Position numbers and translations under genes: made by a program
Assembly: GCA_947652665.1 (NCBI GenBank)
Contig: CANTDZ010000001.1
Coordinates: 67-64,066 of the forward strand
Source of the DNA: an uncultured Clostridia bacterium
GTDB lineage: Bacteria > Bacillota > Clostridia > Oscillospirales > Acutalibacteraceae
Reading direction: 5' to 3'
Length of the DNA stretch: 64,000 bases
Shown: positions 1 to 64,000 of the stretch, piece after piece
How the letters are laid out: each line of letters begins with the position of its first letter
How positions within the stretch are numbered: position 1 is the first letter of the stretch
Notes under the pieces: generated by a model
Told to the model about the DNA's origin: nothing
The model's database searches: none
What the model saw: the letters and a program-made list of their open reading frames with translations, nothing else

Positions 1-1049
1 CGAAAAATCTGCGCTGGTTTCATACTCGCCTTGGCAAAATTCTTCGATAAGCTCCTTGGCACGGTCAAGAGGAGAAGCGCTTTCCATAACGGCTTCGGAT
101 GCCTGCTCTCCATAATTTCTTTGTCTTCGGCCGACAAAAAGGCATACCCAGCGGAAATCGCCGCACTTGGTGTAGCAGTCCAGGGCGTTTTTGTAATCGT
201 CATGCAGCTCATAATAAAGAGCCGGCGCTGTTCTTCGGCGCTGTAGTCCCGGTCCTGCTGCCAGAGCAGGAATTGACGGAACAACGGCCAGAACCGGCAT
301 CTCCGCAGGCTGTCGAAATGAAACATGGTAGTGTCCTGCTGCAGCTCTCCCAGAATCTCCCCGGCACAGCTGTTGCCTGAGAGGATACGGGCAAACTCTA
401 CATCCAAAGGCTCGAAAGGGGCCAGGTCTAAGAGCAGACGCCGGGCCGCCGGTTCCAGCCGCTGATACACAGCCGTTTGAAAATGGGCGAACAATTCCCG
501 GCGCACATCGGCGTCCATCGTGTTGTCAAAGGGCCTGCCATCGCGCATTTCGTGAGCCAGCAGGCTCATGGCCAGCGGGTAGCCCTTGCTGCGCTCCAGA
601 AGGACCGCCGCAGACGTGGGCGTGACACCAAAAAACTCCAGCAGCTTCTCAGCGGCTTCCTGGTCCAGCATCAAATCCTGCGCCTCAAAGACTTCCATGC
701 GCGGCTCAAACTGGAAAGGCATCAGCCAGCCGGGGACGGCCCCGCGCGTCAGGAGCACAAAATGCACCTCCGGATGCCGGCGGATGGTGCCGCACAGTTC
801 TTGCTGGGCATCCGGGCTTTTGAGAGCCTGCAAGTTGTCCAGAAGCACGGCTTCGCCTCGGATTTCGCGCTCTGGCTGGTTAGCTTCCAAGGCGTCCCAG
901 CGGCAGATTGCGCGCCCTTCCAGCAGGGCCAGGGCGGTGGTCGTTTTGCCAAAGCCACAGGGGGCGCTGAACAGAATCACTTGCCGCTGTTTCCAGGCGG
1001 CACTAAATTTTTCTCGTAACGCAGTCGTTACCACGATGTTTTTGTCCAT
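1..1049 (-). pseudogene. MalT-like/LuxR-family ATP-dependent transcriptional regulator, N-terminal part; apparently frameshifted and truncated, runs off the left edge
   Basis: Manual translation from ATG 1049 gives MDKNIVVTTALREKFSAAWKQRQVILFSAPCGFGKTT (Walker A) ... KGYPLAM ... FWPLFRQFLLWQ. The family-typical continuation YYELHDDYKNALDCYTKCGD lies in a different frame after about position 216. Absent from the ORF track because no stop falls inside the window. Confidence 0.65.
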
Positions 1050-1277
1050 TTTACCCCATTCTCACCGTTTTTTTGAGTACTTCTCCAAATATATGGATGT
1101 TATTATTTTACCACAGGCGGCCTTTAGTTGTAATCAGCCGAAAGTATGAGCAGAGGGTATTTTTCTGGATTTTCTGTGTTTTATATAAAATTATCTGAAA
1201 ATAAGCCCACCGCCTTGGCGAACCTGTATATCGCGCTCCGTTTTTCCCATCCAGACCTCCCCGCACGAAAGTCCTTC

Positions 1278-1306
1278 TTGAAATTTCCGGCCAAGTGAAG
1301 TACAAT
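1278..1306 (+). promoter_or_regulatory. sigmaA-type promoter of the tlpA module
   Basis: TTGAAA-17 nt-TACAAT, followed by RBS AAGGAGG before ATG 1335. Confidence 0.65.
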
Positions 1307-1334
1307 AGCTTTAACACCATCAAGGAGGGGCTCT

Positions 1335-1874
1335 ATGAAACAAAAGTGTTTTGCCGCGCTCCTATCCGTCTTCATGCTGTTGGGGCTGGCTTCCTGCGCA
1401 CAGGAAGCCGGAGGCAGCGGGATAGGGGATTTCAAGACCGTCACCGTTACCGGGGAGGAAATCGACCAGTCCATCTTCTCCGACGCGGAGCTGACCATGA
1501 TAAACGTTTGGGCAACCTGGTGCGGCCCTTGCATTCGGGAACTTCCCGACCTGGGCGTGCTCTCGGACGAGCTGGCTGGAACCGGGGCACAGATCATTGG
1601 CATCGTACACGATACCGCCGATGAAAATGGCAGCGTGGACGAAACGGCCCGGGGAGTGGCGGAAATCATCCTGGAACGCACCGGCGTAGCCTATCCCTGC
1701 CTGATACCGGACAGCCATTTGGCCGGAGGGCTGCTGCAGGAGATCACCGCCTTCCCCACCACGTGGTTTGTAGACTCCAAGGGCAGCTTGGTGGGCGAGC
1801 CCGTGGTCGGCGCCCACTCCAAGGAAGAATGGGAAAGCGTGATCCAGGAGCGCCTGGCGGAGGCAGCGCCATGA
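1335..1874 (+). CDS. TlpA-family thioredoxin-like disulfide reductase, lipoprotein
   Basis: Lipobox LASC, INVWATWCGPC active site, cis-Pro motif AFPTT. Confidence 0.9.
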   Translation: MKQKCFAALLSVFMLLGLASCAQEAGGSGIGDFKTVTVTGEEIDQSIFSDAELTMINVWATWCGPCIRELPDLGVLSDELAGTGAQIIGIVHDTADENGSVDETARGVAEIILERTGVAYPCLIPDSHLAGGLLQEITAFPTTWFVDSKGSLVGEPVVGAHSKEEWESVIQERLAEAAP

Positions 1875-2017
1875 TAAAGCGAAAAGAAGCCGCGCTCCCC
1901 TTGCTGCTGGTTTTGTTGGGGATCGCCTGTATGCTGGCAGGCGTGTATCGGGGAGAACTGAAAATCCTGTTTGCGAAAGCAGTCAACATTTGTTTGGAGT
2001 GTATCGGCATTGGATAA
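1871..2017 (+). CDS. 48-aa CD1871A-like CxxC-motif membrane microprotein
   Basis: MIKRKEAALPLLLVLLGIACMLAGVYRGELKILFAKAVNICLECIGIG; ATGA overlap with the tlpA stop; C-terminal ICLECIGIG signature. Confidence 0.8.
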   Translation: MIKRKEAALPLLLVLLGIACMLAGVYRGELKILFAKAVNICLECIGIG

Positions 2018-2894
2018 GAAAAAAAGGGTTCTGCACAGGCGCACCGGCGTACAGGCAGTGTGGACATTCTTGTCGAACTGCTACGCGGTGGGCTTTGTGG
2101 AAGGGAAAATCTACACCGGCCCGCTGAAAAAAATCTGCTTCCCGGGCCTGAATTGCTATTCCTGCCCCGGCGCGGTGGGCTCCTGCCCGATCGGCTCTTT
2201 GCAGGCGGTCATGGGCAGCTGGAAGTTTCATGCCAGCCTCTATGTGGGCGGCTTTCTGATGGTTGTCGGCGCGGTTTTGGGCCGGTTTGTCTGCGGATGG
2301 CTGTGCCCGTTCGGGCTGGTGCAGGATCTGTGCCACAAGGTGCCGTTTTTGAAGAAAATCAAGCACTTCCCCGGCGACCGGGTGCTACGCTATTTGAAAT
2401 ATGGGATCTTGGCGGTTTTTGTCCTCCTCATGCCCTTATTCGTGGTAGACATGGTCGGGCAGGGCAGCCCGGCTTTCTGCCAGTATATCTGCCCTGCCGG
2501 GACGCTGTCCGGCGGCATCCCGTTGGTACTGGGAAATGCGGGGCTGCGGGGGGCAATAGGCTTCCTGTTCCAGTGGAAGATGGCTATCTTAGCGGCCACT
2601 TTGCTGGCAGCCGTGATCGTTTACCGGCCTTTCTGCAAGTACCTCTGCCCGTTGGGCGCTGTTTACGCCTTGTTCAATCGGGCCTCGCTGTACCGGCTGC
2701 GGGTGGACACGGACAAATGCATACACTGCGGCGCCTGTTCCAAAGCCTGCAAAATGGGGGTCGACCCCGTAAAGGCACCGGGCAGCCCCGAGTGCATCCG
2801 CTGCGGGGACTGCGCCAAAGCCTGCCCAAAGGATGCCATTCAAATAGGTTTTACAGCGTCAAAAGGCTGTACTGCCCAACAAAAAAGGCCATAG
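2010..2894 (+). CDS. Membrane 4Fe-4S binding protein (NapH/YccM-like polyferredoxin)
   Basis: NCYSCP, CGWLCPFG, CQYICPAG, CKYLCPLG and two CxxCxxCxxxC ferredoxin motifs; probable TTG start at 2010 (ORF track start 1971). Confidence 0.88.
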   Translation: MDKKKRVLHRRTGVQAVWTFLSNCYAVGFVEGKIYTGPLKKICFPGLNCYSCPGAVGSCPIGSLQAVMGSWKFHASLYVGGFLMVVGAVLGRFVCGWLCPFGLVQDLCHKVPFLKKIKHFPGDRVLRYLKYGILAVFVLLMPLFVVDMVGQGSPAFCQYICPAGTLSGGIPLVLGNAGLRGAIGFLFQWKMAILAATLLAAVIVYRPFCKYLCPLGAVYALFNRASLYRLRVDTDKCIHCGACSKACKMGVDPVKAPGSPECIRCGDCAKACPKDAIQIGFTASKGCTAQQKRP

Positions 2895-2911
2895 CGCAAG
2901 CTACGGCCTTT
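2884..2911. terminator. Bidirectional intrinsic terminator between the convergent 4Fe-4S gene and deoC
   Basis: AAAGGCC-ATAGC-GCAA-GCTAC-GGCCTTT hairpin flanked by A and T runs. Confidence 0.6.
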
Positions 2912-2933
2912 GCTTTTTGCTTATGGGGCCTGT

Positions 2934-3614
2934 TTATTTAAGCCCTTCCACGATTTCGATCCCCTTGCTGGTCCCGATCCTCTCGGCCCCAGCCTCTATC
3001 ATTTCCAGTGCCGCCTGGACTGAACGGATGCCGCCAGACGCTTTGACCTTCAATTCGCCGCCGACCATGGACTTCATTAAACGCACATCTTCCACCGTAG
3101 CGCCGCCCGTGCCAAAGCCCGTAGACGTCTTGATGAAGGTGGGGCGGGCTTTCAGGGCCACCTCGCACAGATGCTTCTTCTCGTCATCGGTGAGGAAGCA
3201 GTTTTCAAAAATGACCTTGCTGACGATGCCGTGCTCCTCGCAAACCGCCACAATGCGCTTCATTTCTTCCTCGATATAGTCCCAATGGCCGCTCTTGGCC
3301 TCCACGATATTGCAAACATAATCCACTTCGCCCGCGCCTTTTTCGATCACGTCCCGGGTCTCGAACACCTTCGTCTCGATAGTGCTCTGGCCGAAGGGGA
3401 ATCCCACCGTCGCGTCGCACACGATGCCGGAGCCCTCCAGCACTTTGTTCAGGAAAGGCACGACCGCACTGTTTACGGCTAAGCTCTTGAAGCGGTATGG
3501 ACGGGCGGCCTTTGCAAAGGCTTCCAGCTCCGCCAGGGTGGCGTGGTTGCTCAGGTTGGTCTGGTCGATCATACCGGCCAGCACTTCCGGGGTCAGGGTC
3601 TTCATGTCAATCAT
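2934..3614 (-). CDS. deoC: Deoxyribose-phosphate aldolase
   Basis: IDQTNL, VGFPFG, KVIFEN, FIKTSTGF (Schiff-base Lys), VKASGGIRS, RIGTS. Confidence 0.92.
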   Translation of the reverse strand: MIDMKTLTPEVLAGMIDQTNLSNHATLAELEAFAKAARPYRFKSLAVNSAVVPFLNKVLEGSGIVCDATVGFPFGQSTIETKVFETRDVIEKGAGEVDYVCNIVEAKSGHWDYIEEEMKRIVAVCEEHGIVSKVIFENCFLTDDEKKHLCEVALKARPTFIKTSTGFGTGGATVEDVRLMKSMVGGELKVKASGGIRSVQAALEMIEAGAERIGTSKGIEIVEGLK

Positions 3615-3628
3615 GATCGTTCCTCCTA

Positions 3629-4867
3629 TTATTCGTTTTTATTTTTCTTCTCTGGTACCTCGATATAATCGGTATGATACTTCACATCCACAAGGTTCCC
3701 GATGTCATTGTAGATGCGGGTGGTGGTCTGAACCTCTTGGTACTTCCCTTTGGACTTGTCCATCCCTGCCGCCACAAGGATAAGAAGCGCAATAAACAGG
3801 ATTGCCAGAATCAGCTCCATAATCTGACCCAGCGACTGCAGGATAACAAACGCGATCAGGGAGAGCCACAGCGTATGGCAGAAGCCAAAGAGCAGCGAGC
3901 CCAGCAGGTAAACAACCGGGTTTTCCAAATCGCCCAGGGCCATACAGAACAGTAAGACTACAAACCCCACCGTCCCTACTCCGGCTACCACGGCCGGAAT
4001 CCAGAACCCCATGCCGTCGGCCGGTATCTGGAAGGGGATATAGCCAAAAGAGATCGTGGACAAGATATCCGGATGGCCGCGCCCCCAGAGCATCAGGGCC
4101 AGCGCCGCAGCAAACACGAAAAATCCCGTGGTGAGCAGCATGGCGCCCCCTTCTATCAGGAAGACCTTGTCTTCGCCTTTTCTGGCAAGGCGGTGCAGTA
4201 TATAAGCAGCCACAAGCGACGCCGCAAAAAGCAGCCAGCGAAGCCAAGTGGGCATGAGCCAACCTTTGCCCATATCCTGGAACTCAATATCCGACAGCGC
4301 GCGGTTTTTCACATACACGTACAGGTAGAGCGTCTCATCTGTAAGGCCGCCGATTGTCTGCCGCCCTTCCCAGGCCCTTGCCCCGTCTACCTCCAGCATG
4401 GCCTTCACCATTTTTCCGCTCCGGGTGAAGCTCAGTGCCATGTCGGCAGACTCTACGTCTTCGATGCTGTCATAAGGCGCCAGCATCGTCCAGTTGGCCC
4501 GGAAGCCGTTAGAGGAATCCCAGCACTCCTCCTCGGGGATTCCTTGGGCATGATCGGCAAAAAAAGGATGCTTAGCCCGGGCGTCCCCGACCCGCACGGT
4601 GCACCAATTGTCCGCCTGGTCAAAGGACTCGGCCTCTTTATCAAAAAAAGCAAGGTTTATTTCCATATCGTCCCACGATGCAGGCTTTTCGGTATGAAAG
4701 CGGTAAACCACCGTCTGGCTTTCGCCAATGGAACGGGTCAGCGTGCGTGTGTCCGTATCGGGTTCCCGCACCGGCTCCTGGGGCTGTACATCTTGTTGGC
4801 TGGAGCAGCCGGACAGCAGGAGGAGCGTGGTCAAAATAAGGAACAAGGCAGCAAATCTCTTTTTCAT
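3629..4867 (-). CDS. Hypothetical lipoprotein with an extracellular domain plus a multi-pass membrane C-terminal half
   Basis: Lipobox LSGC, roughly 180-aa hydrophilic beta-rich region, about 6 hydrophobic segments; RBS GAGGAGG. Confidence 0.75.
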   Translation of the reverse strand: MKKRFAALFLILTTLLLLSGCSSQQDVQPQEPVREPDTDTRTLTRSIGESQTVVYRFHTEKPASWDDMEINLAFFDKEAESFDQADNWCTVRVGDARAKHPFFADHAQGIPEEECWDSSNGFRANWTMLAPYDSIEDVESADMALSFTRSGKMVKAMLEVDGARAWEGRQTIGGLTDETLYLYVYVKNRALSDIEFQDMGKGWLMPTWLRWLLFAASLVAAYILHRLARKGEDKVFLIEGGAMLLTTGFFVFAAALALMLWGRGHPDILSTISFGYIPFQIPADGMGFWIPAVVAGVGTVGFVVLLFCMALGDLENPVVYLLGSLLFGFCHTLWLSLIAFVILQSLGQIMELILAILFIALLILVAAGMDKSKGKYQEVQTTTRIYNDIGNLVDVKYHTDYIEVPEKKNKNE

Positions 4868-4938
4868 CCTCTTCTACCTCCTCTGCATGATTCTACCATA
4901 CTTCATGGTGGAAAGTCAATTTTTCTCCGAAAATCCAT

Positions 4939-4979
4939 AAAAAGGAGCCGTCCCAGCCACAGAAAGCCAGGACGGTTCC
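4939..4979 (-). terminator. arg operon intrinsic terminator
   Basis: GGAACCGTCC...GGACGGCTCC stem followed by TTTTT on the minus strand, just after the argF stop. Confidence 0.65.
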
Positions 4980-4993
4980 CCATTTTAAAAACT

Positions 4994-5899
4994 TTATTCC
5001 CCCATCGTCTTAACCAGCACGGCCTTTTGTGCATGCAGCCGGTTTTCCGCTTCCTCAAAAATATACTTCGCGTGGGCCTCGAACACCTCTGCGCTGATCT
5101 CCTCCCCCCTATGGGCCGGCAGGCAGTGCTGCACCATGGCATCCTCCTTGGCCTGGGCCATCAGCTTCTCATCAATGCAGTACCCGGCAAAGGCGGCCTC
5201 GCGCTTCTGACGCTCCTCCTCCTGGCCCATGGACGTCCACACATCGGTAATCACCACGTCCGCATCCTTGGCGGCGGTCATGGGGTCGTCGGTCAGCTCA
5301 AAGCAATCGTAGCCTTTGGCGAAATCCAAGATTTCCTGGGGTGGCCGGTAGCCCTCGGGGCAGGCCACGGACACCGCCATGCCCACCTTGAGCCCGCCGA
5401 CGATCAGCGAATTCATCATGTTGTTGCCATCGCCGATGAAGCACATTTTCAGCCCCTCCAGCGTACCCTTGAACTCCCGCACGGTCATCAAATCCGCCAG
5501 CACCTGGCAGGGGTGGCAGAAATCCGTCAGCCCGTTAATGACCGGCACGCTGCCGTACTCGGCCAGGGCCTCCACCTCGTCCTGCCCAAAGGTGCGGATC
5601 ATAATGCCGTCCACATACCGCGACAGCACCCGGGCGGTGTCCTGCACCGGCTCCCCGCGGCCAATCTGCGAACCGTCACTGGACAGCACCACAGCGTACC
5701 CGCCCAGCTGGTTGATGCCCACCTCAAAGGACACGCGCGTCCGGGTAGACGACTTCTCAAAGATCATGCCCAGGCACTTGCCCTTCAAACGGTGGTGCTC
5801 GATGCCGTGCTTGGTCTCATACTTGAGCTGGTCGGCCAGATTTAAGACTTCGATAATCTCTTCGCCGCTCATGTCCAGCAATTTCAATAAATGTTTCAT
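4994..5899 (-). CDS. argF: Ornithine carbamoyltransferase
   Basis: STRTRVSFE, HPCQVLAD, DVWTSMG, HCLPAHRG. Confidence 0.97.
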   Translation of the reverse strand: MKHLLKLLDMSGEEIIEVLNLADQLKYETKHGIEHHRLKGKCLGMIFEKSSTRTRVSFEVGINQLGGYAVVLSSDGSQIGRGEPVQDTARVLSRYVDGIMIRTFGQDEVEALAEYGSVPVINGLTDFCHPCQVLADLMTVREFKGTLEGLKMCFIGDGNNMMNSLIVGGLKVGMAVSVACPEGYRPPQEILDFAKGYDCFELTDDPMTAAKDADVVITDVWTSMGQEEERQKREAAFAGYCIDEKLMAQAKEDAMVQHCLPAHRGEEISAEVFEAHAKYIFEEAENRLHAQKAVLVKTMGE

Positions 5900-5920
5900 A
5901 AAAAGCCCTCACTTTTATTT

Positions 5921-7081
5921 TTATAATACACTGGCAAAGATTGCGAGCCCTGCGTCTATATCTTCTTTTGTAATGGTCAGCGGCGGCAGGAACCGCACCA
6001 GGTCCTTCGCCGTCAGCACCAGCAGGCCCTTCTCGGCGCACTGGACCATCACGTCATGGGCATCCCCGCTTTTCAGCTTGATCCCCAGCATCAGCCCCCG
6101 GCCCCGCACGGCCTCCACCTGGGGCAGGGCCGTAAGCTTTTCCGCAAAATATTCGCCCTTCTTTTTGACTTCGGCTAAAAAGGCCGGGTCGTTCACGCGC
6201 TTTACGATTTCATTGGCCCCTGCGCACACCACTGGGTTGCCGCCAAAAGTGGACCCTTGCTGGCCGGGCTTCAGGATGTCCCGCAGGTGCTCTGCCACCA
6301 GGCACGCTCCGATGGGCAGGCCGCCGCCCAGTCCTTTCGCGGTGGTGACCACGTCCGGGGCGATGCCCCACTGCTGGTAGCTGTAAAAATACCCCGTGCG
6401 GCCTACGCCGGTCTGTACCTCGTCCAGCATGAAGAGCACATCTTTTTCTTTGCACAGCGCCTGCACCTGCTGCAAATATTCCCCGTCCATGGGCACGACG
6501 CCGCCTTCGCCCTGCACAGTCTCCAACAGCACGGCGCAGATGGAGCCGTCCAGCATCCCCTTCAGGGCTTCCAAATCGTTGGCCGGGGCGTGGACGAAGC
6601 CCGGGTTCAAGGGCAGGAAGTCTTTATGGAAAACGTCCTGGCCGGTAGCGGATAGGGTCGCCAAGGTGCGGCCGTGGAAAGAATCCGTGAGGGTCAGGAT
6701 AGTGCTGGCCCCGCGTTTCTCCCCGTACTTGCGGGCGACTTTGATAGCGCACTCGTTGGCCTCCGCGCCAGAGTTGCAGAAAAACGCCTGGGCCATGCCT
6801 GCCGCTTTACACAGGGACTCCGCCAGCGCAATGTTCTGGGGGCTGTGATAGTAGTTACTCATGTGCTGGATTTCCCCCGCCTGACGGGCCACGGCTTCGG
6901 CCCAGCCCGGGTCGCTGAAGCCCAAGGCGTTCACGCCGATGCCCGAGGTAAAGTCGATGTATTCTTTGCCGTCCACGTCCCAGGCACGGGCGTTTTTGCC
7001 CTTCACCAGGGCGGCGTCCACTCGTCCGTAGGTGTGGAGGATGTATTGCTGGTCTTGCTCCTTTATCTGCTGGAATGTCAT
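5921..7081 (-). CDS. argD: Acetylornithine aminotransferase
   Basis: NSGAEANE, SFHGRT, DEVQTGVGRTG, AKGLGGG (PLP Lys), STFGGNP; start MTFQQIKE; operon context. Confidence 0.93.
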   Translation of the reverse strand: MTFQQIKEQDQQYILHTYGRVDAALVKGKNARAWDVDGKEYIDFTSGIGVNALGFSDPGWAEAVARQAGEIQHMSNYYHSPQNIALAESLCKAAGMAQAFFCNSGAEANECAIKVARKYGEKRGASTILTLTDSFHGRTLATLSATGQDVFHKDFLPLNPGFVHAPANDLEALKGMLDGSICAVLLETVQGEGGVVPMDGEYLQQVQALCKEKDVLFMLDEVQTGVGRTGYFYSYQQWGIAPDVVTTAKGLGGGLPIGACLVAEHLRDILKPGQQGSTFGGNPVVCAGANEIVKRVNDPAFLAEVKKKGEYFAEKLTALPQVEAVRGRGLMLGIKLKSGDAHDVMVQCAEKGLLVLTAKDLVRFLPPLTITKEDIDAGLAIFASVL

Positions 7082-7106
7082 ATGCGACCCCTTCTTTTCA
7101 GTAAAA

Positions 7107-7958
7107 TCAGTAAAACATAGTGCCGATGCCTTCATCGGTAAAGAGCTCGATGAGGATGGAGTGCGGGATGCGCCCGTCAATGATGTGGGTGCGGCCCACG
7201 CCCCGGCGCACGGCGTCCACGCAGCAGTCGATTTTGGGAATCATGCCGCCGCTGATGACGCCTTCTTTTTTCAGGCGGCTCACATCGCTGACGTTCACCA
7301 CCGGGATGATGGTGCTCTCGTCGTCCTTGTCCCGCAGAAGGCCCCGCACATCTGTCATTAAGATGAGCTTCTTGGCCCCCAGCTCGGCGGCAATGCGCGA
7401 CGCGGCTACGTCGGCGTTGATGTTGTACACCTCGCCGTGGTACCCCGCCGCCACGGTGGAGACCACGGGAACGTAGCCGTTCTGCGTCGCGTTGTGGATG
7501 ATTTCGGCGTGGACCTCCCGTATCTCGCCCACCAGGCCCAAATCTTCCTCCAGCTGGTCGGCTTTCAGCAGCGAGCCGTCCAGGCCGCACAGGCCGATGG
7601 CCTTGCCCCCTGCCATCTCCAAAAGCTGCACCAAATCCTTATTGACCTTCCCGGCCAGCACCTGCTGCACGATGTCCATGGTCTCCTGGTCGGTGTAGCG
7701 CATACCCCGCACAAACTGGCTTTCCTTGCCGATTTTTTTCAGCATCGTGTTGATTTCCGGCCCGCCGCCGTGCACCACCACTACATTGATGCCCACCAGC
7801 TGCATCAGGACGATATCGCTCATGACGGCGCTTTTCAGCTCGTCGTTCAGCATAGCGTTGCCGCCATATTTGACCACTACGGTTTCCCCGGCGTAGCGCT
7901 TGATGTAAGGCAGGGCCTGTACCAGGATGGTAGCCCGTTCCGTGTTTGTTATGTTCAT
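7107..7958 (-). CDS. argB: Acetylglutamate kinase
   Basis: VVKYGGNAM, VHGGGPEI, NINAD, GGMIPK. Confidence 0.96.
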   Translation of the reverse strand: MNITNTERATILVQALPYIKRYAGETVVVKYGGNAMLNDELKSAVMSDIVLMQLVGINVVVVHGGGPEINTMLKKIGKESQFVRGMRYTDQETMDIVQQVLAGKVNKDLVQLLEMAGGKAIGLCGLDGSLLKADQLEEDLGLVGEIREVHAEIIHNATQNGYVPVVSTVAAGYHGEVYNINADVAASRIAAELGAKKLILMTDVRGLLRDKDDESTIIPVVNVSDVSRLKKEGVISGGMIPKIDCCVDAVRRGVGRTHIIDGRIPHSILIELFTDEGIGTMFY

Positions 7959-7971
7959 TTTCTTTCCCCCT

Positions 7972-8325
7972 CTATCCGTTCGTCTTGACCTGCTTTATAT
8001 AATCCATCATGGCAAAAAATGCGGCAACATACATCACGCAGTAAAACACCAGTATCAGCCCTCCGCTAAGGAGCCCGGCCCCCAGCAGCCGCCGGGGCAG
8101 CTTGTTCACACCCAAGGCCTTGCCGGGCAGGAAGAACAGGATGCCCAAAAGCAGCATCACTGCCGTAAAAACCACCAGCCCAAATTGGTTCAGCAGCCAG
8201 TCCAGGGACACCAGCGCCGCTATCAGGCAGACCAGGAAGTCCACCAAAAGCAGCCCGCCCAGCAGGAAGCTCATGCCCTGCCACAGGGTACGCGCCCCTT
8301 CCTTTACCTTATCGGGAACCTTCAT
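7972..8325 (-). CDS. Hypothetical membrane protein (117 aa, about 3 TM) inside the arg operon
   Basis: RBS GAAAGGAG before MKVPDKVKEG; hydrophobic segments; short gaps to neighbours. Confidence 0.65.
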   Translation of the reverse strand: MKVPDKVKEGARTLWQGMSFLLGGLLLVDFLVCLIAALVSLDWLLNQFGLVVFTAVMLLLGILFFLPGKALGVNKLPRRLLGAGLLSGGLILVFYCVMYVAAFFAMMDYIKQVKTNG

Positions 8326-8345
8326 GTGCGCTCCTTTCTGGCGTA

Positions 8346-8543
8346 TCACTGCACGCCCAGCAGTCCGTAAATGAACAGTACCACGCCCATCAGCACCCAG
8401 CACCCGCCTATAAATCTCAGCCCAAAAAGGGCGCGCTGCTGGTGCTTTTCCTGCATCCGCCTTTTCCAACGGGCGGCAAAGACCAAAAGCCCCACGCCTA
8501 CGGCTACCACCGGAAAGGCCATGAATAGATAAAAGGGCGTCAC
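8346..8543 (-). CDS. Small two-TM hypothetical protein (65 aa) inside the arg operon
   Basis: GTGA overlap with the argJ stop; two hydrophobic helices joined by a basic loop. Confidence 0.55.
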   Translation of the reverse strand: MTPFYLFMAFPVVAVGVGLLVFAARWKRRMQEKHQQRALFGLRFIGGCWVLMGVVLFIYGLLGVQ

Positions 8544-9754
8544 GTGCGGTAATCCCCGTTTATCTTTACATAATCATAGGTCAGGTCACAGCCATAGGCC
8601 TCTGCTATGGCGCTGCCCCCATGGAGTTCTACCAAAATCCCGATCTCCTTCTCCCCCAGCACCTTGGCGGCCAGCTCCTCGGAGAAGTCAATCCCCCGGC
8701 CATTTTGGCACACATCCACGCGCCCTGCCGCTGACTGGAACGAAACGTCGATCTTATCCACATCGATGTCCGCCCCGCTGTAACCCAAAGCGCACAGCAC
8801 GCGGCCCCAGTTGGCGTCCGCGCCGAACATGGCGGCCTTGGTCAGATCCGAAGCAATGACGCTGCGCGCGCAAGTCCGGGCCGTATCTACCGAGTCCGCG
8901 CCCGACACCCGGCAGACCAAAAGCTTTGTGGCTCCCTCGCCGTCCCCGGCCAGCATTTTGGAGAGCTTCCGGGCCACGGTCTCCAGGCCGGCTGTGAAAG
9001 CGTTATAGTCGTCGTCTTCCTGGGAAATCTCCGGGTTCCCCGCCGCGCCGTTGGCCATGACTACAAAGGTATCGTTGGTGGAGGTGTCGCCGTCCACCGT
9101 GACCATGTTGAAGGTGTCGTCGGCCACGTCCTTGACTGCCTTTTGCAGCATGGCGTGGGCGATGGCGCAGTCGGAGGTGATGAAGCACAGCATGGTGGCC
9201 ATGTTGGGATGGATCATGCCGCTGCCCTTGGCGATGCCCCCAATGTGCACCGTTTTCCCGCCGACCTCTATCTCCACCGCCACTTCCTTCGCGAAGGTAT
9301 CCGTGGTCATGATGGCGTTGGCCGCCCGGCCCGAACCGTCCGGCGTCATGGAATCGGCCAGCTCCTGGGCCGCGCCCTCAATGGGCTCCAAAGGCAGCAC
9401 CTGGCCAATAACCCCGGTAGACGCCACGACCACGTCCTGGGGGTCGATCTTCAGCACGCCAGCGGCGATTTCGCACATCTTCCGAGCTTTCTCCACGCCG
9501 TCGGCGTTGCAGGTATTGGCGTTGCCCGAGTTGCAGATTACCGCGCGGGCTATGCCGTTTTGAATGTTCTCCCGGGTGACCAAAATCGGCGCACCCTTCA
9601 CCAGGTTTGTGGTGTACACGGCCGCTGTCGTGCAGGGACGTTCGCTGTAGATCATGGCCAGATCGGGCTTCGATTTATTCTTCCGGATGCCGCAATGCAC
9701 GCCCCCAGCCACGAACCCCTGGGCTGCGGTAACGCCGCCGTCAATCGTTTTCAT
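8540..9754 (-). CDS. argJ: Ornithine acetyltransferase/N-acetylglutamate synthase
   Basis: STGVIG, KGSGMIHPNMATML (autoprocessing Thr), DGDTSTND, DGEGATK, INGDYRT. Confidence 0.97.
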   Translation of the reverse strand: MKTIDGGVTAAQGFVAGGVHCGIRKNKSKPDLAMIYSERPCTTAAVYTTNLVKGAPILVTRENIQNGIARAVICNSGNANTCNADGVEKARKMCEIAAGVLKIDPQDVVVASTGVIGQVLPLEPIEGAAQELADSMTPDGSGRAANAIMTTDTFAKEVAVEIEVGGKTVHIGGIAKGSGMIHPNMATMLCFITSDCAIAHAMLQKAVKDVADDTFNMVTVDGDTSTNDTFVVMANGAAGNPEISQEDDDYNAFTAGLETVARKLSKMLAGDGEGATKLLVCRVSGADSVDTARTCARSVIASDLTKAAMFGADANWGRVLCALGYSGADIDVDKIDVSFQSAAGRVDVCQNGRGIDFSEELAAKVLGEKEIGILVELHGGSAIAEAYGCDLTYDYVKINGDYRT

Positions 9755-9782
9755 GTTCATACCCCTTGTCATAAAAATTTTA

Positions 9783-10823
9783 TCAGAACGCCGGAGGCAG
9801 CAGCACAAGCCCCGCCGTCTCCTCCAGCCCAAAGCTCAAGTTCATATTCTGTATAGCCTGCCCGGCCGCGCCCTTGACCATATTGTCGATGGCCGAAATG
9901 GCCACGAATGTACCCGTGCGCCCGTCCACGAACAGGGACACATCGCAGAAATTGGTGTAGTGGACGTTCTTTACATTGGCCACCCGGCCCTCCGGCAGCA
10001 GCCGCACAAAGAATTCACTGTCGTAACGGCTGTGGTAGGCCTGCCAAAGCTGCTCCTTGGTCACGCCGGGCTTGAGCCTGGCATAGCACGTGGCTAAAAT
10101 CCCCCGGTTGATGGGCAGCAGATGAGGCACGAACGTGACCTTCACATCCTGCCCAGTAAGCTTTGACAGCGTCTGCTCAATCTCCGGCGTATGGCGGTGA
10201 TTGGCTACCTTATAAGCGGTAAAGCTCTCGTTGAGCTCCGGGTAGTGGTTCGATTGCACCGGCTTTCTGCCGGCCCCCGTAACACCCGACTTGCAGTCGC
10301 ACACGATACCGGCTGTCTCCACGAGGCCCTGCTCCAGCGCCGGGGCCAAAGCCAGAGGCACCGCCGTGGTGTAGCAGCCCGGGTTGGCAATGAGCTTTTG
10401 CCCTTTGATCTTCTCCCGGAAAAACTCCGGCAGGCCATACACGGCTTTTTCATGCAGGGCCTTGTCGGTGTACTCGCCGCCGTACCACTCTTTGTAAGCG
10501 GACTCGTCCTCCAGGCGGAAGTCCGCGCCCATGTCGATGAAGCACTTGCCCAGCCGGTCGCACTCTGCCGCCAGCTCTTGGGACAGCCCGTGGGGCAGCG
10601 CCGCAAAAATTACATCGGACTTCTCCACCACTTCCTCCTGCGTCCCGCAGACCATGTCCTGCAAGCCGTAATACGCCGGGTACACCTGGGAAAGCGCCAT
10701 GCCTTCAAAGCTCACCGAGCTGATGGCCGCCAGCTCTGCCTCCGGGTGGGCAAACAGCAGCCGGCAGATCTCGCTTCCGGCGTAGCCTGTAGCGCCTACC
10801 ACGCCAGCTTTTATTTTACTCAT
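9783..10823 (-). CDS. argC: N-acetyl-gamma-glutamyl-phosphate reductase
   Basis: GATGYAG, ANPGCY, SGVTGAGR, HRHTPEI, DNMVKGAAGQA. Confidence 0.97.
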   Translation of the reverse strand: MSKIKAGVVGATGYAGSEICRLLFAHPEAELAAISSVSFEGMALSQVYPAYYGLQDMVCGTQEEVVEKSDVIFAALPHGLSQELAAECDRLGKCFIDMGADFRLEDESAYKEWYGGEYTDKALHEKAVYGLPEFFREKIKGQKLIANPGCYTTAVPLALAPALEQGLVETAGIVCDCKSGVTGAGRKPVQSNHYPELNESFTAYKVANHRHTPEIEQTLSKLTGQDVKVTFVPHLLPINRGILATCYARLKPGVTKEQLWQAYHSRYDSEFFVRLLPEGRVANVKNVHYTNFCDVSLFVDGRTGTFVAISAIDNMVKGAAGQAIQNMNLSFGLEETAGLVLLPPAF

Positions 10824-12205
10824 GCTTCTGCCTCCTTCAAAATACCCAGCACCCGCTGTGCCTGGGCCCTTACATTTTCCGGCGCGGGGCCGCCTAAGAC
10901 CTTGCGCCCTTCCACGCAGCGCTCCAGGGAAATGGCCTCGTACACGCCCTCGTCAAAGTCCCCGCAGACCTGCTTGTACTCTTCCAAGGGCAGGGTTTCC
11001 AGGGTCAGGTTTTTCTGTATGCAAAGGGCCACCAGCTCGCCGGTAATCTTATACGCGTCCCGGAACGGCAGGCCCTTCTCCGCCACCAGATAGTCCGCGC
11101 AGTCGGTAGCGTTGATGAAGCCTCGGGCGGCGGCATTGCGCATATTGTCCTCCAAAACGGTCATGGTCTCCAGCATGGGGATCAGGGGCGTCAGGCACAG
11201 CTTCAGCGTGTCCACCGCGTCGAAGACGGCCTCCTTGTCCTCCTGCATATCCTTGTTGTAGGCCAAGGGCAGGCCCTTCATCATCGTGAGCAGCCCCATC
11301 AGGTCGCCAAACACCCGGCCGCTTTTGCCGCGTATCAGCTCGGCCAAATCCGGGTTCTTCTTCTGGGGCATGATGCTGGAGCCCGTAGAAAACGCGTCGT
11401 CCAGTTCAATGAACTTATACTCCCATGAGCACCACAGCACGATCTCCTCGCACAGCCGGGACAAATGCACCATGGCCATGGAAACCGCAAAGGCGATCTC
11501 CGCGCAAAAATCCCGGTCGGACACGCCGTCCAGGCTGTTCTGGCTGACCTGGGAGAACCCCAGCAGCCGGGCCGTGAGTTCCCGGTCGAGAGGGTATGTC
11601 GTCCCGGCCAGGGCGCCGCTGCCCAGGGGCATGACGTCCATGCGCTTTAAGGCATCGTGAAAGCGCCCCAAGTCCCGCAGGAGCATCTCGGCGTAAGCCA
11701 TCAGATGGTGCCCAAAGGTGATGGGCTGCGCCCTCTGCAAATGGGTGTACCCCGGCATGACCGCCCCCGCGTGCTGCTGGGCCTTCTGGCACAGCACCGT
11801 AATGAGCTCTTTTATCTGCGAAATAAGCCCCGCGCAGTCCTCCCGCAGGGTCATGCGGACGTCCAGCGCCACCTGGTCGTTGCGGCTGCGGGCAGTGTGC
11901 AGGCGCTTGCCCGTGTCGCCCAGGCGCTTGGTGAGCTCGCCTTCGATAAAGGTGTGGATGTCCTCCGCGTCCGGGTCGATGAGCAGTGCGCCGCTGTCAA
12001 TGTCCGCGCGGATGGCCTTGAGGCCCTCTCCTATTTTTTCGCTCTCGGCTTTTTCGATGATGCCGCATTCCCCCAGCATGGCCGCGTGGGCGATGCTCCC
12101 CTGGATGTCCTGCTTGTACATCCGGCTGTCGATGGAGATGCTGGAGTTAAAATCGTTGGTTTTGGGGTCGGCCTCCTTTTGGAAGCGGCCTTTCCAGAGC
12201 TTCAT
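10820..12205 (-). CDS. argH: Argininosuccinate lyase
   Basis: MKLWKGRF, HTARSRNDQV, GYTHLQRAQP, GSSIMPQKKNPD. Confidence 0.97.
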   Translation of the reverse strand: MKLWKGRFQKEADPKTNDFNSSISIDSRMYKQDIQGSIAHAAMLGECGIIEKAESEKIGEGLKAIRADIDSGALLIDPDAEDIHTFIEGELTKRLGDTGKRLHTARSRNDQVALDVRMTLREDCAGLISQIKELITVLCQKAQQHAGAVMPGYTHLQRAQPITFGHHLMAYAEMLLRDLGRFHDALKRMDVMPLGSGALAGTTYPLDRELTARLLGFSQVSQNSLDGVSDRDFCAEIAFAVSMAMVHLSRLCEEIVLWCSWEYKFIELDDAFSTGSSIMPQKKNPDLAELIRGKSGRVFGDLMGLLTMMKGLPLAYNKDMQEDKEAVFDAVDTLKLCLTPLIPMLETMTVLEDNMRNAAARGFINATDCADYLVAEKGLPFRDAYKITGELVALCIQKNLTLETLPLEEYKQVCGDFDEGVYEAISLERCVEGRKVLGGPAPENVRAQAQRVLGILKEAEA

Positions 12206-12280
12206 TTGCTTGCACTCCTTTTTGAAAGGGAAAGGCACTGCGGGGCCCCCACAGTGCTTTTCCGATCTATTCACATTGCT

Positions 12281-13507
12281 TTACTTGTCGTAAGTCAGCC
12301 CTTTCTTGGCCTGCACCTTGATGGGCAGCCCGAACAGATTGATGAACCCGGCGGAATCGGCCTGGTTGTACACCTCGTCCTCGTCAAAGGTGGCAATCTC
12401 CTCGTCGTACAGCGAGTAGGGGCTGGTGACGCCTGCGTCGATGATGTTTCCCTTATACAGCTTGAGCTTCACATCGCCGGTGACGGTCTCCTGGGTGGAG
12501 TCCACAAACGCGGAGAGCGCCTGCCGCAGGGGGGTGTACCACTGGCCGTTGTAGACCAGGTCGGCAAACTTCAAAGCCACCTGCTGCTTATAGTGGTAGG
12601 TCTCCTTGTCCAGGCACAGCTCCTCCAGCTTGTTATGGGCGTGGTACAGGATGGTGCCGCCGGGAGTCTCGTAAACGCCCCGGGACTTCATGCCTACCAG
12701 GCGGTTCTCGATGATGTCCGCCAAGCCGATGCCGTTCTCGCCGCCCAGCTTGTTCAGCGCCTCGACCATAGCCGCGCCGCCCAGCTCCTTGCCGTCCAAA
12801 GATGTGGGCACGCCCTTCTCAAAGTGCAAGGTGATGGTGGTGGGCACATCGGGGGCCTGCAGGGGGGACACGCCCAGCTCCAGGAACCCAGGCTTCTCGT
12901 ACATGGGCTCATTGGCGGGGTCCTCCAGATCCAAGCCTTCATGAGACAGGTGCCACAGGTTCTTGTCTTTGGAATAGTTGGTCTCCCGGCTGATCTTCAG
13001 GGGGATGTTGTGGGCCTCAGCGTACTCAATCTCCTCCTCGCGGGACTTGATGTCCCAAATGCGCCAGGGGGCAATGATCGTCATGTCCGGCGCATAAGCC
13101 TTAATGGCCAGCTCAAAACGTACCTGGTCGTTGCCCTTTCCGGTGCAGCCGTGGCAGATGGCGTCCGCGCCCTCTTTCTTGGCGATCTCTACAATGCCCT
13201 TGGCAATGATGGGCCGGGCAAAGGAGGTGCCCAGCAGGTACTTGTTCTCATAAACAGCCCCGGCCTTCACGGTGGGGTACACGTAATCGGTGACGAATTC
13301 CTCTTTCAAATCCAGCACGTACAGCTTGGAAGCGCCGGTCTTCTTGGCCTTTTCCTCCAGGCCGTCCAGCTCGGTGCCCTGCCCCACGTCGCCCGAAACG
13401 GCGATGACTTCGCAATTATTATAGTTTTCCTTGAGCCAGGGGATGATGATCGAAGTATCCAAGCCCCCGGAATAAGCCAACACAACTTTTTTGATTTCCT
13501 TAGCCAT
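12281..13507 (-). CDS. argG: Argininosuccinate synthase
   Basis: [34 protein letters not shown]. Confidence 0.98.
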
Positions 13508-13557
13508 AAAGCAACTTCCTTTCGTTTGCGCGATTCACTTTCCAATTGACAGTCCCT

Positions 13558-13607
13558 ATTATACACCTTCTGCGGGAAAAATCAAGGGGTAAATGTATAT
13601 TTATGCA
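13558..13607 (-). promoter_or_regulatory. arg operon promoter with an ARG box (ArgR/AhrC operator)
   Basis: Minus strand TTGATT-16-TATAAT (13585-13558). TGTATATTTATGCA at 13594-13607 matches TGAATWWWWATTCA with 2 mismatches. Further TGCATA half-sites near 13715-13732. Confidence 0.6.
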
Positions 13608-13615
13608 TCGTTTTT

Positions 13616-13655
13616 GAAAAAAAGATGGATAGAGCAGAAAGCTCTGCACTATCCA
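13616..13655 (-). terminator. Intrinsic terminator after the DUF998-like gene
   Basis: TGGATAGTGCAGA-GCTT-TCTGCTCTATCCA followed by TCTTTTTTT on the minus strand. Confidence 0.7.
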
Positions 13656-13711
13656 CAGGTTTTTCTAGTTTATTTGCACAAAGGGTTGCGCGGCAGATTT
13701 TTGGATATACA

Positions 13712-14344
13712 TTATATGCAGGATTTTATGCATTCAAAAACCCTGCACGAAAGCGGCACATACATGAAGAATAGGGCAAGCCTCTGCCACAAGCCCTCCT
13801 GGGCCAGCGGACTGCCCTGGAACTCCGGCTTATCCGCCATCACAAAGCAGGCGAAGAAGCCCAGCGCCAGCAGGAACGCCCCCAGGTTCACCCAGGCAAG
13901 CGCCGCCCGCCCTTGGGTGAACCCCGCTATGGCTTCCAACAGGGGGTAGAACAGCAGGGCCATAAACCCCACGGCCGCGCCTGCCCCGTGGATTTTTGCC
14001 GCCGTTGTTTGCTCCTCCTTCGTCTCCCCCACGCTGAACAAACCTGCCAGCAAACCGGCTCCCACAGCGAACACGCCCAGGCTTGCCAGCCGCAGTACGG
14101 ACAGTACAGGAGCCCCCGGAAAGTCTGCGCGGAAAAAGGAGAACGCCGCTACCAGCAGGAAGCCGCCCAGCCAGAGTAGCCAAAGGTTGTACAGACGGCG
14201 CACCGGGCTCTTGGGGTTGCCCAGGGCGCTCATGACCATCTGCCTGCTATCGTATCCCGGGTAGAATTTTGCCAGCACCCAGGGCAGCAGGAATTCCCCC
14301 GCCACCGTTCCCAACAGAAGCCAGGGCAGAAGCCTCTCACCCAT
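13712..14344 (-). CDS. DUF998-like multi-pass membrane protein
   Basis: YPGYDSRQMVMSALG, KIHGAGAAVGF, EGLWQRL; start overlaps the hflX end. Confidence 0.75.
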   Translation of the reverse strand: MGERLLPWLLLGTVAGEFLLPWVLAKFYPGYDSRQMVMSALGNPKSPVRRLYNLWLLWLGGFLLVAAFSFFRADFPGAPVLSVLRLASLGVFAVGAGLLAGLFSVGETKEEQTTAAKIHGAGAAVGFMALLFYPLLEAIAGFTQGRAALAWVNLGAFLLALGFFACFVMADKPEFQGSPLAQEGLWQRLALFFMYVPLSCRVFECIKSCI

Positions 14345-15617
14345 CCACTTCTCCTTTCGGGGCCGTGTCGAAGTCCCGCACCTGCCCGTAAAGCCTCTCA
14401 TCTACCCGGGCCGTGACCTTCAGCCCCTCCGGCACATACTCTTCGCAGAGCACCGCGCCGTCCTCCCGAAGCTTGGCCGCCAGGCCGCTCTTGGCAAAGG
14501 GGAACAGCAGCTCCACCTCAAACATCTTCTCCGGCAGGTTCTCCTCGATGGCCTGCAAAAGCTCGTCCACGCCTTCGCCCGTGAGCGCGCTCAGATGCAC
14601 AGCCCCCGGCAGGCGCGGGGCCAAGGAACGGTCGGCCACGGCGTCCCACTTGTTCAGCACGGGGATCACCGGCCGCCCGGCGCTGCCCAGCTCCTGCAAA
14701 AGCTGTTCGGTCACGGCCAGATGCTCCCGGGCCTCCGGGGAGCTGGCGTCGCAGATGTTCAGCAGGATATCCGCCGTAGCCGCCTGCTCCAGGGTCGACT
14801 TGAACGCCTCCACCAAATGGTGCGGCAGGCGACGCAGCAGGCCCACTGTGTCGATAAGCATCACCGTCTTGCCCCCCGGTAGCTTGAGGGCCCGGGCCGT
14901 GGGGTCCAGGGTGGCAAAAAGCTTGTCTTCGGCCAGCACGCCAGCTTGGGTCAGACGGTTCATCAGCGTGCTTTTCCCGGCGTTGGTGTACCCCACCAGC
15001 GCCACGGTGACCGTCCCGTTCTTTCGCCGCCTCTTGTCAATGACCGCCCGGGACGCTTCCACTTGCTTGAGCTGTTCTTTCAAGCTGCCAATGCGCCGCC
15101 GGATGTGGCGCCGGTCGGTCTCCAGCTTGGTTTCGCCGGGCCCTCTGGTCCCAATGCCGCCGCCCAGACGGGACAGCGCCGTCCCCTGCCCCGCAAGCCT
15201 GGGCAGCATATAGCGCAGCTGGGCAAGCTCCACCTGCAGCTTGCCTTCCTTACTGCGGGCCCGCAGCGCAAAAATATCCAGGATGAGCATCGTCCGGTCA
15301 ATGACCCGCACCCCGCACAGCTTCTCCAGGTTGCGGATCTGCGTGGGGCTCAGCTCCCGGTCGAAGATGACCAGATCCAATTCCTCGCGCCTTACCAGGT
15401 CCCCGGCCTCCTCAGCCATGCCCGACCCCAGGCAGGTGGCCGTGTCCGGCGAAGGCCGCTTCTGGGTCAGGAAAAAGGCTGGCTCGGCCCCGGCGCTGCG
15501 GGTCAGCTCACTGAGCTCGGCCAAAGAAGCCTCCTGGTCAAACTCCCCCGTGTCGACCCCCACTAAAAGTGCCCTTTGGGGGCGTTCCTCATTTACAAAC
15601 AGTTCGTGTTCTGCCAT
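14337..15617 (-). CDS. hflX: GTPase HflX
   Basis: QVELAQLRY, GTRGPGETKLETDRR, VGYTNAGKST, LFATLDPT, DTVG, NKWD. Confidence 0.96.
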   Translation of the reverse strand: MAEHELFVNEERPQRALLVGVDTGEFDQEASLAELSELTRSAGAEPAFFLTQKRPSPDTATCLGSGMAEEAGDLVRREELDLVIFDRELSPTQIRNLEKLCGVRVIDRTMLILDIFALRARSKEGKLQVELAQLRYMLPRLAGQGTALSRLGGGIGTRGPGETKLETDRRHIRRRIGSLKEQLKQVEASRAVIDKRRRKNGTVTVALVGYTNAGKSTLMNRLTQAGVLAEDKLFATLDPTARALKLPGGKTVMLIDTVGLLRRLPHHLVEAFKSTLEQAATADILLNICDASSPEAREHLAVTEQLLQELGSAGRPVIPVLNKWDAVADRSLAPRLPGAVHLSALTGEGVDELLQAIEENLPEKMFEVELLFPFAKSGLAAKLREDGAVLCEEYVPEGLKVTARVDERLYGQVRDFDTAPKGEVDG

Positions 15618-16492
15618 CAAATATTCCCTTTCAGCAGCTCCGGCTGCATCTCCATGATAAAGTCCAGCAGTTTCCGCTGGTCTGTGCATTCGGCGTTGGT
15701 GCAGATCACCGCGTCCACCTCCGGGAACACGATGGCATACTGCCCATACTTTCCGTCCGCACGGTAGGAATCCCGTTCCCCGCGCCAGAACAGGTAGCCA
15801 TACCCCTGCTCCCCATTCTCAATCTGCTTCTTCGCGGCCTCGGCCAGGTAATCAGACGGCACCAGCGAACGGCCTTCCCACTGGCCGTTCTGCAGCAGCA
15901 GGCGGCCGAATTTCAGCAGTTCGCTAACGCACAGGAACAGCCCGCCTGCGCCAAACGTAAAGCCCTGGGGATCGGTCTCCCATGTGGGCCGCTGGATGCC
16001 CATAGGCTTAAACAGGCGCGGCGTCAAGTAGCTGACCAGGTCGCACCCGGCGCGCCTTTGCACCAGCACTCCGGCCAAATACGGCCCTACATTATTATAC
16101 ACGAATTTTTCCCCCGGCGCGTATTCAAACGGCAGCGACAGCGAATATTTTACCCAGTCCTCCTGGAGGAACGGCCGCTGCTCACCCATCAAGAACCCCT
16201 TGCTTTGCCCCAGCCCCATGGTCAGTAGGTCACGCACCGTGGCCTTTTGCAGGTTTTCGCCAGGCTCGGCGGGGACGTCCTCTTTGAACGCATCCACCAA
16301 TTTCTCGTCCAGCGACAGCAAGCCCTCCTTCTGGGCGATGCCCACGGCCACGCTGGTAAAGCTCTTGCTGGCCGAATACTGGTTGCGCCGCATCTCCCCG
16401 TCGTAATCCTTCGCAAGTTTGAGCTCCCCGCCCTTCCAAACCCGCAGGTTCAGCAGGCGTAATTCTTTGGCTTTTGTATCGAAGTTTTCCAT
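15617..16492 (-). CDS. Serine hydrolase, beta-lactamase class C-like family
   Basis: SASK (SxxK), FVYNN (YxN), RADGKYGQY; TGATG coupling to hflX. Confidence 0.88.
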   Translation of the reverse strand: MENFDTKAKELRLLNLRVWKGGELKLAKDYDGEMRRNQYSASKSFTSVAVGIAQKEGLLSLDEKLVDAFKEDVPAEPGENLQKATVRDLLTMGLGQSKGFLMGEQRPFLQEDWVKYSLSLPFEYAPGEKFVYNNVGPYLAGVLVQRRAGCDLVSYLTPRLFKPMGIQRPTWETDPQGFTFGAGGLFLCVSELLKFGRLLLQNGQWEGRSLVPSDYLAEAAKKQIENGEQGYGYLFWRGERDSYRADGKYGQYAIVFPEVDAVICTNAECTDQRKLLDFIMEMQPELLKGNI

Positions 16493-16513
16493 AATGATAC
16501 CCCTTCCTTTTGA

Positions 16514-16552
16514 AAAATGGGCCGCCTCCACTTGCGGGAAACGGCCCATTTT
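16514..16552 (-). terminator. Hairpin downstream of groEL
   Basis: AAAATGGGCCG...CGGCCCATTTT inverted repeat. Confidence 0.7.
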
Positions 16553-16568
16553 ATAGTCACAATAAATT

Positions 16569-18200
<1,632 letters not shown>

Positions 18201-18229
18201 TCAATTCCTTTCCAAAATCGTTATAATGA

Positions 18230-18517
18230 TTAGTCCTCAACTACAGCCAGGATATCCGACTGCTTGACGATGGTGTACTCCTCGCCGTCGATCTTGACCT
18301 CGGTGCCGGTATACTTGGCGGAGATCACCCGGTCGCCCTCCTTGAGGTACATCTTGATTTCCTTGCCGTCCACCTCGCCGCCGGGGCCCACGGCCACTAC
18401 ACGGGCGATCTGGGGCTTCTCCTGACTCTTAGCAGCCAGCACGATGCCGCTCTTTGTAGTCTCTTCGGCCTCCTCGGCCTTGATCAGCACACGGTCCAAA
18501 AGAGGTTTAACAGTCAT
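18230..18517 (-). CDS. groS: Co-chaperonin GroES
   Basis: VKPLLDRVLI, ETTKSGIVL, AVGPG, DILAVVE. Confidence 0.98.
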   Translation of the reverse strand: MTVKPLLDRVLIKAEEAEETTKSGIVLAAKSQEKPQIARVVAVGPGGEVDGKEIKMYLKEGDRVISAKYTGTEVKIDGEEYTIVKQSDILAVVED

Positions 18518-18650
18518 ATTCGTTCACCTTCCGGCCCAAGATTATGTTGCGGGCCGATCCCTTTCTCCCCGGCTTTATCGTTTCCGCGCCCCCGGGGACA
18601 GCGCTGAAACCGCAGTTGCCTGCGAAAATATTACCTAACAAAAGTATGTG

Positions 18651-18677
18651 TTAGCACTCAAAGCTCTCAAGTGCTAA
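18651..18677 (-). promoter_or_regulatory. CIRCE element (HrcA operator)
   Basis: TTAGCACTC-N9-AAGTGCTAA, one mismatch to consensus. Confidence 0.92.
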
Positions 18678-18682
18678 CACAT

Positions 18683-18711
18683 ATTCTAATCACATGGTCA
18701 GGAAAAGTCAA
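18683..18711 (-). promoter_or_regulatory. groESL sigmaA promoter
   Basis: TTGACT-17-TAGAAT immediately upstream of CIRCE. Confidence 0.75.
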
Positions 18712-18767
18712 GACCCTTTCCCAACTTTTTTGACTTTTAACAAATCCTTCATATTTGCCTGCCATTT

Positions 18768-19886
18768 TCACTTAAAATACTGGTAAAACTGGCACTTGAT
18801 CATCCCATTATAAAGCTTCCGCCGCTTGTCAGCCCTGCGCCCGAACAGCTCCTCGAACTCCTCCTCCGGCGTGATGATGCCATAGCTCCACCCGCGCTTG
18901 CGCTCAAAGACCCGCCCCATCACCCGGCACAGGCCCCGCGCCGCCTCGGCGTCCAGCAGGCGCTCGCCGTAGGGAGGATTGCAGACCACGCAGCCGTATT
19001 GGCTCCCGCCGTCAAAGTCTGCGATGTCCCGCACCGCTGTCCTCATCTGCCCGGCGACCCCGGCCCTTCTGGCGTTTTCCATGGCCAGCTCCACGGCTTC
19101 CGGGTCGATATCAAAACCCTCGGCTGAAAAAGCGTCCCCCGGCAAAACCAGCTCCCGGGCGGCCAAGCGCTCCTCCTTCCACGCAGCCTTGTTCGAGCCT
19201 GCCCAGCTTTCGCACATAAACCGCCTGCCCAGCCCCGGAGCCATCTTCCGCGCCAGCATGGCAGCCTCGATGAGCAAAGTGCCAGACCCGCAGAAGGGGT
19301 CGATGAAATGCCCATCCGTGCGCACCCGCGCCAGCATGACCAGCGCCGCCGCCAAAGTCTCTTTGATGGGCGCCTGGGTCGACGCCGGCCGGTAGCCCCT
19401 TTTGTGCAGCCCGGCCCCCGACGCGTCCACCATGACGCTCACCTTGTCCTTCAAAATCCGGAACCGCACCCGGTACAGCGGCCCCGTCTCCTCGAACCAC
19501 GACACGTGGTAATGCCCCGCCATCCTCTCTACAATGGCTTTCTTGATGATGGCCTGGCAGTCCGGCACGCTGTGCAGCTGGCTGTTCAGGCTGGCCCCGC
19601 TGACAGGGAACTCCGCGTCCACCGGCAGCAGCGCCTCCCAAGGTAGCGCGCACACCCCCTGGAAAAGCTCCTCGAAGCTTCGTGCTTCGAACTCCCCCAG
19701 AAGCACCAGCACCCGCTCCGCACACCGCAAGCGCAGATTGGCCCGGGCCAGGGCCCTCTCATCGCCCTCAAACAGTACCCGGCCGTTCTGGGCCTCTACG
19801 CCTTCTATCCCCATGTCCCGCAGTTCCTGGGCCACCAGGCCCTCCAGCCCCAGCAGGCACGGGGCGCAAAACCTCCACTTGGCCAT
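18768..19886 (-). CDS. THUMP-domain class I SAM-dependent rRNA methyltransferase (RlmL/YpsC-like)
   Basis: LHKRGYR, APIKETLAAALV, DPFCGSGTLLIEAA, CNPPYGERL. Confidence 0.92.
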   Translation of the reverse strand: MAKWRFCAPCLLGLEGLVAQELRDMGIEGVEAQNGRVLFEGDERALARANLRLRCAERVLVLLGEFEARSFEELFQGVCALPWEALLPVDAEFPVSGASLNSQLHSVPDCQAIIKKAIVERMAGHYHVSWFEETGPLYRVRFRILKDKVSVMVDASGAGLHKRGYRPASTQAPIKETLAAALVMLARVRTDGHFIDPFCGSGTLLIEAAMLARKMAPGLGRRFMCESWAGSNKAAWKEERLAARELVLPGDAFSAEGFDIDPEAVELAMENARRAGVAGQMRTAVRDIADFDGGSQYGCVVCNPPYGERLLDAEAARGLCRVMGRVFERKRGWSYGIITPEEEFEELFGRRADKRRKLYNGMIKCQFYQYFK

Positions 19887-19908
19887 TTTCCGCTCCTTTC
19901 CAAGCAAC

Positions 19909-19934
19909 AAAAAGGGAGGGCGTCACGCCCTCCC
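19909..19934 (-). terminator. hpf terminator
   Basis: GGGAGGGCG-TGA-CGCCCTCCC followed by TTTTT on the minus strand. Confidence 0.75.
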
Positions 19935-19952
19935 AAATAGGCAAATGTACTA

Positions 19953-20480
19953 TTATTTCCCTTCCGGCACCAGCAGGCCGTAATCGCCGTCCTTGCGGCG
20001 GTACACCACGTTGATCTCCCCGCTCTCGTCGTTGCGGAACATGAAGAAGGTGTGGTCCAGCATATTCATCTGCATCACGGCTTCCTCCGGCGTCATGACC
20101 TTCACGAAGAACGACTTGCTGCGGGTAATCTTGATGTCCTCGTCCGGCTCGTCGTAATAGTCGTCGGCAATGACAATGCCCGGGTCCATCTTCTTGGCCT
20201 TCTCCAGCCTGGTCTTGTTCCGCCGGATCTGCTTGCCCAGCGCGGCGACCACGTGGTCGAGGGCCTCGTTCATCTCCATGGCGGTATCCTCGGCGCGGCA
20301 GAGCATCCCCCGCTGCTTGATGGTGATTTCCACGGTCTGGCGGTTGCGCTCCACGGTGACGGTGACCACCGCCTCGGCATCGTCGTCAAAGATACGGTCG
20401 AACTTAGAAAGCTTCTTTTCCACGAGCTCTTTGAAATTGCTGCGCAGATTGACTTTTCTCCCCACGATGGTGATCTTCAT
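19953..20480 (-). CDS. hpf: Ribosome hibernation promoting factor, long form (RaiA/HPF)
   Basis: N-terminal KLSKFDRIF, QIRRNKTRL, C-terminal MTPEEAVMQMNMLDHTFFMF...VVYRRKDGDYGL; upstream TTGCAA-17-TACAAT at 20572-20544. Confidence 0.93.
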   Translation of the reverse strand: MKITIVGRKVNLRSNFKELVEKKLSKFDRIFDDDAEAVVTVTVERNRQTVEITIKQRGMLCRAEDTAMEMNEALDHVVAALGKQIRRNKTRLEKAKKMDPGIVIADDYYDEPDEDIKITRSKSFFVKVMTPEEAVMQMNMLDHTFFMFRNDESGEINVVYRRKDGDYGLLVPEGK

Positions 20481-20603
20481 AGTGTGCACCTTTCTTTCTG
20501 CTGCGGATTCAGAGCTCCGGGAGCCCCGGTTTTCTGTAATTCTATTGTAGCACAATATCTAAAAAATTGCAACAAGTTCCGCAAAAATTATTTATTTGCC
20601 TCA

Positions 20604-21443
20604 CTACAAAACCACGTTCTTGTGGCGGGTGACGTGGCAGCCCACGTTCACGGCCACCGGAAGCCCCGCAATGTGCGTGGGGAACGCCTCGATATTGACG
20701 CAGAGCGCCGTCACATCGCCGCCAAACCCTTGGGGCCCCACCCCCGTTTCGTTTACCCGTCGGAGCATCTCCGCTTCCAGCTGGGCATAGAACGGGTCGG
20801 GGTTGCGCACGTCCACATCCCGGCAGAGGGCCTTCTTGGCCAAATAGGCGCACAGCTCGAAGTCCCCGCCGATGCCCACGCCCAGCACCACCGGCGGGCA
20901 CGGGTTGGCCCCGGCCTGCCGCACGGCGTCCACCACAAAGCCGATGATGTCCTCCGGCCCTGCCGCGGGGGTCAGCATCTGCAGGCGGCTCATGTTCTCG
21001 CTGCCAAAGCCTTTGGGGGCCACGGTCAGCTTCAGCTTGTCCCCAGGGACCAGGCGCGTGTGCAAAACAGCCGGCGTGTTGTCTCCCGTGTTGCCCCGGC
21101 GGAGGGGGTCGGCCACCACCGAGCACCGCAGCAGGCCCTCTACGTACCCTTGGCGCACGCCCTCGTTGACGGCCTCCTCGAAGCCCCCCTCGATGTGCAC
21201 CTCCTGCCCAACCTCGGCGAACACCACGGCCATCCCCGTGTCTTGGCAGATGGGCACTGCCATTTCCCTGGCTGCGTCCAAATTGGCCGTCAGGTCGCCT
21301 AAAATCGCTTTTCCCATGGGGTCCGACTCCAACCCGGTGCTTTCGCGCACAAGCTTTTCAAGGCCAACCGGCAGCTCCCGGTTGGCCTCTATGCACAGCT
21401 TCCGCACCGCCGCAGAGATCTCCCCGGCGCGTATGTTCCGCAT
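20604..21443 (-). CDS. Fumarate hydratase / tartrate dehydratase alpha subunit (Fe-S hydro-lyase)
   Basis: PICQDTG, NTGDNTPA, APKGFGSENMS, GANPCPP, CHVTRH. Confidence 0.92.
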   Translation of the reverse strand: MRNIRAGEISAAVRKLCIEANRELPVGLEKLVRESTGLESDPMGKAILGDLTANLDAAREMAVPICQDTGMAVVFAEVGQEVHIEGGFEEAVNEGVRQGYVEGLLRCSVVADPLRRGNTGDNTPAVLHTRLVPGDKLKLTVAPKGFGSENMSRLQMLTPAAGPEDIIGFVVDAVRQAGANPCPPVVLGVGIGGDFELCAYLAKKALCRDVDVRNPDPFYAQLEAEMLRRVNETGVGPQGFGGDVTALCVNIEAFPTHIAGLPVAVNVGCHVTRHKNVVL

Positions 21444-21455
21444 GGATTTTCCTCC

Positions 21456-21980
21456 TCAGCCCTTCTGCCCCCGGCGCGAGTACCCCCCGCCCCGGCGGGT
21501 ATCTGTCGCACGCTTCAAGTCCGACATCTTCTCGTCGCTGGTCTGCTTGAAGCGGGACATCATGTCTTCAAAGCTGCCGCTGTCATTGCGGCGGCTCTGC
21601 CATTCGAAATCGCCAGGCCGGCCCGGGCTGGGCTGGGGCGCAGGCTTCGGGCCCCTGGGCGGACGTCCGGCGCCCTGGCTGCGGCGGCTGTGGCCGCCCC
21701 GGTCGCCTTCCGGGCGCTTGGGGGCGTGCCCCCGCTGCTGGTCCTCTGGCAGGGCCTTCTTAATGGACAGGCTGATCTTCCCTTCCTCACTGATGGACAG
21801 CACCTTGACCTTTACGGTCTGCCCCTCGGTGACAAAATCCTTGATCTCATTGACGAACACAGGCGCGACCTCCGAGATATGGACCATGCCCGTGCGTCCC
21901 CCCTCGAAGCTGACGAACGCACCAAACTTGGTGATCCCCGTCACCTTACCCTCATAGATTTCTCCAACCTCAAGCTGCAT
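21456..21980 (-). CDS. S1 RNA-binding domain protein (YabR/YugI-like)
   Basis: GKVTGITKFGAFV, GMVHISEVA, KISLSIK, SFEDMMSRFKQTSDEK. Confidence 0.92.
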   Translation of the reverse strand: MQLEVGEIYEGKVTGITKFGAFVSFEGGRTGMVHISEVAPVFVNEIKDFVTEGQTVKVKVLSISEEGKISLSIKKALPEDQQRGHAPKRPEGDRGGHSRRSQGAGRPPRGPKPAPQPSPGRPGDFEWQSRRNDSGSFEDMMSRFKQTSDEKMSDLKRATDTRRGGGYSRRGQKG

Positions 21981-22024
21981 AATACCGATTTATCCTCCTA
22001 GGCTTACCGAAGTCTTTAGGCAGG

Positions 22025-22327
22025 CTAATCACCGCCGCCCACGTCCACAAAAATGCGTTCGTCGGGGCGCGCATAATCCAAATCCCGCCGGGCCTTTTTC
22101 TCCGCGTATTCCGTCAGGCCGCTGCTGTCTTCCAGCTGGTCCTGCAGCTCCGCGTTGCGGATGACCTGCTGGTCCAGCTGGGCCTGCAAGCCGTCCAGAG
22201 TGCGGCGCTTTTCCGCAATCTCGAACTGCTTGCTGACCAAGACGAAAGCCACGAACAGCGCCAAACAAAAAACGGCGAATTTTAAAAGGAAGCTGCCCTT
22301 AACCTTGTTTTTTTTCTTTTCTTTCAA
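22025..22327 (-). CDS. Septum formation initiator (DivIC/FtsB family)
   Basis: Basic N-terminus, single TM, coiled coil, ARRDLDYARPDERIF; RBS-supported TTG start (ORF track start 22360). Confidence 0.85.
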   Translation of the reverse strand: MKEKKKNKVKGSFLLKFAVFCLALFVAFVLVSKQFEIAEKRRTLDGLQAQLDQQVIRNAELQDQLEDSSGLTEYAEKKARRDLDYARPDERIFVDVGGGD

Positions 22328-22413
22328 AAGGCGATGCCCCTTTCCAAAATCCAGCGGCACACGAAGTCATGGACGCCTGCCATACCCATTATAATATAGT
22401 CGACATAAGTTTT

Positions 22414-22752
22414 TCAAGTCTTTTTTGGATTCCCGCGAAAAAATTTCCGCTTTATCCATGAAAAGGCCCTTCCCAAAGCGCAAACGGCTGGGTCAAAGGC
22501 CGTGATGGCGGCCCATGCACCCGCCATCTGCAGGACGGCCTGCAAAAGCCGCAGCCGCCCCTTATCCACGGCCAAAGCCGCCAGGAAGACCACTGCCCCG
22601 CAGATAATGCCAAAAAGGACGTCCAAAACGGCCGTCAGTATTTTCCCCGCCGAAAGGCCCAGCCGCAGCGCCTTGAGGAGCAAAAACAGCATTCCCAAAG
22701 CGCATCCGGTGGCCAGGCAGAAGAATATGGTGGGAGCCTGCGCGCCCGTCAT
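22414..22752 (-). CDS. yabQ: Spore cortex biosynthesis protein YabQ-like
   Basis: Hydrophobic helices, DVLF...G.LR pattern, position after yabP with ATGA overlap. Confidence 0.7.
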   Translation of the reverse strand: MTGAQAPTIFFCLATGCALGMLFLLLKALRLGLSAGKILTAVLDVLFGIICGAVVFLAALAVDKGRLRLLQAVLQMAGAWAAITAFDPAVCALGRAFSWIKRKFFRGNPKKT

Positions 22753-23033
22753 TTGAACAGCCTGCCAAAGAAGGACACGGCCGGGCTGCTCTCAGTGTAG
22801 GACACCGCCGCCACCTTCCCCTTCACCAGCATATCCCCGGTGTCGGCGTTCAGGTTCTCAATGTGCAGGGCCTCGCCCTTTATGTTCAGCTGGCCCAGGT
22901 CGGTCTGGGCGGTGATGAGCTCGTCGCTGAAAAAATCCACCCGGCGGATGCCGGTGCTGGTCAGGCGCTCCCGGGCCTCCATGTGGAGCTCGTGGCGCTT
23001 CATAGGCTTTTGGGTGTCTGGCATAGCTTCCAT
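22749..23033 (-). CDS. yabP: Sporulation protein YabP
   Basis: RERLTSTGIRRVDFFSD, LNIKGEALHIENLN, FFGRLFK. Confidence 0.88.
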   Translation of the reverse strand: MEAMPDTQKPMKRHELHMEARERLTSTGIRRVDFFSDELITAQTDLGQLNIKGEALHIENLNADTGDMLVKGKVAAVSYTESSPAVSFFGRLFK

Positions 23034-23095
23034 CCCTTTCCCCGGGCCCGTACGATACGCCCGGCTAAAGAATTCCTATGCCCAAAACCCGGCTT

Positions 23096-23341
23096 TTATT
23101 CCTCGATCATCCGGTAAAGGGAGCTGGCCTCTTCCTTTTTGGCGTATTCGGTCACGGAAAGCACCTCGGCCTTTAGCACCCGTTCGCCCATGGTAATGGT
23201 GAGCACGTCCCCCACCTTCACGTCATAGGAGGCCCGGGCCTGCTTGCCGTTTACAAATACCCGCCCGGCATCGCAGGCTTCGTTGGCCACGGTGCGGCGC
23301 TTGATCAGGCGGGAAATCTTCAAATACTTGTCAAGTCTCAT
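23096..23341 (-). CDS. S4-domain RNA-binding protein (YabO/RqcP)
   Basis: MRLDKYLKISRLIKRRTVANEACDAGRV. Confidence 0.93.
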   Translation of the reverse strand: MRLDKYLKISRLIKRRTVANEACDAGRVFVNGKQARASYDVKVGDVLTITMGERVLKAEVLSVTEYAKKEEASSLYRMIEE

Positions 23342-23410
23342 AAAAATGCTCCTTCCTCTGCAACAAAAACAGGCCCGGAATCACCCCGGGCCCGCCCTGT
23401 TCGCAAAAGC

Positions 23411-23686
23411 TTACTTATTCACAACATCCTTGAGGGCCTTGCCAGCCTTGAAAGCCGGGGCCTTGGAAGCAGGGATGCTGATCTCCTCGTTGTTGCGGGG
23501 GTTGCGGCCGGTGCGGGCGCCGCGGGTACGGACTTCGAAGGTGCCAAAGCCCACCAGCTGTACCTTGTCGCCGTTCTCCAGGGCGTGGGTGATGGAATCG
23601 ACGATCGCGTTTACAGCGGCGTCGGCGTCTTTTTTGGTGATATCAGCCCGAAGGGCCACATCTGCGATCAGTTCAGATTTGTTCAT
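23411..23686 (-). CDS. hup: DNA-binding protein HU
   Basis: [34 protein letters not shown]; upstream TTGAAA-17-TATGAT within the 3' end of the yabM-like gene. Confidence 0.97.
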
Positions 23687-23756
23687 TGTAAACGTACCTC
23701 CAAGATAATTTGATCGGGTGTTCCTAGGTTCAAAAGCTGTAGCATTTGACATCATA

Positions 23757-25511
23757 TCATATCCAGCCCCGTTTTTCAAGGGTTTTTGCAATTTTTTGCC
23801 CACCCGGCACCAGCAGCAGGTCATTTCCTGTGACCGCCCCCAGCGCCAGCGCCCCCCAGGCGTACACGGCGGCTCCCAGCAGGATGCCCCCGCCAAGGCA
23901 GGCTATATCCCGCCCCGGCAGCATCCGGGAAAGGAGTCCATACCCGGCGTAGGCTGCGGCCCCGCAGGCCAGGGCGCTCAAAAAGGGCGGGCCCAGCAGC
24001 TCCTTTACAGGAAGGCGCACGTCCGCGGCCTTTTGCAGGAAATAAACCTGCACCACCACCAAAAACAGGTAGCTGACCAAGGTTCCCACCCCTGCGCCCA
24101 TCAGGTTGACCTCTGGGATGCCGCACAGCACCCAGTTGATGGCTATTTTGATGCCCATGGCGGCGCACAGGGCTTTCACGGGCAGGTCGGCCCGGCCCAC
24201 CGCCTGGAGCATACTGGAAAGCGGCGTACTCAGCGCTGTAAACAGCGACGCCGGCCCTAATACGGCCAGCACCCCTGCCACCAGTGGCACCGAAGGGCCG
24301 TTGCCATAGAGCACGCGGGTGATGGGCTCGGCCAGGGCCGTAAGCCCCAGCCCTGCCGGGAAGCAGAACAAGGCCGCCAGCCGCAGCACAGAGGCCATGC
24401 GCCCCCCCAAGCCCTGCTTGCCGATCTCTTTGCGGTTTGTCCAGGCTTCCGTGACGGCCGGAAGGGCACTGACCCCAAAGGCCTGGGTAATGGCCGGCAC
24501 CAGCAGATAGAGCGTCAAAGCCATGGTGTAGCACCCGTACAGGAACGTGGGCACGCTCTCCGGGTTATCCCGGTACACACTGGGTATCATGCCCCCAAAC
24601 GCCGCCCATAACCGCTGGGGCGCGGTATCCATGATGTCCCGCAGGCGGTTTTGTAAAAAGGTCGCGTCGATAAGCCCGCCCGCGTTCATGGCCACCGAAC
24701 CGGCCGCTACAGGCAGCGTAATCTTCAAAAGCTTGCGCCGGATGGCCTTGCGTTCGGCCGCAGGGGGCGAGACGTCCAGAAGGCGGCGGTCCAGGCCGCG
24801 CAGATGGAACCTGGCCCACAAATAAAACAGCGACGCCAGCGACCCCGCCGTCACGCCCAGGATGGCCCCCGCAGCGCCAAAGGCCAGCACTAAAAACGTG
24901 CCGTCGCCATAGCTGGGCGGGGTAAAGCCAAACACCGTCCCGTATTTTTCCAGCTCGGCAGACCCGGCCTCTACGGCGGCTCCGGCGCACCAAAGGCCCA
25001 GGGTCAGCTTGACCGCCGCTTCGGCCACCTCGGAAACGGCGGTGGGGGTCATGTCCCCCAGCCCGGCAAAGTATCCCCGGTAGACCGCTCCCCCGCAGGC
25101 GAACAGCACCGCCGGAGCCAGCGCCAGCATGGGGAAAAGCGCCTGGGGGCTCCCCACGGCATAGCCGCAGTAAAAGGGGGCGCACAGGGTGATGAGCACC
25201 GTCCCGATCACGCCAGCCCCCAAAAACAGGGGCATAGCCGACCGCTTGACCTCCCCCACATCCCGCCAGCGGCCCAGGCTGGCGCTCTCCGACACCATCC
25301 GGGACACCGCCACCGGGAACCCGGCCGTGGCCAGGCTGAAGATGGGCCCATAAAAATTATACGCCACGTTGAAGAGCCCCATCCCGTACTCCCCCACGAT
25401 CCGCTGCAAGGGCACCTTGAACAGCGCCCCGATCACTTTCACTACGGCCATCCCTGCCGTGAGCACCAGCGCCCCCCACAGGAAATTCTGGCCTTTTGGC
25501 CGTCTTTTCAT
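23757..25511 (-). CDS. SpoVB/YabM-family polysaccharide/lipid II flippase-like membrane protein
   Basis: [50 protein letters not shown]; many TM segments. Confidence 0.9.
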
Positions 25512-25572
25512 TCCACCACGCCTTTCCGGTTTTCTACCCTATAGGTATGCCGGGGCCTGGTGGAATATTTGC

Positions 25573-25836
25573 CTACTCGCCCAGCTCGACTTCCAGCAGG
25601 CGGGCGGCCCTCTCTATGGCCTCCGATTCATCCGGCCCCGCGCACTCCAGCTCCAGCTGGGCTTTGGCCGGGATGCCGGCGGCCATCAGGTTCATCATGC
25701 TTTTGCCGTCGGCGCGCACGCCCTCGTAGGTAAGCCGGACGGAACTAGAAAACCGCCCCATTTCCTCGGAAAAGGTACCGGCGGGGCGCATATGGAAATT
25801 GGCCGTGCTGTTCCAAGTGACTGTCTTTTTGACCAT
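25573..25836 (-). CDS. HPr-family phosphocarrier protein
   Basis: FHMRPAG (His15), DGKSMMNLM (Ser46); 87 aa. Confidence 0.88.
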   Translation of the reverse strand: MVKKTVTWNSTANFHMRPAGTFSEEMGRFSSSVRLTYEGVRADGKSMMNLMAAGIPAKAQLELECAGPDESEAIERAARLLEVELGE

Positions 25837-25850
25837 AAACCCATCTCCTC

Positions 25851-27596
25851 TTATTCTAGACCCTGTGCAGGGTCCACAAAAACCGTCTTGTAATTTGTGT
25901 AAATCACCATGCCCGGCCGGGCCCCCTGGGGCTTGCTTACATGGCGTATCTGGGTGTAATCCACCGGCACCTGGGCCGACGCCCGTGCCCGGCTGTGACG
26001 CGCCGCCAGCGCGGCTGCCTGCTCCATGGCGGCGTCCGTGGGCGTGCGGCCTTCGGTGACCAGCACCGTGTGGGAGCCCGGAATGTTCTTTACATGGAAC
26101 CACCAGTCGTTATTGTTGGCCGTGCGCATGGTCAGCTGGTCGTTCTGGCGGTTGTTGCGGCCTACCAGGACCGTGAACCCGTCGGCCACCTCAAACTGGA
26201 GCGGCGCGCTGGGCGACTCCTTTTTGGCCTTCTTGCCCCGCTGGGCCCGCAGATAGCCCTGCTCCATGAGCTCGGCGCGGATCTCCGCCAGGTCACGCTC
26301 CGTCTCGGCCCGGGCCAGGGCGTCCAGCACCGAGTCCAGATACTCCAGCTCCTTCCCTGCCAGGGCGATCTGCTCATTGAGCTTCTCCTCGGCAGTCTTG
26401 GCCTTGCGGTACTCCTTGTAGTACTTCTGGGCGTTCTGGGAGGCCGTCAGCGCCGGGTCCAGCTTGATGTGCACCAGGGGCTGGCCCTCCTGGTAATAGT
26501 CCGGCAGGTCGGCGGCCTGGGCGCCTTTGGGGAGGTTGTATAGGTTGGCGCTGATTAAGTCCCCCGCCACCCGCAGGGAATCCCGCTGGGCACACTGCTC
26601 CAGCTCTCCCTGCTGGGCGCTGATCTTGCGGGAGAGCCGCTCGGCGTGGTTGGAGAGCATCCGCAAAAGATCCTGCTCCCGGACGCGCATCCGCTCCAGC
26701 TGGTCTTTTTCCCGGTAAAAGCCGTCTAAGAGCGAGGAGAACGTCTCGCCCCTGCGCACCACGGCGGCGGTGCCGTACTGGTGGATGTCGAGGAAGGAAA
26801 AATCCATGGGCTTCTTCTTCAAATCCACCGCCATATACGGCTGGCCCGTGCGCCCGGCGACCGTCTCCTTCAGCTGCTGCACGAAAAACTGCAGACGGAA
26901 AAGCTGCTCCTCGTTCAGGGTCATGATGGTCAGCTCCTGCCCCCGCCCCACCTGGTGGGCCACCTCCCGGCAGACAATGGGCGACACTCCCTGCAGCGCC
27001 GCCAGCAGCGCCTTGGAGAGCTCCATGTCCTTGGGAAGGCTGCGCATGGCCTGCACGGCCTCCTGGGCGGTATGGTCCAGCAGGCAAAGTTTATCCTGGG
27101 GCGGCGGCAAATGGTAGGTGAGCCCCGGCAGCACCAGCCGCTGGGAAGACATCTCCGCGTCCACCCGCTTGAGGGCATCAACGATCTTCCCTTCTTCGTC
27201 TGTAAGTATAATATTGCTGTACTTTCCCATGATCTCCATGGTGAGCGTCAGGGTCACGTGGTCCCCCAGCTCGTTGATGGAGTCGAAGTCAAAGTGCAGA
27301 AGCCGTTCCAGCTCCGGCTGGCGGATGGCAACCACCTTCGCCCCCTGCAGCTTCTTGCGCAGGAGCATACAAAGCATGGGCGGCTGCTTGGGGTTTTCCA
27401 GCGCCACCTCCGTCAGATGCACCCGCGCACTGTTGGCCCGGGCCGAAAACAGCACCCGGCACGCGCCCTCCCGGCTGCGGAAAGCGACGACCAGCTCCTC
27501 CCGGTTGGGCTGGTGGATTTTGTCCACCCGCGCCCCCAGCAGGGCCTCCTCCAGCTCGTCCCGTATGTGACGCAGAAACGCGCCGTCTAATGCCAT
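25851..27596 (-). CDS. rqcH: NFACT/RqcH (FbpA) ribosome quality control protein
   Basis: MALDG, RVDKIHQP, PPMLCMLLRKKL, EIMGKYSNII, VGRNNRQND, HVKNIPGSH, VPVDYT. Confidence 0.95.
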   Translation of the reverse strand: MALDGAFLRHIRDELEEALLGARVDKIHQPNREELVVAFRSREGACRVLFSARANSARVHLTEVALENPKQPPMLCMLLRKKLQGAKVVAIRQPELERLLHFDFDSINELGDHVTLTLTMEIMGKYSNIILTDEEGKIVDALKRVDAEMSSQRLVLPGLTYHLPPPQDKLCLLDHTAQEAVQAMRSLPKDMELSKALLAALQGVSPIVCREVAHQVGRGQELTIMTLNEEQLFRLQFFVQQLKETVAGRTGQPYMAVDLKKKPMDFSFLDIHQYGTAAVVRRGETFSSLLDGFYREKDQLERMRVREQDLLRMLSNHAERLSRKISAQQGELEQCAQRDSLRVAGDLISANLYNLPKGAQAADLPDYYQEGQPLVHIKLDPALTASQNAQKYYKEYRKAKTAEEKLNEQIALAGKELEYLDSVLDALARAETERDLAEIRAELMEQGYLRAQRGKKAKKESPSAPLQFEVADGFTVLVGRNNRQNDQLTMRTANNNDWWFHVKNIPGSHTVLVTEGRTPTDAAMEQAAALAARHSRARASAQVPVDYTQIRHVSKPQGARPGMVIYTNYKTVFVDPAQGLE

Positions 27597-27620
27597 GGGC
27601 TCCTCCCCCTTTCCTTTTGG

Positions 27621-28391
27621 TTACGCGGTCACCCACTGGTGCACGGCCCCTGTTTTGGAAAGCAGGAACGCCGCTCCCGGCAGGCGCTTTTTCAAGTAAG
27701 CGGCCAAAAACTCCGCAAACACGATCTCTGTCTCATAGTGCCCCGCCGCCACGCAGGTGACCCCGCTGGCCTTGGCTTCCAGCATCTGGTGATGCTTCAT
27801 CTCGCCAGTGACGTAGGCGTCCGCGCCCCGGCAGGCAGCAAAGTTGATGAAATCGCCCCCGGCCCCGCTGCACAGGAACACCTTCTTAACCGGCTTCCCG
27901 CCAGACACAAGCTGCACCGCCGGAGCCTGCAGTCTTTCCCGCACCAGGCTCGCGAAAGCGTCGAGCTCCAGGGGGGCCTCCAGTTCGCCGGAGAACAGCA
28001 CGCAATCCTCCCCGAACACGTCCTCCTGCCGGATGGCCTTAAGCCCCAACCGGCTTGCCAGCGCCACGTTCACCCCGCACACCGGGGAGATGTCCAGGTT
28101 GGTGTGGCAGCACAGCGCGGCGATGCCCCGTTTCGCCAGCAGGTACGGCACCGAGCGGCTGTTCAGGGACTTCAGCGGCTCAAAAATCACCGGGTGGTGG
28201 CTGATAATCAGGTTGGCGTTGATGGAAGCCGCTTCCTCCACCACCGCCGGGGTGATGTCTAAGGCCACCAGCGCCCGGGTGACTTCCGTGGTCTGGTCGC
28301 CCACCAAAAGCCCGGAATTGTCAAAGCTCAGGGCGCTGGCAAAGGGCGCAGCCCGGTCGATCACGTCATATATATCGCAAATGCGTACCAT
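27621..28391 (-). CDS. Nif3-like dinuclear metal center protein
   Basis: FDNSGLLVG, ISHHPVIF, HTNLD, YVTGEMKHH, AGHYETE. Confidence 0.93.
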   Translation of the reverse strand: MVRICDIYDVIDRAAPFASALSFDNSGLLVGDQTTEVTRALVALDITPAVVEEAASINANLIISHHPVIFEPLKSLNSRSVPYLLAKRGIAALCCHTNLDISPVCGVNVALASRLGLKAIRQEDVFGEDCVLFSGELEAPLELDAFASLVRERLQAPAVQLVSGGKPVKKVFLCSGAGGDFINFAACRGADAYVTGEMKHHQMLEAKASGVTCVAAGHYETEIVFAEFLAAYLKKRLPGAAFLLSKTGAVHQWVTA

Positions 28392-28404
28392 GTGCAACAT
28401 CCTT

Positions 28405-29091
28405 TCAAAGGTACATTTTTTGTAAGGCCTCCAGTGCCTGGGTGAGCTCCCGCTCCCGGGCCGCTTCGCCCCGGTGCGCTGCTCCCTTGCGCTGGTTCAT
28501 AAGCTCCCGGGCCTGCTTTTCGGCATATAGGCGGACTTCCTCGCTCCCCGGCCGCAGAGCCCCCATATAAGGGTACAAAAAGGGCATTTCCCCCGGCTGG
28601 CCGGCAAAGGCCGCCGCAAACGCCGAATAGACCTTGCCGCTGTCCACGCAGGCCTCTTCCAGGGTGATACAAAAGCCCAGCTCCCACAGCCCGGCGCGCA
28701 GCTGGGGGGCGCAGCTCATGGGCTGCAGGATAAGGCGCTTGCCCGAATCCCGCAGCCAGGGGGCCCCGGCCACAATGCGCAGGATGAGCTCCCCGCCCAT
28801 CCCGGCTATGACGATGTCATCGGCGTCCCCCGGCCCCAGGCCGTTCAGCCCGTCCGAGAGCAGAAAGCGCAGCTCCTCCCCCACCTCGTACCGGGCCCCG
28901 TTGGCCTTGGCGGAGTTTAGGGGCCCTTCGTTGATATCCGCCGCCACCGCCCGGGGGACGCGCCCCGTTTTCAAAAGCCAAATGGGCAGGTAGCCGTGGT
29001 CGGTACCAATGTCGGCCACGGGCGAACCCTCCCGCACCAGCCCCGCGCACAGGGCCAGCCGGGGGCCCAATTCAAAAAGCGGCCTTGGCAT
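28405..29091 (-). CDS. trmK: tRNA (adenine22-N1)-methyltransferase
   Basis: ADIGTDHGYLP, ADINEGPL, SDGL, IAGMGGELI, LILQPM. Confidence 0.92.
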   Translation of the reverse strand: MPRPLFELGPRLALCAGLVREGSPVADIGTDHGYLPIWLLKTGRVPRAVAADINEGPLNSAKANGARYEVGEELRFLLSDGLNGLGPGDADDIVIAGMGGELILRIVAGAPWLRDSGKRLILQPMSCAPQLRAGLWELGFCITLEEACVDSGKVYSAFAAAFAGQPGEMPFLYPYMGALRPGSEEVRLYAEKQARELMNQRKGAAHRGEAARERELTQALEALQKMYL

Positions 29092-29164
29092 AAAGCCACC
29101 CCTTCCCGGTGAAAACGACAATGCCGCACGGACGAACCGCGCGGCAAAGTGCAGGTCACCTAGT

Positions 29165-29365
29165 TTACTTAGACAGGTGCTGGTTGATCTTCTCCACCAG
29201 CTCGTCCGCGTTCACTCCGTGTACGGCACAGGCCTGCTCCAGCGTCTCCCCTCGGGCCGAGGGGCAGCCCAGGCAGTGCATGCCCATCTCTACAAAATAA
29301 GGGGCGGTGGTCTCGTCCATATCGAGGATATCCCCGATGATCGTGTCTTTTGTAATAGAAGCCAT
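29165..29365 (-). CDS. DUF1858-domain small protein
   Basis: ITKDTIIGDIL, GMHCLGCPSARGETLEQAC.VHG. Confidence 0.88.
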   Translation of the reverse strand: MASITKDTIIGDILDMDETTAPYFVEMGMHCLGCPSARGETLEQACAVHGVNADELVEKINQHLSK

Positions 29366-29460
29366 TTTTTGTCATCCTTTCTCACGGCCCGGCGGCCGCA
29401 TTGCTAACCCTATTATAATACCCCCGGGCGGCGTTCGCAATACCTTCAATCGTGAATTTT

Positions 29461-30468
29461 CTATGAAATGGGAAGAAAACCGATTTTTTTCATGGCTTTC
29501 TGCACCGTCCGCCGGGCGATGGCGCTGGCCTTTTCCGCGTTCTCCTGATAGCAGCGCTGCAGGTACTCCTTGTCTTTTACGATCTCCTGGAAGCGCTCCT
29601 GTATGGGCCTCAGCTCCCCAATGACGGCCTCGGCCACGGCAGGCTTGAAGTCCCCATAGCCCTTGCCGTCAAACTCCCGCTCGATCTCCTCCATGGTCTT
29701 TCCGGTGATGCAGGAGTAAATCTCCATCAAGTTCTTCACCCCCGGCTTCTCGTCGGAGTACCGCACGCAGGCTTCGCTGTCGGTAATGGCACGCTTGAAT
29801 TTGCGCATGATGGTGTCCGCGTCGTCCATGACGCTGATGCATCCATTGTTGTTCCCGTCGGACTTGGACATCTTCTTGGTGGGGTCCTGCAGCGACATGA
29901 CCCGGGCCCCGTGCTGGGGAATAATGGGTTCCGGCACGGTAAAGGTGGGGCTGTAGATGCCGTTAAAGCGCTCGGCAATGTCCCGGGCGATTTCTACGTG
30001 CTGCTTCTGGTCGGCGCCTACGGGTACATAGTCCGCCTGATAGAGCAGGATGTCCGCGGCCATCAGGCAGGGGTAGGTGAACAGCCCCGCGTTGATATTG
30101 TCCGCGTGCTTGGCCGATTTATCCTTGAACTGCGTCATGCGCGAAAGCTCGCCGAACTGGGTGTAGCAGTTGAGAATCCAGGCCAGCTGGGCGTGCTGGG
30201 GCACATGGCTCTGGATAAAGAAGAGGGTCTTGTCCAGGTCGATGCCCATGGCCAGAAGGAAGGCGTAGGCTTCCGTGGTATAGCGGCGCAGGTTCGCGGG
30301 TTCTTGGCGCACCGTGATGGCGTGCATATCCGCCAGCGCGTATACACACTGGTAGCCTTCCTCCTGAAAGCGCAGGGCGTTTTTGAAAGCCCCCAAATAG
30401 TTGCCCAGGGTGAACGTCCCCGTGCATTGGTACATACTTAAAATGCGTTTTTTCTCATTATTTTCCAT
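29461..30468 (-). CDS. trpS: Tryptophanyl-tRNA synthetase
   Basis: TLGNYLG (HIGH), YPCLMAADIL, VPVGADQKQH, KKMSKS. Confidence 0.97.
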   Translation of the reverse strand: MENNEKKRILSMYQCTGTFTLGNYLGAFKNALRFQEEGYQCVYALADMHAITVRQEPANLRRYTTEAYAFLLAMGIDLDKTLFFIQSHVPQHAQLAWILNCYTQFGELSRMTQFKDKSAKHADNINAGLFTYPCLMAADILLYQADYVPVGADQKQHVEIARDIAERFNGIYSPTFTVPEPIIPQHGARVMSLQDPTKKMSKSDGNNNGCISVMDDADTIMRKFKRAITDSEACVRYSDEKPGVKNLMEIYSCITGKTMEEIEREFDGKGYGDFKPAVAEAVIGELRPIQERFQEIVKDKEYLQRCYQENAEKASAIARRTVQKAMKKIGFLPIS

Positions 30469-30469
30469 A

Positions 30470-31657
30470 TCAGATAAACTCCTTTACCGTTTCTCCTAAT
30501 ATCTTGATGCCCTCCTCCAGCTGCCCGTCGGTGGGGGTGGAGAAGTTGATGCGGAACGCCCGGCAGGGCTGGGTTTCGTCTGTGAGGAACGCCGTTCCCG
30601 GCACCACGCAGGCCTTTTTCTCCATGGCGCGCTTTACAAACTCCAGCATATCCACGCCTTCGGGCAGGGTGCACCAGGCGAACAGGCCGCCTTCAAATTT
30701 GCTCCAGGTGATAAGCGGCGTAAAGTGCTCCTCCATAGCCTTTAGCAGGACGCTGCTCTTGCGCCTGTAAATCTCCCGCAGGCCCTGCAGGTGGGCCTCG
30801 TAGTCGAAGCCGGTCATGAAGCGGTGGCACACAATCTGCGCCCACATATTGGAGTGCACATCTTCGCCCTGCTTGCACACTACCATCTTTGCAATGACCT
30901 CCTTCGGCCCAATGGCATACCCCACGCGCATCCCCGGCGAGACCACCTTGGAGAACGACCCGGCGTACATGACCACGCCCTCGGTGTCAAAGGACTTGAT
31001 GGACGGCAAATCCTCTCCGGCAAAGCGCAGGTCGCCGTAGGGATTGTCTTCCAGCACCATCACGCCGTGGTCGCGGCAGAGCTCGTAGACCCGCTTGCGC
31101 TTCTCCAGGCTCATGGTGATGCCGGAGGGGTTCTGGAAATTGGGGATGGTGTACAAATATTTTATGTTCTTCTCCGTCTTTAATGCGGCTTCCAACTTGG
31201 CAAGGTCGATGCCGTCCTCCTCCATGGGGATGCCCACCAGCTTCGCCCGGTAAGAACGGAAAGTGTTCAGCGACCCAATAAAGCTGGGGGCCTCGCACAG
31301 CACGGTGTCCCCCTCGTTCAGGAGCGTCTTGGTCAGCAGGTCCATGACCTGCTGGGCCCCGCTGGTGATGAGGATGTCGTCGCCTTCGCCGCCCACATGG
31401 TGCTTTTTCTTCATATAGGCTGTCAGGTGCTCCCGCAGGGGCGCATAGCCTTCGGTGACGCCATACTGCAGGGCCTCGATGGGCGTGTCCTCCAAAAGCT
31501 TCTGGGATACCTCCCGGATGGCCTCGTAGGGGAAGGCATCGGGGGCGGGGTTCCCTGCGGACAGGGGGATGAGCCCCGGCGCGGAGGAGTTCTTCAAAAT
31601 CTCGCGGATGGCGGAGGGTTTTAGGCTTTTTACGCGGTCAGAGAAATTGTAATCCAT
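30470..31657 (-). CDS. PLP-dependent class I/II aminotransferase (LysN/aromatic-type subfamily)
   Basis: IREILK, SAGNPAPD, YTIPNFQNPSG, EDNPYG, SFSKVVSPGMRVG. Confidence 0.92.
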   Translation of the reverse strand: MDYNFSDRVKSLKPSAIREILKNSSAPGLIPLSAGNPAPDAFPYEAIREVSQKLLEDTPIEALQYGVTEGYAPLREHLTAYMKKKHHVGGEGDDILITSGAQQVMDLLTKTLLNEGDTVLCEAPSFIGSLNTFRSYRAKLVGIPMEEDGIDLAKLEAALKTEKNIKYLYTIPNFQNPSGITMSLEKRKRVYELCRDHGVMVLEDNPYGDLRFAGEDLPSIKSFDTEGVVMYAGSFSKVVSPGMRVGYAIGPKEVIAKMVVCKQGEDVHSNMWAQIVCHRFMTGFDYEAHLQGLREIYRRKSSVLLKAMEEHFTPLITWSKFEGGLFAWCTLPEGVDMLEFVKRAMEKKACVVPGTAFLTDETQPCRAFRINFSTPTDGQLEEGIKILGETVKEFI

Positions 31658-31660
31658 AAT

Positions 31661-31897
31661 AAAGCTCCTTCATAAAAAAATAAAAAGCCTGCCCCACACA
31701 ATGGGACAAGCTATGCCTGCGGTACCACCCAAATTGGCAGGCCAGCGCCTGCCCAGCTCTGCCCGATAACGCGGGGCGCGTCCGGCCATTTCCTGCCGGC
31801 CCTCCCGGGGCCATTCGCAGCCGGACCCTGCCGCTTTCCCACCATGGGCGGCTCTCTTTGTAGGGTCGGGGGCAGCTACTCCTCCCGGTCAACGGTT
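31661..31897 (-). ncRNA. T-box riboswitch, Trp specifier (UGG)
   Basis: Stem I with GAGTAG, AGAGAG bulge, GGTGGGAA distal loop and GAA-TGG-C specifier loop (codon at 31813-31811); T-box AATTTGGGTGGTACCGC; terminator GCTTGTCCCA...TGGGGCAGGC plus T run. Confidence 0.92.
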
Positions 31898-31916
31898 TTT
31901 CCTTGATTACCCAAAT

Positions 31917-31945
31917 ATTATATCCTATCCCTTCAAAAATGTCAA
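31917..31945 (-). promoter_or_regulatory. sigmaA promoter of the T-box leader
   Basis: Perfect TTGACA-17-TATAAT. Confidence 0.9.
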
Positions 31946-32058
31946 ATAGAATTACGAAAGCCCACTTATTTCCATAATACAATTTACATAACTTTTTTCG
32001 CCCCGTCTGGCCCCCTCCCGCGCCCATAAGGCAAAATCAGGAATCTTGCCCAACAAAC

Positions 32059-32114
32059 TGACAAAAACACGCCTCCCCAAAGTGACAAAACTTTTTTCCG
32101 GTTGCGGGTATAAT
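32059..32114 (+). promoter_or_regulatory. spoIIE promoter with two 0A-like boxes
   Basis: TGACAAA at 32059 and 32083 (1 mismatch to TGNCGAA); GTGACA-21-TATAAT. Confidence 0.55.
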
Positions 32115-32146
32115 TTGCTCGTAACTCGCATAGGAGGTGTCAACCA

Positions 32147-34501
32147 TTGGAAGGTTCAAAAATTCAGCAATTATGGCAGCGTGCGGAAGAACTCTGGCAC
32201 TCGGCCTACGCCCACAAGGCCGTGGTGCAGGGAGCCGGGTTCCTCATGGGGCTGCTGTGCAGCCGGGGGATCGTCTTCGGCAAATACGCGCCCTTCGGGG
32301 TGGCCGTAGCGGCGTCCGTGCCCCGGGAAGGCCTGTGGGCTGGGGCGCTGGGGGCGCTTTTCGGGTACCTGATCCCCTCGGCGGCCTACGTGCCCGTGCG
32401 CTACTGCGCGGCCCTCATCGCCGTGGCGGCCATCCGCTGGTCGCTGTCCGAGCTCAAAACCGTGAACACCCACCCCCTCTTTGCCCCGGCGGTGACGTTC
32501 CTGCCCCTGCTGCTTACGGGCATGACCATGGTGTTCCTCCACGGCTCGGTCACCTATTCGGCGGCGCTCTACGTGGCGGAGTCCTTCTTGGGCTGCGGCT
32601 GCGCCTACTTCCTCACCCGGTGCGCAAACCTGTTTATGGGGCTGGCCGGTGACGGCTCCTCCCGCAGCGGCACCCTCCTGAACGGCCCCCTGGAGCCCGG
32701 CGACATCGCCGCCCTGACCGTAGGCGCTGGCGTCATCGCCCTCTCCTTCTCCGGGGTGACCCTCATGGGCGTGTCCCTGGGCCGCATCTTCATGATCCTG
32801 CTGGTGCTCACCTGCGCACGCTCGGGCGGGGTCAGCGGCGGGGCCGTGTCCGGGGTGACGGCGGGGGCTCTGCAGGGGCTCTCTACCGCCGGGCTTACGT
32901 ACCTCTCCGGGGCCTACGGGCTGGGGGGGCTTATGGCCGGGGTCTTCGCGCCCATGGGCAAGACGGCGGCGGCAGCGGCGTTCATACTGGCAAACGGCGT
33001 GGCGTCTTTGCAGGTGGGGTTCGGCAACTCCCCCCTGCTGGCCGGGGCCATCGAAACGGCGGTGGCCACAGTACTGTATATGTGCATCCCCAAGAGCCGC
33101 CGCCTGGGCGAGCTTTTTGGCCTGCGCCAGGATTCCCTCAGCGGCGGGGCCCTGCGCTCGAACATCGTCATGCGCCTGCGCCACGCCTCCCAGGCCCTCT
33201 ACGGGGTGTCGGCTTCGGTGGAGGAAATCAGCAAGAAGCTCAACGCCGTGTGCTCCCCCAGCATCCAAGGGGTTTACGACCGGGCCGTGGGGACGGTCTG
33301 CGCCGGGTGTGGGCTTTCGGCTGTGTGCTGGCGCAAGCACAAGGACCAGACCTTGGAAAACTTCGCCCAGCTGGGCCGACCCCTCAAAGAGAAGGAACGC
33401 ATCGAAACCGCCGACTTCACCAAGGACTTTGCCGACCGTTGCGGCCGCGCCGGGGAAATGCGGGACGAGCTCAATAAAAACTACGCCCGGTATCTTCTGC
33501 GGGAAGCCGCCCAGCTTCGGGCTGCCCAGGTGCGCGAGGCGGTAGAAGGCCACTTCCGCACCACCGCCGGGCTTTTGGAGGAGATGGCCGGGGAGTTCTC
33601 CCTCTACCAGCACTTTGACGAGGAAGCCGCCCAGCGGGTGGCCTCCATCATGCGGGACAACGGCGTGGCCCCCCTGGAGGTCTGCTGCCGGGTGGACAAG
33701 TTCGGCCGCATGACCATCGAGGCCGAGATCCAGCGGGAGCGCCAGAAGCGCCTGAACCGCGGGGCCTTTACCCGGGAGATTTCCGCAGCCTGCGGGCGGG
33801 TCTTCGCGCCCCCCTGCGTCAGCACCGCCGGGGAACGCTGCCGTATTCAAATGAGCCAGCGTCCGCTCCTGCAGGTGGGGCGTGGATTCTCCCAAACCTG
33901 CGCGGGGGGCGGGGCCTTCTGCGGGGACAGCACCAATGTCTTTTACGATGGCTGCGGGCGGCTTATCGCGGTCCTCAGCGACGGCATGGGCACCGGAGGC
34001 CAGGCCGCTGTAGACGGCGCCATGACTTCTGCCATGGCTGAAAGCCTCTTAAAGGCCGGCATCGGCTTTGACAGTATGCTGCAGACCGTCAACGCAGCCC
34101 TCATGGCCAAAAGCGGCGACGAGACCTTGGCCACTATGGACATCGCGTGCATCGACCTGTTCACCGGCAAAACCGAGCTCCGAAAGGCCGGAGCCGCCTG
34201 CACCATCCTGCGACGGGGCCGCCGGGCCGAGGCCATTGAGGCTTCCAGCGTCCCGGTGGGCATCATGCCGGGGGTGGAGTTCGCTGCCTGCTCCCGGGAC
34301 TTGGCTGCGGGGGATTTGGTGGTCATGGTCTCCGACGGCGTAGTCGCCACGGGCCACGAATGGCTGATGGACGTGGTGCTCAACTGGGACGAGGAGGAAA
34401 ACCCCAACCTCCTGGCCCAGCGCATCACCGAGGAAGCCAAAAAGCGCCGCGCCGACGGCCATGAGGACGACGTGACCGCCCTGGTGCTGGTGCTGCAATA
34501 A
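32147..34501 (+). CDS. spoIIE: Stage II sporulation protein E (membrane PP2C phosphatase)
   Basis: TTG start after AGGAGG; multi-TM N-terminus, CxxC..C..CW region, PP2C motifs SDGMGTG, ATMD, SDGV, DDVT. Confidence 0.92.
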   Translation: MEGSKIQQLWQRAEELWHSAYAHKAVVQGAGFLMGLLCSRGIVFGKYAPFGVAVAASVPREGLWAGALGALFGYLIPSAAYVPVRYCAALIAVAAIRWSLSELKTVNTHPLFAPAVTFLPLLLTGMTMVFLHGSVTYSAALYVAESFLGCGCAYFLTRCANLFMGLAGDGSSRSGTLLNGPLEPGDIAALTVGAGVIALSFSGVTLMGVSLGRIFMILLVLTCARSGGVSGGAVSGVTAGALQGLSTAGLTYLSGAYGLGGLMAGVFAPMGKTAAAAAFILANGVASLQVGFGNSPLLAGAIETAVATVLYMCIPKSRRLGELFGLRQDSLSGGALRSNIVMRLRHASQALYGVSASVEEISKKLNAVCSPSIQGVYDRAVGTVCAGCGLSAVCWRKHKDQTLENFAQLGRPLKEKERIETADFTKDFADRCGRAGEMRDELNKNYARYLLREAAQLRAAQVREAVEGHFRTTAGLLEEMAGEFSLYQHFDEEAAQRVASIMRDNGVAPLEVCCRVDKFGRMTIEAEIQRERQKRLNRGAFTREISAACGRVFAPPCVSTAGERCRIQMSQRPLLQVGRGFSQTCAGGGAFCGDSTNVFYDGCGRLIAVLSDGMGTGGQAAVDGAMTSAMAESLLKAGIGFDSMLQTVNAALMAKSGDETLATMDIACIDLFTGKTELRKAGAACTILRRGRRAEAIEASSVPVGIMPGVEFAACSRDLAAGDLVVMVSDGVVATGHEWLMDVVLNWDEEENPNLLAQRITEEAKKRRADGHEDDVTALVLVLQ

Positions 34502-34509
34502 AAAACAAG

Positions 34510-34557
34510 GCCCGTCCCGGGCTGGCAGGCACGCCTCCGCCTGCTCCCGGAACGGGC
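34510..34557. terminator. Hairpin between convergent spoIIE and the hypothetical gene
   Basis: GCCCGT/ACGGGC, CCGG and GCAGGC/GCCTGC nested inverted repeats. Confidence 0.5.
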
Positions 34558-34562
34558 ATTCT

Positions 34563-35225
34563 TTACGCTTGTACATCGACTGCCGGGGCGGCAGCCTCCC
34601 CCCCAGCCGCTTCGGCCGTAGCCCCTGCCGCCGCGTACTGCTGGGCCGCATATTCCGCGCTGGCCGCTACCGTGCTGGAAAGCGCCTGGGCCTGCTCCCG
34701 AAGCTCGTTGCGGGTGGCCGAAAGCATCTTCTGCTGCTGCCCGTCAATGACGGCCTCGTGCATATAGCCGCGCTCCCGGAAGGCACGCATCATCTTGGCC
34801 CGGCGCAGCTCGGCATTGAGGCGCTGGGCGCGCTCGCGCTCCTTTTCCTCCTCCAGGCGCTTTTTGCGGCTTTCGGTAATCTCCTCTTTCTGGATGTCCT
34901 GCTTTTTCTTCCCGGCCCGGCTCACCGCTTTTTCCAGCTGCCGCAGGGCCGCCTTGATCTCCTCGGAGTTTTCCGAGTCCCGGCGCAAAGCCGCCCTCAG
35001 CTGGGCGATCTGCCTGCGGGCAAAGCCTGCCGCCAGGCCCACCTGGGTTTTGTTCTTGGCCCGGGCCAGGCGCGCGTAAGCCTCCAGGGGCTTGTCGCCG
35101 TACCGGGGCTTTGTCTTCACCTTCTCCAGCTCCTGCTTATGCTGCTGGATTTTTTCCCGGGATTCCTTTATCATCTCATGGATGGTCTGGCCGTCCCGCT
35201 CCGCGCTGACCTTTATATCGCTCAT
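34563..35225 (-). CDS. Hypothetical charged coiled-coil protein (220 aa)
   Basis: RBS GGGAGG before MSDIKVSAE; K/E/R-rich helices, Ala-rich tail ending VDVQA. Confidence 0.75.
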   Translation of the reverse strand: MSDIKVSAERDGQTIHEMIKESREKIQQHKQELEKVKTKPRYGDKPLEAYARLARAKNKTQVGLAAGFARRQIAQLRAALRRDSENSEEIKAALRQLEKAVSRAGKKKQDIQKEEITESRKKRLEEEKERERAQRLNAELRRAKMMRAFRERGYMHEAVIDGQQQKMLSATRNELREQAQALSSTVAASAEYAAQQYAAAGATAEAAGGEAAAPAVDVQA

Positions 35226-35372
35226 AGCAATGCCTCCCAAAATCTCCTTATATAGTATGTCGGCAAAAAAAGCCCCCAGCGATAGCCCCCGGCGCATATT
35301 ATTTTTCTGTACCCCTTGCAACCGGGCGGGAGGGATGTTATGATACAAGCAAACCCACAAGGAGGAGTACCC

Positions 35373-36152
35373 ATGCAAAATTATTCCGGAGAAATCGGAC
35401 TGCAATACCACATCCAGCTGCGTCCTGGCGACGCGGGGCGCTACGTCATCCTGCCCGGCGATCCCAAGCGCTGCGAGAAAATCGCCCAGCACTTTGAGAG
35501 CCCCAAGCTCATGGCGGACAGCCGCGAGTACGTCACCTACACCGGCTTTTTGGACGGCGAGAAGGTCAGCGTCACGTCCACCGGCATCGGGGGCCCGTCG
35601 GCGGCCATTGCGGTGGAGGAGCTCGTGAACGTGGGCGCGGACACCTTCGTGCGCGTGGGCACCTGCGGCGGCATCGATTTGGACGTCAAGGGCGGCGACC
35701 TGGTCATTGCCACGGGGGCCGTCCGCATGGAGGGGGCCAGCCGGGAGTACGCGCCCCTGGAGTTCCCCGCCGTGGCCGATTTGGATATCGCCAATGCCCT
35801 GGTGCAGGCGGCTGAAAATTTGGGCAAGACGTTCCACACGGGCATCGTGCAGTGCAAGGACTCGTTTTACGGCCAGCATGACCCCCAGCTTATGCCCGTC
35901 TCTTACGAGCTGCAAAATAAATGGGAGGCCTGGAAGCGCCTGGGGGTCAAGGCCTCGGAGATGGAATCGGCGGCGGTGTTCGTGGTGGCCAGCTATCGGA
36001 AGGTACGGGCCGGGTCGGCCTTCCTGGTGGTCGGCAACCAGGAGCGAGAAGCCGCAGGGCTGGACAACCCCATCGCCCACGACACGGAGGACGCCATCGA
36101 GGCCGCTGTGGAAGCGCTGCGCATCCTGATAAAAAAGGACCGCGCCCAATAA
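35373..36152 (+). CDS. udp: Uridine phosphorylase
   Basis: [47 protein letters not shown]; upstream TTGCAA-17-TATGAT. Confidence 0.95.
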
Positions 36153-36159
36153 GCAGCAA

Positions 36160-36189
36160 GAAGCCAGGGCCCTTATGAGCCCTGGCTTC
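36160..36189. terminator. Hairpin after udp
   Basis: GAAGCCAGGGC-8 nt-GCCCTGGCTTC, 11-bp stem. Confidence 0.65.
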
Positions 36190-36211
36190 CTTATGAGGGG
36201 TTGGCCCCCGC

Positions 36212-36337
36212 TCACGCTGCGGCGGCAGAACTGGCAGGCGCGGACTCCGCGCCGCTGGCCGTGGCGGCATCGCCGGAACAGGCGGCCAGAGAGGCGGCCA
36301 TCAGCAGGGCGGCTAGGGCTAAAGCAAGCTTCTTCAT
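36212..36337 (-). CDS. 41-aa lipoprotein-like microprotein
   Basis: RBS AAGGAG; MKKLALALAALLMAASLAAC lipobox, then SGDAATASGAESAPASSAAAA and stop. Confidence 0.55.
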   Translation of the reverse strand: MKKLALALAALLMAASLAACSGDAATASGAESAPASSAAAA

Positions 36338-36408
36338 TTTGGTTTCTCCTTCACTTTTGAATTTGTCCTTAAACCATATGAAGCCGCGCATTCTTTTATG
36401 CATCCCCC

Positions 36409-36445
36409 TTGACAAATTCCAGATTGGATATTATAATGATATCAC
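36409..36445 (+). promoter_or_regulatory. sigmaA promoter of the SPFH operon with an adjacent TGATATCA palindrome
   Basis: TTGACA-17-TATAAT; TGATATCA begins at the last base of the -10. Confidence 0.75.
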
Positions 36446-36472
36446 AACGAAATCTGAAAGGGGAACGAGTTT

Positions 36473-37468
36473 ATGGATGAAAACAAAAAAACCGTCAACC
36501 AGTATGAAGAACGCCCTGCAAAAGCCAAGGGCGGCTTTAGTATGCTGGCACTGGTCCTGCTGCTGTTCGCCGTGTCGGTGCTGGGCATCGTGTTCGGGGG
36601 CATTTTCCTTGAGCGCGGCTCCATAGCCCTGGGCGCGGTGCTGCTGGTGGCGGGCATCGTACTGGTGTGCGCGGCACTCCTGCTGTGCGCGGGATTTAAG
36701 GTGCTGGGGCCCAACGAAGCGGTGGTGCTGACGCTGTTCGGCAAATATTACGGCACCATCAAGAAGGACGGCTTTTACTGGGTGAACCCCTTCTGCGCCT
36801 GCATTAACCCCGGCAGCGGCCGTTCCGTAACGACCAGCTCCAGCGGCAGCGTTACCATTGCGGGGACGGGCGGCGGCAAGATCAGTCTGAAAACCATGAC
36901 CCTCAACAACGAAAAGCAGACCGTCAACGACGAGCGGGGCAACCCCATCATTATTGACACCGTGGTGCTCTGGCGGGTAGTCGACACCACCAAGGCCGTC
37001 TTTAACGTTCAGAACTACCGGACCTTCCTGGGCATCCAGTGCGACACGGCGACCCGCAGCATTGCCCGCCAGTACCCCTACGACTTGATGGAAGAGGACG
37101 ACGTGACCGAGAAAACCTTGCGGGGCAGCAGCCAGGAAATCGCGGATATGCTGCGCCAAGACCTGCAGGGGCGGGTAGAGGAAGCCGGGCTGGAAATCCT
37201 GGAAGTGCGCATCCGGCAGCTGTCCTACGCGCCGGAAATCGCGGCGGCGATGCTCCAGCGGCAGCAGGCCGAGGCCGTGGTGGCAGCCCGGAAGAAGATC
37301 GTGGAGGGCGCTGTAGGCATGGTCGAGATGGCCCTGGAACAGCTGAAAGCAGACGACGTGGTGGAGCTGGACGAGGAGCGCAAGGCCCAGATGGTCTCCA
37401 ACCTCCTGGTGGTTCTCTGCGGCAGCAAGGACGCCCAGCCCATCGTCAACAGCGGCTCCCTATACTAA
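36473..37468 (+). CDS. SPFH (band 7/prohibitin) domain membrane protein
   Basis: Two N-terminal TMs, [39 protein letters not shown]. Confidence 0.92.
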
Positions 37469-37489
37469 ATTGGAAATCTGTGTGAATGT

Positions 37490-37675
37490 ATGGCAGAAAA
37501 AGACAAAAAACAAATCCTGCTGCGCATCTCTCCCAGCCTGTGGAAGGAACTGGCCGCCTGGGCGGAGGACGACTTCCGCTCCATCAACGGGCAGATCGAG
37601 TTCCTGCTGACCGAAGCGGTGCGCAAGCGCAAAAAACTCCCTCCCCCAGAGGCGGAGGAAGGAGACGAAGGGTGA
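37490..37675 (+). CDS. Arc-family ribbon-helix-helix DNA-binding protein
   Basis: KKQILLRISPSLWKELAAWAEDDFRSINGQIEFLL. Confidence 0.85.
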   Translation: MAEKDKKQILLRISPSLWKELAAWAEDDFRSINGQIEFLLTEAVRKRKKLPPPEAEEGDEG

Positions 37676-37679
37676 CCGG

Positions 37680-39299
37680 TCATACGCTGGGCGTATCCGG
37701 GTCCACCCGGCATACCAGCACGTAGGGGCGAGGGCTTGCCAGCATCTCCCGGGCCAATTCCAAGGCCTGGGAGTTGTTTTTTGCCAAACCAGCCGGGATG
37801 CCGTAGGCCCCGCACAGCTTGACGAAATCCGGGTTGCCGCCCAAATGGGTGGCTACGTGGCGGCCGCCGTAGTGGAGGTTCTGCTGTTCGCGCACCATGC
37901 CTAAGCGGCGGTTATCCATGACGATCATCTTTAGGGGCACGTTGCAAGCGCACACGGTGGCCAGCTCGCACAGGCTCATCTGGAAAGCGCCGTCCCCGCA
38001 CACGGACACCACCTGCCGCCGGGGCTTTGCCAGCTTGGCCCCCAGCGCGGCGGGCAAAGCGTAGCCCATGGTGCCTAGGCCCCCGCTGGTCAGGAAGCGC
38101 CCCTCCTTCTGGGTGAAGTTGATAGCCGCCCAGATCTGGCTTTGGCCGGGGTCGGCGGTAAGGATGGCGTCCTCGTCCATGAGGGCCGACAGGTCGCGAA
38201 TAAAGGAGCGGGGTTCCACAAAGTCTTCCCGATCGGTGCCCCGGGGAACGCTTTCGCGCTTATAGCGCAGCACCCGCTCCACCCAGGGCTTGCAGTCCGC
38301 AGGAGCCGACTGCCCGGCCAGCGCCGCCAGCACCTGCTTGATGTCCCCCACGATGGGGATGTCCACCCGCATATTCTTCCCGATCTCCGCCGGGTCGATG
38401 TCGATGTGCACGATCTTGGCCTGCTCGGCGATTTGCCGGGGCATGGCAATGGCGCGGTCGCCTACCCGGGCTCCGCACAGGAAGATGAGGTCGGCTTCCA
38501 TCATGGCGCGGTTGGCGTAGGAGCGGCCAAATTTCCCGATCATGCCCAGATAAACCGGGCTGTCCATAGGCATCACGCCGATGCCCATCATCGTCGACAC
38601 AATAGGGATGCCCGTCTTTTGGGCAAAAGCGCTCATTTCCTCCCGGGCCCCGGCCAGCACGACCCCGCCCCCGCAGCAGATGACCGGGCGCTTGGCCTCG
38701 GCAATGGCCTGGGCGGCTTTTTTTATCTGCATGGGGTGCCCGGCCGTTTTGGGCTTGTAGCCGGGGATGTCGGCCTTTTCCGGGTACGAAAAGGCTTCCA
38801 GTGCTTCCTCCTGCACGTCCTGAGGCACGTCGATGAGCACCGGCCCCGGCCGGCCCGTAGCGGCAATATGGAACGCCTCCTTGAACACCCGGGGCAGATC
38901 TTTGGCCGACTTTACCAGGTAGCTGTGCTTGGTAAAGGATTCGCAGGCCCCGGTCACGTCGGCCTCCTGGAAGACGTCGCGGCCCAAAAGCTCCAGGTTC
39001 ACCTGGCCGGTAATGGCGACTATGGGGATGGAATCCATGTAGGCCGTGGCGATGCCTGTAATGAGGTTGGTGGCCCCCGGCCCCGAGGTCACCACGCAGA
39101 CCCCCGGCCTGCCGCTGGCCCGGGCATAGCCGCTGGCCATGTGGGCGGCATCCTGTTCGGTGCGCACCAGCACGTGGCGCAGGGGCGATTCAAACAAAGC
39201 GTCATAAAAAGGGCAGATGGCCGCGCCGGGGTAGCCGAACAAAATCTCCACCCCTTCTTCCTCCAGGCAGCGCACCATGGCCTGGGCTCCTGTCAGCAT
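37680..39299 (-). CDS. ilvB: Acetolactate synthase large subunit (ThDP-dependent)
   Basis: FGYPG, EQ.AAHMASGYAR, TSGPGATN, SGGLGTMG, GDGAFQM...DN. Confidence 0.9.
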   Translation of the reverse strand: MLTGAQAMVRCLEEEGVEILFGYPGAAICPFYDALFESPLRHVLVRTEQDAAHMASGYARASGRPGVCVVTSGPGATNLITGIATAYMDSIPIVAITGQVNLELLGRDVFQEADVTGACESFTKHSYLVKSAKDLPRVFKEAFHIAATGRPGPVLIDVPQDVQEEALEAFSYPEKADIPGYKPKTAGHPMQIKKAAQAIAEAKRPVICCGGGVVLAGAREEMSAFAQKTGIPIVSTMMGIGVMPMDSPVYLGMIGKFGRSYANRAMMEADLIFLCGARVGDRAIAMPRQIAEQAKIVHIDIDPAEIGKNMRVDIPIVGDIKQVLAALAGQSAPADCKPWVERVLRYKRESVPRGTDREDFVEPRSFIRDLSALMDEDAILTADPGQSQIWAAINFTQKEGRFLTSGGLGTMGYALPAALGAKLAKPRRQVVSVCGDGAFQMSLCELATVCACNVPLKMIVMDNRRLGMVREQQNLHYGGRHVATHLGGNPDFVKLCGAYGIPAGLAKNNSQALELAREMLASPRPYVLVCRVDPDTPSV

Positions 39300-39646
39300 G
39301 GGCCTTTCCTCCTTCCCGCCGTGATGGTGAACCGGTGCAGGCCGTCTTCGTAGGTTTGGTCGGCATGCACCAGTCGGAACCCCGCCTTCTTTATCAGGGG
39401 GGCTTGGTTTTCCAGATTGTAATCGGGGGGCGTACCCCCCAGCTGCTCGGTGACGAAGAAGCCACCGGGCTTCAGCAGGCGGCGCACTCCCTCCAGGTCA
39501 TAGGGCGCGTGGTAGCAGAGGATCACATCAAAGGGCCCGTCCGCCGGGGTTAGGGGAAAGCGCGGGTCGGGCTGCGCGCCCCAAAACAGCACCTTCACCC
39601 CCGGCCGCAGGAAAAGCCGGGCGCGCTCCCAAAAATCCCACCTCAT
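39293..39646 (-). CDS. Short SAM-methyltransferase-like protein (117 aa) lacking the SAM-binding glycine loop
   Basis: FDVILCYH, RLLKPGGFFVTEQLG, AGF; overlaps the hisE stop and ilvB start. Confidence 0.55.
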   Translation of the reverse strand: MRWDFWERARLFLRPGVKVLFWGAQPDPRFPLTPADGPFDVILCYHAPYDLEGVRRLLKPGGFFVTEQLGGTPPDYNLENQAPLIKKAGFRLVHADQTYEDGLHRFTITAGRRKGPC

Positions 39647-39966
39647 GTGTTCTTGTCCACCTGGTGGAAGGTTTTCAGGTTTCCCTGCTTGGCGCTGCGC
39701 TTTTGAAGCTCCGCTTCCACTTCCTCCAGCGTGATGCCCTGCTGGGCCATGAGCACGGTCAGGTGGTAGAGAAGGTCGCTGATTTCCAGGACGGTCTCGG
39801 CGTTCTCCCCGTTTTTGGCGGCAATGATGACTTCCGCGCATTCCTCGCCGCACTTTTTCAATATCTTATCCAGGCCCTTCTCAAACAGGTAGCAGGTGTA
39901 CGAGCCCTCGATATGGGCGTCCTTGCGGGCCAGGACGGTGGCGTATAGCTCTTGCAATGGGTTCAT
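39643..39966 (-). CDS. hisE: Phosphoribosyl-ATP pyrophosphohydrolase
   Basis: [32 protein letters not shown]. Confidence 0.93.
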
Positions 39967-41051
39967 GGTGTATCTCCTTTTTTCGGCCATAGTTTTTTGA
40001 AAAAGCAGCTGTGGCTCCCGGTGTGGCAGGCCGGGCCTTTCTGCTTGACTTTTATGAGCAAGGTGTCGTCGTCGCAGTCGGAATCGATGGAGCAGACCTG
40101 CTGGGTGTGGCCGGAGGTCTCCCCCTTGTTCCAAAGGGCCTGGCGGCTGCGGCTGTAGAACCAGGTAGTGCCGGTCTCCAGGGTCTTCATCAGGGACTCC
40201 CGGTTCATGTAGGCCAGCATCAGCACCTCCCCGGTGCTTTCCTCCTGGATGATGGCGGGGATGAGCTCGGACTTCTGGAAATAGCGCTCCAGCTCGTCCT
40301 CCACGGCCTGGCGGGTCTTGGGAGCCTTGCCGGACACCCGCTGGCAGGCGGTGATGGCCCGGCGCAAATCCAGGGCCCCGGTATAGATAGACTTCCCCGC
40401 AATGGCCCCGTAAAGCCCCAGGTCGTACAGGTTCACAATGTCCAAAAGGCTGCTGACCCCGCCGCTTGCGATAATATTGCAGCTTACCGCCCGGTTGAGC
40501 TTGTCCAGCATCTCCAGGTTGGGGCCGCTCATCATGCCGTCCTGCTGGATGTCGGTGCAGATGATGAACTCCACGCCGATGGCCTCCATCTGACGGGCCA
40601 GCTCGATATAGTCGGTCTGGCTCTTTTCCGTCCAGCCCTCAGCGGCGGCTTTGCCTCCCAGGGCGTCAATGCCCACGGCGATTTTCTTGCCGTAGTGCTT
40701 GACGGCTTCCTTTACAAAGGCCGGGTCCCGCAGGGCCGCCGAGCCCAAAATCACCCGGCTGATGCCGTGCTCCAGGTAGCTTTCCACGGCGGCCATATCG
40801 CGGATGCCGCCGCCCACTTCGATGTGCATATCCACATTCTGGGCCACGTCCAAGATAAGCCCCGCGTTCTGGGGGCACCCCGACTTGGCACCGTCCAAAT
40901 CCACCATGTGCATCCAGCGGGCCCCCTGCTCCTGGAAGCTTTTGGCGGTCTCCAAGGCGCTGTCGGCGACCACATGGGCCGTGGCGTAGTCCCCCTGGAA
41001 CAGGCGGACGCACTGGCCCTCGTGCAGGTCTATGGCAGGCAGAATAATCAT
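39963..41051 (-). CDS. hisA: HisA-HisI fusion (ProFAR isomerase plus phosphoribosyl-AMP cyclohydrolase)
   Basis: [35 protein letters not shown]; then [47 protein letters not shown], all in one frame. Confidence 0.93.
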
Positions 41052-41052
41052 A

Positions 41053-41631
41053 TCACAGCACTCCTTTCGAGGAGAGCACGCCCCCCTCTGTCTTTTTGCA
41101 GGCATCGCCCAAGGCGTGGGCCCAGGCCTTGAACAGGGCCTCGGCGATGTGGTGGGAATTGCTCCCATAGGGCGCGGACAGGTGCAGGGTCACGCCGCTG
41201 TTCATGGCAAAGGCCCGGAAGAACTCTTCCGTCATGCAGGCGTCAAAGGTGCCGATAACGGCCTGGGGGAACTGGGCCTGAAACACCAAAAAGGGCCGTC
41301 CGCTGATGTCTGCCGCGCAAAAACCCAGGGCCTCGTCCATGGGGATGTACGCGTGGCCGTACCGGGCAATGCCCCCCTTGTCCCCCAGGGCCTCCCCAAA
41401 GGCCTGGCCCAGCACGATGCCCACATCCTCCACGGTGTGGTGGCAGTCCACCTCCAGATCGCCCTGAGCGTCTACCGTAAGGCCAAAGCCGCTGTGCACG
41501 GAGAAGGCGGTGAGCATGTGGTCAAAGAAGCCGACGCCTGTAGAGATGCGGGTTTCGCCGCCGTCTAAATCCAGGGCCAGGGTGATGTCGGTCTCCTTGG
41601 TTTTGCGATGGATGGTCGCGGTGCGGCTCAT
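41053..41631 (-). CDS. hisB: Imidazoleglycerol-phosphate dehydratase
   Basis: [40 protein letters not shown]. Confidence 0.96.
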
Positions 41632-42689
41632 GCGTCTGCCCCCTTTAGGTAATCTTCGGCGGCGGACAGGAACCGGGCGTTTTCCTCCCAGGTGCCGCAG
41701 GTGATGCGCACCACCCCGCCTGTCAGCCGGATAACGATGCTTTTGGATTTGAGGTACTCAAAAAATTCCTGCTTGTCGGGCATCAGCATCGTGCAGAAAT
41801 TCGTGGCCGACGGCAGCAGCGTAAAGCGGCCCGGATAGGCTTGGCCCAGCTTTTCCAGGCCGGCATACAGCTCGTCCCGGGACGCCAGGATGTCCTTTAG
41901 CGCCGCTTTTATGGCCAGCTCCTGCCCCAGGGCCAGGGCCCCGATCTTCTGGGAAAGCGCGTTCACATTGTAGGGCGATTTCGCCGCGCGCAGCACCTCC
42001 GCCAATTCCGGCCGCGCCACCGCAAACCCCAGGCGGATGGCCGCCATGCCGAAGGCCTTGGAGCACGTGCGCAGAAGGATGAGGTTGTCAAACTCCTCGG
42101 CCTGGACGAGCAGGCTTTGGTCGGAAAAATCCATATACGCCTCGTCCAAAATGACCAGCGCGTCTACTGAGCGGATGAGCCGGGCCACCTCCTCCCGGGG
42201 GCACACCAGCGAGGTGGGATTGCAGGGGTTGCTGAAAATCAGCAGTTTTACGTTTTCTTCCCGGCAGACCTGGATGGTTTTATCGATATCCAGTGTGTAA
42301 TCTTCGTTTTTCGGGATGGCCACGTGCCGGGCTTCCTGCAAAAAGCCGTTAAAGGCGTACATGGAAAAATCCGGCTCTATCGTGGCGAAGGCGTCGCCCT
42401 TCTCCAAAAACGTGCTGAAAATCACCGTGATCAGCTCGTCCGAGCCGTTCCCCGCCACGACCTGCTCCACCGGCACCCCGTAATGGGCGGCAAAGGCCGC
42501 GCAAGCTTCCCCGGCTGTGGGGTCGGGGTAGCGGTTGAAGGGCAGTTCTGCCAGAGCCGTCTGGGCGTCCAGCACAACCTCCTCCGGCAGGGGCAGGAAG
42601 GATTCGTTGGCATCCAGCCGCACCTCGTACTGCCCGGCGATGGGGTCATAAGGCTTTAACGCACCCGCCTTTTGATTCAGTTCATACAT
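41628..42689 (-). CDS. hisC: Histidinol-phosphate aminotransferase
   Basis: LDANES, RYPD, GNGSDELI, SNPCNPT, DEAYMDF, RTCSKAFG...RLG. Confidence 0.93.
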   Translation of the reverse strand: MYELNQKAGALKPYDPIAGQYEVRLDANESFLPLPEEVVLDAQTALAELPFNRYPDPTAGEACAAFAAHYGVPVEQVVAGNGSDELITVIFSTFLEKGDAFATIEPDFSMYAFNGFLQEARHVAIPKNEDYTLDIDKTIQVCREENVKLLIFSNPCNPTSLVCPREEVARLIRSVDALVILDEAYMDFSDQSLLVQAEEFDNLILLRTCSKAFGMAAIRLGFAVARPELAEVLRAAKSPYNVNALSQKIGALALGQELAIKAALKDILASRDELYAGLEKLGQAYPGRFTLLPSATNFCTMLMPDKQEFFEYLKSKSIVIRLTGGVVRITCGTWEENARFLSAAEDYLKGADA

Positions 42690-42993
42690 TCTCCGATTCC
42701 TCCTTCTTTTCCCCGCCGTACTCCTGCAGGCACCACATGACCGTGTCGTACACGTCGGCCACGGTGTCCTCAGGATTTTCATAGCGGCGCTGGCCCAGGC
42801 TGTACCAGTAGGTTTCCCGGAACAGGCGGCGCTCTTGGGAAATTTCCACGTAGCTTTCATCAAAGTATATCTTGTACTTTTTCCGCTTCACCTGAAACGT
42901 GAGCACCGCCGCCTCCTTGTGCTTGGTGAGCCATTCCAGCGTATGGCCCCGTCCCTCCAGGGCCTTGTAAACATCCTCGACCGTTTCCATCAT
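42682..42993 (-). CDS. Hypothetical 103-aa soluble protein inside the his operon
   Basis: TGATG coupling to the hisD stop, overlaps the hisC start; no recognisable motif. Confidence 0.65.
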   Translation of the reverse strand: MMETVEDVYKALEGRGHTLEWLTKHKEAAVLTFQVKRKKYKIYFDESYVEISQERRLFRETYWYSLGQRRYENPEDTVADVYDTVMWCLQEYGGEKKEESENV

Positions 42994-44279
42994 CAGCCGT
43001 CTTTGCGCACCCGGACGGAATTGGCGTGGGCGGTCAGCTCCTCGGTCTCGGCCAGGAGGATGATGTCGTCCGCAGCCTTTAAGAGGGCGTCCTTGGGGTA
43101 GTAGACAAAGCCGGACTTCTTCACGAAGTCATCCACGGAAAGCGGCGAGAAGAACCGCGCCGTGCCGCCGGTAGGCAGTACGTGGTTGGGGCCTGCGAAG
43201 TAGTCGCCCAAGGGTTCGGGGGAATAGTGCCCCAAGAACAGCGAACCCGCGTTATCCAGCCGCCCCAAATACTCGAAGGGGTTATCGCAGCAGACCTCCA
43301 AGTGCTCCGGGGCCAGAAGGTTTGCGAACTCCACGGCCTCGTCCATGTTCTCGGTGAGGATGACCGCGCCGTAGGTGTCCAGGGATTTTTCGATGATATC
43401 TTTCCGGGACAGCGTTTCCAGCTGACGGTAAAGGGCCTCTACCGCCTTCTGGGCCAAAGCCTCGTCCGGGGTGATGAGAATGGCCGACGCCATGGCGTCA
43501 TGCTCGGCCTGGCTCATCAGGTCGGCGGCGAGATACTCAGGGTTGGCAGAGGAATCGGCGATAATCAGGATTTCGCTGGGGCCTGCAATCATGTCGATGT
43601 CCACCACACCGTAAAGCTGCTTTTTAGCAGTGGCCACAAAAATGTTGCCCGGGCCCACGATCTTGTCCACCTTGGGCACCGTCTCCGTGCCGTAAGCCAG
43701 CGCAGCTACGGCCTGGGCACCGCCCATCAGAAACACCCGGTCGACGCCAGCGGCCAGGGCGGCGGCAATGATATTGGGGTCGGGACGGCCCGTGCGGCCG
43801 GGAGGGGTCGCCATGACGATCTCGCCCACCTCGGCCACCTGGGCGGGTATGACGTTCATCAGCACCGAAGACGGGTATCCCGCCGTGCCCCCCGGCACGT
43901 ACACCCCGGCACGGTGCAGCCCTCGAACCCGCTGTCCAGTGATAATGCCGCCCATGGGGTCGATGCGGCTTTGCTGCTTCTGCCGGGCATGGAAAGCCCG
44001 GATGTTCTCCGCCGCGCGCTCCAGGGCCGAGAGGAATTTAGGGTCGCACTCTTTGGCGATCTCCTCCATCTCGGGGCGGGTGAGCTCCAGCTTTTCCGGG
44101 GCCCAGCCGTCAAACTGGCGGGAATAGCTTTGGACGGCCTCATCGCCGCCCTCCTTCACCCCCTGGATGATTTGGGCCACAGCGTCCTCAATGCTGCGGT
44201 CGGCCTGGCCCACCCGGGCTTTCAGCTCCTCTATAAATGACAGGCGCGCCTGACGGTCGCCTTTGACAGTGCGTATCAT
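42993..44279 (-). CDS. hisD: Histidinol dehydrogenase
   Basis: [51 protein letters not shown]. Confidence 0.97.
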
Positions 44280-44296
44280 AAAAAACATCCCTTCCT

Positions 44297-44929
44297 TTAT
44301 TTATCCAATTCTTTCTCCAGCTTCGCCGCCAGGCCCTCGATTTCCCCCTTGCGCAGCTTCATGCTGGCCGGGTTCACGATGAGCCTTGCGGACACCTGCG
44401 CAATGGGCTCCACTACCGCAAGGCCGTTTTCCTTCAGGGTGGCCCCGGTCTCCACAATGTCCACGATGCCGTCGGAGAGCCCCAGAAGCGGGGCCAGTTC
44501 CACCGAGCCCTCAATCTTTATGATGCGCACGTCCATGTGCTTGCTTTCAAAAAAGCGGCGGGCCACGCTGGGGTATTTGGTGGCAATGGTCTTCACCCGG
44601 TACCCGGCATAAAAATCCGCGCCCTGGGGAGCCGCCAGCGCAAACCCGCAGCGGCCAAAGCCCAAATCCAAAATCTCAAAAAACTGGTGCCCCTGCTCCA
44701 TGATGGTGTCCTTGCCCACCACGCCCAGGTCGCACACGCCGTGCTCTACGTAGGTGATCACGTCGGCGGCCTTGGCCAGCACGGCTTCGATTTCCCCGCC
44801 GCCAATGGGCAGAATCAGCCGGCGGCCCTTGTCCTGGAGGCTTTGGCAGTCGTACCCGGCTTTCTCAAAAAGGGCGGCGGTCTTCTTTTCTAAACGGCCC
44901 TTGGTCAGGGCGATTCGCAACGGCTTCAA
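44297..44929 (-). CDS. hisG: ATP phosphoribosyltransferase, short form
   Basis: RIALTKGRL, DVITYVEHG..DLG.VGKD, IATKYP, GSVELAP..GL.D.IVDIVETG.TL; TTG start overlapping the hisZ stop. Confidence 0.94.
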   Translation of the reverse strand: MKPLRIALTKGRLEKKTAALFEKAGYDCQSLQDKGRRLILPIGGGEIEAVLAKAADVITYVEHGVCDLGVVGKDTIMEQGHQFFEILDLGFGRCGFALAAPQGADFYAGYRVKTIATKYPSVARRFFESKHMDVRIIKIEGSVELAPLLGLSDGIVDIVETGATLKENGLAVVEPIAQVSARLIVNPASMKLRKGEIEGLAAKLEKELDK

Positions 44930-46131
44930 CACACGCACCCCTTTCGGCTCAAGTCGATCTCCACAGCGGTCTCCCCCACCACAATCAGCCGGGGGATGCC
45001 GGTTTCTTTTGCATAGCGCTCGGCCTGCTGGCGAGTTTCGCACAGGGACAGCTCGCACAGCCGTCCTTGGCGGGTCAGCAGGGAAATGGCGCTTTCCGCT
45101 TCCGTTTCAAAGCCGGGCTCCCCATGCACCAGCACCGCCGGGACGGGTTCCTTATCCATACTGCCGCCCAACAGAAGGGCGCAGGCATCCACATCGATGG
45201 CAAAGCCCACGGCCGGCATGGGGTCGCCAAACTTCTCGCAGAGGGCGTCGTACCGGCCCCCCAGGAGCACGGCGGCACCATGGTCGGGGGCGTAGGCGCT
45301 GAACACCACCCCCGTATAATAATCGTTGCGCTGGACCAGGCCCAGGTCGACCATCAGCCGCTCACCCAGCCCCAGCTTTTGCAGGGCCCCGTACACTGTG
45401 CGCAGGTAGCCCAGCATCTCCCCCGCTTCGCCCGTGCAGAAGCGCTCGGCTTCCTCCAGGGCCTCCTCCCCGCCAAAAAGGCGCGGCAGCTGGCGGATGG
45501 CTTCGGCGGCCGGGTCCTGGCCCAGGGGCTCCAGGAGCCCTTCCAGGGCGGCGTAGTTTTTGGCCTCGATGGTGGCGCGCAGTTCCTCCTTCTGGTCGGC
45601 GGAAACCGGGAGCTTGTCCGCCAGCACCCGGAAAAGCCCCGCGTGACCCAGCTCAATGCGGAACCCCGGCACGCAGGCCTCCAGCGCCTGGGCGGCCAGG
45701 GAGATCACTTCCAGGTCGGCCCCCAGGCCCCCCACGCCCATGAGCTCCACGCCCATCTGGGCGCACTCGTCGTTGCGGCCGGAAAGGTCGGGGCGGTTGC
45801 GGTAGACGGTCTGGTTGTAATAGAGCCGCAGGGGCTTTCGCTGCCCTTGCAGGCGGGACGCCGCCATCCGGGCGATAGGCAGTGTAGAGTCCGGCCGGAA
45901 GACCACTAAACGCCCCCGGTTGTCGGTAGTCTTGTACATTTCCCGCTGGGGCAGGGCGGCCCCGGGCAGGCTGAACACGTCGTAGTATTCCAGCCCCGGC
46001 GTCATGACCTCCCGGTATCCCCGGGACGAAAAGGCCCAGGTCAGGCGGCGCTGTACCTCCCGGTGGCCCCGGCATTCCTCAAACAGGATGTCCCGGGCCC
46101 CTTCCGGGGTGATTCGGCTATATGTGCGCAT
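44926..46131 (-). CDS. hisZ: ATP phosphoribosyltransferase regulatory subunit
   Basis: TPEGARD, TPGLEYYD, RPDSTLPIAR, QMGVEL, YYTGVVF, GGRYD, AVGFA. Confidence 0.93.
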   Translation of the reverse strand: MRTYSRITPEGARDILFEECRGHREVQRRLTWAFSSRGYREVMTPGLEYYDVFSLPGAALPQREMYKTTDNRGRLVVFRPDSTLPIARMAASRLQGQRKPLRLYYNQTVYRNRPDLSGRNDECAQMGVELMGVGGLGADLEVISLAAQALEACVPGFRIELGHAGLFRVLADKLPVSADQKEELRATIEAKNYAALEGLLEPLGQDPAAEAIRQLPRLFGGEEALEEAERFCTGEAGEMLGYLRTVYGALQKLGLGERLMVDLGLVQRNDYYTGVVFSAYAPDHGAAVLLGGRYDALCEKFGDPMPAVGFAIDVDACALLLGGSMDKEPVPAVLVHGEPGFETEAESAISLLTRQGRLCELSLCETRQQAERYAKETGIPRLIVVGETAVEIDLSRKGCVC

Positions 46132-46149
46132 CTTCTTCTTTCCTCTCTG

Positions 46150-46195
46150 TACTTTATCGTGCTACTATAATAAAGCATAGACAAACTTTTGTCAA
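46150..46195 (-). promoter_or_regulatory. his operon promoter with a putative HisR (YerC/TrpR-like) operator
   Basis: TTGACA-17-TATTAT; minus-strand TGCTTTA...TAAAGTA half-sites overlap the -10. Confidence 0.55.
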
Positions 46196-46204
46196 GCCGC
46201 TTTT

Positions 46205-49200
46205 TTAGAACAAGGTGGTCTGGCTGCTCTCCGGCAGGCCTTTCAGGGCCCCTACCCCGCGCAAAGCCTCAATGACCGCGCTGGAAACCTTCGACCGGGC
46301 CTGCAGGTCGTCGATGGAAATGAATTCGCCGCCGCTTTGCCGGGCCTCCATGAGCCCTACCGCCGCCGCGCCGCCGACACCGCTCAGGCTGGAGAAGGGC
46401 AGGCGTATTTCGCCTTCCTCCACCAAAAACTTCGTGGCGTCCGACTTGTAAATATCCACCGGCCGCAGCTTGATGTCCCGGGCCAGCATTTCGTTGATAA
46501 TCTGCAGGGTGCCGAACTCGCCTTCCTCCTTGGCGCTGGCCTCCCGGTTTTTGATCTTCACGTCCAGCTCGCGCATCTTCCTGGACACGGCATCTTTGCC
46601 CAGGGCGGCAGTGGCCCCGTCAAAGTCGTCGCTGCGCACGGTAAAGTACGCGGCGTAGAACTCGGTGGGCGTGTGCACCTTGTACCAACCCAGGCGCAGG
46701 GCCGCGATCATATACGCCGCCGCATGGGCCTTGGGGAACATATACTTGATCTTAAAGCAGGAATCAATGTACCATTGAGGCACGTCGTGCTCCTTCATGG
46801 CGGCGATGTGCTCCTCGGTCAAGAGCTTTGTGGCCTTGCCCTTTCGCACAATCTCCATGATTTTAAACGCCATCTTCGGGTCCAGGCCCTTGTTCAGCAG
46901 GTAGACCATGATCTGGTCGCGAGTACCGATAACCTCGGAAATGGAGCAGGTGCCGGCCCGTATCAGCTCCTGGGCGTTGCCCAGCCACACGTCCGTGCCG
47001 TGGGAAAGGCCGGATATCTGCAAAAAGTCCGAGAAGCGGGTGGGCTTGCACTCCTCCAGCATACCGCGCACAAAAGGCGTGCCCAGCTCGGGCAGGGACA
47101 GGGTGCCCGTCTTGATGCCGCCCAAGTCCTCCGGGGTGACCCCCAGGGCTGCGGGCGAGTGGAACAGGCTCATCACGTCGGGGTCGCTCATGGAGACCTT
47201 CATGACGGGGATGCCCGTATAGTCCTCCAGGTAGCGGTAAATGGTGGGGACGTCGTGTCCCAGCTCGTCCAGCTTGCAGACGTTGTCGTGGATGGAGTGG
47301 AAGTCGAAGTGGGTGGTGATGTTGTCGGATTTCTGATCGTTGGCCGGGTGCTGCACGGGGCAGAAATCGTAGACCTCCATGCCTCGGGGCACCACAATCA
47401 TGCCGCCGGGATGCTGGCCCGTGGTACGCTTGACCCCCGTACACCCGATGGAAAGCCGCTTCTCCTCGGCCTTGTGGAAGGTAATCTGGCGCTCCTCGGC
47501 GTACTTCTTCACGTAGCCAAAGGCCGTCTTGTCCGCCACCGTAGCGATGGTTCCGGCCTTGAACACGTTGTCCCGGCCGAACAAGACCTCCGTGTAGCGG
47601 TGGGCACCGGACTGGTACTCGCCGGAGAAGTTCAGGTCGATATCGGGCACCTTGTCGCCGTCGAAGCCCAGGAACGTCTCAAAGGGGATGGTGTGGCCAT
47701 CCCGGTCCATATCCGTGCCGCAGTGGGGGCAGGCTTTGGGGGGCAGGTCAAAGCCGGAGTCCACGCTGCCGTCGGTGATAAACTCGCTGTGCTTGCAGTT
47801 GGGGCAGACATAGTGGGGCTCCAAGGGGTTTACCTCGGATATGCCCGACATACTGGCCACAAACGACGACCCCACCGAACCACGGGAGCCTACCAGATAG
47901 CCGTGCTCCTCGCTGTCGGCCACCAGCTTTTGGGCGGTCATATACAGCACCGAGAAGCCGTGCTTGACGATAGAGCCCAGCTCCTTGTTCAGCCGCTTTT
48001 CGACTATTTCCGGCACCGGGTCGCCGTAACGATCCTTGGCGCGCTGCCAGGTAATGTCGATGAGCTGTTCCTGAGCGCCTTCGATAAACGGCGGGAAATT
48101 GCCCATGGGCACAGGGCGCACGTGGTCGATCATATCGGCAATCTTGTTGGGGTTGGTGACGACTACCTCGAAGGCCTTCTCCTTGCCCAGGTAGCTGAAC
48201 TCCTCCAGCATTTCCGGGGTGGTACGCATATACAGGGGGGCCTGCTGGTCGGCGTCCGAGAAGCCCTTGCCTGCCATGAGGATCTTGCGGAACGTGGCGT
48301 CCTTGGGGTCTTTGAAATGCACATCGCAGGTGGCCACGACCATCTTGCCCAGCTTCTCGCCAATCTTTACGATGGTACGGTTATAATCCTTTAAGCCCTC
48401 GATGTCCGTATCGCCGTTGCGCACCATAAACATATTGTTGCCCAAGGGCTGTATTTCCAGGTAGTCATAGTATTCCGCAATCTTGCAGAGGTTTTCAAAG
48501 GAGTCGCCCCGCACCATGGCCTGGAAAAGCTCGCCCGCTTCGCAGGCACTGCCGATGAGCAGGCCCTCCCGGTACTTGTTCAGCTCGCTTTTGGGCGTGC
48601 GGGGGCTGCGGTAAAAATACTCCAGGTGGCCTTTGGAAATCAGGCGGTACAGGTTTTTCAGGCCGGTCTGGTTTTTTACCAGGATGATCATGTGGTAAGG
48701 CCGCAGCTTTTTGGGGTCGCCGCCCGCCAGCGCGCCATTGATATCGGACACGAGCCTGGCCCCCCGGCCCTCCTGCAGGCGCTGCAGAAGCCGGATGAAA
48801 ATCTCACCCAGGGTGGCGGCATCGTCGTCCGCCCGGTGGTGGTTGAAGGGCTTGAGCTTGAGATAGGCCGCTACCGTGTCCAGTTTGCAGTTTTTAATGT
48901 CTGTCAAAAGCGCCCGGCAGATGGGCACGGAGTCGATGTAAACATGGGAGAAGGGCATGCCGGTGCGCTCTCCGGCGGCGCGGAGGAAGCCGGTATCGAA
49001 CCCGGCATTGTGGGCCACTAAAATAGGGGCCTCCCCGCAGAACTCGTAGAAAGCGGCAAGGGCCTCGGCTTCTTTGGGGGCGTCCTTGACCATTTCGTCG
49101 GTGATGCCAGTCAGCTCCGTTATTTTGGCCGGGATGGGCATCCCGGGGTTTACGAAGGTATCGAAGTGCTCAGCGACCTGGCCGTTATGTATGCGCACCG

Positions 49201-50539
49201 CGCCGATTTCCGTGATACGGTCCTTTTTGGGCGAGAGGCCGGTGGTCTCCAGGTCAAAGCAGATGAAATCGCCCTCCAAGCTCTGTTGGGTCTCGCCGGT
49301 GACAGCGGGGACCAGGTCGTTGACAAAATAGGCTTCCGTGCCGTAGAGGACTTTGAAATCCGGGTCCTCCTTGCGGATGGCGGCTTCGGCGTTCATAGCC
49401 TCGGGGAAGGCCTGGGCCACGCCGTGGTCGGTAATGGCGACGGCACGCTGGCCCCACTTGTGGGCCTGCTTGATCAGGTCGCCTGCCGGGGTCATGCCGT
49501 CCATGTCGGACATATTCGTGTGCAGATGCAGCTCCACGCGCTTTTCCACAGCGTCGTCTACCACCTCCACCTGCTCCACCGTGGCGATGGCCCGGGGGCG
49601 CAGCACGTTTTCCCGGTCGTATTTGTCGTACTCCAGGCTGCCGCGCACCAGCAGGGATTTGCCCACTTTCAGGCTGTCCAGCTCCTTGCACTTGTCGGCG
49701 TCCTGGATGATTTTCAGGCTGATTGAGCTGGTGTAGTCCGTAATGTCGATGCTATAGATTTTCTTCGACTTGTCCCGTGTCTCCTTGCACTCCACGGAGA
49801 AAATCTCGCCCCAGACGATGATGCTCCCCAAATCGATGGCGGCCTCATTCAGCGGCGTCAAGCGCCCCTTGGGCACCGAACCGATCAGCGGACGCGCCGT
49901 CTCCGGCACAATGGTGGGCAGCAGCGTATCCTCCCCCCGCACATTTATCTTGCGCCGGCTGGCCTGTTCCTTTAGGGCTTCCTCGTAGGCCTCCATCTCC
50001 TGGATGGCCTGCTGGCGGCGCTGCTTTTCCTCCTGGGTATGGATGCGCTCCAGCAGCGACCCGTCCCCGGCCTTGGTGCTTGTCCGGCCGGTAAACTCCA
50101 CCTTGCACGGGGCCGAAAACCACGCCTGCACCAGCTCAGCCAAGCGTTCGTCGGTGTGCCGGGCCTCCAGCAGCGACAGCCCGCCGTGGCGCAGCTCGAC
50201 CCGCAGGACGCCGCCCTCCCACGTGGCCTCGGCCTGGTGGAAGGTACCGTTGAGGGTCGCGTCCCGCTCCTTGAGCGCCGCCGCCAGCGAGGGCAGGCAC
50301 GCCGGGGAAAAGGACTCCCGTGGGAACCGGGGCGATACGCGCACCGCGCCGAAACCGGCCAAAAGCTCCGTAAGCTTCGCCAGTTCTGCGTACTCCACAA
50401 ATTGCCCAAAGCGCGCCGACACCTGCACCTGCCGGGGCTCCCGGCTGACGTGCAGGCCTTCAATTTCCCCAGAAAGCAGCGCCTCCGGTAGGGGCTTGCC
50501 TTCCAGTTCCTTTTGGAAAAAATCGCCTAGTGTGGTCAA
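46205..50539 (-). CDS. polC: DNA polymerase III PolC-type (about 1444 aa)
   Basis: OB domain, PHP ELHLHTNMS, inserted exonuclease FDLETTG, GSRGSVGSS, CPNC/CPHC zinc finger, PDIDLNFSG, FPKAHAAAY; RBS-supported TTG start. Confidence 0.97.
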   Translation of the reverse strand: MTTLGDFFQKELEGKPLPEALLSGEIEGLHVSREPRQVQVSARFGQFVEYAELAKLTELLAGFGAVRVSPRFPRESFSPACLPSLAAALKERDATLNGTFHQAEATWEGGVLRVELRHGGLSLLEARHTDERLAELVQAWFSAPCKVEFTGRTSTKAGDGSLLERIHTQEEKQRRQQAIQEMEAYEEALKEQASRRKINVRGEDTLLPTIVPETARPLIGSVPKGRLTPLNEAAIDLGSIIVWGEIFSVECKETRDKSKKIYSIDITDYTSSISLKIIQDADKCKELDSLKVGKSLLVRGSLEYDKYDRENVLRPRAIATVEQVEVVDDAVEKRVELHLHTNMSDMDGMTPAGDLIKQAHKWGQRAVAITDHGVAQAFPEAMNAEAAIRKEDPDFKVLYGTEAYFVNDLVPAVTGETQQSLEGDFICFDLETTGLSPKKDRITEIGAVRIHNGQVAEHFDTFVNPGMPIPAKITELTGITDEMVKDAPKEAEALAAFYEFCGEAPILVAHNAGFDTGFLRAAGERTGMPFSHVYIDSVPICRALLTDIKNCKLDTVAAYLKLKPFNHHRADDDAATLGEIFIRLLQRLQEGRGARLVSDINGALAGGDPKKLRPYHMIILVKNQTGLKNLYRLISKGHLEYFYRSPRTPKSELNKYREGLLIGSACEAGELFQAMVRGDSFENLCKIAEYYDYLEIQPLGNNMFMVRNGDTDIEGLKDYNRTIVKIGEKLGKMVVATCDVHFKDPKDATFRKILMAGKGFSDADQQAPLYMRTTPEMLEEFSYLGKEKAFEVVVTNPNKIADMIDHVRPVPMGNFPPFIEGAQEQLIDITWQRAKDRYGDPVPEIVEKRLNKELGSIVKHGFSVLYMTAQKLVADSEEHGYLVGSRGSVGSSFVASMSGISEVNPLEPHYVCPNCKHSEFITDGSVDSGFDLPPKACPHCGTDMDRDGHTIPFETFLGFDGDKVPDIDLNFSGEYQSGAHRYTEVLFGRDNVFKAGTIATVADKTAFGYVKKYAEERQITFHKAEEKRLSIGCTGVKRTTGQHPGGMIVVPRGMEVYDFCPVQHPANDQKSDNITTHFDFHSIHDNVCKLDELGHDVPTIYRYLEDYTGIPVMKVSMSDPDVMSLFHSPAALGVTPEDLGGIKTGTLSLPELGTPFVRGMLEECKPTRFSDFLQISGLSHGTDVWLGNAQELIRAGTCSISEVIGTRDQIMVYLLNKGLDPKMAFKIMEIVRKGKATKLLTEEHIAAMKEHDVPQWYIDSCFKIKYMFPKAHAAAYMIAALRLGWYKVHTPTEFYAAYFTVRSDDFDGATAALGKDAVSRKMRELDVKIKNREASAKEEGEFGTLQIINEMLARDIKLRPVDIYKSDATKFLVEEGEIRLPFSSLSGVGGAAAVGLMEARQSGGEFISIDDLQARSKVSSAVIEALRGVGALKGLPESSQTTLF

Positions 50540-50553
50540 ATTGGTTCCCCCTC

Positions 50554-51600
50554 TTACAGCTTCTCCACCTCGTCCATAAGCTCGCCCAGCAGCCTGTCCT
50601 CCGGCACCTTGCGCAAAATCTGGCCCTTCTTGAAGATAAGGCCCTCCCCCTTGCCGCCTGCGATGCCGATGTCCGCCTCTCTCGCCTCCCCCGGCCCGTT
50701 GACCGCACAGCCCATCACCGCCACGGTGATGTCCTTCTTGCAGCCAGCCAAAGCCGCTTCGGCCTTGTTTGCCAAGGAAAGCAGGTCGATGCGGGTGCGC
50801 CCGCAGGTGGGGCAGGAAATGAACCGCACGCCCCCGCGCATATCCAGGGCTTTCAAAATGTCCAGCCCCGCCCGGACTTCCTCCACCGGGTCGGCCGTAA
50901 GCGAAACCCGCAGCGTGTCGCCAATGCCCTGCTGCAAAAGGCTGCCAATGCCAATGGCCGACTTCACCAGCCCCATGCGCGCCGTACCCGCATGGGTGAT
51001 GCCCAAATGCAGCGGGTAATCGCACTTTTCCGCCGCCAGCTGGTAGGCGCGGATCGTGGAATCCACCGACGACGCCTTCATGGACACGACAATATCCGTA
51101 AAGCCAAAGCGCTCCAGCAGCGACGCGTGGTACAGCGCGCTTTCGCACAGGGCCTCCGGGGTGGGATGCCCGTACTTAGCCAAAATGTGCTTCTCCAGCG
51201 AGCCGTCATTGACGCCGATACGGATGGGAATCCCCCTTTCCCGGCAGGCGTCGGCCACGGCCTTGACGCGGTTGTCGTCCCCAATATTTCCCGGGTTGAT
51301 GCGGATTTTGTCGACCCCCGCCGCCGCACATTCCAGCGCCAGGCGGTAGTCAAAATGGATGTCGGCCACGATGGGCACCGACACCGCCTCCTTGAGCGCG
51401 TGGATCAGCCGCACGCTCTCCATATCCGGTATCGCCGCCCGGATGATCTCGCACCCGGCCCGCTCCAAGGCCTTGGCCTGGGCCACGCTGCCCAGGACGT
51501 CCGTGGAGGGCTTGCTGAGCATGGACTGCACCAGAACCGGCGCGCCTCTCCCCAGCAGGACATTCCCCACCTTTACCTGTTTCGAAGTACGTTTTCCCAT
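50554..51600 (-). CDS. ispG: HMBPP synthase (flavodoxin-dependent)
   Basis: VQSM, ADIHFDY, RINPGNIG, LHLGITHAG, SCPTCGRT, AVMGCAVNGPGE. Confidence 0.96.
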   Translation of the reverse strand: MGKRTSKQVKVGNVLLGRGAPVLVQSMLSKPSTDVLGSVAQAKALERAGCEIIRAAIPDMESVRLIHALKEAVSVPIVADIHFDYRLALECAAAGVDKIRINPGNIGDDNRVKAVADACRERGIPIRIGVNDGSLEKHILAKYGHPTPEALCESALYHASLLERFGFTDIVVSMKASSVDSTIRAYQLAAEKCDYPLHLGITHAGTARMGLVKSAIGIGSLLQQGIGDTLRVSLTADPVEEVRAGLDILKALDMRGGVRFISCPTCGRTRIDLLSLANKAEAALAGCKKDITVAVMGCAVNGPGEAREADIGIAGGKGEGLIFKKGQILRKVPEDRLLGELMDEVEKL

Positions 51601-51614
51601 TGTGTTCCCCTTTC

Positions 51615-52679
51615 TCAGCCCGTGAAAATGCGCGCGATATCGTTAAACGTAATGACCACCATCAGCCCTAAAAGCAGCATCATTCCGGCGGCATGGACAT
51701 AGCCTTCGTATTTGGCCGGCACCGGCCGCCGCGTGACGCCCTCCCAGATCAGGAACAGCAGCCGCCCCCCGTCCAGCGCGGGAAGGGGCAGCAGGTTCAC
51801 CACGCCCAGGTTGACCGTGATCATGATGATCATTTGCAGGATGTTCCCTGCGGCTTTCCAGAAGCTCTCCGAAAGCCCGGCCTCCGCCGCCTGGGAGATG
51901 GCCTGCACGGTCCCCACCGGCCCCGCGATTTCGTTGAGCCCGAACCGCCCCGTCACGATGCCCTTCAGGCTCTCCAGCACCATGCGGGTCATGGACACCG
52001 TATACGTAAACGACCGCTTGACGATGCCCCAAAAAGACCGCTGCTCCGGCAGCACGTAAAACTCCGGCGACACTACCTTGCGCCCGTCCACTTCCTGGTA
52101 GGCCATGGGGAACGGCCCCAGCTCCAGGCGCTTCCCTTCCCGCTCTACAGTGACGGACACGGCCTCCGGGTTGGCCAGGGCCATGGCAAAGGACATATCC
52201 CGGTCGCTGTAAACGGCGTAGCCGTCTATGGCCACAATGGTGTCGCCCACCTGGCCCCCCGCCGCCTCCAGGGCCGCGCCCTCGGTGAATTTGCTGATGG
52301 TCGTGGTGGCAAAGACCTCCTGGGGGATCAGCGTCAGCCCCATGAGCACCAGGCCCAAAATAATGTTGAACACGCCCCCGGCTATCACCACCAGGATGCG
52401 CCTCCACACCGGCTTGCTGCCAAAGGACGACGGGTCGTCGCTGTCCTCGTCCTCGCCCTCCATGGCGCAGTAGCCGCCGATGGGCAGCAGCCGCAGGGTG
52501 TAGGCCGTCTCGCCCTTGCCGAACCCCCAGAGCTTCGGCCCCATGCCGATGGAAAATTCATTGACTTTTATCTTGGCCGCCTTTGCAAGCAAAAAATGCC
52601 CCAGCTCGTGGAAAAAGATCACGAACCCGAACAGCAGGATTCCTATCACAATTAAGAGCGCAACCATCAAAATCTGCAA
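51615..52679 (-). CDS. rseP: RseP/RasP site-2 zinc metalloprotease (M50)
   Basis: HELGH, FSIGMGP, PIGGYCAM, PDZ-like insert, NLLPLPALDGG. Confidence 0.93.
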   Translation of the reverse strand: MQILMVALLIVIGILLFGFVIFFHELGHFLLAKAAKIKVNEFSIGMGPKLWGFGKGETAYTLRLLPIGGYCAMEGEDEDSDDPSSFGSKPVWRRILVVIAGGVFNIILGLVLMGLTLIPQEVFATTTISKFTEGAALEAAGGQVGDTIVAIDGYAVYSDRDMSFAMALANPEAVSVTVEREGKRLELGPFPMAYQEVDGRKVVSPEFYVLPEQRSFWGIVKRSFTYTVSMTRMVLESLKGIVTGRFGLNEIAGPVGTVQAISQAAEAGLSESFWKAAGNILQMIIMITVNLGVVNLLPLPALDGGRLLFLIWEGVTRRPVPAKYEGYVHAAGMMLLLGLMVVITFNDIARIFTG

Positions 52680-52699
52680 GATACCAGCTCCCCCCACAT

Positions 52700-53866
52700 C
52701 TAATTTTTGCCCGCCTGGGCCCATACCCATTCACGGGCGGCGCGGTCGGCCTGCAGGACTTCCTCCACGCTGGCAGGTACCACAGCCGGCTGCCGCTGGG
52801 CCGCGCCCTCCACCAGGCGGGGGATATCCATAAACCCGATGCGCTTTTCTAAAAACAACTGCACCGCCGCTTCGTTAGCGCCGTTGGCTGCCGCCGGGGC
52901 CAGGCCGCCCCGCTTCATGGCGTCAATGCACACATCCAGACAGCGGAAATTTTCCCGGTCCGGCTCAAAGAAAGTCAGCTTCCCCAGCGCCGCCAGATCC
53001 AGCGTGCCCGACGGACTCTCCAGCCGCTCCGGGTACGTCAGCGCGTACTGGATGGGCAGGCGCATATCCGGCGTGCCCATCTGAGCGATGACCGCGTTGT
53101 CCGCATACTCTACCATGGAATGCACGATGCTCTCCCGGTGCACCACCACGCCGATGCGCTCCACCGGCATCCCAAACAGCCACGCGGCTTCCATGACCTC
53201 CAGGCCCTTGTTCATCATGGTGGCGCAGTCGATGGTGATTTTTGCGCCCATGTCCCAGTTGGGATGGCGCAGTGCCTGTTCTGGCATTACCGACTTTAGC
53301 TGCTCTGCTTCCCACCCGAAAAAGGGCCCGCCGGAAGCCGTCAGAATCAGGCGCTTGACCGCCCGGCCCCCCGGGCTGCCCTGCAGGCACTGGAAGATGG
53401 CCGAGTGCTCGCTGTCCACCGGCAGGATGTCTAAGCCGTTCTGGCGAGCGGCTTCCATCACCAGGGCGCCCCCGGCTACCAGGGTTTCCTTGTTGGCCAG
53501 GGCCAGCTTTTTCTTGGCGTTTATGGCGGCCAGGGTCGGCTGCAGGCCCACCATGCCTACCACGGAGTTGAGCGTCGTATCCGCCGTCCCCCAGGCCGCC
53601 GCTTCACAGAGGCCCTCCATGCCTGTAAGCACGGTGATGTCCAAATCCCGGGTGCGCTCCCTGAAATCCTTGGCAGCGGCTTCCTCAAAAAGCGCCACGG
53701 CTTTGGGCTTAAATTCCCGGGCCTGGCGTTCCAAAAGACCCGCGTTCGACCGGGCGGCCAAGGCTTCGATCGAGACGGGGAACGCCCCGTTTTCGTTCAG
53801 GCCCCGCACCACCTCCAGCGTCTGCGTGCCGATGGAGCCCGTGGCCCCCAGCAGGGATAGCTTCAT
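52700..53866 (-). CDS. dxr: 1-deoxy-D-xylulose-5-phosphate reductoisomerase
   Basis: LGATGSIG, LANKETLV, PVDSEHSAIFQ, HPNWDMGAKITID, MMNKGLE. Confidence 0.97.
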   Translation of the reverse strand: MKLSLLGATGSIGTQTLEVVRGLNENGAFPVSIEALAARSNAGLLERQAREFKPKAVALFEEAAAKDFRERTRDLDITVLTGMEGLCEAAAWGTADTTLNSVVGMVGLQPTLAAINAKKKLALANKETLVAGGALVMEAARQNGLDILPVDSEHSAIFQCLQGSPGGRAVKRLILTASGGPFFGWEAEQLKSVMPEQALRHPNWDMGAKITIDCATMMNKGLEVMEAAWLFGMPVERIGVVVHRESIVHSMVEYADNAVIAQMGTPDMRLPIQYALTYPERLESPSGTLDLAALGKLTFFEPDRENFRCLDVCIDAMKRGGLAPAAANGANEAAVQLFLEKRIGFMDIPRLVEGAAQRQPAVVPASVEEVLQADRAAREWVWAQAGKN

Positions 53867-53964
53867 AACCCTCTCCTCCTTTTTAGTGTATGCCCGAAGG
53901 CCGGTTTTTAGCAGAACTATCCCCCCGCAGTGCGAGGGGATAAGCCCAATTTTCCCGATTCAAA

Positions 53965-54783
53965 TCATGCCGTCATCGGCAGGAAGCTCACCAGCAGATA
54001 GACAAAGGGTGCGGTGAAGATCACGCTGTCGAAGCGGTCCAGGATGCCGCCATGGCCGGGGATCACCTGGCCGAAGTCTTTGATGTGGCAGCTGCGCTTG
54101 ATAAGGGAGAAGCTCAGGTCGCCCACAATGGAGACGAAGGTGCCGAAGAACCCGGCCAAAAACAACGTCAGGTAGTTGACCTGCACCTGCCCCAGATGGT
54201 AGACCCGGCTGAAAACCACGCCGCACAGCAGCGCCGCCAGCACGTTCAGCACCAGGCCGCCGATGGCCCCCTCTACTGTCTTTTTGGGGCTGATCTTGGG
54301 GCACAGCTTGTGCTTGCCGAAAAAGGTCCCGGCAAAGAAAGCGCCCACGTCCGCCGCCCACGCCGCGAACACCGCAATAAGCACGCAGAACATCCCGTGG
54401 TCGCCGCCCAGCTCCCGCAGGAGCACCAGGCTGTGCAGGGCGCAGGGGATCAGCACCACCATGCTGTACTGCACGAAAACATCCTTAAAGCTGACCTCCT
54501 CATGGCAGGCCAGCATGGCGCAGCAAAGGATGAACGTATAAAGCGCATACGTCAAAAACAGCTCCCGGCCCCCGCAGAAGGGCACCACGGCTGCTGCCGC
54601 CAGCGATGGCAAAAAGATATACCATTTCTGCTCCATCCCCAGGGCCTTGCCCAGCTCGAACACGGCCTCCGCCGCTATGATCGCCACCGCGATGTTCAGC
54701 GCCAGCGGGAAGGACTTGTCAAACACAATGATCGCCAGCAAAAAGATCGTCAGGATCGCTCCGGAAAGAACGCGCTGTTTCAT
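53965..54783 (-). CDS. cdsA: Phosphatidate cytidylyltransferase
   Basis: ISPKKTVEG, GDL.FSLIKR...IKDFG..IPGHGGILDRFDS. Confidence 0.95.
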   Translation of the reverse strand: MKQRVLSGAILTIFLLAIIVFDKSFPLALNIAVAIIAAEAVFELGKALGMEQKWYIFLPSLAAAAVVPFCGGRELFLTYALYTFILCCAMLACHEEVSFKDVFVQYSMVVLIPCALHSLVLLRELGGDHGMFCVLIAVFAAWAADVGAFFAGTFFGKHKLCPKISPKKTVEGAIGGLVLNVLAALLCGVVFSRVYHLGQVQVNYLTLFLAGFFGTFVSIVGDLSFSLIKRSCHIKDFGQVIPGHGGILDRFDSVIFTAPFVYLLVSFLPMTA

Positions 54784-54809
54784 ATGCGCACCCCCATTTT
54801 CCTTATGGG

Positions 54810-55529
54810 CTACACGCCGCCAAAGCGCCGCTGCCTTGAAGCATAGATTTCCAGGGCCTTATCCAGGTCCTGCGGCCGGAAGTCCGGCCAAAGAATGTCG
54901 AAGAACACGAACTCCGCATAGGCGCACTGCCACAAGAGGAAGTTCGAAAGCCGCTGCTCGCCGCTGGGGCGGATGAGCAGGTCCAGGTCGGGCTGGCCGG
55001 CTGTGTACAGGTACTGGGGCAGGAGTTCTTCGTCCATATCCCCCGGCGCCCGCCGTCCGGCCTGCACGTCTTCCGCAAAGAGCCGCGCCGCCCGGCTGAG
55101 CTCCGCCCGGCCGCCGTAGTTCATGGCCAGGTTCAGCACCATGCCCGTCTTCCCGGCGGACTCCTTCTCCACCCGGCGCATGAGGGCCTGCAGGTCTTCG
55201 GAAAACCCGCCCATGTCCCCAATGAACCGCACCCGGATGTTCTCGTCCATGAAGTCCCGCAGGGCTTCCTCCAGGTAGTCCTTGAACAGGTGCATCAGCC
55301 CCCCCACCTCCTCGGCGGGGCGGGACCAGTTCTCGGTGGAAAAGGCATAGAAGGTCAGGTATTTTATGCCCACCCGCGAACAATAGCGGGTGATGGTGCG
55401 GAAATTCTGCGCCCCGGCCCGGTGTCCGGCGCTGCGGGGCAGCAGGCGTTTTTTGGCCCAGCGGCCGTTGCCGTCCATAATAATGCCCACGTGCTGCGGC
55501 AGCACCGAGGCCTTTTTTTCCGCAGCCAT
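54810..55529 (-). CDS. uppS: Undecaprenyl diphosphate synthase
   Basis: HVGIIMDGNGRWA, FSTENWSRP, NYGGR, LIRPSGEQRLSNFLLWQ. Confidence 0.96.
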   Translation of the reverse strand: MAAEKKASVLPQHVGIIMDGNGRWAKKRLLPRSAGHRAGAQNFRTITRYCSRVGIKYLTFYAFSTENWSRPAEEVGGLMHLFKDYLEEALRDFMDENIRVRFIGDMGGFSEDLQALMRRVEKESAGKTGMVLNLAMNYGGRAELSRAARLFAEDVQAGRRAPGDMDEELLPQYLYTAGQPDLDLLIRPSGEQRLSNFLLWQCAYAEFVFFDILWPDFRPQDLDKALEIYASRQRRFGGV

Positions 55530-55530
55530 G

Positions 55531-56094
55531 TTAAATCTCCAGGATTTCTTTTTCTTTGACGGAGAAGCAGCTGTCGCAATTCTTCACGTACTTGTCGGTG
55601 AGCTCCTGGATCTTCTTCTCGCCCTGCTTCTGGTCGTCCTCGGTGATGTCGCTCTGCTTTTTCATTTCCTTGAGCTTCTCAATGGCGTCCCGGCGGATGG
55701 CGCGCACGGCCACCTTGGCTTCCTCGCTCAATTTGCTGATGTCCTTGACCAGCTCTTTACGGCGCTCCTCGTTGAGGGGCGGGAACACCAGGCGGATGAT
55801 CTTGCCGTCGTTCTGGGGGTTCACGCCCAGGTCGGAGGTCTGGATGGCCTTCTCAATGCCCCGCAGGACGGAGGCGTCCCAGGGCTGGATGGTAAGCACC
55901 CGGGCTTCCGACACGGCCACGGCGGCCAGCTGGTTGATAGGCGTGGGGGTATCGTAGTAGTTCACCATGATCTTATCCAGCACCGCCGGGTTGGCGCGGC
56001 CCGCGCGGATGGCGGCGTACTCCTCCTCCAGGTGCCCGATGGTCTTTTTCATTTTGCTTTCCGCTTTCGCGAATACATCTTTCATCTCTGCCAT
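55531..56094 (-). CDS. frr: Ribosome recycling factor
   Basis: IRAGRANP, IQPWD, LGVNPQNDG, PPLNEERRKELVK. Confidence 0.97.
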   Translation of the reverse strand: MAEMKDVFAKAESKMKKTIGHLEEEYAAIRAGRANPAVLDKIMVNYYDTPTPINQLAAVAVSEARVLTIQPWDASVLRGIEKAIQTSDLGVNPQNDGKIIRLVFPPLNEERRKELVKDISKLSEEAKVAVRAIRRDAIEKLKEMKKQSDITEDDQKQGEKKIQELTDKYVKNCDSCFSVKEKEILEI

Positions 56095-56114
56095 AACGTT
56101 GTCCGTCCTTTCTG

Positions 56115-56819
56115 TTACTCTACTAAAGTGCCGACTTTTTCGCCTGCCGCCGCCCGCACGATGTTCTGCGGGTCTTCAATGCTGAACACCAGGAAGGGGA
56201 TGCCCCGGTCTTTGCAGAAGGAGGCGGCGGTCATGTCCATCACGCCCAGGTTGCGGCTTAAGACCTCCATATATGAGAGGGTGTCATACCGCTTGGCATC
56301 CGGGTTTTTCTTGGGGTCGCTGTCGTACACGCCGTCGACCATGGTGGCCTTTAGGATCACATCCGCCTCGATCTCCGCCCCGCGCAAAGCCGCGCCCGTA
56401 TCCGTGGAGAAGAAGGGGTTGCCCGTGCCGCAGCCAAAGACCACCACGCGCCCCTTTTCCAGATGGCGCACGGCCCGGTTGCGGATGTAGGGCTCGGCGA
56501 CCTCCTGCATGGCGATGGCGGTCTGCACCCGCACGTCCAGGCCGAACTGCTCCAGGCCGTCGGCCACGCCCAGGGCATTGATGACCGTGGCCAGCATGCC
56601 CATGTGGTCGGCGCGGGTGCGGTCCATCTGGCCGCTGCTGCGTCCCCGCCAGAAGTTGCCCCCGCCTACTACGATGGCCACCTCGGCGCCCATGTCGACC
56701 AGCTCCTTGATAGGCTTGCAGATCTTTACCACCGTATCGAAATCGATGCCATGGCCCACGCTGCCCGACAAGGCCTCGCCGCTGAGCTTTAAGAGGATGC
56801 GCTTATATTTCAGTTCCAT
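56115..56819 (-). CDS. pyrH: Uridylate kinase
   Basis: [36 protein letters not shown]; upstream TTTACA-17-TACAAT. Confidence 0.97.
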
Positions 56820-56907
56820 GGTTTAGCTCCTTTCTTTTCAAACGCCTACACGTATAATTATTGTACATGATATTGCCAATTTTGTAAAGGTGGAAAACCG
56901 TTTTTTG

Positions 56908-57711
56908 TCAGCTTTCCAGCAAATCGCTGGGTTCGAAGGTCAAAGAGCCGTCCTCCCGCACAAAGCACGGGATGCCGATGCCGCCTTCCTCCCGCACCGA
57001 TTGGAACTCCGGGCGGCTGTCGCGCAGAGCTAAAAATTCTTTCAGGTTCGCCGTGTTCTTTGTGATGTCCTTGTATTCGTAGGCATCAAAGCCCTTTTCT
57101 TCTAAAAAGCACAGGGCCTCGGCGCAGTCCCGGCAGATTTCCGTGCCGTAAAATTTTACAGGCCCCGGCTTTACCGGCAGGTTCAGCTCGTACTGGCGCA
57201 CCTCGCAGTTGTGCATGGCAAACTTAAAAAAGGCGTCGTTGCTCATGGGGTGGAAGTAGCTTTCGACAACCCGGCACACGCCCCCGTGGCATACCACCAG
57301 CACCGTCTCATCCGAGCACCGGGACGCCAGCTCCTCTAAAAAGCGGTACACCCGCTGGGCCAGCACCATGTGCGATTCGCCCCCCGGATATCCGTCCGCG
57401 AAGTTCCTCTTGTGGGACAGGAACCCTTCGTCGAACCGGTCGGCCCCTTCGCACTCCCCGTAGCTCTGCTCAATGAGCGCCCGGTGGCGTTCGATGGGCA
57501 CGTCGCGCCCCTGGCAGATGAGCTCCGCCGTCTGCCGCGCCCGTACCATCGGCGAGCACACCACCCGGTCGAAGTGCACCCCCGCAAGCTTCCGGGCCGT
57601 CTCCTGGGCCTGCTGGCGGCCGGTCTCGTTTAAAGGCAGCTCTGTGCGGCCGCAGACTTTGTTTTCTTTATTCCACGCGGTCTCCCCGTGGCGGGTGACG
57701 TATAATTTCAT
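56908..57711 (-). CDS. Histidine phosphatase (PGM-like) fused to a C-terminal glutaredoxin-like domain
   Basis: RHGET, CSPMVRARQTA, E..YG, CHGG; then KFYGTEICRDC...GIPCFV; upstream TTGCCA-17-TATAAT. Confidence 0.85.
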   Translation of the reverse strand: MKLYVTRHGETAWNKENKVCGRTELPLNETGRQQAQETARKLAGVHFDRVVCSPMVRARQTAELICQGRDVPIERHRALIEQSYGECEGADRFDEGFLSHKRNFADGYPGGESHMVLAQRVYRFLEELASRCSDETVLVVCHGGVCRVVESYFHPMSNDAFFKFAMHNCEVRQYELNLPVKPGPVKFYGTEICRDCAEALCFLEEKGFDAYEYKDITKNTANLKEFLALRDSRPEFQSVREEGGIGIPCFVREDGSLTFEPSDLLES

Positions 57712-57861
57712 GTTTTGCCTCCTTTGATTCGGGCATATTTAGGCTATTATACCATCTTAAAAAAATTTTGGCAACGTTCTCGTTTCAGAACCTTTTGTGC
57801 GCCTTTTTGTGATATTATAAGCAACGCCGGCAAGCATCATAGTAGAGGACAGTGATTCTAA

Positions 57862-58158
57862 GTGAAAAATGCACAAAATCCCAACAAATATTTTGAAAGC
57901 ACCTTGTCCAATGCCGTTACGGAACTCATAGAGAAATGGGCCGGGGAAAGAGTATTTGAAGATGAGGAATACCAGGAGTACATGGGGAAGGCGGAGAAGC
58001 TGCAAGACAAAATTAAGACATTGCTAGGAGAAAATGGCACGCTTGTAGACGAACTAGCAGAAACATTAACCTGGGCCCTCTGCTGCTACGCGGAGCCCAA
58101 CTACCTCCAGGGGTTCCGCGATTGCTTTTTGTTTTTCCGCAAGCTGGAACTATTATAA
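57862..58158 (+). CDS. AT-rich hypothetical protein (98 aa), resembles small mobile-element cargo proteins with a Y..GFRD motif
   Basis: GTG start, helical acidic protein, YLQGFRDC; visibly lower GC than flanks. Confidence 0.6.
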   Translation: MKNAQNPNKYFESTLSNAVTELIEKWAGERVFEDEEYQEYMGKAEKLQDKIKTLLGENGTLVDELAETLTWALCCYAEPNYLQGFRDCFLFFRKLELL

Positions 58159-58173
58159 AGGGGCGGCCGCATC

Positions 58174-58362
58174 ATGGCTACAAAAAACGAACGCAAAATC
58201 ATCCGAAAATCCCTATTGTATGAACTTCGATTAATGTTAACGAACAATAACAAAGAAACATACACAGCCAATGAACTTTGCACCATTTTAGACACCCTGG
58301 CGGCCGCCGAAGAAAAAATTTCTAAAATTTCTTCAAAACCTAGTGACATTTTTGCCGAATAG
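58174..58362 (+). CDS. AT-rich hypothetical protein (62 aa)
   Basis: MATKNERKIIRKSLLYELRLML...ETYTANEL..ILD; RBS AGGGG; C-terminus runs into the ppk2 promoter. Confidence 0.55.
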   Translation: MATKNERKIIRKSLLYELRLMLTNNNKETYTANELCTILDTLAAAEEKISKISSKPSDIFAE

Positions 58363-58411
58363 TGCTATAATACAATCAACGTAAAACAAATCGCCAAGAG
58401 GTGTAGTGCAT

Positions 58412-59884
58412 ATGCTTAAAAATTGGATACCCCCGGAGAAGCCGGAAAAAGAGGAGATCAAGTCCCGTTTGAAGGCGGCGCAGGAGAAGCTCGCCCTACA
58501 GCAGATGCAGCTAAAAGACCGCAAATTGCCCGTCCTGGTGCTCATTGAGGGCTGGGGCGCGGCCGGGAAGGGCAGCTCCATCGGGCGGGTCATTCGCAAT
58601 ATCGACCCCCGCTTTTTCAAGGTGTTCTCCATGGGCTCCCCCACGGAAGAGGAGCAGCGCCTGCCGTTTTTGTACCGCTATTTTGAGAAGATTCCCGAGG
58701 CCGGCAAGTTTACATTCTTAGATTCCGGCTGGATGGACGAGATCATGAAGGACCGCCTCCAGGGCGGCATGGGCGACGAAACCTATGCCCAGCGGGTGGA
58801 CAGCGTCAAGCGCTTTGAGCGCCAGCTGACGGATAACGGCTACCTGGTGCTGAAATTCTTCTTTAACATAAGCAAAAAAGAGCAGGCCAAGCGCATTGAC
58901 GGCCTGCTGGAGGATAAAGATACCGCCTGGCGCGTTGGCCGCCGGGACGTGTGGCAGAACCGCCACTACGAAGACTGCCAGGAAGCGTTTGACCGCTATC
59001 TGACCGACACCAACACCCCCAGCGCGCCCTGGTACTTAGTAGACGCGAAGAACAAGAAGTTCGCCGAGCTGCAGGTCATGGAGACGCTGTGCACGGGCAT
59101 TGAGACCGCCCTGCACAACGACCGTTTGGCCGTGCCGCTGCTGCAAAACACATTCCCGCTGGTAAAAATGCCCAAGCTCAAGGACGTGTCTTTGGCTGAC
59201 AAAACCATCAGTGATGAAGAATATAAGTCCGAACTGGACCGCCTGCAGGGCAAGCTGCGTATGCTGCACAACCGGCTTTATCGCAAGCGCGTACCTGTGG
59301 TCATGGTCTATGAGGGCTGGGACGCCGCAGGCAAGGGCGGCAACATCAAGCGCGTCACTGGGGCTTTGGACCCCCGCGGCTTTGAGGTGCACCCTATTGC
59401 CAGCCCCGAGCCCAAAGAGAAGGCCCGGCACTATCTGTGGCGCTTCTGGACACGCCTGCCTAAAACCGGACACATCGCCATCTTTGACCGCAGCTGGTAT
59501 GGCCGCGTCATGGTGGAACGCCTGGAGGGATTCTGCACCGAAAACGACTGGCAGCGCGCCTTCTACGAAATGAACGAGTTCGAGCAGGAACTGCACAACT
59601 GGGGCGCCGTCATCCTGAAATTCTGGGTGCATATTGATTCCGACACCCAGCTGGCCCGCTTTACCGACCGTCAGAACACCCCCGCCAAGCAGTGGAAGAT
59701 CACCGACGAGGACTGGCGTAACCGCGAAAAGTGGGACGAGTATGAAATGGCCATCGACGAGATGCTGCAAAAGACCAGCACCACCTTTGCCCCCTGGCAC
59801 ATCCTGGAGTCGGTGGACAAAAAGTATGCGCGCATCAAGGCGCTGCAGATTGTGGTCGACACCTTGGAGAAGGCCCTCGACTAA
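58412..59884 (+). CDS. Polyphosphate:AMP phosphotransferase (two-domain PPK2, class II-like)
   Basis: Two PPK2 domains: EGWGAAGKG and EGWDAAGKGG, FDRSWYGRVMVER, W.ITDEDWRNR. Confidence 0.93.
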   Translation: MLKNWIPPEKPEKEEIKSRLKAAQEKLALQQMQLKDRKLPVLVLIEGWGAAGKGSSIGRVIRNIDPRFFKVFSMGSPTEEEQRLPFLYRYFEKIPEAGKFTFLDSGWMDEIMKDRLQGGMGDETYAQRVDSVKRFERQLTDNGYLVLKFFFNISKKEQAKRIDGLLEDKDTAWRVGRRDVWQNRHYEDCQEAFDRYLTDTNTPSAPWYLVDAKNKKFAELQVMETLCTGIETALHNDRLAVPLLQNTFPLVKMPKLKDVSLADKTISDEEYKSELDRLQGKLRMLHNRLYRKRVPVVMVYEGWDAAGKGGNIKRVTGALDPRGFEVHPIASPEPKEKARHYLWRFWTRLPKTGHIAIFDRSWYGRVMVERLEGFCTENDWQRAFYEMNEFEQELHNWGAVILKFWVHIDSDTQLARFTDRQNTPAKQWKITDEDWRNREKWDEYEMAIDEMLQKTSTTFAPWHILESVDKKYARIKALQIVVDTLEKALD

Positions 59885-59928
59885 CTAAATTTGATAATAA
59901 GTCTTCATTTTCTTCTTTCCTTATTGCT

Positions 59929-59958
59929 AAGGGGGAGGCCGTAAAAAGCCTCCCCCTT
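59929..59958. terminator. Bidirectional terminator between ppk2 and pilT
   Basis: AAGGGGGAGGC-8 nt-GCCTCCCCCTT. Confidence 0.75.
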
Positions 59959-59973
59959 GGTATTTTTATTTGA

Positions 59974-61029
59974 TTAACCCAGGCGCTTGCTCATTACGTC
60001 GTAATGGGCACAGTACACCAGAGCCGTCTCCTTGGTGATCTTGCCCTCCCGGTACAGCTTCAGGAGGCTGCCGTCCATGGTGCACATCCCGTCGGCCGCC
60101 CCAGACTGGAGCACGGAGTCCAGCTGATGCAGCTTATCCTCGCGGATCATGTTCTGGATGGCATTGGTGCTCTTCATGATCTCAAACACCGGCAGCAGAC
60201 GCCCGTCCACGCCGGGAACCAGCTGCTGGCACACCACGCCCTTTAAGAGCTGCGACAGCTGGATTTTCACCTGTTGCTGCTGGTTGGCCGGGAACACGTC
60301 GATAATGCGTGTGATGGTGTTGGCCACGCTGCTGGTGTGCAGGGTGCTGAACAGCAAAAGCCCCGTTTCCGTGGCCGTAATCGCCGCCGACACCGTGTCA
60401 TAGTCGCGCATCTCGCCCAGCAGGATCACGTCCGGGCTCTCCCGCAGGGCCGACCGCAGCGCCGCCGGGTAGCCCGGGGTGTCGATGGAGATTTCCCTTT
60501 GCGTCACGATGGACTTCTCGTGGCGGTAAATGTACTCAATGGGGTCCTCCATGGTGATGATGTGGCAGTCGCGGTTCTGGTTGATGCGCTGGATCATGCA
60601 GGCGATGGTCGTGGACTTGCCCGTGCCCACCGCGCCGGTCACCAACACCAGGCCCTTCTGGTTGTCGGCCAGCTCTAACACCTCGTCGGGAATGCCCAAG
60701 TCCTTGGGGTCGGGCAGGCCGAACTGGATGAGCCGTATCACCGCCGCCAGCGAGCCCCGCTGTTTGAACACGTTCACGCGGAAGCGCCCCAGCCCGGCAA
60801 TAGCGAAGGAAAAATCGTCGTCTTCGCCGTGGGCGATGTGGGTCTGCTCACGCTTGGCCAGGGCGTAAATGCCCTCAATGAGCCGCTGGGTGTCGGCCGG
60901 CTTTAGGAAGCCTTCCCCCCAACGGTTCTGGTGCCCCTTGCATTTCAGCGTGATGGGCAGGCCGGCCACGAGAAAGATGTCCGACGCCCCCTCCCCATAC
61001 GCTTTTTCTAAAATTTCCTGTATCTCCAT
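59974..61029 (-). CDS. pilT: PilT/PilU-family type IV filament ATPase
   Basis: ASDIF, GRFRVN, Walker A GAVGTGKST, TMEDPIEY, QREI, ALRESPDVILLGEMRD, TLHT, AIQNMIRE (AIRNLIRE-like). Confidence 0.92.
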   Translation of the reverse strand: MEIQEILEKAYGEGASDIFLVAGLPITLKCKGHQNRWGEGFLKPADTQRLIEGIYALAKREQTHIAHGEDDDFSFAIAGLGRFRVNVFKQRGSLAAVIRLIQFGLPDPKDLGIPDEVLELADNQKGLVLVTGAVGTGKSTTIACMIQRINQNRDCHIITMEDPIEYIYRHEKSIVTQREISIDTPGYPAALRSALRESPDVILLGEMRDYDTVSAAITATETGLLLFSTLHTSSVANTITRIIDVFPANQQQQVKIQLSQLLKGVVCQQLVPGVDGRLLPVFEIMKSTNAIQNMIREDKLHQLDSVLQSGAADGMCTMDGSLLKLYREGKITKETALVYCAHYDVMSKRLG

Positions 61030-61060
61030 GGTATTTCCTCCGGGTTTTCATAGTGAGGAT

Positions 61061-61089
61061 ATTATACCATTTGGCGTCCGATTTGTAAA
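61061..61089 (-). promoter_or_regulatory. Internal sigmaA-type promoter for pilT
   Basis: TTTACA-17-TATAAT with TGG extended -10. Confidence 0.65.
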
Positions 61090-61092
61090 TGC

Positions 61093-61458
61093 CTACTCGC
61101 CCGACCAGAGCCCGCCGATCTCCTCCGGCGCCTGCCAGTCGCTTGAATACTGCCAGCAGGCAATTTCGCCCGCAGACGTTACACCGATTTTCAGGCTCAA
61201 GCCGTCCTTCTGGGCTGTATACCAGCTTAATCCATCTTCCCCTATCTCCCGGCAGTTCGAGCGCTGCAGAGCACACAGATAGCCCTGCCCTTCCATCTCC
61301 AGCTCATATCGCTTCTGGACAAACGCCGCCTGCTTTTCCGCCATCGCCAAATCGGCCCGGGCTGTAGAAAACGTAAGGATGCCCAAAACCGTCATGCAGA
61401 TGGTGACCACCGTCAGCAAAAGCGCTAGGGGGCCTAGCCGTATGGGTACTTGTTTCAC
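61093..61458 (-). CDS. Pilin-like protein 4 (G|hydrophobic, no Glu5; GspK/PilX-like by analogy)
   Basis: MKQVPIRLG|PLALLLTVVTICMTVLGIL; GTGA coupling. Confidence 0.6.
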   Translation of the reverse strand: MKQVPIRLGPLALLLTVVTICMTVLGILTFSTARADLAMAEKQAAFVQKRYELEMEGQGYLCALQRSNCREIGEDGLSWYTAQKDGLSLKIGVTSAGEIACWQYSSDWQAPEEIGGLWSGE

Positions 61459-61817
61459 TCTTCGCCACCTCCCGTAAAAGCTCCCGTGCGCAGGGTGTAG
61501 ACGGGTTCTGCCCCGTCCAGCCAGTACACCTGGATCTCGCTTTCCACAAAATCTTCCGACTCATCCCAACTAAGCTCCACCCGAAATTCCCCGGTGTCGC
61601 CCAGCCTCTCCACGATTTCCTCCAGACCGTCAGCCTCGCCCACTAGCTCGGCGGCGTTCTCCGCCAGCACCACCGCTCGGGTGAGCACCCGCGCCTGGCT
61701 GCTCTGCTCTTTCGAGAGGGCGAACATCCGCGTCAACGTCAAAATGACGCCCACAAACACCACGATGAGCACCAGCATTTCCATATAAAACGCCGTAATA
61801 CTATGCTTGCCTTTCAT
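61455..61817 (-). CDS. Pilin-like protein 3 with a degenerate class III signal peptide
   Basis: MKGKHSIT|AFYMEMLVLIVVF (Glu at +5); ATGA coupling. Confidence 0.62.
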   Translation of the reverse strand: MKGKHSITAFYMEMLVLIVVFVGVILTLTRMFALSKEQSSQARVLTRAVVLAENAAELVGEADGLEEIVERLGDTGEFRVELSWDESEDFVESEIQVYWLDGAEPVYTLRTGAFTGGGEE

Positions 61818-62260
61818 CCCGCACCTCCGCTCCGCAGGCGCAAAAAGGCCTGGCCCTCGTCAGTAGACACCGTAAGAAGGCTCCCCTGCTGCTGAATCTC
61901 AAAGACAGCCGTCTCCCCCAGCACCTGGGCATCCTCGGGGCTCAAGGGCGCGCCGTCCTGAGCGTAATCCTCCACCAGCTTCCCGTCCCACTGGTAAATG
62001 CGCAGGGCGTACCCGCTGTCCCGGTCCCGGACGACCAGCACCGGGCCCTTCTGAACCTCCACCCCGCCCGCGTGGTCGCTGGCCCGCACGCAGGTGGATA
62101 TGTACCCCAGCAGCGCCCGGGCCCGGTTATTCGCCGCCTGGCCCTCCACGGCCTGCCGGTAGGTGGCGGCGCCGAAGGTCACCAACAGGAAAAAGCCGGC
62201 CAAAAAAAGCCCGGCTATGCCCAGGGTAAAAAACGCCTGCGACTGGCTTTTCCGATTCAA
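61814..62260 (-). CDS. DUF4860-like pilin-like protein 2
   Basis: Single N-terminal TM, GAATYR, YI...VRASD, RIYQWDGKLVE; RBS-supported TTG start (GTG at 62284 is an alternative). Confidence 0.68.
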   Translation of the reverse strand: MNRKSQSQAFFTLGIAGLFLAGFFLLVTFGAATYRQAVEGQAANNRARALLGYISTCVRASDHAGGVEVQKGPVLVVRDRDSGYALRIYQWDGKLVEDYAQDGAPLSPEDAQVLGETAVFEIQQQGSLLTVSTDEGQAFLRLRSGGAG

Positions 62261-62280
62261 ATCGCCCAGCTCCTTTCCCG

Positions 62281-62598
62281 TCACGGCTTCGGCACCACGG
62301 TCACTTGGGGGGGCAGGTTCGACGCGAACACGTCATAGACCACGTAAAAATCCTCCCGGTTGACCTGCAGGCCGTAATTTTCCTCCAAATGCTCCAGAGT
62401 CGGCGGGTAGACGCCCTCCACCACGTAGCACTGCACGGCGCTTTGGGCGATGGCATTGCGCACTGCTTGGGCCGCTTCCGCTTCTATGTCCACCTGGGAC
62501 ACCTGCACCGCCCGCCAGCACACCAGCGCAAAAATCGCCGCCGTCAGCAGCCCCAGCGCCACCAGCGGCCAAACCCTCTGTTTTTTGTCCGTATACAT
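62281..62598 (-). CDS. Pilin-like protein 1
   Basis: N-terminal TM plus amphipathic helix, then AVQCYVVEGVYPPTLEHL, resembling the pilin/GspG YP.xL..L loop. Confidence 0.65.
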   Translation of the reverse strand: MYTDKKQRVWPLVALGLLTAAIFALVCWRAVQVSQVDIEAEAAQAVRNAIAQSAVQCYVVEGVYPPTLEHLEENYGLQVNREDFYVVYDVFASNLPPQVTVVPKP

Positions 62599-62608
62599 GG
62601 GCCACCCC

Positions 62609-63649
62609 TCAACCGATGGAACTCATGATGCCCAGCAGCGGCAGCATGACGCTCAAGAGAGACACGCCCACCGTCACCAGCAGCACGCCGCTCAAAAGCG
62701 GGTCGACGATGCCCACCAGCCGGTCGGTGCGCGCGCCGCACTGCTCCTCCAAAAGCTCCGTCAGGCGCCACAGCACCGGCTCCAGACTGCCGCTGCGCTC
62801 GCCCGCCAGCAGCATCCGGCCGTAGACGGGCTCGAAAAGCTGCTCATCGTAGGCGGCCTGGGCGACGCTATGCCCTTCTTCCAGATGCTTCAGGCACTTT
62901 TCCAGCTTCTGCTCCACGGGCTTGCAAGCCACCATTTTCATGCTCTCCATCACGGCGATGTCCTGCACCTCGCCGCTGGCCAAAAACGTCGCCAGCGCCG
63001 CCGTGAAGCGGTACATCCCCATCTCCCGCAGCAGGTTCCCCGACGCCGGGAGCTTCAATAAGATGCCCTCGACCACGGAGCGCTTCTTGCTGTTCCAAAG
63101 CGCCAGGCCTATCAGCAGCGCCGCCGCCAGCAGGACCATCACTCCCAGCGCCGCCCAGCAGAACCCGTAGGCCCACTGTATGTAGCGGTACGCCGAATAG
63201 GCCAGGCTCCCCGTCAGCCGGTCGTAAACCTGGGTGAAGGCGGGCAGCACCATGGTCAGCATCAGCACCAGCACCACGATGATGAGCACCAGCATGGCCG
63301 CCGGGTACGTCACCGCGCTCCTCAGCTTCTCGGACAGGGTCTTCTGCCCCGCATAATATTTTGCCAGCCGGAACAAAACGTCCTCCAGCCGGCCCGAGCT
63401 CTCTCCCGCCGCCACCATGCGCACGGCGTACTCCGGGAACAGGCCCGTCTTCTCCAGCGCCGCCGACAAATTCGAGCCTTCTTCCAGCTCCTTCTGCACC
63501 TGGCCCAGGCCGGTCTCCAAGGGCCCGGGCTTCGAGTTCTCCTGGCGCAGCAAGCCTACGGCCTCCTCGGTCTGGATTCCCGCCTGGAGCATCATCCCCA
63601 TGCTTTCACAAAAAGCGCTGATCCCCAGCGCGTCCAATTTTTTTTGCAT
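62609..63649 (-). CDS. Type II secretion/type IV pilus platform protein (GspF/PilC family), short form of 346 aa
   Basis: Two T2SSF domains (FCESMGMMLQAGI...AGESSGRLE; FTAALATFLASG...AGERSGSLE), AVTYP, LPLLGIM. Confidence 0.92.
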   Translation of the reverse strand: MQKKLDALGISAFCESMGMMLQAGIQTEEAVGLLRQENSKPGPLETGLGQVQKELEEGSNLSAALEKTGLFPEYAVRMVAAGESSGRLEDVLFRLAKYYAGQKTLSEKLRSAVTYPAAMLVLIIVVLVLMLTMVLPAFTQVYDRLTGSLAYSAYRYIQWAYGFCWAALGVMVLLAAALLIGLALWNSKKRSVVEGILLKLPASGNLLREMGMYRFTAALATFLASGEVQDIAVMESMKMVACKPVEQKLEKCLKHLEEGHSVAQAAYDEQLFEPVYGRMLLAGERSGSLEPVLWRLTELLEEQCGARTDRLVGIVDPLLSGVLLVTVGVSLLSVMLPLLGIMSSIG

Positions 63650-63670
63650 CAAACCGCCCCTCCAAGCCTG

Positions 63671-64000
63671 CTAAAAATATTTTGTATCGGTATAATTGGT
63701 CCCGTCCCCGATAAATTCCGCATCACTGCCGTTGGCCGCAAAGGTGGGGTCCAGCCGGTTCCAGCTATTGGATTCCACCTCATACTGCACCGTGACCCAC
63801 CCGCTCTCCTGGGTGTAGAACATATTCCACGCGTGGTACAGCTCGTCGGGCTGCACGTAGCCAAACACCATTTTCGTGGGGATTCCTTGGCTGCGCAGCA
63901 TGGCCGCCGCCAGGCTGGCGTAGTCGAAGCAGATGCCCTTCCCGCTCTGCAGGGTCTTGTCGGGGTCGGGCAGATAGGAGCTCTCCACCGTCTGGGCCAG
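63671..64000 (-). CDS. Transglutaminase-like domain protein, C-terminal part (5' end outside the window)
   Basis: YLPDPDKTL..GKGICFDYA (Cys), LRSQGIPTK, YHAWN (His), LDPT (Asp); frame is open to the window edge. Confidence 0.88.
   Translation of the reverse strand: MAQTVESSYLPDPDKTLQSGKGICFDYASLAAAMLRSQGIPTKMVFGYVQPDELYHAWNMFYTQESGWVTVQYEVESNSWNRLDPTFAANGSDAEFIGDGTNYTDTKYF

Follow-up and report, generated by a model that had tools for sequence, protein, structure and literature searches.

A conserved seven-gene cassette of gut Clostridia that may encode a minimal type IV filament machine with PilT as its only ATPase

At one end of a 64,000-nucleotide stretch of DNA from an uncultured Clostridia bacterium (the window), we identified a complete copy of a seven-gene cassette on the minus strand, comprising genes for a transglutaminase-like lipoprotein, a GspF/PilC platform protein, four small proteins (sp1 to sp4), and a PilT-family ATPase. 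With a probability of roughly 55%, we read this cassette as a minimal variant of the type IV filament machine, which would build a short pseudopilus that helps surface fibres or sortase pili cross the cell wall. Gut and rumen Clostridia and Erysipelotrichia commonly carry the cassette, and searches of the literature on DUF4860 and on the gene combination returned no published description of it. A preliminary description, made from the sequence, had proposed a distinct and apparently uncharacterised type IV filament subtype, a proposal supported by the conserved, self-contained character of the cassette and by this literature search.

Results

Gene organization of the cassette

The cassette closes an array of 16 co-directional genes in which no gap exceeds 94 nt (Table 1). 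The stop codon of the transglutaminase-like gene lies 21 nt from the ATG of the platform gene, and the platform stop codon lies 10 nt from the ATG of sp1. The small genes are chained by overlaps that can be read directly in the sequence (GTGA for sp1/sp2, ATGA for sp2/sp3, and GTGA for sp3/sp4). These junctions match the preliminary description, which had reported spacings of about 20 and 10 nt and four single-transmembrane genes linked by GTGA and ATGA overlaps. The transglutaminase-like gene extends past the window to window-equivalent position 64630. Preceding pilT is a near-consensus, promoter-like site (TTTACA, 17 nt, TGgTATAAT) that has an extended -10 and agrees with the consensus at 11 of 12 positions, followed by a GGAGG ribosome-binding site; pilT is predicted to have its own promoter. 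A hairpin with a 15-bp stem (9 GC pairs) and a T-run lies 3' of pilT and is likely the end of the transcription unit.

Table 1. Positions of the cassette genes and associated sites in the window
Feature	Position	Strand	Remarks
Transglutaminase C-terminus	63671-64000	-	109 of 319 aa; first cassette gene
GspF/PilC platform, 346 aa	62609-63649	-	ATG start; ORF extendable to TTG at 63652
sp1, 105 aa	62281-62598	-	Small single-TM protein
sp2, 156 aa	61814-62284	-	DUF4860 (PF16152)
sp3, 120 aa	61455-61817	-	Most prepilin-like of sp1-sp4
sp4, 121 aa	61093-61458	-	Small single-TM protein
Promoter-like site	61061-61089	-	Within 63-nt gap preceding pilT
PilT-family ATPase, 351 aa	59974-61029	-	Last cassette gene
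GC-rich hairpin and T-run	59925-59962		Between convergent pilT and PPK2

The motor is a PilT-type ATPase and the platform falls outside characterised families

Judged by its sequence, the ATPase is a true PilT and not an assembly ATPase, and its catalytic motifs are intact. It matches PF00437 (5.9e-40) and exceeds the cut-off of the PilT family model TIGR01420 (397 bits, cut-off 319), in keeping with the assignment first made. It scores 337 bits against Aquifex PilT (2gsz/2ewv), compared with about 80 bits against PilB/GspE structures, and carries the AIRNLIRE-type motif of PilT as AIQNMIRE. Scores remained below the cut-offs for the assembly ATPases PilB (108 versus 676 bits) and GspE (TIGR02533, 113 versus 630 bits), as well as for ComGA (NF041000, 126 versus 300 bits) and TadA/CpaF (TIGR03819, 37 versus 373 bits).

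The platform contains two T2SSF domains (PF00482, 4.8e-40) within a single gene, and the cassette has no TadB/TadC pair. The protein matches positions 57-400 of the GspF model, lacking roughly the first 55 GspF residues, and scores 103 bits against the Myxococcus xanthus PilC structure 3jc8. It falls below every equivalog cut-off, including those of ComGB (NF041012, 122 versus 240 bits), GspF (TIGR02120, 189 versus 424 bits), and PilC (140 versus 700 bits). These scores, together with the absent partners described below, agree with the earlier view that the gene set fits no T4aP, Com, or Tad model. The preliminary description had named nesting of the platform and ATPase within a characterised T4aP or Com clade as evidence against its own proposal; judged by the cut-offs, neither protein reaches equivalog level for any characterised system.

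Canonical partners were not found in the genome or in four relatives

PilT is the sole strong T2SSE-family match in the genome and GspF is the sole platform; tblastn and family searches of the assembly revealed no second copy of either. The contig continues for 7.5 kb beyond the window, and pilB, pilD, and pilMNO were not found there. The lack of PilB, PilM, and PilD first remarked on within the window thus holds for the whole assembly and for this additional sequence. In place of an upstream pilB/pilMNO set, the region contains a class B sortase, SipW, BsaA/TasA-like proteins, a class C sortase, and an LPXTG pilin.

No A24 prepilin peptidase (PF01478) was detected in the genome and six relatives, and no N_methyl prepilin (PF07963) was detected in the genome or in the relatives G001, G002, G009, and G013. 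The genome also has no ComGC-type major pilin with an N_methyl signal and no ComC peptidase. PilM (PF11104) yielded only sub-threshold matches in unrelated frames of 368 and 660 aa; PilN and PilO were not searched separately. A weak Peptidase_A24 match in G002 proved to be a truncated 112-aa remnant at an unrelated site; this genome contains no equivalent, and the match was discarded. The genome is a 213-contig draft that is about 95% complete, so a missing gene is not fully excluded here. However, gaps in the draft are an unlikely cause of these absences, because the same four relatives, two of which are isolates, also lack a second ATPase or platform, an A24 peptidase, PilM, and N_methyl prepilins.

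The small proteins have pilin-like features

In sp2, sp3, and sp4, a short basic leader is combined with a conserved hydrophobic helix at the N-terminus. The class III signal (G/A, then F/M, with Glu at +5) is not found in its canonical form; in sp3 the motif is shifted (small residue, F, Y, x, E). sp2 belongs to PF16152 (DUF4860; 1.1e-10), and its basic leader is followed by a small residue and a helix (consensus SPLG-LYTIGIAALFLAGF) without Glu. The sp3 leader, MKxKxHIT, precedes A/G/S, an invariant F-Y-x-E, and a hydrophobic helix; the 31 sequences compared all share F10 and E13. When 1.84 billion representatives were searched with an sp3 profile, the family comprised 2533 clusters at 50% identity. 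sp4 has a conserved N-terminus, PI(K/R)LGPLALLLTVISICL, and an invariant Ala-Asp that ends the helix segment; Glu is again lacking, and 3 of 33 members have weak PilX_N matches. When every member of the sp3 and sp4 alignments was scanned with Pfam, only faint matches to Pilin_N, Tad, and PilX_N emerged, and sequence-profile searches of sp1-sp4 against PDB chains returned nothing meaningful.

sp1 has a conserved MYSDKKK tip, a transmembrane segment whose sequence varies, and a strongly conserved head of about 60 aa (QCYVVEGVYPPxLxYLEENYGL), with a mean column identity of 55% across the alignment. The variable transmembrane segment and the absence of a Gly/Phe/Glu motif make sp1, on sequence grounds, unlike a major pilin.

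When modeled using AF2, sp1 and sp3 both show a pilin-like lollipop shape. The sp1 model (pLDDT 84) consists of helices 9-61 and 68-74 and two strands, and the sp3 model (pLDDT 90.6) of helices 4-61 and 65-72 and three strands. The best Foldseek matches of sp1 were type IV pilins (4d40, 6xxd, 5vxx, and 1ay2), all with E>1 and not significant. The top match of sp3 was the T2SS minor pseudopilin EpsI/GspI (2ret; probability 0.96), with an E-value of 0.087 that is likewise not significant. For sp1 and sp3, the pilin fold suggested at the outset is favored by the overall architecture of the two models, a long N-terminal helix with a small beta-sheet, but not by the statistics of the structural matches.

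These features bear on whether the cassette builds a filament at all. PilT and the platform might instead extract bitopic proteins from the membrane, whether sp1-sp4 or other ones, or restructure a membrane complex, with the small proteins serving as anchors or adaptors for the transglutaminase. PilT is the textbook retraction motor, and its established activity is the removal of subunits from a filament into the membrane. The lack of an assembly ATPase, a peptidase, and a canonical pilin motif, the unconserved transmembrane segment of sp1, and the statistically weak pilin matches are all consistent with such a device. However, the N-terminal helices of sp2, sp3, and sp4 are strongly conserved, as is expected of subunits with helix-to-helix packing. 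In addition, the Phe and Glu characteristic of pilins are invariant in sp3, and the platform retains both T2SSF domains. We therefore regard an extraction device as rather unlikely.

The transglutaminase-like protein is a predicted surface enzyme

The Transglut_core match has an E-value of 4e-19 for the part in the window and 9.5e-24 for the full protein. A lipobox (LWGC) occupies residues 17-20, and Cys234, His266, and Asp294 are invariant in 33 of 33 homologues. Wherever a locus has sufficient flanking sequence, this gene immediately precedes the one for GspF. The first gene of the cassette is thus invariably predicted to encode a surface-tethered enzyme with a Cys-His-Asp triad. We rejected this enzyme as the missing prepilin peptidase on the basis of its predicted topology: class III leaders are cleaved on the cytoplasmic face of the membrane, whereas this lipoprotein would reside on the outer face.

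The cassette is conserved as a unit

All 35 of the fetched loci whose sequence covers the cassette retain the seven-gene order. These loci come from Oscillospiraceae, Lachnospiraceae, Anaerovoracaceae, and Erysipelotrichaceae. Chance is ruled out by the identical order in 35 independent loci, with tblastn E-values down to 1e-170. Platform identities across syntenic loci range from 89% down to about 30%, with values of 60-66% between families, and the order persists even in the more distant variants whose platforms are only about 30% identical. Distribution is patchy, with sp2 homologues in 15 of 401 sampled Clostridia.

Degenerate pilin signals, the missing core genes, and the length of sp3 and sp4 (20-45 aa shorter here than in their nearest relatives) would suit a once ordinary T4aP cluster of Clostridia that is decaying, has lost pilB, pilD, and pilMNO, and has ceased to function. 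This reading is already contradicted by the conservation of sequence and gene order, and we consider it highly improbable: seven intact genes remain in order over four families at the platform identities given above, the PilT and transglutaminase catalytic motifs are intact, and the cassette genes here have no frameshifts or internal stops and retain their translationally coupled overlaps.

The neighborhood favors a surface-fibre role over DNA uptake

SipW is encoded directly upstream of the cassette in 12 of 28 informative loci, which fall into at least four lineages when placed on the platform tree. A SipW-type peptidase is present in 19 of 22 genomes with a close cassette compared with 87 of 385 cassette-free Clostridia, a statistic that ignores phylogeny. 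We rejected SipW as a component of the cassette, because a SipW or sortase block within 10 kb is missing from over half of the cassettes. Genes for c-di-GMP and phosphorelay proteins follow pilT in 12 of 21 loci.

The preliminary description had suggested surface modification, secretion, or DNA/substrate capture as possible functions; of these, the neighborhood favors a role connected with surface fibres over DNA uptake. The latter would apply to a divergent Com-like pseudopilus that captures DNA for ComEA/ComEC, with PilT retraction pulling the DNA in. The placement of four or five small pilin-like genes behind a platform gene does recall comGB-GG, and ComEC is encoded in seven of seven tested cassette-only genomes, none of which has a ComG operon. 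However, ComEC occurs in nearly all genomes, in contrast to the patchily distributed cassette, and one genome (G012) has, alongside the cassette, a ComG-like operon of its own that includes N_methyl pilins, so the cassette does not merely duplicate ComG. Neither the ATPase nor the platform comes close to its respective ComGA or ComGB cut-off, the neighbors are fibre, sortase, and c-di-GMP genes instead of DNA-processing genes, and nothing in Com systems corresponds to the obligatory transglutaminase-like enzyme. A Com-like function is thus unlikely.

Discussion

In the reading that we prefer, a PilT-type hexamer would dock on the platform and act as a single bifunctional motor that inserts and extracts pilin-like subunits, yielding an endopilus or short pseudopilus. 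A GspH/I/J/K-like priming complex could be formed by sp2, sp3, and sp4, and sp1 may be either the repeating subunit or a partner anchored in the membrane. Cleavage of the subunits may not occur at all, or it may depend on a factor that is not an A24 peptidase. Outside the membrane, the lipoprotein enzyme may open peptide cross-links in the thick wall or cross-link subunits. The machine would be a Gram-positive counterpart of the type II secretion piston, helping SipW-dependent BsaA/TasA-like fibres and sortase pili across the peptidoglycan. In many hosts, it would probably be controlled by c-di-GMP.

More tentatively, the cassette could represent a separate class of filament machine, a possibility that we hold to be real but doubtful. 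PilT would then be the only motor, either working in both directions or competent for assembly, the subunits would be independent of a prepilin peptidase, and the transglutaminase-fold enzyme would replace accessory proteins by opening the wall or covalently fixing subunits. Such a class would serve type-II-like export of fibres and adhesins in Gram-positive bacteria, with large adhesins as possible cargo in other hosts.

We know of no PilT-clade ATPase shown to assemble a filament alone. A natural PilT-only system would test whether such an ATPase can do so, and whether the motor or its partners set direction. Canonical pilins do not polymerise without prepilin peptidase, which is regarded as universal in the type IV filament superfamily; the cassette lacks it and adds an enzyme class that, as far as we are aware, has never been linked to pili before. 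The hosts live in gut and rumen, where surface fibres shape colonisation and biofilms, and the physical tie to sortase pili and SipW/BsaA fibres offers a testable cargo hypothesis for moving bulky polymers across a thick Gram-positive wall.

Among known systems, the Com pilus resembles the cassette in being a compact single operon of monoderms with a platform of about 340 aa, one ATPase, no PilMNO, and four to five small pilin-like genes straight after the platform. It differs in that the ComGA ATPase comes first, whereas PilT comes last in the cassette, and in its N_methyl signals and ComC, neither of which the cassette has. The type II secretion pseudopilus (GspE/F, GspG, and a GspH-I-J-K tip) likewise combines a platform with small pseudopilins in a probably short, non-exposed filament. 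GspI/EpsI is the best structural neighbor of sp3, and the proposed pushing of folded or polymeric cargo through an envelope barrier is shared. In contrast, the cassette has a PilT-clade motor and a monoderm host, and it lacks GspE, GspL/M, GspC, a secretin, and a prepilin peptidase.

The bifunctional motor CpaF of the Tad pilus is a precedent for one ATPase acting in both directions, but CpaF belongs to the TadA clade, against which the cassette ATPase scores poorly, and Tad uses a prepilin peptidase. PilT promotes both extension and retraction of MSHA pili (PMC9815625), a precedent for PilT aiding extension, although MSHA has its own extension ATPase, MshE, and a prepilin peptidase. The clostridial T4aP of C. 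perfringens is from the same class and includes PilT and PilC homologues. That system needs PilB, PilD, PilMNO, and canonical pilins, all absent from the cassette genome, and its bsa operon is not reported as fused to pilus genes (10.1101/2024.11.04.621531). In this species, BsaC secretion requires T4P genes and BsaA secretion does so in part, with a dependence on PilA3, PilB2, PilC1, PilD, and PilMNO (10.1101/2024.11.04.621531). The tie between a type IV pilus machine, sipW, and bsa is thus functional in C. perfringens (10.1101/2024.11.04.621531) and physical at the cassette.

Gene content of the cassette

The cassette comprises a transglutaminase-like gene, a GspF/PilC platform gene, four genes encoding small single-TM proteins (sp1 to sp4), and pilT. 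The gene labels of the preliminary description agree with our domain searches (Transglut_core, two T2SSF domains, DUF4860 in sp2, and TIGR01420), and the junctions it had read were reproduced exactly: the sp genes overlap at GTGA, ATGA, and GTGA, and sp1 begins 10 nt after the platform gene. The interval between the transglutaminase stop and the platform ATG, previously put at about 20 nt, is 21 nt and holds a GGAGG-type ribosome site.

Features of the cassette, its surroundings, and related loci
Feature	Position	Strand	Remarks
PilT-family ATPase	59974-61029	minus	351 aa
sp4	61093-61458	minus	
sp3	61455-61817	minus	
sp2	61814-62284	minus	DUF4860
sp1	62281-62598	minus	
GspF/PilC platform	62609-63649	minus	two T2SSF domains
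Transglutaminase-like gene, 3' part	63671-64000	minus	Transglut_core
PPK2-like gene	58406-59884	plus	convergent with pilT
Nine-gene upstream block	L003 (contig of the window) 6704-13548; window-equivalent 64637-71481	cassette strand	the nine genes follow
Class B sortase	upstream block	cassette strand	
SipW-type signal peptidase	upstream block	cassette strand	
MucBP-like protein	upstream block	cassette strand	
249-aa protein	upstream block	cassette strand	C-terminal VKTGD sorting-signal-like motif, then TM segment (read by eye)
BsaA-family SipW-dependent protein	upstream block	cassette strand	
183-aa protein	upstream block	cassette strand	TasA-type signal
DUF5979 protein	upstream block	cassette strand	
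Class C sortase	upstream block	cassette strand	
LPXTG major pilin	upstream block	cassette strand	SpaH/EbpB-type, C-terminus
BTAD regulator	after pilT, other loci		GGDEF-like domain
Response-regulator-GGDEF-EAL protein	after pilT, other loci		
Hpt protein	after pilT, other loci		
GGDEF cyclase	after pilT, other loci		
Conserved 160-aa protein	after pilT, other loci		no Pfam match
Distant variant (G118)	L051 7508-11619		CheY-like receiver replacing pilT
Prepilin-peptidase-like ORF (isolate D16-76, G002:C76)	L049 2796-3134		112 aa, truncated

The ATPase matched TIGR01420 (PilT/PilU) with 397 bits against a cut-off of 319, and in the domain search of the cassette proteins the ComGA, GspE, PilB, and TadA models all scored far under their own cut-offs. 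Among solved structures, Aquifex PilT scored 337 bits, whereas those of PilB and GspE reached only ~80 bits. The protein also contains the PilT-specific AIRNLIRE-type motif. A near-consensus promoter (TTTACA-17-TGgTATAAT) serves pilT itself, and the array ends after pilT in a strong hairpin common to the convergent PPK2 gene. The product of this neighboring gene is a two-domain, 492-aa PPK2-like protein with an internal duplication shown by a self-hit; its place beside pilT is kept in the closest relatives (L008 and L009).

The small proteins and their suggestive resemblance to pilins

The N-terminus of sp3 is a class III signal displaced by a single position: it consists of a short basic leader, a small residue, an FYxE motif whose invariant Phe and Glu are spaced by three residues, and a hydrophobic helix. 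The corresponding consensus is SPLG-LYTIG in sp2 and LG-PLALLL in sp4; both keep the hydrophobic helix and lack the Glu. Unlike sp2 to sp4, sp1 has a conserved MYSDKKK tip, a sequence-variable transmembrane segment, and a very conserved head. In the window, sp3 and sp4 are 120 and 121 aa long, compared with 142-144 and 157-166 aa, respectively, in the nearest relatives (L008-L010). The shortfall of 20-45 residues falls in the variable C-terminal heads, and the frames are intact.

In the AlphaFold2 models of sp3 (pLDDT 90.6) and sp1 (pLDDT 84), a long helix of 58 and 53 residues, respectively, is accompanied by a second, short helix and by three strands in sp3 and two in sp1. Foldseek matches of these models to pilins and pseudopilins were suggestive, not significant: the top match for sp3 was the T2SS minor pseudopilin EpsI/GspI (probability 0.96, E 0.087), and several type IV pilins were among the top matches for sp1 (E > 1). 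Sequence profiles of the small proteins found no match in the PDB, and Pfam searches with their families returned only faint pilin-type matches.

The transglutaminase-like protein is a predicted outer-face enzyme

The full-length transglutaminase-like protein has 319 aa, and its sequence includes an LWGC lipobox as well as a low-complexity linker. Cys234, His266, and Asp294 are invariant in 33/33 homologues, most of which also have the lipobox. Together, these features predict that the enzyme is active and sits on the outer membrane face, a position that rules out a role in removing cytoplasmic leaders. The enzyme may act in wall remodeling or in covalent processing of subunits. Pseudomurein endoisopeptidases share the transglutaminase-like fold.

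The cassette is conserved in order and patchy in distribution

More than 800 relatives of the platform are present in the database, many of them 60-66% identical across families, and the sp3 family comprises 2,533 clusters at 50% identity. Sequence was retrieved for 35 loci in species genomes belonging to Oscillospiraceae, Lachnospiraceae, Anaerovoracaceae, and Erysipelotrichaceae. The order transglutaminase-platform-sp1-sp2-sp3-sp4-PilT was found in every fetched locus with enough sequence; apart from this, the flanking genes were unrelated (for example, RpoC, glycogen synthase, and transporters). The seven-gene cassette is therefore self-contained. Gene order is kept even in distant versions with platforms only ~30% identical. 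The idea that the cassette is a decaying remnant is contradicted by this conservation. In one distant variant (L051), the transglutaminase, platform, and four small genes are followed by a CheY-like receiver in the place of pilT, and PilT is absent from the 20 kb fetched.

In an even sample of the class, sp2 homologues occur in 15 of 401 genomes and 12 of 216 genera, and one genome of the window's own genus lacks the cassette. The platform tree (L008-L042) conflicts with taxonomy: Oscillospiraceae are mixed with Lachnospiraceae, and a Lachnospiraceae locus (L033) adjoins one from Mogibacterium (Anaerovoracaceae). This patchy occurrence, the cassette-free congener, and the conflict between tree and taxonomy indicate that the cassette probably moves horizontally.

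Canonical partners are missing from several carriers

In the window's assembly (94.6% complete, 213 contigs), tblastn with the cassette proteins found no paralogue of the ATPase or platform. Family searches of the assembly returned PilT alone for T2SSE, besides P-loop-only matches in unrelated large frames, no match for Peptidase_A24 or N_methyl, and only sub-threshold matches in unrelated frames for PilM_2. The same absences were seen in Neglectibacter sp. X58 and isolate D16-76, both isolate genomes, and in two MAGs of Oscillospiraceae type. With PilT as the only motor and pilin signals that are degenerate, a non-filament extraction device is a possible alternative to a pilus-like structure.

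Across cassette-bearing genomes, an A24 peptidase is present in 15 of 21, and a further T2SSE ATPase was found in all four A24-bearing carriers checked for ATPases. In one carrier (G012), the second T2SSE ATPase belongs to a ComG-like operon that is separate from the cassette and includes N_methyl pilins. The cassette is therefore independent of those genes and no substitute for Com. A Com-like DNA-uptake pilus would fit the presence of ComEC, but is disfavored by the neighbors of the cassette, by its patchy distribution, and by its occurrence alongside a true ComG-like operon.

The 112-aa ORF of D16-76 is the sole A24 trace among Oscillospiraceae-type carriers. It keeps both Asp motifs, lies away from the cassette, and is overlapped by an opposite-strand gene of 659 aa.

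Sortase, SipW, and fiber genes adjoin the cassette

The window covers bases 67-64066 of a 71.5-kb contig, the remainder of which was fetched. The preliminary description had seen no canonical pilus set within the window, and this held when the contig was extended rightwards: pilB, pilD, and pilMNO were not found upstream of the cassette in the rest of the contig, where sortase, SipW, and fiber genes lie instead. These form a co-directional block directly upstream, in which successive same-strand genes are never more than 94 nt apart. Its contents show that sortase-built pili and SipW-dependent fibers are encoded side by side.

Of the 28 loci with enough flank, 12 have SipW immediately upstream of the cassette, and the whole sortase/BsaA block was found in 8 of the 20 with long flanks; the linked loci represent four or more lineages in the platform tree. 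For two loci scored as having no SipW nearby, a SipW-type gene is present ~14 kb upstream of the cassette on the same contig (G009 contig C159 and G021 contig C11), so the number of SipW-linked loci is a lower bound. SipW-type peptidases that score above the family cut-off are present in 19/22 close-cassette genomes versus 87/385 cassette-free genomes of the class (P = 1.6e-9, Fisher's test, phylogeny not corrected for).

Downstream of pilT, 12 of 21 loci contain one or more signaling genes (for example, L031, L032, L036, L039, L041, and L042), which suggests control by c-di-GMP. The convergent PPK2 gene takes their place in the window's genome.

Comparison with known systems

A full-text literature search found no paper that mentions DUF4860 and none in which a transglutaminase occurs together with PilT and PilC. 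No such system is described in surveys of Gram-positive type IV pili (PMC3244431) or of the type IV filament superfamily, the generic model of which demands a recognizable major pilin (PMC6668835). In Clostridium perfringens, a canonical type IV pilus gene set is needed for secretion of BsaC, and in part for that of BsaA polymers, from the sipW-bsa operon (10.1101/2024.11.04.621531). Considering this precedent together with the neighborhood of the cassette, our preferred reading is that its product would be a pseudopilus that eases surface fibers through the wall.
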